DNA of 27,193 bases, taken from assembly GCA_049999805.1 (NCBI GenBank), contig JBNGIO010006283.1, positions 62,001 through 89,193 on the forward strand, in the 5' to 3' direction. Positions within the stretch are counted from its first letter, which is position 1; each line of letters opens with the position of its first letter. A program made the translations under genes and the position numbers. The notes below the pieces were generated by a model. The model had not been told where the DNA came from. It ran no database searches and saw only the letters and a list, made by a program, of their open reading frames with translations. Shown here one piece after another: positions 1 to 27,193 of this stretch. The stretch is from Folioceros fuciformis (Eukaryota).

Positions 1-1183
1 CGAATGCCGAAGCCTGGTCCTTCTCCTTCTGAATAACTCTTTGAAGCCGTGCAGAAAACCCAAAACTATCCATCATCAAGAACCACCTGTTTGTTAAGGG
101 GGACACAACACCAATAATGACTGCTGAGTGCAAATATGATAGGACTTCCAGGCAGAGTTATTTCAGTACGCTGGCACCCTTGCACATCCACTGCTATGAT
201 CATCTTCAATTTTCGGAGCAGCAAGTAAAGCTTCTTGAAAGCGCTCCATCATGTTCCTAGTACGGGCCCTCACTGGGGCACTAGCTACACCGCTTCTATT
301 GTCATGCTGGAATAACTGAGACACAACTGTCATTCATGAGGCAAACCTGGGCATGGCAGAAAGTACAGGGCTTCGAAAAAATTCGTCTCACCCCAACGGC
401 GCCCTCGCTGTCTGAATCAGGAGCTTCGTCAATTTGGTCGTTCAACTCCCTTCCCCGCTCCCCATGGACCTGACCATCCTCTAAACTTTCCTCGCCAACT
501 TCAACCCCTCTGTGCTGTACCACCTGAAACCGACCAGGCCCTCAGACTGTCGATGAGCGAGGGAAATTCAATTGAGAAGGAGGAAACGAGCACAGGCTAC
601 AGTACATCCTCTGCTGAAGCCAGCTCCATGATTTGCTGCGCCAAAGGCAGAGGATTTTTCCGGATGTCAGCTGCGGGGGCCTGCTTATCCCCCAACAACT
701 CCTGAAGACGCTCCGCCATGGTGCTGGCACCGGAAGACTCTTGCCCATGCTGAGCATCTGGTTCGGCACGCTGCAAATCAGACTTGGACACCACCTCGTC
801 TTCCAAAAGCCGCAGAAATTGCCTTCCCAACCCTGTTCCTCTACTGCTCTGCTCAGATGCATGTGACTGCATAGAGACCTTTCCTGCAGTCGCAAACTCT
901 AGCATTAGAGGTTCCTGGTTACGAGAACGTCTACTGCAAAGCCATCTCGGATGAAGAAAAGTAGTCCACCTTCAGATGCCTTAGGTCTAGCGCGGTTGGG
1001 TGTCTTGGAAGGTTCCATTGTGCCACGGAACGAGGCTGGTGGAATTGGGCACATTGATAGTCAACCACAGAAGAGGGAAGGAGAACACATGTGGAGTTCG
1101 GCGGAAATGGAGTGGAAATGGACTACAACCTGGTCCGGAGCCCGACTCGAGTGAACAAGGCATGCATCAGTGTGTGCCAGGAA
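1..1183 (-). CDS. Uncharacterised multi-exon protein, 3' end outside window; weak resemblance to SPIDR-like proteins
   Basis: Phase-consistent GT-AG exon chain read by hand: 1183-1130, 1035-970, 914-606, 523-392, 306-170, 86-<1. Peptide includes STMAERLQELL, NMMERFQEAL and GFSARLQRVIQKEKDQ. The two 5'-most exons and the start codon are uncertain. Confidence 0.6.
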
Positions 1184-1210
1184 CTGCAGGAGCTTTCAAA
1201 GCATCTGGGT

Positions 1211-2188
1211 TCAAGCACAGTGGAGCCACAAATTCCGAAACTGCTTGTCGTTGCTCACGTCAAATGGCGAGGGGATGTTCAGGGGACTGGGCACACTGTA
1301 GTGTGCTCGTGTAGGAGTAGGGATTTGAAGTTGACAATAGGAATCGGAAATGCCATCCTTTATTTCCAAAGAATCGAATGAACCAACAACATTCTTCTCG
1401 TATGCATGGTAGCGTACACACAAGGAACGAAGGGCGGCCGGTGGTTGTTGCATCTTGTTCAGCTTCATATCCCTCCACATTGCCTGAAACAAGAAACAGC
1501 TGGAAGATGAAGAGTTGCACACACAGAATGAAGCCACACATCACCACGACGGTGTGCTAACCTCGTAGTTGTCCCCATGCTTGGCGATTAGTCGGCTCAC
1601 ATAGACTCTTTGCATTTTGGTGAGACGCTGGAGTGGAGCGGTTCGACCATCCTTCCTCTTCTTGCCAAGGGCCGATCTCAGCTCTGCCAAACACCAACAA
1701 ATCCAGCACGCGGATAAGGCACTATATTAGGTCAAGTTCCTGGCATCCTCCCTCCCCTGCCCTCCGCTACACAAAACCCTTCCATACCGTCAGATTCCTT
1801 ATCGCTGTCATACTCTTCAGTCTCAGGCTCCGCTGACAACGGCTTTTGTAAGCTCACCAACTGCACATTCTTCCCCGACCCCGAGCGAGCACCAGTGACG
1901 TTAGGGTTGCGAACGATGCCTAAAGATCGATAATTGTCTAACACAGTGCCTTTGTCGTTCCATTCCAACCTGCAGCAGCCACAATCCCGGCTTCAGAATT
2001 GCTCCCGACCACTTACTACACGCTGTCAAAGACAGAATCAGAAGACCGTCAACAACAAAGGGCACCAACCTTTCATCAGAGCCAGGCAGGCATACTGGCT
2101 GCGGATGGAGCAGCTTGGACTTGCGCTTTTTCAAGCCAACCCGCACAACCGGTCGCGTTTTCTTGTACGATCGCCTGGACCTCGCCAT
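1211..2188 (-). CDS. NOP16: Nucleolar protein 16 (60S ribosome biogenesis)
   Basis: Exons 2188-2070, 1969-1788, 1683-1562, 1483-1211, all GT-AG and in phase. Spliced protein: MARSRRSYKKTRPVVRVGL...WNDKGTVLDNYRSLGIVRNPN...LRSALGKKRKDGRTAPLQRLTKMQRVYVSRLIAKHGDNYEAMWRDMKLNKMQ...LCVRYH, the recognisable plant Nop16 pattern. The C-terminal tail is unusually long. Confidence 0.9.
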
Positions 2189-2222
2189 GCTTGTCTCCGC
2201 AAGGCCAAAGAGCTCGCCCTCG

Positions 2223-2231
2223 TTAGGGTTT
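2223..2231 (-). promoter_or_regulatory. Telo-box (AAACCCTAA) upstream of NOP16
   Basis: TTAGGGTTT on + strand, about 35 nt upstream of the NOP16 ATG; a site-II-like GGCCCA lies at 2374-2379. Telo-box plus site II is a known combination in plant ribosome-biogenesis promoters. Confidence 0.55.
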
Positions 2232-3211
2232 GGGGTTTATGGACGTGTGAGTACACGATTGACTTCTCAAGTTCTCACCTATCTAAACGCTACGCACTTT
2301 TATAAACGAACTTTCCTGTTGGTGACAAAATCATTCCAAAAAACGAACTAAAACTGAATCATATATGTGTAACGGCCCACGTTACATAGCGTTTTACGCC
2401 ATCGTGTCAGCTCATTTTCCACAACGCACCTTTCGAGCATGCAAATGTTATCTAGACCTTCTCGCAGGGATCACTTGTTTGCCACCGAACACCAGCCGGA
2501 CAGCCGGCCTATCAGCGCTCGACGTCCATTCAAATCGGAAAGGACTTCCGGAATGTATCCGGCTGGAGGTGGACCAACTGCTGAGCATCATATCATCGCT
2601 GAATGAGGGGAAAACTCCACTGGCGCATCTGACATCTGTGAGAAGCTTTGCTTCAGGCTTTGTGTTTTGCGTGGCCGGCAAGCAGTACCTTGACCCAACG
2701 GTGGGAGGCGTGAGGATCTAATCCAGATCTCCATGCACGTTGTGACCAATTCGAGTACGCCTTTCACTGTACGTGAAGTTAGAATCGGAGAGCGGCATGC
2801 CAATTCTTGTTAGCACGTTTAAGGGATGCGGATGTACAGCCGGCTAGTTTTATTGAATCTAGGTAGGCTGATTTGAGGAAGAAGCAACAATTATGGTCCT
2901 TCCCATAGCCACCAGTTTATGCCATCCACCCTTTTCCAAAAAGTTGGTAGTAGTAGTACCAAAAATGAATTCCAAGTGAATCATTTGCTCCTGCAGGGCC
3001 GAAAGGTTGTTACACCAAAGGTTCCTAGGACAGGATGGGCGAGGAGCCTGCAAGAGGATAGAAAAACTGACCTCCAGGGAGCGTTCTTGATTGACTAGGA
3101 TGAAACTTCGGTCGTGTGGAGGCCCAACAAGACGTCAGGAGATTCCCCTGCCGAGTAAAAATCTGCTTCCCACTTTCGTAGCAGCTCCATCATTCGTCCT
3201 CTTCGCCGAGG

Positions 3212-6200
3212 TCAGGTTATAGCTTCCTGACAGGAAGCTATAGGGGCTTGTGACTTGGTTAGAGGAGCTCTTTGTTCTTTGTAAGCATGACCATCACTGG
3301 GCCTTGACCTGGACATGAAGCCATAAGCCTCCAGCAGCTTTACCAACTGATGTCGAGACAGAGGTTTTGTGAAAAAATCATCCACTCCAGCTGCCAGAAA
3401 CTGATTTCGATCGCTTTCCAGAGCGTTTCCAGTTAATCCGATGATTGGTGTTGTGATCCCCATAGCACGAAGCTGACGAGTGGCCTGCAAGTCACCATTC
3501 ACAAAAGTATAGGGTTTCCTCCTTCAGAGCACACATAAAGGCGCAGGGACGAAAGTCATAGGACGTTCATGGCGGCATTACGGGTGGAAGCAGGGGCAGA
3601 AATTGAATCTCACCTCGTGACCGTCCATGACTGGCATTTCCTTGTCGATCAGAATCATGTCGTATCTCGCTCCATTCCTACACAGTTCCAGAGCCTGCTC
3701 GCCGTTCTCCGCTGTTTCACTGTCCACGTTGAAGCTAGATAGGAGTTTGTGCAGTATCCGGCTATTGACTTGATTGTCCTCCACAACAAGGACTTTGGGG
3801 ATTCGGTCTTCCAGAGAGGCAGTCAAGGCATGACCTGAGCTACATCGGTGCATGGACCTTCCACCCACAAACCTACTAGACAGATCGAAGGTGCTCCGGC
3901 TGGTATGACGCAAATTGCCATGTGCTGCAGTCTCAGTCGATGACGGTGAGGCCAACTCCAGCGGAATAGTGCACAAGAATGTGCTTCCCCTACCTACTTC
4001 GGAATGAACTCCAATTGTACCTCCAGAAAGTTCTACGATTCTGCAGCACGCGCACGGGTGTTAGACCCGATGGTAACCCGAAATAGTCAGCACTGTGCAG
4101 TGGGCACACCATGAACATGGACTTTGGGGGGAGCTTACCTTTTAGAGAAGCATAGGCCAAGACCTGTTCCACCACCCGCTTGGGAGGAAGTAGCATGAAC
4201 CTGCATGTACGGCTCGAAGAGTCTTTTCTGATCTTCTTCACTTATGCCAATCCCAGTGTCCTCTACAGATATTGTGACTCTCACAATCGTGGCCGTCCTG
4301 TCCCCTGCTTGCTGTGTGCATGCCTCCACTTGCGTTGGCCCACCCTCATGAACCTCGGTCGCAGTGCACTCCCCTTGCGAATGCAGATTTGACAGGTCCA
4401 TCACCGCTCCCTCTGTCAACCCAGAATGTGGTTGCGTGCTCAAGCTGTTGCACTTCACACGAAGACAGACCTTCCCCCCACGCGGAGTGAACTTGGCTGC
4501 ATTGGATAGGTAGTTGGCAACGACCTGAGGCATCGACAGGAAGACTTGTCACCAACCCAAGGACTCGTTCCACCGTACACTGAGCAAAGAACCTGCGTGC
4601 ACATCTGCAAGAAGCAAAGGCACTGTAGAGGCAATCGTACCTGTCCGACACGATGCTTGTCACCAAGCACATCCCAACTTGATAGTCGTTCACGAGTTTC
4701 GTCATCTACGGATAAAGTAAACTGTATTCCCTTAGAGTCAAAAGTATCTTGAAAAGACCACACTATGGAGCTTACTAGCTCTCCCATGTTGAAAGGCTGC
4801 TTTTCCAAGTGAAGCTTTCCAGCTTCGATTTTACCTGTAGCCATTGTTACCATCAGAAGAGCATCCAGTGCTTGACAAGGATATGGAGAAATCAGAGGAG
4901 TTTGTAACTATGCACTGACCCATGTCGAGGACATCATTCAGAATGCGAATCATAGAGGACGACGAAGAGTCCATCATCTTGAGAATTTCTCGCTGCTCCT
5001 CTGAAATGTTCCCCGCTAGCATGTGGCCTATACCAAGAACCACCGCATTGAATGGCACTGCAACCAGGACAGGGGCACAACCAACTTGATTGATGCGTAG
5101 GATCGATCACACAACACAACACAACCAGGCCAGGCCGGGCACCCAAAGAGAGGTTGGTAGACAGATCAATGATGCAGGATGGCTGAGGGCCACTTCCGTA
5201 CCTCTAATCTCATGAAATATATAGCTGATGAACTGTCGCATCTTACTAACTTTGTCTGAGTTCTCTCTGTTGATGTCATCCAGCACCTTTGTCATGTGCT
5301 GGACCGCACTGTGCGCCTCCTGTTGCTGGGCAACCATCTTTCCCACGTAGGCCTGCGTGGCTTCAAATCCCGCAAACAGTTCCTTCTCGGCCCGGCTCCT
5401 TAGCAGTATAAGCGGGCATGTCGCCAGCATAGAGAAACCAGCAGTCACGTAGACGGAAGCCAGATGATCGGGAGGGAGGACTCCCGAGCTGTAGTCCTCC
5501 CACGAACAGAGCAGCAGAAACGAGGCGGGAATGAGCAAAGAGAGAGTAAAGGCAGCTTGCCATGCCATGACGGGAGCCGATGATAGAAGACAGGGCAGCC
5601 CGATCATGAGCAGCAAGTCGCGAGGCTGAATGGAGACACAACCCGCAGAACCCGTCAGTTTGCAGGATAACATAGGAGCCAGTGCTGTAACCGCTGGCAC
5701 GGCAAAAAGAAGAGGAGACACGGTTCTGCAAAGCCTTTGGCTGCCATCGTAGTCCACACAGAGACAGATGATGAGAGCTACACAAGAACAGGTTGCTAAT
5801 ATCCCCACCATTGCAAGGGCAATGCTGCGGGCTGGGTCGCGACTGTATACCACCAGCACAGCAGCAATGAGTATGGTGAATGCCCCGAGCACACAAAAAA
5901 CCTCCCCCTTCTGCCTTCTCCAAGTATACGTGCATTGATCTCGCACGCGCTCAAACTCCACATTCCGATCCAAAACTGAGGATTTCCCATCCCCCCGTCC
6001 TCTCTTTCTCTGTACATGACCTCCATCCGCAGCAGGCCCATCGAGCCGTAACGTCTGCCTCAACACTCCTTCCTTGGATTTGCCTGCACCCTCGACTCCG
6101 CCACTCCCCAATTTACACTCCTTCACCTTCACCTTCTCCTTCACCTTCTCCTTCTCCTGCCGCTGCCCCTGCTCCTGCTCCTGCGGCTGCGGCTGCGGCT

Positions 6201-6561
6201 GCGGCTCCTGGTCCGCTCCGCCACCGGAATCGTCACGGGGCAGCACACCATCCCGGCCCATATCACACTCCCCCGTACCAATTGTGGAGCCCGATTTCCC
6301 GGCCTCGGCCGCGCCACAATTGTCGTCCCCTCGACTCCAAACTCCACTCCCCGGCAAGTCCCTGTACAAGCAGGCGGTCGCTACACTCCTGCCCACCGCT
6401 GGAAAAACATCCGCCAAGGTGAATTCGGACGTGCACATTGCGCAACAGATTCGGGCGCAGCAGAAACACGCCAGATCCCGCACCACCGCCCTCAAGTTCG
6501 CAGCACCGCCAAAGACGCTGCTCACCATGTCCCCCACCCGAGCCCCCGGAAGCCAGGCCAA
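3212..6561 (-). CDS. Membrane-bound hybrid histidine kinase (multi-TM sensor, HisKA, HATPase_c, receiver)
   Basis: Exons 6561-5202, 5057-4920, 4834-4641, 4524-4139, 4040-3614, 3484-3212 splice in phase. H-box FISYIFHEIRVPFNAV, N-box QVVANYLSNAAKFT, G1 VEDTGIGI, G2 GGTGLGL, receiver VLVVEDN..DMILIDKEMPVMDG..TKPL. About 6-7 hydrophobic helices precede the H-box. Start and a possible in-frame intron in exon 1 are uncertain. Confidence 0.9.
6120..6205. repeat. Coding hexanucleotide repeats (CCTTCA/CCTTCT and CTGCGG/CTGCTC)
   Basis: Encode QPQPQPQEQEQ and KEKVKEKVKVKE in the kinase N-terminal low-complexity region. Confidence 0.8.
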
Positions 6562-6814
6562 GCCAAGCTAAGCGCCGGGCACATCCCACGTCCTGGTCCT
6601 CACACCCGCACCAGCCATGCCCGAATCCAGCTCAAAACCGTGCAATCTCATGAGACGCGTTGGTCCCCCTCAACTGTCACCGATCTGCCAATTGCGTCTT
6701 GGCTCCGGGGGCCGTGAGAGCAGCAAGGCGGGACTCCCCTGCCACCGCCCAGCGGTCAGGCGACATGACAAGCACGGAAGGTGCGCGCCTCCCGTCCCGT
6801 CTCCGGTCCTCCGT

Positions 6815-6914
6815 NNNNNNNNNNNNNNNNNNNNNNNNNNNNNNNNNNNNNNNNNNNNNNNNNNNNNNNNNNNNNNNNNNNNNNNNNNNNNNNNNNNNNN
6901 NNNNNNNNNNNNNN
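6815..6914. other. Assembly gap (100 N)
   Basis: Run of exactly 100 N; true size unknown. Confidence 0.99.
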
Positions 6915-6960
6915 GATCCGGATCCGACCTGAGCTGCTCTGCGATCCGATTGCGCCTGGC

Positions 6961-7020
6961 TCTGCTCTGCTCTACTCTGCTCTACTCAGCTCAGCTCTGT
7001 TCTGTTCTTCTCCGCTCTGC
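6961..7020. repeat. Degenerate (CTCTG)n pentanucleotide repeat
   Basis: tctgctctgctctactctgctctactcagctcagctctgttctgtt, upstream of the kinase ATG. Confidence 0.7.
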
Positions 7021-7491
7021 AGCAGCCGCGTCCAAGGAACAGGAGGAAGTCGGAGCGTCGCCCAGGCAGCCGCAGAGAGAAGATGCCCTCCCCCTTCATC
7101 CTCTCTCCACTTCTCCCATCTTTGTGACGGAATTAACAAGGCCGTAATATGGAGCTGGGGCGTAGCCTCCATGGAACGTTCCCTGTCCGCGGGCATCGGC
7201 AGTTAAGTGCTGTTACGGCCCCGTAAACGCAGCTTATCCCATGGTCAAAGGCAGGTCTCGCAAGCAACGGATAGGCCACGCCTCTTCAGCCCGAGTCGGG
7301 CTGTGGACCCCGCCGCAATCAATCCTTGCCCTCTTACAAGTGGAGTATCCCAAGTGCTTCACCGACACACTCGCTCCACCCACAACAGCCCAGCCCCAGC
7401 CCAGCCCCAGCCCAGCCCCAAACACGTCTCACAACGGTCACCATTTCTCTCCATTTCCATCAAATTATGCACATTAATTCAAATAAATGAT

Positions 7492-7582
7492 CATACATAC
7501 ATACATATATACATATATACATACATACATACATACATACATACATACATACATACATACATACATACATACATACATACAT
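7492..7582. repeat. (CATA)n tetranucleotide microsatellite
   Basis: About 90 nt of catacatac... with a few TATA variants. Confidence 0.95.
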
Positions 7583-8212
7583 GTCTCCGTCCTGGGATAG
7601 AAGAGAAAGAATTTTATTGAAGTCCACTAAGGATGGATTTTTGTCATGGGACTGAATTGTCAAACATTGAAAAGAAAAAAAAGACACTTAATAGCTATTA
7701 TGAGCATAATGCATGATACGTGAGGTTGAATTGTTGCATATGTCGTGTTCTCATCTTCCACATTTGTTTCAAACAAATTCCTATAATAATAGGATCTAGA
7801 AAACAAAAGAATCCCTTGAGTGAAAATTTTTTTCGCCGCCACTAGCCAGATAGCCGGTATATGGCTGTGGAAAACTAGCGTCCACCATCATAAGCTACAT
7901 CATCTGTCGAAATATGAATATATTTTAAATAATAAATATAAAAATAAATTAAAATAAAATTGTAACAAACTTATATGAAATGTTCTCATTCGTACGATGG
8001 TGAATAAGAATAATTCAATTCTATCACCACAATTCTCGATACCATTTAGGACAACAAGCTGCGTGCTCAAATTTGTTGTTGGCTTGGATGCGTTGTTTGT
8101 TTCTTTGCTAATTCGGATGGGCTAGCGCCGGCGATGATAATATAGGATTAACAAAGTTGTTATGTTTGTTTTATGGTACATAAGTGTGATTAAAGAGTAC
8201 CGATAGATATAT

Positions 8213-8312
8213 NNNNNNNNNNNNNNNNNNNNNNNNNNNNNNNNNNNNNNNNNNNNNNNNNNNNNNNNNNNNNNNNNNNNNNNNNNNNNNNNNNNNNNNN
8301 NNNNNNNNNNNN
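8213..8312. other. Assembly gap (100 N) hiding the 5' part of the first PPR gene
   Basis: Run of 100 N; PPR coding sequence starts in frame at the first base after it. Confidence 0.99.
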
Positions 8313-9380
8313 TTACAGAAGGGCAAGCAGCTGCACTCTCAGATCGTCGAAAGAGGACTGCTGGATAACGTAGTGCTGGGCACCTGTCTGGTGGACATGT
8401 ATGCCAAATGCGGTGAAGTGGAGGGTGCACGCCAGGTTTTTGATAGCATGAGCACCAAGAATGTGGTGACTTGGAATGCCTTGATATCTGGGTACGGTGC
8501 CTGTGATGATGGCCAGAGTGCAGTGGCTTTGTTTGAGGAAATGTTAGTTGCCGGTATTGAGCCGGATGTTGCTTCTTTTACCTGCCTTCTAGTAGCATGC
8601 AGTCATGAGGGACTAGTCCGCCAGGGTCGAAAGTACTTCGATTCCATGGCTGAGCAGTATGGCATCAAACCCACTATTGAGCATTACACGTGCATGATTG
8701 ATCTCTTTGGGCGAGCAGGCCATCTAGATGAGGCTGAGCAGATGCTACTGTCATGTGAGGGTCAACTTGATGTTGTGGGATTGACGACTTTGTTGAATGC
8801 ATGCCAAAGTCACGGGGATCTAGAGAGGGCTATGTGGTGTTTTGAACGCATTGTTAGGCTGGACCTTCAGGATTTGGCACCTGCATATGTGCTCATGGCC
8901 AAGGCCTACGCAGATGCAGGTAGGTGGGCCGATGTAGACAGGATTGAAAGACAGAGAAGGGCATCGGGAGCGTACAAGAAACCAGCTGTGGCGAGCATTG
9001 AGGTGAATAAGCAGGTACATAGATTTCTGGTGGGAGAAAGGAGAGAGGATATTTTGCTGAAGGTAGAGAGTACGAATGCGCGTGTGAAGCAGGAAGGAGG
9101 CCACGTACCTCACACGAAGTTGGTGTTGAACCCACTGGGTGAGATGAAAAAGGAAGATGCGCTTTGCGGGCATGCTGAGAAGCTGGCGTTGGCGTTTGGT
9201 CTGTTGAGCACTCCGAGTGGGGCACCTCTTGTGGTAACGAAGAATCTACGCATGTGCAGTGACTGCCACAGTTCCACGGAGATCATGTCAAAGCTTGAAC
9301 AGAGAAGCATCGTCGTGAGGGATGGGTATCGGGTTCATCGATTCGCAAATGGCTGTTGCAGTTGTAACGGTCGACCGTGA
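8313..9380 (+). CDS. PLS-class PPR protein, DYW:KP (GRP-type) domain; copy 1, 5' end in gap
   Basis: Open from the gap edge: partial L, S, P2-L2-S2, E1, E2, KKPAVASIEV (KP box), HAEKLA, CSDCH, terminal CSCNGRP. Confidence 0.92.
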   Translation, partial: LQKGKQLHSQIVERGLLDNVVLGTCLVDMYAKCGEVEGARQVFDSMSTKNVVTWNALISGYGACDDGQSAVALFEEMLVAGIEPDVASFTCLLVACSHEGLVRQGRKYFDSMAEQYGIKPTIEHYTCMIDLFGRAGHLDEAEQMLLSCEGQLDVVGLTTLLNACQSHGDLERAMWCFERIVRLDLQDLAPAYVLMAKAYADAGRWADVDRIERQRRASGAYKKPAVASIEVNKQVHRFLVGERREDILLKVESTNARVKQEGGHVPHTKLVLNPLGEMKKEDALCGHAEKLALAFGLLSTPSGAPLVVTKNLRMCSDCHSSTEIMSKLEQRSIVVRDGYRVHRFANGCCSCNGRP

Positions 9381-9823
9381 GAAAAATGGAGAACGAGCGA
9401 GTGCTCAAATGTCTAGGCGCCAGAGAATATTTCTTGTGGGGCCAATACGGTCGGTGAGGAGCTTCATTCCTGTCCAAATGGATCCATGGACATGGATCGC
9501 TAACAGTGATTCCCGTCTCAGCACAATAGAGACAATTAAAACGACAGACACAGCAGAGACGGTCAGAATCAAAAGAGTCTCTCTTCTTCAGGACTGAAGA
9601 AATTGCCAAATGATTCACTCAATAGAGCGGTATTAATGCTTGGGATACCAGTCCGTCGGGGTTCAAAACTTCAACACCATGTCGAACTGTTTGGTCCGCG
9701 CTCAAAATGTACGTGGAAGACCGTGTCCAGTATACTTCAGGGTGGTATGATCCTGCACAGTGCCCGGGCATCCTGATGCCATGGTCTGTTGTCAGGCTAT
9801 CTTGCGACAGTGGTCCCTAAACG

Positions 9824-12529
9824 ATGGCCACAGTAAGGCAACCGGACCCGTTGTGGACCCAGCAATTGGGTCTGTGTACAGGGATTCTACCAGGAGCTCC
9901 CGCTCACCTCACCTCAGGGGTTCAACCCCTGGCAAACAACCAAGCTTCTAAGTGTAGCCGTGCAAGATGCAGCACAGGCCCAGTTTCGAGAAAAGTTGTG
10001 GGTGGGGACGGGTTTTGCAGCGATGGGCGTTGCCAGGAGCAGGAGCACCTGTGGCAACAATTGTTCTTGGACCCTACTATGTGGTGGGATTACAGAAGAG
10101 ATAAGAGGAGCTCCCGATCGCCGGATTTCCGGAGGAAGGGGTCCGGCGAGGTCCTGTGGTTAAACAATTTGTGTAAGCCAGCTTGGGTTGATGAGCAGCT
10201 CGTTTCCTTGGATATGCAGATGGGTCACGGTCACGGTGCCCTCCCTTTCAAGCCGGGTTCTCCAGAGAAGCTGGAACTTGGCACTCGTGCAGGATTGGAA
10301 ATGGACGTGGTAACGCCTAGAACCGTGAGCATCCTATGCCAGCAGAGAAAGCTTTCTGAAGCCATTGCAGCCCTGGAATCTCTGCTGCTGACAGACTTTG
10401 CTATTTCGCAGTCTTTGCTTTGCACTGTGCTCAAACTGTGTACAACTAAGAAGGATTTCGCTGTGGGGCGACGAGTTCATGATCTGTGTGTGAAGCTTGG
10501 GTACGAGTCGATTGCGTACATGGGGAACCATATCCTGCGCATGTATGCAAGTGGAGGAAGGCTAGAGGAGGCCATGGATGTGTTCACCAGGGTAGGAAAA
10601 CCAGATGTTTTCACGTGGTCTTCCATCATCTCTGCACATGCTAAACATGGGAAACCCAATGAGGCAGTACAACTGTACCATGAGATGCGCAGGTCGGGAG
10701 TGAAGCCGGATGCTCACGTCTTTGCAGCTGCCCTTCAAGCTTGTGCATTTGCCTCTGACTTGGAATCTGGCAGGAAAGTGCACGGCGACGTATTGCAGAG
10801 TGCCATCCATCCTGACTTGTTTGTTGGGGCCATCCTGGTGGACATGTATGCAAAATGTGGTGAACTGAGAGACGCACGCCTGGTTTTCGAAAGCTTGCCC
10901 AAGAAGGATGTGGTGACATGGACGGCCCTGATTGCTGGCTACGCACACCAAGGTCTCGGGCAAGAGGCGCTGGCTCTCTATGAGCAAATGGAGCAGGAGG
11001 GCCTGATTGTGGCTGACCACGTTACTTTCGCTTGCCTTCTGAAGGCCTGTGCTAGCGTTGGTGCCTTACAGAAGGGCAGGCATCTGCACTCACAGATTGT
11101 GGAACGAGGAAAGCTGGACAATGTACTGGTGGGAAATTGCCTGGTGGACATGTATGCAAAATGTGGCGAACTGAAATGTGCACGAGAAGTTTTTGAAAGC
11201 CTGGCCATGAAGGATGTCGTGACATGGAATGCGCTCTTATCTGGGTATGCAAGGTGTGGTGAACTGGCAAATGCACGCCTGGTTTTTGACAGCATGAACA
11301 CAAAGGATGTAGTGTCATGGAACGTCCTCATCGCTGGGTATGAACAGCAAGAACTTGGACAAGAGTCGCTTGTTCTGTATGGGCAAATGGAGGAAGCAGG
11401 CCTGCTTTTGGCTGACGATATTACTTATGCTTGCGTTCTGAAGGCCTGCGGGAGCACCGGTGCCTTACAGAAGGGCAGGCAGCTGCACTCGCAGATTGTG
11501 AAAAGGGGACAGCTGGACAGCGTAGTATTAGGCACCTGCCTGGTGGACATGTATGCAAAATGTGGTGAACTGGGAGATGCACGCCAGGTTTTTGATAGCA
11601 TGAACTCAAAGAATGTGGTGACATGGAATGCCCTGATATCTGGGTATGGTGCTTGCGATGATGGTCAGAGGGCACTAGCTTGTTTTCGTGAGATGTTAGT
11701 TGCCGGGATTCTGCCAGATGCTTCCACCTTCAGTTGCCTTCTTGTAGCATGCAGTCATGAGGGGCTGGTGAACGAGGGTCGCAAGCTCTTTGATTCCATG
11801 GCTGAAGAGCATGGCATCAAACCTGCTATTGAGCATTACACCTGCATGATTGATCTTCTTGGCCGGGCAGGCCATTTAGACGAGGCAGAGAAGATGCTAT
11901 TGTCATGTAAAGGCGAATCCGACGTTGTTGGATTGACGACTTTGTTGAATGCCTGCAAAAGGCACGGGGATATAGAGAGGGCGATTTGGTGCTTTGAAAG
12001 CATCGTTAGGCTGGCCCCCCAGGATGCGCGCCCGTACGTGCTCATGGCCAATGCCTATGCAGATGCAGGTAGGTGGACCGATGTAGACAGGATAGAAATG
12101 GAGAGAAGGGTAGTAGGAGCTAACAAGAAACCTGCAGTTGCCACCATTGAGGTGAAAGAGGAGGTACATACATTTTTGGTGGGAGAAAGGAGGGAGGATA
12201 TTGCGCTCAAGATAGAGAGCACGAATGCACGTCTGAAGGAGGAGGGAGGCCATGCACCTCACACACAGCTGGTGTTGAAGCCCCTGGGTGAGAAGGAGAA
12301 GGAAGATGCGCTTTGTGGCCATGCTGAGAAGCTAGCTCTGGCATTCGGTCTGTTGAACACTCCGAGTGGGACACCTCTGGTGGTGACGAAGAATCTACGC
12401 ATGTGCAGTGACTGCCACAGTTCCACTGAGATCATGTCAAGACTAGAGCAGAGACACATTGTTGTAAGAGACGGATACCGTGTGCATCGATTCGCAAATG
12501 GCTGTTGCAGTTGTAAGGGTAGACCCTGA
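9824..12529 (+). CDS. PLS-class PPR protein, DYW:KP (GRP-type), with N-terminal OSB-type PDF motif; copy 2
   Basis: Intronless 901-aa ORF: leader, PDF motif, about 16 repeats (L-S-P-L-S-P-L-S-SS-P-L-S-P2-L2-S2 after one degenerate repeat), E1, E2, KKPAVATIEV, HAEKLA, CSDCH, CSCKGRP. Confidence 0.95.
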   Translation: MATVRQPDPLWTQQLGLCTGILPGAPAHLTSGVQPLANNQASKCSRARCSTGPVSRKVVGGDGFCSDGRCQEQEHLWQQLFLDPTMWWDYRRDKRSSRSPDFRRKGSGEVLWLNNLCKPAWVDEQLVSLDMQMGHGHGALPFKPGSPEKLELGTRAGLEMDVVTPRTVSILCQQRKLSEAIAALESLLLTDFAISQSLLCTVLKLCTTKKDFAVGRRVHDLCVKLGYESIAYMGNHILRMYASGGRLEEAMDVFTRVGKPDVFTWSSIISAHAKHGKPNEAVQLYHEMRRSGVKPDAHVFAAALQACAFASDLESGRKVHGDVLQSAIHPDLFVGAILVDMYAKCGELRDARLVFESLPKKDVVTWTALIAGYAHQGLGQEALALYEQMEQEGLIVADHVTFACLLKACASVGALQKGRHLHSQIVERGKLDNVLVGNCLVDMYAKCGELKCAREVFESLAMKDVVTWNALLSGYARCGELANARLVFDSMNTKDVVSWNVLIAGYEQQELGQESLVLYGQMEEAGLLLADDITYACVLKACGSTGALQKGRQLHSQIVKRGQLDSVVLGTCLVDMYAKCGELGDARQVFDSMNSKNVVTWNALISGYGACDDGQRALACFREMLVAGILPDASTFSCLLVACSHEGLVNEGRKLFDSMAEEHGIKPAIEHYTCMIDLLGRAGHLDEAEKMLLSCKGESDVVGLTTLLNACKRHGDIERAIWCFESIVRLAPQDARPYVLMANAYADAGRWTDVDRIEMERRVVGANKKPAVATIEVKEEVHTFLVGERREDIALKIESTNARLKEEGGHAPHTQLVLKPLGEKEKEDALCGHAEKLALAFGLLNTPSGTPLVVTKNLRMCSDCHSSTEIMSRLEQRHIVVRDGYRVHRFANGCCSCKGRP
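10043..10201 (+). other. PDF motif of the type found in organellar ssDNA-binding OSB proteins, inside the PPR ORF
   Basis: EHLWQQLFLDPTMWWDYRRDKRSSRSPDFRRKGSGEVLWLNNLCKPAWVDEQL matches the recalled OSB consensus W..FF.NP..WWDNR..K....PDFKHK.TGEALW.....P.WV..QL. Confidence 0.85.
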
Positions 12530-12935
12530 GGATAACCAAGAAGTGGTCACGTATCGATGTGTTTCTGAGGATGACCGCAAATGGCTACGAGCTCCATCTC
12601 TGTCCAAAGCCAGGCACTTGAACATGGATTGCAACCACTCATCCACCTCCCATGATCACGGAGTGATCTAGACTCATCAGAATCGAATGCATTTCTCGCG
12701 TTGTAGAACATGAAAGCTGTGTCGGTAATAGGGGTCCAACGAACGATGCTCGACGTTTCAGTCTTGGTTCAAGAGCGTTGGTACCACCAGGTGTTAAATT
12801 TCTCTGCGTACCACAGCCCAGTGGCGCCTATGAAGGCGTCTCCGACATCCTCCACGGTGTTGTGGTGATGCGTTGTAGCTGGGAGTCCTGCCATGGTCTG
12901 CTGTTAGTGTCATCTCCCGACAGGGGTCCTGAACG

Positions 12936-15236
12936 ATGGCCACGGTATGGCATCTGGACCCGTTGTGGACCCAACAACCGGCTGTGTGTACAGGGAGTCT
13001 ACGAAGAGGTCCCGCTCACCACATCTTAGGGAGTCAAAGCCTGGCAAGCGAAGCCTCCAGGTACAGCAGTGGAAGGAGCCCAGCACTCCCGAGAAAGTGT
13101 GTGGGTGGGGAGGGATCTTCCAGGGATGGCCGTTGCCAGGAGCAGGAGCACTTGTCTGGCGAGGTCCTGTGGATAAACGACATGTTGAGGCCAACTTGGG
13201 TTGATGAGCAGCTCGTATCCTTGGATTTGAATGTCGGTCAAGGAGGCTCTCCTTTGAAGTCGAGGTCTCCGGATAAGGATAAGCCTGAACTTGGCAGGCG
13301 TGCAGGGTCGGAAATTGGCGTGGTGATGGCTGGAACCGTGAGCATGCTGTGTGAGCAGGGTAAGCTTTGTGAAGCTGTTGGAGCCCTGGAATCTCTGGCG
13401 CAGACAGACTCTGCTATTCCTCGGTCTCTGTTTTGCACAGTGTTGAAACTGTGTACAGCGAAGAAGGATCTGGTTGTGGGGCGACGAGTTCATCATCTCA
13501 TCGTCAAAATCGGGTACGAGGCAATCGCATACGTGGGGAACCATATCCTGCGCATGTATGCAAGTGGGGGCCGGCTAGAGGAGGCCATGGATGTGTTCAC
13601 CAGGGTAGGCAAACCAGATGTTTTCACCTGGTCTTCCATCATCTCTGCACATACTAAGCATGGGAAACCGAATGAGGCCGTACAACTGTACCATGAAATG
13701 CGCAGGTCCGGTGTGAAGGCGGATCCTCACGCCTTCGTGGCTGCTCTTCAAGCTTGTGCATTTGCCGCTGATTTAGAGTCTGGCAGACAAGTACACTGTG
13801 ATGTGGTGCGAAGTGGCATTCCTGCTGACTCGTTTGTGGGCGCCAGCCTGGTGGACATGTACGCGAAATGTGGTGAACTGGGAGATGCACGCCTGGTTTT
13901 TGACAACATGGCCACAAAGAATGTGGTGACATGGAATAGCCTGGTAGCTGGGTATGCAAAATGTGGTGAACTGGGAGATGCACGCCAGGTTTTTGACAGC
14001 ATGGTCACCAAGGACGTGGTGTCATGGAATGCCATGATTGCGGGGTATGCACAGCATGGACTTGGCCAAGAGTCGCTGCTTCTCTATGGACAAATGCAAC
14101 GAGATGGCCTCATTTTGGCCAACCATGTTACCTTTACTTGCCTTCTGAAGGCCTGTGGAAGCACTGGTGCGTTGCAGAAGGGCAGGCAGCTGCACTCACA
14201 GATTGTGGGAAGAGGACTGCTGGATAACATAGTCTTGGGCAACTGCCTGGTGGACATGTATGCCAAATGTGGTGAAATGGAAGAGGCACGCCAGGTTTTT
14301 GACAGCATGAGCACAAAGAGTGTGGTGTCGTGGAATGCGCTCATATCTGGGTATGGCACTTGTGATGATGGTCGGAGAGCACTAGCTTGCTTTGAGGAGA
14401 TGTTAGTTGCCGGCGTTCAGCCTGATAGTGCTACTTTTAGCTGCCTTCTAGCAGCATGCAGTCATGAGGGACTGGTCCATGAGGGTCGCAAGCACTTTGA
14501 TTCCATGGCTGGACAGCATGGCATCAAACCTACTATTGAGCATTACACCTGCATGATCGATCTTCTTGGGCGTGCGGGCCATTTAGAAGAGGCAGAGGAA
14601 ATGTTACTGTCATGTGAGGGCCAAAGTGATGTTGTAGGATTGAGGTCTTTGTTGAATGCCTGCAAAAACCATGGCGATATAGAGAGGGCGAGGTGGTGTT
14701 TTGAAAATATTGTGAAGCTGGCCCCCCAGGATGCGCCTGCATATGTGCTCATGGCCAATGCCTACGCAGATGCCGGGAGGTGGACCGATGTGGACAGCGT
14801 TGAGACAAGGAGAAGGGTGGCGGGAGCTAACAAAAAACCAGCTGTGGCGACCATTGAGGTTGATGAGAAGGTGCATAGATTTCTGGTGGGAGAAAGGAGG
14901 GAGGATATTGCGCTCAAGGTAGAGAGCACGAATTCACGTCTGAAGCAGGAAGGGGGCCACGTACCTCACACAAAGCTCGTGTTGAAGCCTCTTGGTGAGA
15001 AGGAAAAGGAAGATGTGCTTTGTGGTCATGCCGAGAAGCTGGCTTTGGCGTTTGGTCTGTTGAACACTCCCAGTGGGACACCTCTGGTGGTGACGAAGAA
15101 TCTACGCATGTGCAGTGACTGCCACAGTTCCACGCAGATCATGTCAAGGCTTGAAAAGAGACACATCGTGGTCAGGGATGGATACCGTGTGCATCGATTC
15201 GCGAATGGGAGCTGCAGTTGTAAGGGTCGACCGTGA
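12936..15236 (+). CDS. PLS-class PPR protein, DYW:KP (GRP-type); copy 3, PDF core deleted
   Basis: Intronless 766-aa ORF colinear with copy 2 but lacking 30 aa of the PDF motif and one P-L-S triplet; same KP box, HAEKLA, CSDCH and CSCKGRP end. Confidence 0.95.
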   Translation: MATVWHLDPLWTQQPAVCTGSLRRGPAHHILGSQSLASEASRYSSGRSPALPRKCVGGEGSSRDGRCQEQEHLSGEVLWINDMLRPTWVDEQLVSLDLNVGQGGSPLKSRSPDKDKPELGRRAGSEIGVVMAGTVSMLCEQGKLCEAVGALESLAQTDSAIPRSLFCTVLKLCTAKKDLVVGRRVHHLIVKIGYEAIAYVGNHILRMYASGGRLEEAMDVFTRVGKPDVFTWSSIISAHTKHGKPNEAVQLYHEMRRSGVKADPHAFVAALQACAFAADLESGRQVHCDVVRSGIPADSFVGASLVDMYAKCGELGDARLVFDNMATKNVVTWNSLVAGYAKCGELGDARQVFDSMVTKDVVSWNAMIAGYAQHGLGQESLLLYGQMQRDGLILANHVTFTCLLKACGSTGALQKGRQLHSQIVGRGLLDNIVLGNCLVDMYAKCGEMEEARQVFDSMSTKSVVSWNALISGYGTCDDGRRALACFEEMLVAGVQPDSATFSCLLAACSHEGLVHEGRKHFDSMAGQHGIKPTIEHYTCMIDLLGRAGHLEEAEEMLLSCEGQSDVVGLRSLLNACKNHGDIERARWCFENIVKLAPQDAPAYVLMANAYADAGRWTDVDSVETRRRVAGANKKPAVATIEVDEKVHRFLVGERREDIALKVESTNSRLKQEGGHVPHTKLVLKPLGEKEKEDVLCGHAEKLALAFGLLNTPSGTPLVVTKNLRMCSDCHSSTQIMSRLEKRHIVVRDGYRVHRFANGSCSCKGRP

Positions 15237-15706
15237 GACAAATGAAGAACTACACAGTACTGAAGTGCGCATGCATCAGAGAATTTTACGTCTGTCCCTA
15301 AGGGGCCGACGGGGAAACAGATTACGATATTCATCCGCCTCGCATCAAATCGCTGAAGTATAACACGCGGAAGAAGCTCTCACGTAATGACAAATTGTAC
15401 ACCTCGCTTTCGCGAGTCCATTCCACAACTTGATCCACTGCTAGCAGTATGGGCTTGGATGGACACCTTCGCTGGGAACTTACGCTGAGCCAGGTATGAA
15501 TCTTCGTGTACATGCAATGACGATCACGGTTGGGGTCTTCCTGTAGAAGAGATATCCCCTCTGAGAAAAGCAAAATCTCACACTGTCGACTCTAGGCTAG
15601 CACAACTACATTTGAGGATACGGAGACGTACCTGGGCGATCAATCGGCCATGGTACTCAAAATTTTCTCACTGGACTGCAATTTTTTAGGCAACGACGAA
15701 TCTCCA

Positions 15707-18027
15707 CTACAACGTGAGCTGATGATAGGCATCGGTGAAAGCAGTTGAATCTCGCAAGGTCTTCCTTGCACGCCAGTGCACTGCTCCAGCAGCTTCTATA
15801 TTCCCAGCCTGCATTGATCAAACAAGGAGAACATATTGTTAAACCCTGATCTTGACACTCAGGTTTTACACAGGCAACAGCCGTGTGAAAAGTTTACCTG
15901 CAGTTCCTGCTGGCAGTACTCCAGCCATAATTGAGTGTCTTCCCTTCCGTGCTGCTTCACGGCCAGGTCAAACAACTTGCGCATGTTTCCAAATGCATCC
16001 ACGTCTCCAAGACTGGCTGTGCGTGACTCAATGGTTATGCTATGACGGATCAAGTTAATGCTTGGACCAGGTAGAGCTAACAGGCTGCACAAGATCAGGT
16101 TTCCAGGTCATTGAAAATGAAGCTAACGTATAATCGAACAGAAGGGTAGCCCGGAAAAGAAGATAGCAGTACCGCTTGTAAGCCTGGCGAGCTCGTTCAA
16201 TCCCTTGACTGATTAGGATCCAATCCACTACCATGATGGCCAGATCTGCTCCTGCTTCACCAGCCGTGCCACTTGCAAAAGATGCTTCTAGAATCTCCAA
16301 TAGAGTGCTAAACTTGCTGTCGTGCCTCGAGAAGAACTCCATGGCCTGTAGTTGCACAAGGATCCGCAGTTTAGTGTGCATAAAACACTATGACAGCCAT
16401 GAGGAAGGAGGAAATTAGCTCTGGTCGTCATACCATCTGCCAGATAGGTTTGGCTTCGACAATGGAGACAGATTTCAGGGCATGAAGGAAAAGATTTGAG
16501 AGATCGCCTCTTTCTCTCTCTGTGGACAGGGGCCTCCTTAGCTCCATTGACAGTCGTACATGCCACAGCTTGGAAGACTTGGGGAAGGACTGGGCACAGA
16601 AGTCAGCAGCCAATTTCTGTGCCTCCTCAAGCTTGCCCCACCTAAGCAAAAGGGAAAGGTGCCCATGAGCAACGACCTCACTGGAGAAGCCCTTTTCTGC
16701 TGCTGATTTGTAAAGATATAGCTGCCTCTCAGCAATCTCATATCCTCTCTGAGCTGCCCTAATGCCATTACTTTCCATATCCACATCCTCATGCTCCAAC
16801 AGGTCTTCAAGAAATCTTATGTAAAGCTCATACATGCGGACTGTAGACACTGATTTGAGAGCATCTTCATACACCTACACAAGAAATGATGATCAATTTC
16901 TTGAAGGGCCTGTGGTGGGTTTCAGATATAATATTTCAGAACAACCAACCAAAGGGAGGGGCCTTGCATCTCACCTTGACTGCCCTTTGAAGTGATTCAT
17001 CAAAACCTATCTTCGATAATGACCGAAGATGCTGTTTGGCTTTCCAATCCCAGGTAGCCTCATCAGTACGGAAGTCTTTTTCCAAGCTGTCACATATGTC
17101 ATTCTCGATCCTCTCTGCTTCAGGTAGATCGAAGCCCTGAAGTAGCTCCACAAACCGGCGTCGAAAAGCGAAACTGGAGGGAATCTTCTCGACAGCATTC
17201 CGGAAAATGGTGAGAGCAATTTGATAAGTGGGATGCTCAGCTCTTACTGGTGCCGCAGAGTCACCTGTCAAAGCTGGTGCTTGATCACTCTTGACACCTG
17301 AATCTGAATCCAGACCAAGAACAAGCCTTCTAGCCTGGAGCTTCTGTGCATATGTAAGCTCCATCGTGAAGTACTCATGCCATAAGGATTGGGCTCGAGG
17401 ACATGCTCGAATGCCCTCCAGCATTAGCGCTCTCGCAGCCTCGACGTTTAAGTTGCGCTCAAATTCCCAAGCGGCAGCGTACATCCACAGGCCAGGGACA
17501 GTAGAATGCAGCTGCAACGCCTTGGCCATGACCTAAGGAGGTAACGACGCATCCTGGTGAACACCGAAGACATCTGTGCCAAGAGCAAGGAACACAGCAA
17601 TTTTTGGATGCAAGCACAAGCAAACCTTCTGCAGGCGTCGGGGGCCGTGGCTTCTGCAAAATTCCATGTACCGTAGCCAGAGCTTGAGGTCGCCCTTGAA
17701 CCTGGTGACGGCACGCTGGTAGATGAGCATGATGCGCATTACCAAGGAGCGATCGGATAGGGAGGAACGCCATCTCTTTCCAGAAGCCTTGAGGCCCCTC
17801 ACAAGAGCCTTTTTGCGCAGCTTGCGCAGAGCTTCCAACTGCAGCTCGTACTGGATGTAGCTGAGAAAGTCTTGCTTGAGCACCGAGTGCCTCTTGAGCA
17901 GATATTCAAAGTTGGTACGCCTCTTCACGATTTCCTTGATCTCGGCTGGAGAAAAAAGACCGCGCTTCTCCAAATCTTCGAGCTCCGGGAGCGTTCGCTC
18001 CAAGTAGTAACGGACTGTGTCCGCCAT
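15707..18027 (-). CDS. UTP6: U3 snoRNA-associated protein 6 (SSU processome HAT-repeat protein)
   Basis: Exons 18027-17626, 17532-16975, 16874-16434, 16345-16173, 16084-15898, 15808-15707 in phase. N-terminus MADTVRYYLERTLPELEDLEKRGLFSPAEIKEIVKRRTNFEY is the Utp6 signature; HAT repeats such as LWMYAAAWEFERNLNVEAARALM; ends VHWRARKTL...TL*. Confidence 0.93.
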
Positions 18028-18766
18028 GGTTGCGCATGCCCTATTTTGGAAGAGGCTTCAAACTGGTCTATATAAGCTTAAGTACAATATAAGAGAGGCC
18101 AAGAGGAATGTTTTCTCTGGGACCGTTGGGTGTCAGCCGCCTCCACACATACACATATAGTGATTCCTCCCCAAATAATCCAGTAGTGAGTAGTTTTCCC
18201 GTCTGGAAAATTCCCCATGCCGAGCCCAAGCCTGGTGGGCTCGGTCCTGAGTTCAGGATGAATTGCATCTCCTACAGTTTCAGCTTCAAGGGGTAGAGCT
18301 CGAGTATGAAGTTTCATCTACACAACAAGGTGCTCGCCTGCACCCCACATCTGTAGGGATACATCTACACAACAAGGAGCTCTCTCAGCTTCTGAGAGGC
18401 GGGGTCTAGATGAAGACTTGAGATTCAACACCAGATTTAGAAGATAGCGACAAAGACGACAACTCCCACCTTTGACCTTGTTCCCCATGCACACTAGTAG
18501 GATTCCATCAAAGGCTTTGATAGCCTTCACAGCAGAGGAGAGTGGATGTACATACAGTGGATTGATAGGAAGTGGATCTTCTCCGTGCAGGAGATGGTTT
18601 TCCGAGGGAACTGATAAGCTCATTCGGGCCTAAATGGAGGTTAACTGCAGAGACAGCAAGCCAGCGCTGGGCCAGAAACGAGAGCAGCATCCACATCACT
18701 GTGGCAGACCGCCCAGTAGAATTTAGATTCCCAAAAGTCAGCCTACTGCACCGAAAAGGGTTCTCA

Positions 18767-19834
18767 TCAGACGGTGGCGAGGAGCTTGTTGTTAGTCCAT
18801 TCCGCAGTCTTAGCCATGCCGTCCTCAAAAGACACGGGAGGTTCATACCCCAACTCCGTCTGCGCTTTGGTGCTGTGACTGGTAATGGAGCAGGCCAGAG
18901 GCAGCAGCATCTGCCTGGAGATGTACCTCTTGGCCACATGATTCACAACAGGAATGTTCTCCAGAACCGTAGCCAGAGACCAGAGCACCTTTCCCGACAC
19001 CTCCGACGACGGCACCTTCACCCGAGGCAACCCGGCCCGCACATACTTGGTGAAGAACTCCCGGATCCCCACGGGGCTCTCCCTGTCAAACATGTTGTAA
19101 ACCTCCCCGCTCTTGCCTCGCAGCGCGGCGACCCTCAGCCCATAGCAGAGATTGTCGATGAACGTGGTGACGGTCTCGGTATCGTCCGGCTTGATCCACC
19201 TGAAGGTCCCCATCCCGATGCTGTCTCGCAGAATGGGGATGACGGAGGTGTCCCCGGGCCCCCACACGAACCCCGGTCGCACAGACACCGTCCTCAGCTC
19301 CGATGCCCCGTTTCTGTCCCTGCCCGCCTCCACCACCAGGTCCTCCGCCATGGCCTTGGAGCGCGCGTACAAAGCCCATTCCGGGACTCGCTTGGGGCTC
19401 TCCTCCGTCGTGCCCTTCATGTCCGCCGGATTCTGGTTGTACATGACGGTGAAGGAGGAGATGTAGAGGAAGGTGGGCACCTTAGCGGCCCGGGCGGCCC
19501 GCAGTGCATTGGCCGTGCCTTGCACGGTGGCGTGGTAGCACTGCTGCCAGGATCCCTGCAGGCTCACCCACGCCGCTGCGTGGTACACCAGCTCGCATTC
19601 CGCCATGGCCGCCGTCATGGCGTCCACAGAGTCCAGGTCCCCTCGCACCAGGCTGCAGTGATCCGAGGCCTGTGCGCCCCTGCTGGCCGCGGCGCTGCCC
19701 GCCGCCTCCAGCATCGCCTCGTCCGCGGCCGGGGACCGGGACAAGGCGACCACCGTGTCTCCATGGGTTCCGATCAGAAACTTCAGGAGAGCTTTGCCTA
19801 TGAATCCAGAGCCCCCTGTCAGAAACACCTTCAT
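18767..19834 (-). CDS. NAD(P)-dependent epimerase/dehydratase (extended SDR, 3-beta-HSD-like)
   Basis: Intronless ORF; first in-frame ATG at 19834 gives MKVFLTGGSGFIG (Rossmann TGxxGxxG), YHAAA, catalytic YARSK, VRPGFVWGPGD, ELGYEP. Confidence 0.9.
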   Translation of the reverse strand: MKVFLTGGSGFIGKALLKFLIGTHGDTVVALSRSPAADEAMLEAAGSAAASRGAQASDHCSLVRGDLDSVDAMTAAMAECELVYHAAAWVSLQGSWQQCYHATVQGTANALRAARAAKVPTFLYISSFTVMYNQNPADMKGTTEESPKRVPEWALYARSKAMAEDLVVEAGRDRNGASELRTVSVRPGFVWGPGDTSVIPILRDSIGMGTFRWIKPDDTETVTTFIDNLCYGLRVAALRGKSGEVYNMFDRESPVGIREFFTKYVRAGLPRVKVPSSEVSGKVLWSLATVLENIPVVNHVAKRYISRQMLLPLACSITSHSTKAQTELGYEPPVSFEDGMAKTAEWTNNKLLATV

Positions 19835-19985
19835 AGCGTGCTTCTTAGAGGAGGAAACAGGTGCACTGGTGCAAAATGCTTCCTCCTCATCACCATCTCT
19901 TGAAGTCACTCCATTTGGATCCAGCTCCAGGTCCTTTTCTTTTTGTGATTTCCTTTCGGATTAGAAGGGATGTAGGAGTGTGGGA

Positions 19986-22900
19986 ATGGAGCTAGGTGCC
20001 CTACGCCCGGCAGGGCTGTTGCCCTTAGGAGTCTCTGAGAAGGGGTTTTGCAAAGAAGGGCACCAAGGGAAGGCGATGGTCTCTGGTAATGTGAATCAGG
20101 AGAGCACTGTGCCGTCGTTGCACGTTTACAAGCAGCTGTTGCAGGATTGCACGAAGAGGAGGGCACTTGGTGAGGCCATCCAGATACACGCACACTTGGA
20201 GAGACACGGGTTGGAATCGAGGTTGGGGGACTTGGTGGTTGCCACGCTGGTAAACTGTGGAAGCCTGTCACATGCACTGCGCGTGTTTGGGAAGCTAGCT
20301 TATCGGAGTTCCTTCTCCTGGACAGCCATCATCTCGGGGTACATCAATTCTGGGCAGTGGCGGGAGGCCCTTTCATGTTATGGGCAGATGCAGCAGGAAG
20401 GTGTTAGACCCAGCTGCCGTACGTTTGTCAAGTTGCTGAAGGCGTGTTGTAAGTTGGAAGACTTGGAGCAGGTGAAGCACATCCACGCTGACATTCGGAG
20501 GCAAGGTTCTGAGTCTGACCCCTTTGTTGGGAGCACTCTGATTAGTGTGTATGCCAAGTGTGGAAGCATCGTGGATGCTCTACAGGTGTTCGAGAGATTG
20601 CCTGAGCGGGATGTGGTGTCATGGAATGCGATGCTTGCTGCATATGCGCGGAAGGACAGAGGGGACGCTGCCTTGCAGCTTTTTGGGCAGATGTTAGAGG
20701 AGAAAGTTGATCCGGATGCACGCACCTTTGTCAGCGCCGTCCAAGCGTGTAGCAGTGCTGCCGAAAAGGAGGAGGCTATGGGTGAGCAGAATGTGAAAGT
20801 GGAATCACTTAAAACGGGAAGGGAGCTACATGCTGCAGCTATTTTGAATGGTTTCGACTCTGATGTTTTCGTTGGGAGTACGTTAGTCAGCATGTATGCA
20901 AAGTGTGGGAGCCTTGAGGATGCTCAGTGGGTGTTCGATAGATTGTCAGAACGTGATGTGGTGTCTTGGAACTCGATGATTGCAGCCTATGCGCAGCAGA
21001 ACCGAGGAGATAAGGCGTTGCATCTCTACGTGCAAATGCAAGCTGAAGGCATCACTCCCAACGTCCGGACCTTTGTTAGTGCTTTACAGGCATGTAGCAC
21101 TGTTGCAGAACAGGAGGAAACTACGATAGTACATGGGTGTGATGTTAAGGTGGAGTCTCTCCGGATAGGGAAGGAAATTCACTCGTATGCTACGAGAAGA
21201 GGTTGTGAGACGGATGTTTTTGTAGGAAATACGCTGGTCAGCATGTACGCAAGGTGCGGCAGCATCAGGGATGCACAGCAGGTGTTTGAAAGGTTGTTGC
21301 AGCGCAATGAGGTGTCATGGACTGCCATTATTGCAGCTTATGCTCAGCAGGGAAGAGGAGAAGAAGGATTGCAGGTATATGAGCAGATGCAAGAAGCTGG
21401 GGTCAGGCCTGATGCTCGAACTTTTGTCAGTGCTTTGCAGGCCTGTGGTTCAGTTGCAGAATCTGAGGATGGTGCACTCGTGGATGCGCGAATCGTGAAA
21501 GTAGGGTCGCTGCAGAAGGGCAAGGAACTGCATGCTACAGCCGCAGCAGCTCTGAGTGAGTTTCAATCAGATTTATTCCTCAGTAGTACTTTGGTTAGTA
21601 TTTACGGTAAGTGTGGGAGCATCACAGATGCCGAAGAAGTCTTCTACAAGCAGTCCCCTCGCAACATCGTGCTGTGGAATGCAATGCTCGCAGTGTATGC
21701 CCAGCAGGACAAAGCAGGTGAAGCTTTGCAAGTTTATCAGCAAATGCAGATGGAAGGAGTAATGCCAAATGCTCGAACTTTTGTGAGTGTCCTTCAAGCG
21801 TGTGGGACACTTGCCGAACAGGAAAGTGCAGCGGCTGTGCACAGGCAGGGAGGCACCATGGAGTCATTGCTGAAGGGGAAAGAGATCCACTCGGACGCTA
21901 GTTTGAGGGGTTTGGACTCTGACGTTTTTGTGGGGAACACTCTGGTTAGAATGTACGCAAAGTGTGGATGCATCCGGGATGCACAACAAGTTTTTGATAG
22001 ATTGTTCCAGCGTACTGTCGTGTCATGGAATGCGTTGCTGGTAGCTTACGCTGAGCACGGGGAAGGAGCAAAAGCCTTAGAGATCTATCGGCAGATGAGA
22101 GCAGAAGGAGTGCGACCAGATGCTCGAACCTTTGTGTGCGCTCTTCAAGCCTGTGGCATGATGTCAGAAGCAGAGAAATCTGTCCTTGTAAATGGTCAGA
22201 CTGTGAAGGAGGAATCACTGCATCTGGGCAGGGCCATCCATGGTGAACTTGCAAGCTTGGGTTTGGAGTCGGACGTGTTTGTCGGTGTCACACTTCTCAG
22301 CATGTATGCCAAATGCGGGAGCTTTGTGGATGCCCAGAAGGTATTTGACACGATGTGTCCTCGTGATGTGGTGGCATGGACTGCCATGATTGCTGCCTAC
22401 GCCCAAGATGGTCAAGGGCATAAAAGTCTGGAGCTATATCGGCAAATGCAAGAGACGGATGTCAGGCCAGATGCTTTGACCTACGTCCGAGCTCTCCAAG
22501 CCTGTGCTATCGTGGGGTTGAAGGAGAGAAGTAGGCTAATCGATGGGCAGAGTGTGAAAGCGGATTCTCTGCAACAGGGAAGAGAAATCCATGCTGATGT
22601 AACAAACATGGGTTTTGATTCAGATGCTTTTGTAGGCAGCACCCTGGTCAACATGTACGCAAACTGTGGGAGCATAAGGGATGCAGAGCAGGTGTTTGGC
22701 AGCATGCCGCAACGGGATGTGGTTGCATGGACTGCCATGATTGCAGCTTATGCTGCACAAAACCAAGGAACAAAGGCTTTGCAACTCTTCTCTCGGATGC
22801 AAGCCGAAGGTGTGAAGCCAGAGGAGCCCACGTTCCTGTGTGTCCTGGAAGCCTGCAGCAACGCAGGATCCCTTGCCATATGCAAGCAGGCGCACCAAAG

Positions 22901-23684
22901 TCTGGTGGAGAACGGCTTCGAGTACAGTCTCTCGGTGGCTAACAGCCTCATCCATGCATATGGAAAATGCGGGAGCATGGATAATGCTCAGCTCGTTTTC
23001 GATTCCATCCGCCAGCCGGACGTAGTGTCTTGGACTGCTCTGATCGCTGGATACGCTCGAGAAGGTCGCTGTAGGATGAGCATGCAGTGCTACGACCGCA
23101 TGTGCCTTACAGCTGTAAGCCCTAACGGGGTTACCTTCCTGGCGCTCCTGTCCGCATGCAGCCACGCCGGGCTAGTGGACAAGGGTCTGGAGTACTTCGA
23201 GGGCATGACCAGAGACCACCGCATTGCTCCGGAGCTGGAGCATTTTGCCTGTGTGATCGATCTCGTCGGCCGTGCCGGCCTCTTCCGCAAAGCAGAAGAA
23301 CTGCTTTCGCAAATGCCTATGCAACCAGATGTCGCCGTGTGGTTGTGTCTGCTAGGAGCGTGCAGGAAACATGCTAACCTAGCGCTGGGAAAGCGTGCCT
23401 TTGACGGAGTCGTTGCTCTGGAGCCGAAGGAAGCCGCCGCCTATGTGATCATGTCGAACATGTATTCTGAATCCGGCTTGCCGGATTCCGCGGAGGAGAT
23501 CGAGGTCCTGAGGCAGGCCGCAGGAGCGTGGAAGGAGCCGGGCAAGAGCTGGATGGAGCACGGGAATGAGGTTCACACGTTTCTTGCTGGAGACCACAGG
23601 CATCGACAGGAAGTATTGCTGCATGGCCTCGTGAAGAAACTCAGCGCGGATCTGCGAGAGGCAGGGTTGCAATCAGTAGACTAA
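19986..23684 (+). CDS. Large PLS-class PPR protein, E+ type, with extended (LL-type) L motifs
   Basis: Intronless, about 1232 aa from the first ATG; regular P-L-S triplets, P2-L2-S2, E1, E2, PG box KEPGKSWME, then a stop before any HxE or CxxC motif. Confidence 0.93.
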   Translation: MELGALRPAGLLPLGVSEKGFCKEGHQGKAMVSGNVNQESTVPSLHVYKQLLQDCTKRRALGEAIQIHAHLERHGLESRLGDLVVATLVNCGSLSHALRVFGKLAYRSSFSWTAIISGYINSGQWREALSCYGQMQQEGVRPSCRTFVKLLKACCKLEDLEQVKHIHADIRRQGSESDPFVGSTLISVYAKCGSIVDALQVFERLPERDVVSWNAMLAAYARKDRGDAALQLFGQMLEEKVDPDARTFVSAVQACSSAAEKEEAMGEQNVKVESLKTGRELHAAAILNGFDSDVFVGSTLVSMYAKCGSLEDAQWVFDRLSERDVVSWNSMIAAYAQQNRGDKALHLYVQMQAEGITPNVRTFVSALQACSTVAEQEETTIVHGCDVKVESLRIGKEIHSYATRRGCETDVFVGNTLVSMYARCGSIRDAQQVFERLLQRNEVSWTAIIAAYAQQGRGEEGLQVYEQMQEAGVRPDARTFVSALQACGSVAESEDGALVDARIVKVGSLQKGKELHATAAAALSEFQSDLFLSSTLVSIYGKCGSITDAEEVFYKQSPRNIVLWNAMLAVYAQQDKAGEALQVYQQMQMEGVMPNARTFVSVLQACGTLAEQESAAAVHRQGGTMESLLKGKEIHSDASLRGLDSDVFVGNTLVRMYAKCGCIRDAQQVFDRLFQRTVVSWNALLVAYAEHGEGAKALEIYRQMRAEGVRPDARTFVCALQACGMMSEAEKSVLVNGQTVKEESLHLGRAIHGELASLGLESDVFVGVTLLSMYAKCGSFVDAQKVFDTMCPRDVVAWTAMIAAYAQDGQGHKSLELYRQMQETDVRPDALTYVRALQACAIVGLKERSRLIDGQSVKADSLQQGREIHADVTNMGFDSDAFVGSTLVNMYANCGSIRDAEQVFGSMPQRDVVAWTAMIAAYAAQNQGTKALQLFSRMQAEGVKPEEPTFLCVLEACSNAGSLAICKQAHQSLVENGFEYSLSVANSLIHAYGKCGSMDNAQLVFDSIRQPDVVSWTALIAGYAREGRCRMSMQCYDRMCLTAVSPNGVTFLALLSACSHAGLVDKGLEYFEGMTRDHRIAPELEHFACVIDLVGRAGLFRKAEELLSQMPMQPDVAVWLCLLGACRKHANLALGKRAFDGVVALEPKEAAAYVIMSNMYSESGLPDSAEEIEVLRQAAGAWKEPGKSWMEHGNEVHTFLAGDHRHRQEVLLHGLVKKLSADLREAGLQSVD

Positions 23685-24080
23685 GAGTGGAAGACTGCGG
23701 CTGAGTATTGTCTTGCACCATCTACTTCACTTGCTTCGACCATGGCGCGGCTGCAAGATTTCTAGAAGCACCTTCGCACACCTTATCCGCACGAAGCTCG
23801 TCAACTGCATTTGCCGGCGCGCAAGTCCTCACGCAACACAGAATGTACTGCCGTGTCGCCTCCGCTTGCCCCTTCAGTCGCGTCTTCCGCCTTCTCTCTT
23901 TGAGAAGCCGGAGGTGAGCTTGTCCGTGGCCTGGTTGCACTCATACAATCCCTTTCTTGAATCACTGAAAATATTTTAGTTCTTTGCAGGTAATATTCCA
24001 CATGGCCGGGAACTCTTTCCCAGGGGAGCAGTGCTCGGGCACAAGGGCGTCAAGCTTGACCATCACGTGCCCCGCTGGTC

Positions 24081-26430
24081 ACACCCGCTGAGGACAGGAG
24101 GTTGGTTGTCCTTTTCTCCATGTGGTCCAAAACTCCGATTTTCTGCGCTGGGCATTCCCTGCTTGAGATGGCTTTGGATGCGTCACGCAGCACCTTGGGC
24201 ACCAGTGGTTGGAGGCTGGGAGGTCGAGGCACAGGAGGTCGGCAAGGCGTTCCGTGTTTCCTGCCCGACATTTATTGGGGCCATAGATAGAAGGTACTGT
24301 ATATACATATAAAGTCAGACCCCTCTAATTGGGAATCGTCCCATTTAGAGGGGTTCTGTTTAGGTTTTTTTTATCTTTTTTAAAAAATAAAAATATTTAA
24401 AAAAACTTTTAGATAAAAAAAGAGCTGTAAATCTTCTAAAAAATCCCAAAAAATCCAAAATGCTCCCTAACCTAAAATCCCCAACCTAATTCTGCCAACC
24501 TAATTTTAGTTTGAAGGGTTAACATAATATCAATCCTTGATTCACGTTGAGTTGCTTTCATCCAATGACTAGCTATATATTTTTCCTACTGAGAATGTAA
24601 CTTCAAAGCATCAAGAGTGTTATGTGGTATCTCTTCCAAAAACATCTTCACTATTCTCATAGTATTATCTACAACATCATTTGTCATGCGCGGTCTTGGC
24701 GCTATGGTTTCCACTGACGTTGTATCATTCTCCTCACCCTCCTCATTGACAGGCGGAGGGATTAATGCTTGTCATATTTCGTCCTCTGTAGGAATATACG
24801 TAGTCTCCAATCCTTCATCCTCCTTAAAGTTTAGATACTCTTTCAGCTGTTATCGTTGAATATCCAACATCAGCAATTCTTATCATATCCTTAGATGTTA
24901 ATAATGCTAAGCTTCGCTTGGACTGTTGTAGCTGTTCTACCTGTATTTCCAACAAATTAGAGTGATTTTGAGGATCCGACAATGGATCCTCTGGATCATA
25001 TGATGCGCTGTTTAGATCCAAAGACTCACGGAACCAAGCATCTTGTGCAAGCAATTCCACATCCAAAGTGCTATGCCTCCAACAATTACGCATGGTATGA
25101 GGACTCACAAATTGAAGTCCAAGCTTTTTCCAGCATAACCACTGCTTGATAGTCACGATAGTCACGATACAACTTGATGCACTCCCGAAGCAAGTCATTT
25201 GAAATTGTGGCACCTTGATCTTGGATTGCAAGAGCCCAAACGTGTATTGCGTGGTCAACCTGTGGGCATACGACTGGTCTATCCCTCATACCTGCCATAT
25301 TAGTTGTTGGACTAATGGTAGGGTCCAACCATTTGTCTTTGTCATTCACAATCCTAGACAATGCACTTTTAGAAGCTGCTAGTGAAAACTTCTTTGTTAT
25401 CCATCTAGTCAACTCCTTAAGTGTGTAAGACTGTTGGACATAATATTCGCAAACCTCTTTCTTTTGTTACTTTGTTAGGGTAGCATGCTTGCGCGACGGC
25501 TTGGGCGGCATTGTTCCTACATGTGAAAGAGAATGGGTAAGGAACACATATAAAATATTTCACAGCAAGACAACAACTTACAATACCATAAGACAATTTG
25601 TACAATGAAACAATTTATGTACTAAGAACAATGCTTCTGATCACAAAGCATAGTGTACAGAACTACTATAGGTTCAATCTCGATGACTGTCTATGTTTTA
25701 TGATATAATCTTGATAGCCTTTAACTTGACATAATCTCAATAACTCATGATTTAATCTTGATAAAATTATTTCCTTATTTTTTTATTTTTTTAAATATAT
25801 ATTTTCTTTTTTACAAAGATATATTTATATTGAATGTTTGGAAGACATATTCCCATTTACAAATTAGAAGTTAGAGGTTTCCATTTAGCATGTAGTACAT
25901 TCAAGGAACTAAGCCCGGGCATCCATTTAAAAAGGGATCCGAATTAGAGGGGTTCGACTCTGTGTACTGAGTTTGCAAACAAGTTGTCTCTACTTCGTTC
26001 AACTACCGTACTAAGTCAATTCTACTTCTACTTCCATTTTGTCTGGCGTGCAAAACGTTGTGAGTGGTGTCCACAGCTGTGTAGGTGCACGGTACGACTG
26101 CAGTGAACGGACGCCAGCCAAGTGGTGGTAGTGGAATCTTTGAATACTGGAAGTCTAGAAGGACTACGAAGGGAGTGGGGACGGTACTTATTGGTCAAGA
26201 TGTTGTGTACGGTCACGTTGTGGGAGCCCTGCTTCTTGGCCAGTGGTTCCCTGGTCACATATTTTTCTCGTCTGCAAATGCAACTTGAATGTTGTCAGAT
26301 GAAATTTTGTGCAGACTGGCATCCAACCGGCGGAATGAAATACAAACCCTGGGCGGCAGCTGGGCACAAGGGCTGGTAAGTAGGAACCGTGACGGAGCCT
26401 GATTCGACGATGTGGTGCAACTTCATCCGG
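24081..26430 (+). pseudogene. Highly decayed PIF/Harbinger-like transposase remnant interrupted by a pogo element
   Basis: Colinear motif remnants in shifting frames: TPAEDRRLVVL..GHSL..ASRSTL (24081-), PTFIGAID (to 24288), then after the insertion FNYRTK (25998-26015), GARYD (26084-26098), CNFIR (26416-26430). These echo Harbinger GAIDG, YFNYK, GSxHD and LHNF motifs. By-eye only; boundaries approximate. Confidence 0.45.
24310..25962 (-). mobile_element. Defective pogo/Tigger-like (Tc1/mariner superfamily) DNA transposon
   Basis: 25-nt imperfect TIRs 24310-24334 and 25938-25962 (20/25 match), flanked by TA and TG. Internal minus-strand remnants: CENP-B-type HTHs (WITKKF..SKSALSRIVNDKDK; PQVDHAIHVW..QGATISNDLL), post-DDE motif AW..VSPHTMRNCWRH and an acidic tail, with stops and frameshifts. 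Confidence 0.8.
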
Positions 26431-26835
26431 ACCCGGAACCCAACGACCAACGACTTGGAGACCTGAATGCTGCTATGAACGTTCGTCCCTGACGCAGCTG
26501 GGGTGGAGGCTAGCTCACTAGGGCGGCTACGACACGTCGACAGTGGAAACAGTGGGGCTGGGCTTTTGGACGCATAGACTCAGCCAAACGATTGACTGCA
26601 TGTACAGCACTGATGGTGGGTACTATATGTACCCGCACTACTCTCCATTGAGAGCAGGGACAGCCTACAGAAGGCGGAAGCATCTCCATTCTCACCTCAG
26701 GCACGAGAGCAATCCATCCAGGAGCTAGACAAGTCGAGTTAAGACAGAGACTTCCCGGCTCCCTTCATCACCAGTGGTGCGATTATCCTCCTCACCGGCC
26801 CGAGGTCGACCTGTGAATCTGTGGTGAACATCGAC

Positions 26836-27193
26836 ATGGCTGCCGGCATCTGCAACGCAGCGAGAGCTGTGTGGATCACAGCTCTGGTGGCTGCCACCTG
26901 CCTCTTCATCCACGCGAACGGTACGCTTGATTGCATGATGAGAATTGTCGTATGAATGTACACGGACCTAGACGCCGCACGAGCGCGAGCATTTGCTTCA
27001 CCTAGAGCTGCACAGTCCAGACCTAAGCATGCATGGGTGAGAATTAAGTCGATCGCAGAGCGGGCTCTAACAGTACTTGCCTTCGACGTGGTGCAAATCC
27101 ATCAGGGTGCTACGTGAACGTGGTGAACAACTGCCCGTACCCGGTTACCTCATGCGCGCAGTCGGGCAATAGCCCCATCGCGCAGTACCAGCT
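26836..27193 (+). CDS. Secreted thaumatin-like (PR-5-like) protein, 5' part
   Basis: Exon 1 26836-26920 encodes signal peptide MAAGICNAARAVWITALVAATCLFIHAN; phase-1 GT-AG intron 26921-27105; exon 2 gives GCYVNVVNNCPYPVTSCAQSG, resembling the thaumatin N-terminal VxNxCxYxV motif. Not in the ORF track; runs off the window. Confidence 0.65.

Follow-up and report, generated by a model that had tools for sequence, protein, structure and literature searches.

An OSB-type PDF motif ahead of the PPR array in a GRP-type DYW:KP protein of the hornwort Folioceros fuciformis

We report here that a gene in a 27,193 nucleotide stretch of the Folioceros fuciformis genome (hereafter the window) encodes a PPR protein of the GRP subgroup of DYW:KP proteins which carries, between its N-terminal leader and its first PPR repeat, a motif homologous, as judged by sequence, to the PDF motif of the organellar OSB proteins. 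PPR-DYW factors are viewed as two-part machines in which the array reads the RNA and the DYW domain changes the base, and to our knowledge no source of U-to-C editing activity other than the DYW:KP proteins has been reported; engineering of these proteins into tools is under way. What this analysis adds is the presence of an OSB-type PDF motif on a GRP-type DYW:KP editor; the PDF motif and the GRP proteins themselves were already known. Our tentative reading, which we put somewhat short of an even chance, is that the protein is a GRP-type DYW:KP editor whose PDF motif would act as an accessory single-strand binder. The gene, which has been named copy B, occupies the open reading frame 9824-12529 of the plus strand (901 aa); an in-frame TAA lies just 5' of its ATG at 9824, and the motif and the PPR array share one unbroken reading frame. 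Its parts are as follows:

9824..10042, plus strand: N-terminal leader, aa 1-73, from the first ATG after the in-frame TAA; presumed organelle targeting peptide
10043..10201, plus strand: PDF motif, aa 74-126 (HMM alignment aa 71-131, that is 10034-10216)
10226..10303, plus strand: low-confidence linker from the PDF module to the first PPR helix, aa 135-160, pLDDT below 50
10316..12151, plus strand: PLS-class PPR array and E motif, aa ~165-776 (Pfam PPR, PPR_1, PPR_2, PPR_3, E_motif)
12248..12526, plus strand: DYW:KP-type deaminase-like domain with GRP end, aa 809-901 (Pfam DYW_deaminase, E 4.5e-32, aa 809-899)

Translation of 10043-10201 gives EHLWQQLFLDPTMWWDYRRDKRSSRSPDFRRKGSGEVLWLNNLCKPAWVDEQL, which matches the pattern W..F.DP..WWD.R..K....PDF..K..GE.LW.....P.WV and is the single such motif in all six frames of the window (regular expression search, and HMM search on pieces of at least 30 aa). 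A profile HMM built only from the OSB1 family (155 PDF motifs from 115 proteins, with the OSB1 region of A. thaliana as seed) scored this motif at 69.8 bits (E 1.7e-20 with 2536 targets) over profile positions 3-62 of 63 (aa 71-131; 60 of the 63 positions), and the top score across 2000 shuffles of the motif was 12.8 bits. BLASTP aligned it with A. thaliana OSB1 (P0178) at 40% identity over 62 aa (E 2e-14), and a phmmer search of 1.84 billion representative proteins returned 546 matches at E<=1e-3, 139 of them at E<=1e-10; the named OSB proteins among the matches listed are OSB1 orthologues, OSB3 of Amborella, and OSB3 and OSB4 of Panicum. Thirteen columns show conservation of 80% or more in a set of 374 PDF motifs, and copy B retains all 13. 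The sequence-only reading had proposed a complete, OSB-type PDF motif at this place; both points hold, and the HMM match on which it had made its proposal depend was found. We therefore regard the stretch, by sequence, as genuinely homologous to the PDF motif of OSB proteins. The motif is covered by many contigs from related organisms, and for four runs of related DNA three majority differences are listed inside it (10123, 10133 and 10168), all of them synonymous; with 230 more differences outside those listed, this is weak evidence of constraint. No RNA run was among the sequencing runs listed for this gene; the best of them, X1, extends over intergenic DNA at low depth and is probably DNA. 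Three other searches returned nothing usable: a word-index protein search with the motif region gave no match, the protein itself included (hornwort proteomes seem sparse there), the ESM Atlas gave no usable match, and tblastn upheld none of the 59 pattern matches from a metagenome scan with aa 60-259.

The host protein belongs to the class that had been proposed for it. Pfam PPR matches 12 stretches of copy B (E 4e-77), which makes it a tandem PPR protein, and the E_motif at aa 714-776 (E 2.4e-12) places it among the PLS-class PPR editing factors. Its C-terminal part shows GHAEK (with HAE), CSDCH and a terminal KGRP, and contains KKPAVATIEV, which we take to be the "KP box". The GRP ending and HAE are given as marks of DYW:KP proteins in the excerpted text of PMC9478123. 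No Pfam SSB or other family was found in aa 1-169, and the only Pfam families in the whole protein are PPR/TPR, E and DYW; Pfam SSB is matched by 34 of the 136 other PDF-bearing matches. Since it has no SSB-like OB fold, copy B is not an OSB protein, and its domains and signatures identify it as a PLS-class PPR protein of the hornwort GRP subgroup of DYW:KP and a candidate U-to-C editor. The leader, which is presumed to be an organelle targeting peptide, contains S, T, A, G or P at 32 of its 73 positions, with 7 basic and 4 acidic residues, and its aa 1-66 are predicted to be disordered (pLDDT ~30, AlphaFold2).

Structure prediction suggests that the motif is an independent unit. Modelled alone with AlphaFold2 it reached a pLDDT of 92.6 (22-row alignment) as a helix, short strands and a second helix, and in a model of the N-terminal 359 aa the values were 81-91 for aa 70-130 and below 50 for aa 1-66 and 135-160; helical PPR pairs begin at aa 165 in the latter model. 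The predicted arrangement is thus a discrete helix / beta-hairpin-like / helix unit (aa 68-134), with a flexible linker of ~25 residues between it and the PPR array. Solved structures include no sequence relative of this module (best E 0.59), Foldseek found no match to its model at E<=0.001, and the best Z given by VIA-align among 48,161 chains was 3.4, so that the fold offered no clue to function or binding mode. The 53 residues of the motif include 8 W/F/Y, and its basic loop holds 9 K/R. It is quite improbable in our view that the motif is a protein-protein or self-association surface, recruiting OSB or other PDF proteins or forming oligomers, instead of a nucleic-acid binder: AtOSB2 is reported to be tetrameric in the sections of PMC6963530 drawn on here, and the many PDF proteins in which 2 to 13 stretches matched in tandem (of near-complete copies, 2 to 10) would be compatible with cooperative assemblies, but nothing ties oligomerisation to the PDF motif itself, and an aromatic-rich motif with a basic loop fits a surface that contacts nucleic acid.

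Two paralogues of copy B lie in the same window:

12936..15236, plus strand: tandem paralogue copy C, 766 aa, PDF core deleted; intact open reading frame (Pfam PPR, E, DYW_deaminase)
8314..9380, plus strand: third GRP-type paralogue copy A, 3' part; open reading frame (Pfam PPR, E_motif, DYW_deaminase)

The 5' part of copy A, where a PDF motif would sit, falls within an assembly gap (a run of N at 8214-8313) and is missing. In copy C, DNA alignment showed one in-frame gap of 90 bp, equivalent to the 30 codons W77-G106 of copy B, with the deletion junction between 13154 and 13155. Copy C keeps the flanks of the motif and its final third, the remnant SGEVLWINDMLRPTWVDEQL... at 13155-13229, and the OSB PDF HMM scores it at just 12.1 bits (profile positions 39-62). 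A lost intron or exitron as the source of copy C was considered and rejected: the gap reads TGG...GGG, or GG..GT if shifted by one base, and the in-frame GT..AG reading that was found spans 84 nt, not 90; the rejection concerns the origin of copy C and does not extend to rare splicing. None of the joints listed from the runs of related DNA falls over the 90-bp stretch (432 more joints lie outside those listed). Despite the loss of the motif core copy C is under purifying selection, with dN/dS against copy B of 0.23 in the PPR region and 0.09 in the DYW domain; the value is 0.98 both for the leader and for the linker region aa 132-170. Because a copy without the motif stays under such selection, the module is dispensable for at least one paralogue. 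This observation bears on an explanation which we consider unlikely, namely that the motif is an inherited and largely dispensable appendage, perhaps removed with the presequence or without effect on editing, and heading for loss. It would be favoured by an intact reading frame in copy C after the core was dropped, at a dS of ~0.47 from copy B, by the dN/dS of 0.67 of the remnant (25 codons only), and by designer GRP editors that function without a PDF motif (excerpts of PMC9478123). It is opposed by the retention in copy B of all 13 conserved residues despite a presumably very old divergence from the PDF-bearing PPR proteins of ferns, by the confident independent fold which is predicted, and by the many related contigs which cover the motif with the majority differences listed being synonymous.

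The combination is not confined to the hornwort. PDF and PPR occur together in nine other proteins among 150 listed matches (546 in total), six of which carry fern names (Ceratopteris KAH7415342/KAH7415344 and KAH7429238, Adiantum KAI5076972 and KAI5061374, and Pteridium EukProt transcripts). In the nine, the PDF motif lies 2-98 residues from the N-terminus, ahead of the PPR repeats, and in two Pteridium transcriptome ORFs PDF and PPR are contiguous. None of the nine proteins listed shows a DYW domain, four of them being C-terminally truncated fragments. In a tree of the 374 motifs, ten of the 14 PPR-linked ones fall in a single 16-member clade (local support 0.857), and the six nearest neighbours of the copy B motif are all PPR-linked. 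The arrangement of leader, PDF and PLS array is thus not unique to copy B and recurs, unannotated, in ferns, and a special link of PDF to DYW:KP is supported neither by the PDF-bearing PPR proteins listed nor by the deletion in copy C. The recurrence of the architecture in independent fern genomes and transcriptomes also speaks to whether copy B could owe its motif to coincidental similarity, or to a misassembly or faulty gene model that fused a piece of OSB with a PPR gene. Two assembly gaps do lie nearby (6816-6915 and 8214-8313), but the motif is 1.7 kb from the nearest gap within one unbroken reading frame, its HMM E-value is set against shuffles at or below 12.8 bits, and copy C keeps its flanks and last third; as far as the sequence can tell, we regard either as hardly credible.

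A PPR array is oriented on RNA with its N-terminal repeats to the 5' side, and the DYW domain sits over the edited base. In the accessory binder reading, the PDF module would survive import and serve as a sequence-independent binder of single-stranded nucleic acid; since N-terminal PPR repeats bind the 5' side, an N-terminal PDF module would contact the RNA just upstream (5') of the recognised element, where it may add affinity or keep that RNA segment unfolded. It would thus be a built-in helper in lineages without the MORF helpers of seed plants, to which group MORF proteins are confined according to the excerpted text of PMC13386178. As the sequence-only reading had assumed, PDF is the ssDNA-binding module of OSB proteins: PMC6963530, the source of the PDF definition (~50 aa with a Pro-Asp-Phe signature and flanking W/R/K), reports in the sections drawn on here that the AtOSB1 motif is by itself enough to bind ssDNA, and the excerpts of PMC4166229 describe OSB1 and OSB2 as favouring ssDNA over dsDNA or RNA. 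Given this preference, RNA binding by a PDF motif would be an extrapolation. For catalysis the motif is not needed, as consensus-designed GRP proteins with no PDF motif carry out U-to-C editing in E. coli (22-26%; excerpts of PMC9478123).

A further explanation takes the OSB activity at face value: the motif would bind ssDNA as it does in OSBs and tether the editor to nucleoids or transcription bubbles, coupling editing to transcription or concentrating the factor at nascent RNA. Tethering was one of the roles suggested by the sequence-only reading, along with melting of RNA structure and activity on ssDNA. In its favour, ssDNA binding in preference to RNA is the only PDF activity reported in the portions of PMC6963530 and PMC4166229 used here, and the long flexible linker which is predicted would let the module act apart from the PPR-bound RNA. 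Nothing in this analysis, however, puts copy B at nucleoids, the PDF-less copy C is retained, and PPR editing factors of seedless plants act alone on RNA in E. coli (as stated in excerpts of PMC6397227 and PMC9478123); a nucleoid tether appears rather improbable to us. To return to the accessory binder reading, a wider version of it would see PDF-PPR fusions as an ancient group of organelle RNA-processing factors, common to hornworts and ferns, in which PDF does in cis what helpers of the MORF and ORRM type do in trans in seed plants; natural GRP editors would then depend on the PDF module for full efficiency. We consider this wider version doubtful. If a cis-acting helper were nonetheless the true reading, the absence of a PDF motif would account in part for the low yield of designer GRP editors, and there would be a simple way to improve them.

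The motif stands outside the described PLS-E-DYW architecture, as had been claimed: Pfam has no PDF model, so none was found for the copy B motif, and the literature searched contained no mention of PDF for PPR proteins. No description of a PDF-PPR fusion was found in the main texts searched (the supplementary tables of PMC13393729 and PMC13386178 could bear on priority), and the main text of the PMC13386178 survey mentions neither PDF nor OSB. A conserved PDF motif would be a third module in a natural GRP factor and in fern PLS proteins, invisible to current domain surveys because of the missing Pfam model and because OSB surveys retain only proteins which also have an OB fold. PDF would then broaden from an OSB-specific tail to a portable module, borrowed from an organelle DNA-maintenance protein.

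Compared with known systems, copy B shares with OSB1-4 of Arabidopsis and their orthologues a motif of ~50-60 aa with the conserved residues LW..F..P..WWD.R..K....PDF..K.....LW.....P.W. In OSBs, however, PDF follows an SSB-like OB fold on its C-terminal side and often occurs in several copies, whereas in copy B it is single, N-terminal to the PPR array and without an OB fold. Copy B also departs from the family consensus in reading WWDYR for WWDNR and PDFRRK for PDFKHK, and its LWLN..KP.WVD signature is common to PPR-linked PDF copies. With the hornwort GRP DYW:KP proteins on which KP2 and KP3 are based it has in common the PLS array, E, the DYW fold, HAE, CxxC and GRP; no N-terminal accessory domain is described for these proteins in the excerpted text of PMC9478123, where the designer KP2 and KP3 consist of the PLS array and C-terminal domains only. 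The MORF, ORRM and OZ helpers and the PPR accessory domains embody the same idea, a PPR array aided by a second binding module, but PDF is unrelated to any of them and MORFs are found only in seed plants. Closest in layout are the fern PDF-bearing PLS proteins, which like copy B run from a leader through PDF (1 to 3 copies) and a linker into a PLS array; they show no DYW domain, the full-length ones finishing in a partial E motif, whereas copy B ends in a GRP-type DYW:KP domain.

Three PPR genes of one family lie head to tail in the window (8314-15236) at a spacing of about 3.1 kb:

8314-9380: copy A, 3' part only, its 5' side abutting an assembly gap
9824-12529: copy B, a 901-codon uninterrupted ORF
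12936-15236: copy C, a 766-codon ORF

The dS of 0.47-0.63 between these tandem GRP-type PPR-DYW:KP copies indicates that the array is old and not the product of a recent duplication. The Pfam matches in copy B are PPR (12 stretches), E motif (aa 714-776) and DYW_deaminase (aa 809-899; E 4.5e-32), with no family within aa 1-169; the C-terminus reads ...GHAEK...CSDCH...CSCKGRP. Hornwort DYW:KP proteins have been divided into two subgroups, DRH and GRP, named from the last three residues, with the Ala of HAE being specific to DYW:KP, and U-to-C editing in E. coli by consensus-designed GRP proteins reached about 26% with KP2 and 22% with KP3 (PMC9478123, in part). These signatures identify the host as a candidate U-to-C editor of GRP type, in line with the sequence-only reading: HAE, CSDCH, the terminal GRP, the E motif and the DYW deaminase are all present, and by all sequence criteria tested copy B is a GRP-subgroup DYW:KP PPR protein.

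The same reading had placed an OSB-type PDF motif, the ssDNA-binding module of plant organellar OSB proteins, at 10043-10201 (copy B residues 74-126, EHLWQQLFLDPTMWWDYRRDKRSSRSPDFRRKGSGEVLWLNNLCKPAWVDEQL), and this was borne out by four independent lines of evidence which agree with each other: phmmer, the names of the matches, BLASTP against OSB1 and an OSB-only profile. Searching 1.84 billion cluster representatives with a 62-aa stretch (window 10031-10216), phmmer matched 546 proteins at E<=1e-3, of which 139 reached E<=1e-10 and 18 reached E<=1e-30; the list used here comprises the best 150 of the 546, and many of the proteins among the matches listed carry 2-13 matched stretches each. Named matches include Amborella OSB3 (P0013), "OSB1, mitochondrial-like" (P0061), "organellar single-stranded DNA binding protein 3" (P0068), a cluster with Panicum OSB3/OSB4 (P0137) and a Sinapis protein (P0014) whose relatives are named OSB1, among them the 261-aa A. 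thaliana OSB1 (P0178). BLASTP aligned the copy B stretch with residues 183-241 of A. thaliana OSB1 at 40% identity (E 2e-14). The OSB-only profile, an HMM of the kind the sequence-only reading had proposed as a check, was built from 155 motifs of 115 OSB1-family proteins and seeded with the Arabidopsis OSB1, not with the window; aa 71-131 of copy B matched positions 3-62 of its 63 with 69.8 bits (E 1.7e-20), against 12.8 bits for the best of 2000 shuffles. Nothing else among the six-frame pieces of the window scored except a remnant in copy C, and there is no second such motif in any of the six frames. Copy B keeps every one of the 13 columns with conservation of at least 80% across 374 PDF motifs, with mild departures from the family in WWDYR (WWDNR) and PDFRRK (PDFKHK). 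From these comparisons the module is almost certainly an OSB-type PDF motif.

At the level of sequence, the PDF-PPR architecture is not unique to copy B. When the PPR part of copy B was used in phmmer, PPR repeats were found in nine of the 150 listed PDF matches (P0008, P0070, P0094, P0106, P0118, P0130, P0135, P0147 and P0149), and in a tenth candidate (P0136, source name "pentatricopeptide repeat protein") the beginning of a PPR motif comes after the PDF. The sources are Ceratopteris richardii and Adiantum capillus-veneris (two genes each), two Pteridium aquilinum transcriptome ORFs, and Logan and JGI assemblies. In all PDF+PPR matches one to three PDF copies lie ahead of the PPR repeats, starting 2-98 residues from the N-terminus. 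Both Pteridium transcripts hold PDF and PPR in one ORF, and thus the fusion is transcribed in ferns; that the PDF-PPR join is an artefact is hardly credible. The DYW part of copy B has no match among the 150 listed PDF proteins, and Pfam DYW_deaminase is absent from the six PDF+PPR proteins scanned, with four of the nine PDF+PPR proteins (P0106, P0118, P0135 and P0147) being C-terminally incomplete. In a FastTree analysis of the 374 motifs, which spans 63 columns and is therefore weak, the six motifs closest to that of the window are all PPR-linked. Of the 14 motifs linked to PPR, 10 group in a single clade (16 members; local support 0.857) that also contains motifs of Amborella OSB3, Panicum OSB3/4 and two other proteins; the remaining four (two motifs of P0070, and those of P0136 and P0147) lie outside. 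This pattern suggests an old fusion common to ferns and hornworts, and one or two additional fusion events.

The alignment of copies B and C begins about 45 bp before the ATG, and in it copy C is short of exactly 90 bp that hold the WWD...PDF core, copy B codons W77-G106. The remnant that it keeps, SGEVLWINDMLRPTWVDEQL, is matched by the OSB-only profile at positions 39-62 only (12.1 bits). Since PDFs across plants match the full motif of copy B, the deleted form in copy C is the derived one. A clean GT..AG excision was rejected as the nature of the 90-bp gap, the boundaries of which do not fit. Between the two copies dS is about 0.47, and the dN/dS values are 0.23 (PPR array), 0.09 (DYW domain) and 0.67 (remnant, 25 codons only); judged by the low values in PPR and DYW, copy C is no wreck and has been retained. 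Its PPR array is short by about 102 residues (alignment columns 353-455), or some three repeats, and it is therefore expected to have a different RNA target from copy B. Retention without the PDF core means that the module is dispensable for at least one family member; that it is a largely dispensable appendage altogether we consider unlikely.

Related DNA was found in sequencing runs. One run contains 56% of the sampled words and resembles a low-depth DNA sample from this organism or a very close one; in three runs from other organisms, numerous contigs match the gene, PDF motif included, at >=88% identity. Contig counts in the four runs are 12, 23, 21 and 21 at 10133 and 8, 6, 11 and 5 at 10123. 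Among those listed, the majority differences inside the motif are three, all synonymous (P100, R104 and N115), with 230 more differences beyond those listed and with contigs that cannot be assigned to individual genes; this is a hint that related genomes have many PDF-bearing paralogues and that these are constrained.

AlphaFold2 modelled the motif alone (22-row alignment; pLDDT 92.6, pTM 0.75) as a helix (2-13), short strands (18-20, 33-35 and 41-42) round a basic loop, and a second helix (52-60, motif numbering). A context model of the N-terminal 359 residues, with copy C and seven other PDF+PPR homologues, mostly from ferns, gave the following profile:

aa 1-66: disordered leader, pLDDT about 30
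aa 70-130: PDF module, pLDDT 81-91
aa 135-160: flexible linker, pLDDT below 50
from aa 165: regular PPR helix pairs, pLDDT about 90

The PDF is thus predicted to be a discrete folded module on the N-terminal side of the RNA-binding array, to which it is flexibly tethered. The leader has few acidic residues, is rich in S/T/A/G/P and evolves neutrally between copies B and C (dN/dS 0.98), as targeting peptides do, and is probably one. Among solved structures a sequence search with the module gave a best E-value of 0.59, Foldseek no match at E<=0.001 and a comparison across 48,161 chains a best Z of 3.4; no solved fold resembles it.

PPR arrays lie on RNA with the N-terminus towards the 5' end, and for this reason the module would touch the RNA immediately upstream of the recognised element. 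It would bind single-stranded nucleic acid without sequence preference, and this contact would add affinity or hold that RNA segment open. Such a role as accessory single-strand binder is our tentative preference, held at slightly less than even confidence. In AtOSB1 the PDF motif is sufficient for ssDNA binding and the OB fold is not (PMC6963530, in part), and OSB1 and OSB2 prefer ssDNA over dsDNA or RNA (PMC4166229, in part). MORF helpers are described as restricted to seed plants in the available text of a kingdom-wide survey (PMC13386178). A tether of the editing factor to ssDNA or the nucleoid we regard as improbable. A protein-interaction surface appears decidedly improbable. Of the earlier interpretation, an extra nucleic-acid-binding module on an editing factor, the identity of the module and the GRP-type host stand, and its functional proposals carry the graded probabilities just stated.

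The window contains further features:

5107-6528, reverse strand: 473-aa ORF, no Pfam family at E<=1e-5; its sequence has several hydrophobic segments and a low-complexity stretch rich in Gln/Glu/Lys
6816-6915 and 8214-8313: two 100-N assembly gaps
about 7490-7585: (ACAT)n microsatellite
7600-8213: AT-rich stretch amid GC-rich surroundings
18767-19834, reverse strand: 355-aa ORF, 3-beta-hydroxysteroid dehydrogenase / NAD-dependent epimerase family (Pfam E 2.3e-29)
19986-23684, forward strand: 1232-aa PLS-class PPR ORF, E motif at aa 1129-1191 (Pfam), neither DYW domain nor PDF motif

The AT-rich stretch, just upstream of the truncated copy A, is possibly an insertion or a mis-join. The large PPR ORF has long repeat units like those in the fern PDF+PPR proteins, and the dehydrogenase ORF is oriented divergently to it, the two ORFs being separated by about 150 bp.

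In the literature found on the PDF motif, PPR/DYW, OSB, ferns and hornworts, as far as its text was available, the PDF appears only as an OSB feature, and a prior mention is possible. A 2026 OSB survey required an OB-fold domain besides the PDF domain in every protein it retained and would for that reason have discarded PDF+PPR proteins (PMC13393729, in part). The 2026 kingdom-wide editing-factor survey catalogued PPR/MORF/ORRM/OZ fusions, and its main text has zero occurrences of "PDF" or "OSB" (PMC13386178); neither term was found in this sense in the Anthoceros genome paper. What seems new is the combination, a putative PPR editing factor with an accessory PDF domain that the literature found does not describe and that ferns also carry, unannotated; this is relevant to organelle RNA-editing specialists and to the engineering of U-to-C editors.

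Of the other 136 listed matches 34 match Pfam SSB, and there is no recurrent partner domain besides SSB among them. In a Coptis chinensis model (P0044, KAF9616283.1) three PDF motifs share one protein with a kinesin motor domain, and one other match hits Pfam PTS_2-RNA (Tpt1/KptA; E 1.1e-5); merged gene models and additional PDF partners are both possible explanations. Some proteins (P0003 from Kingdonia uniflora, 1160 aa; P0002; P0005) carry 9-13 tandem PDF stretches, far above the maximum of five PDF domains per protein given in the available text of the 2026 OSB survey. OSB proteins have an OB fold, whereas copy B has none by Pfam, and its protein is therefore not an OSB.
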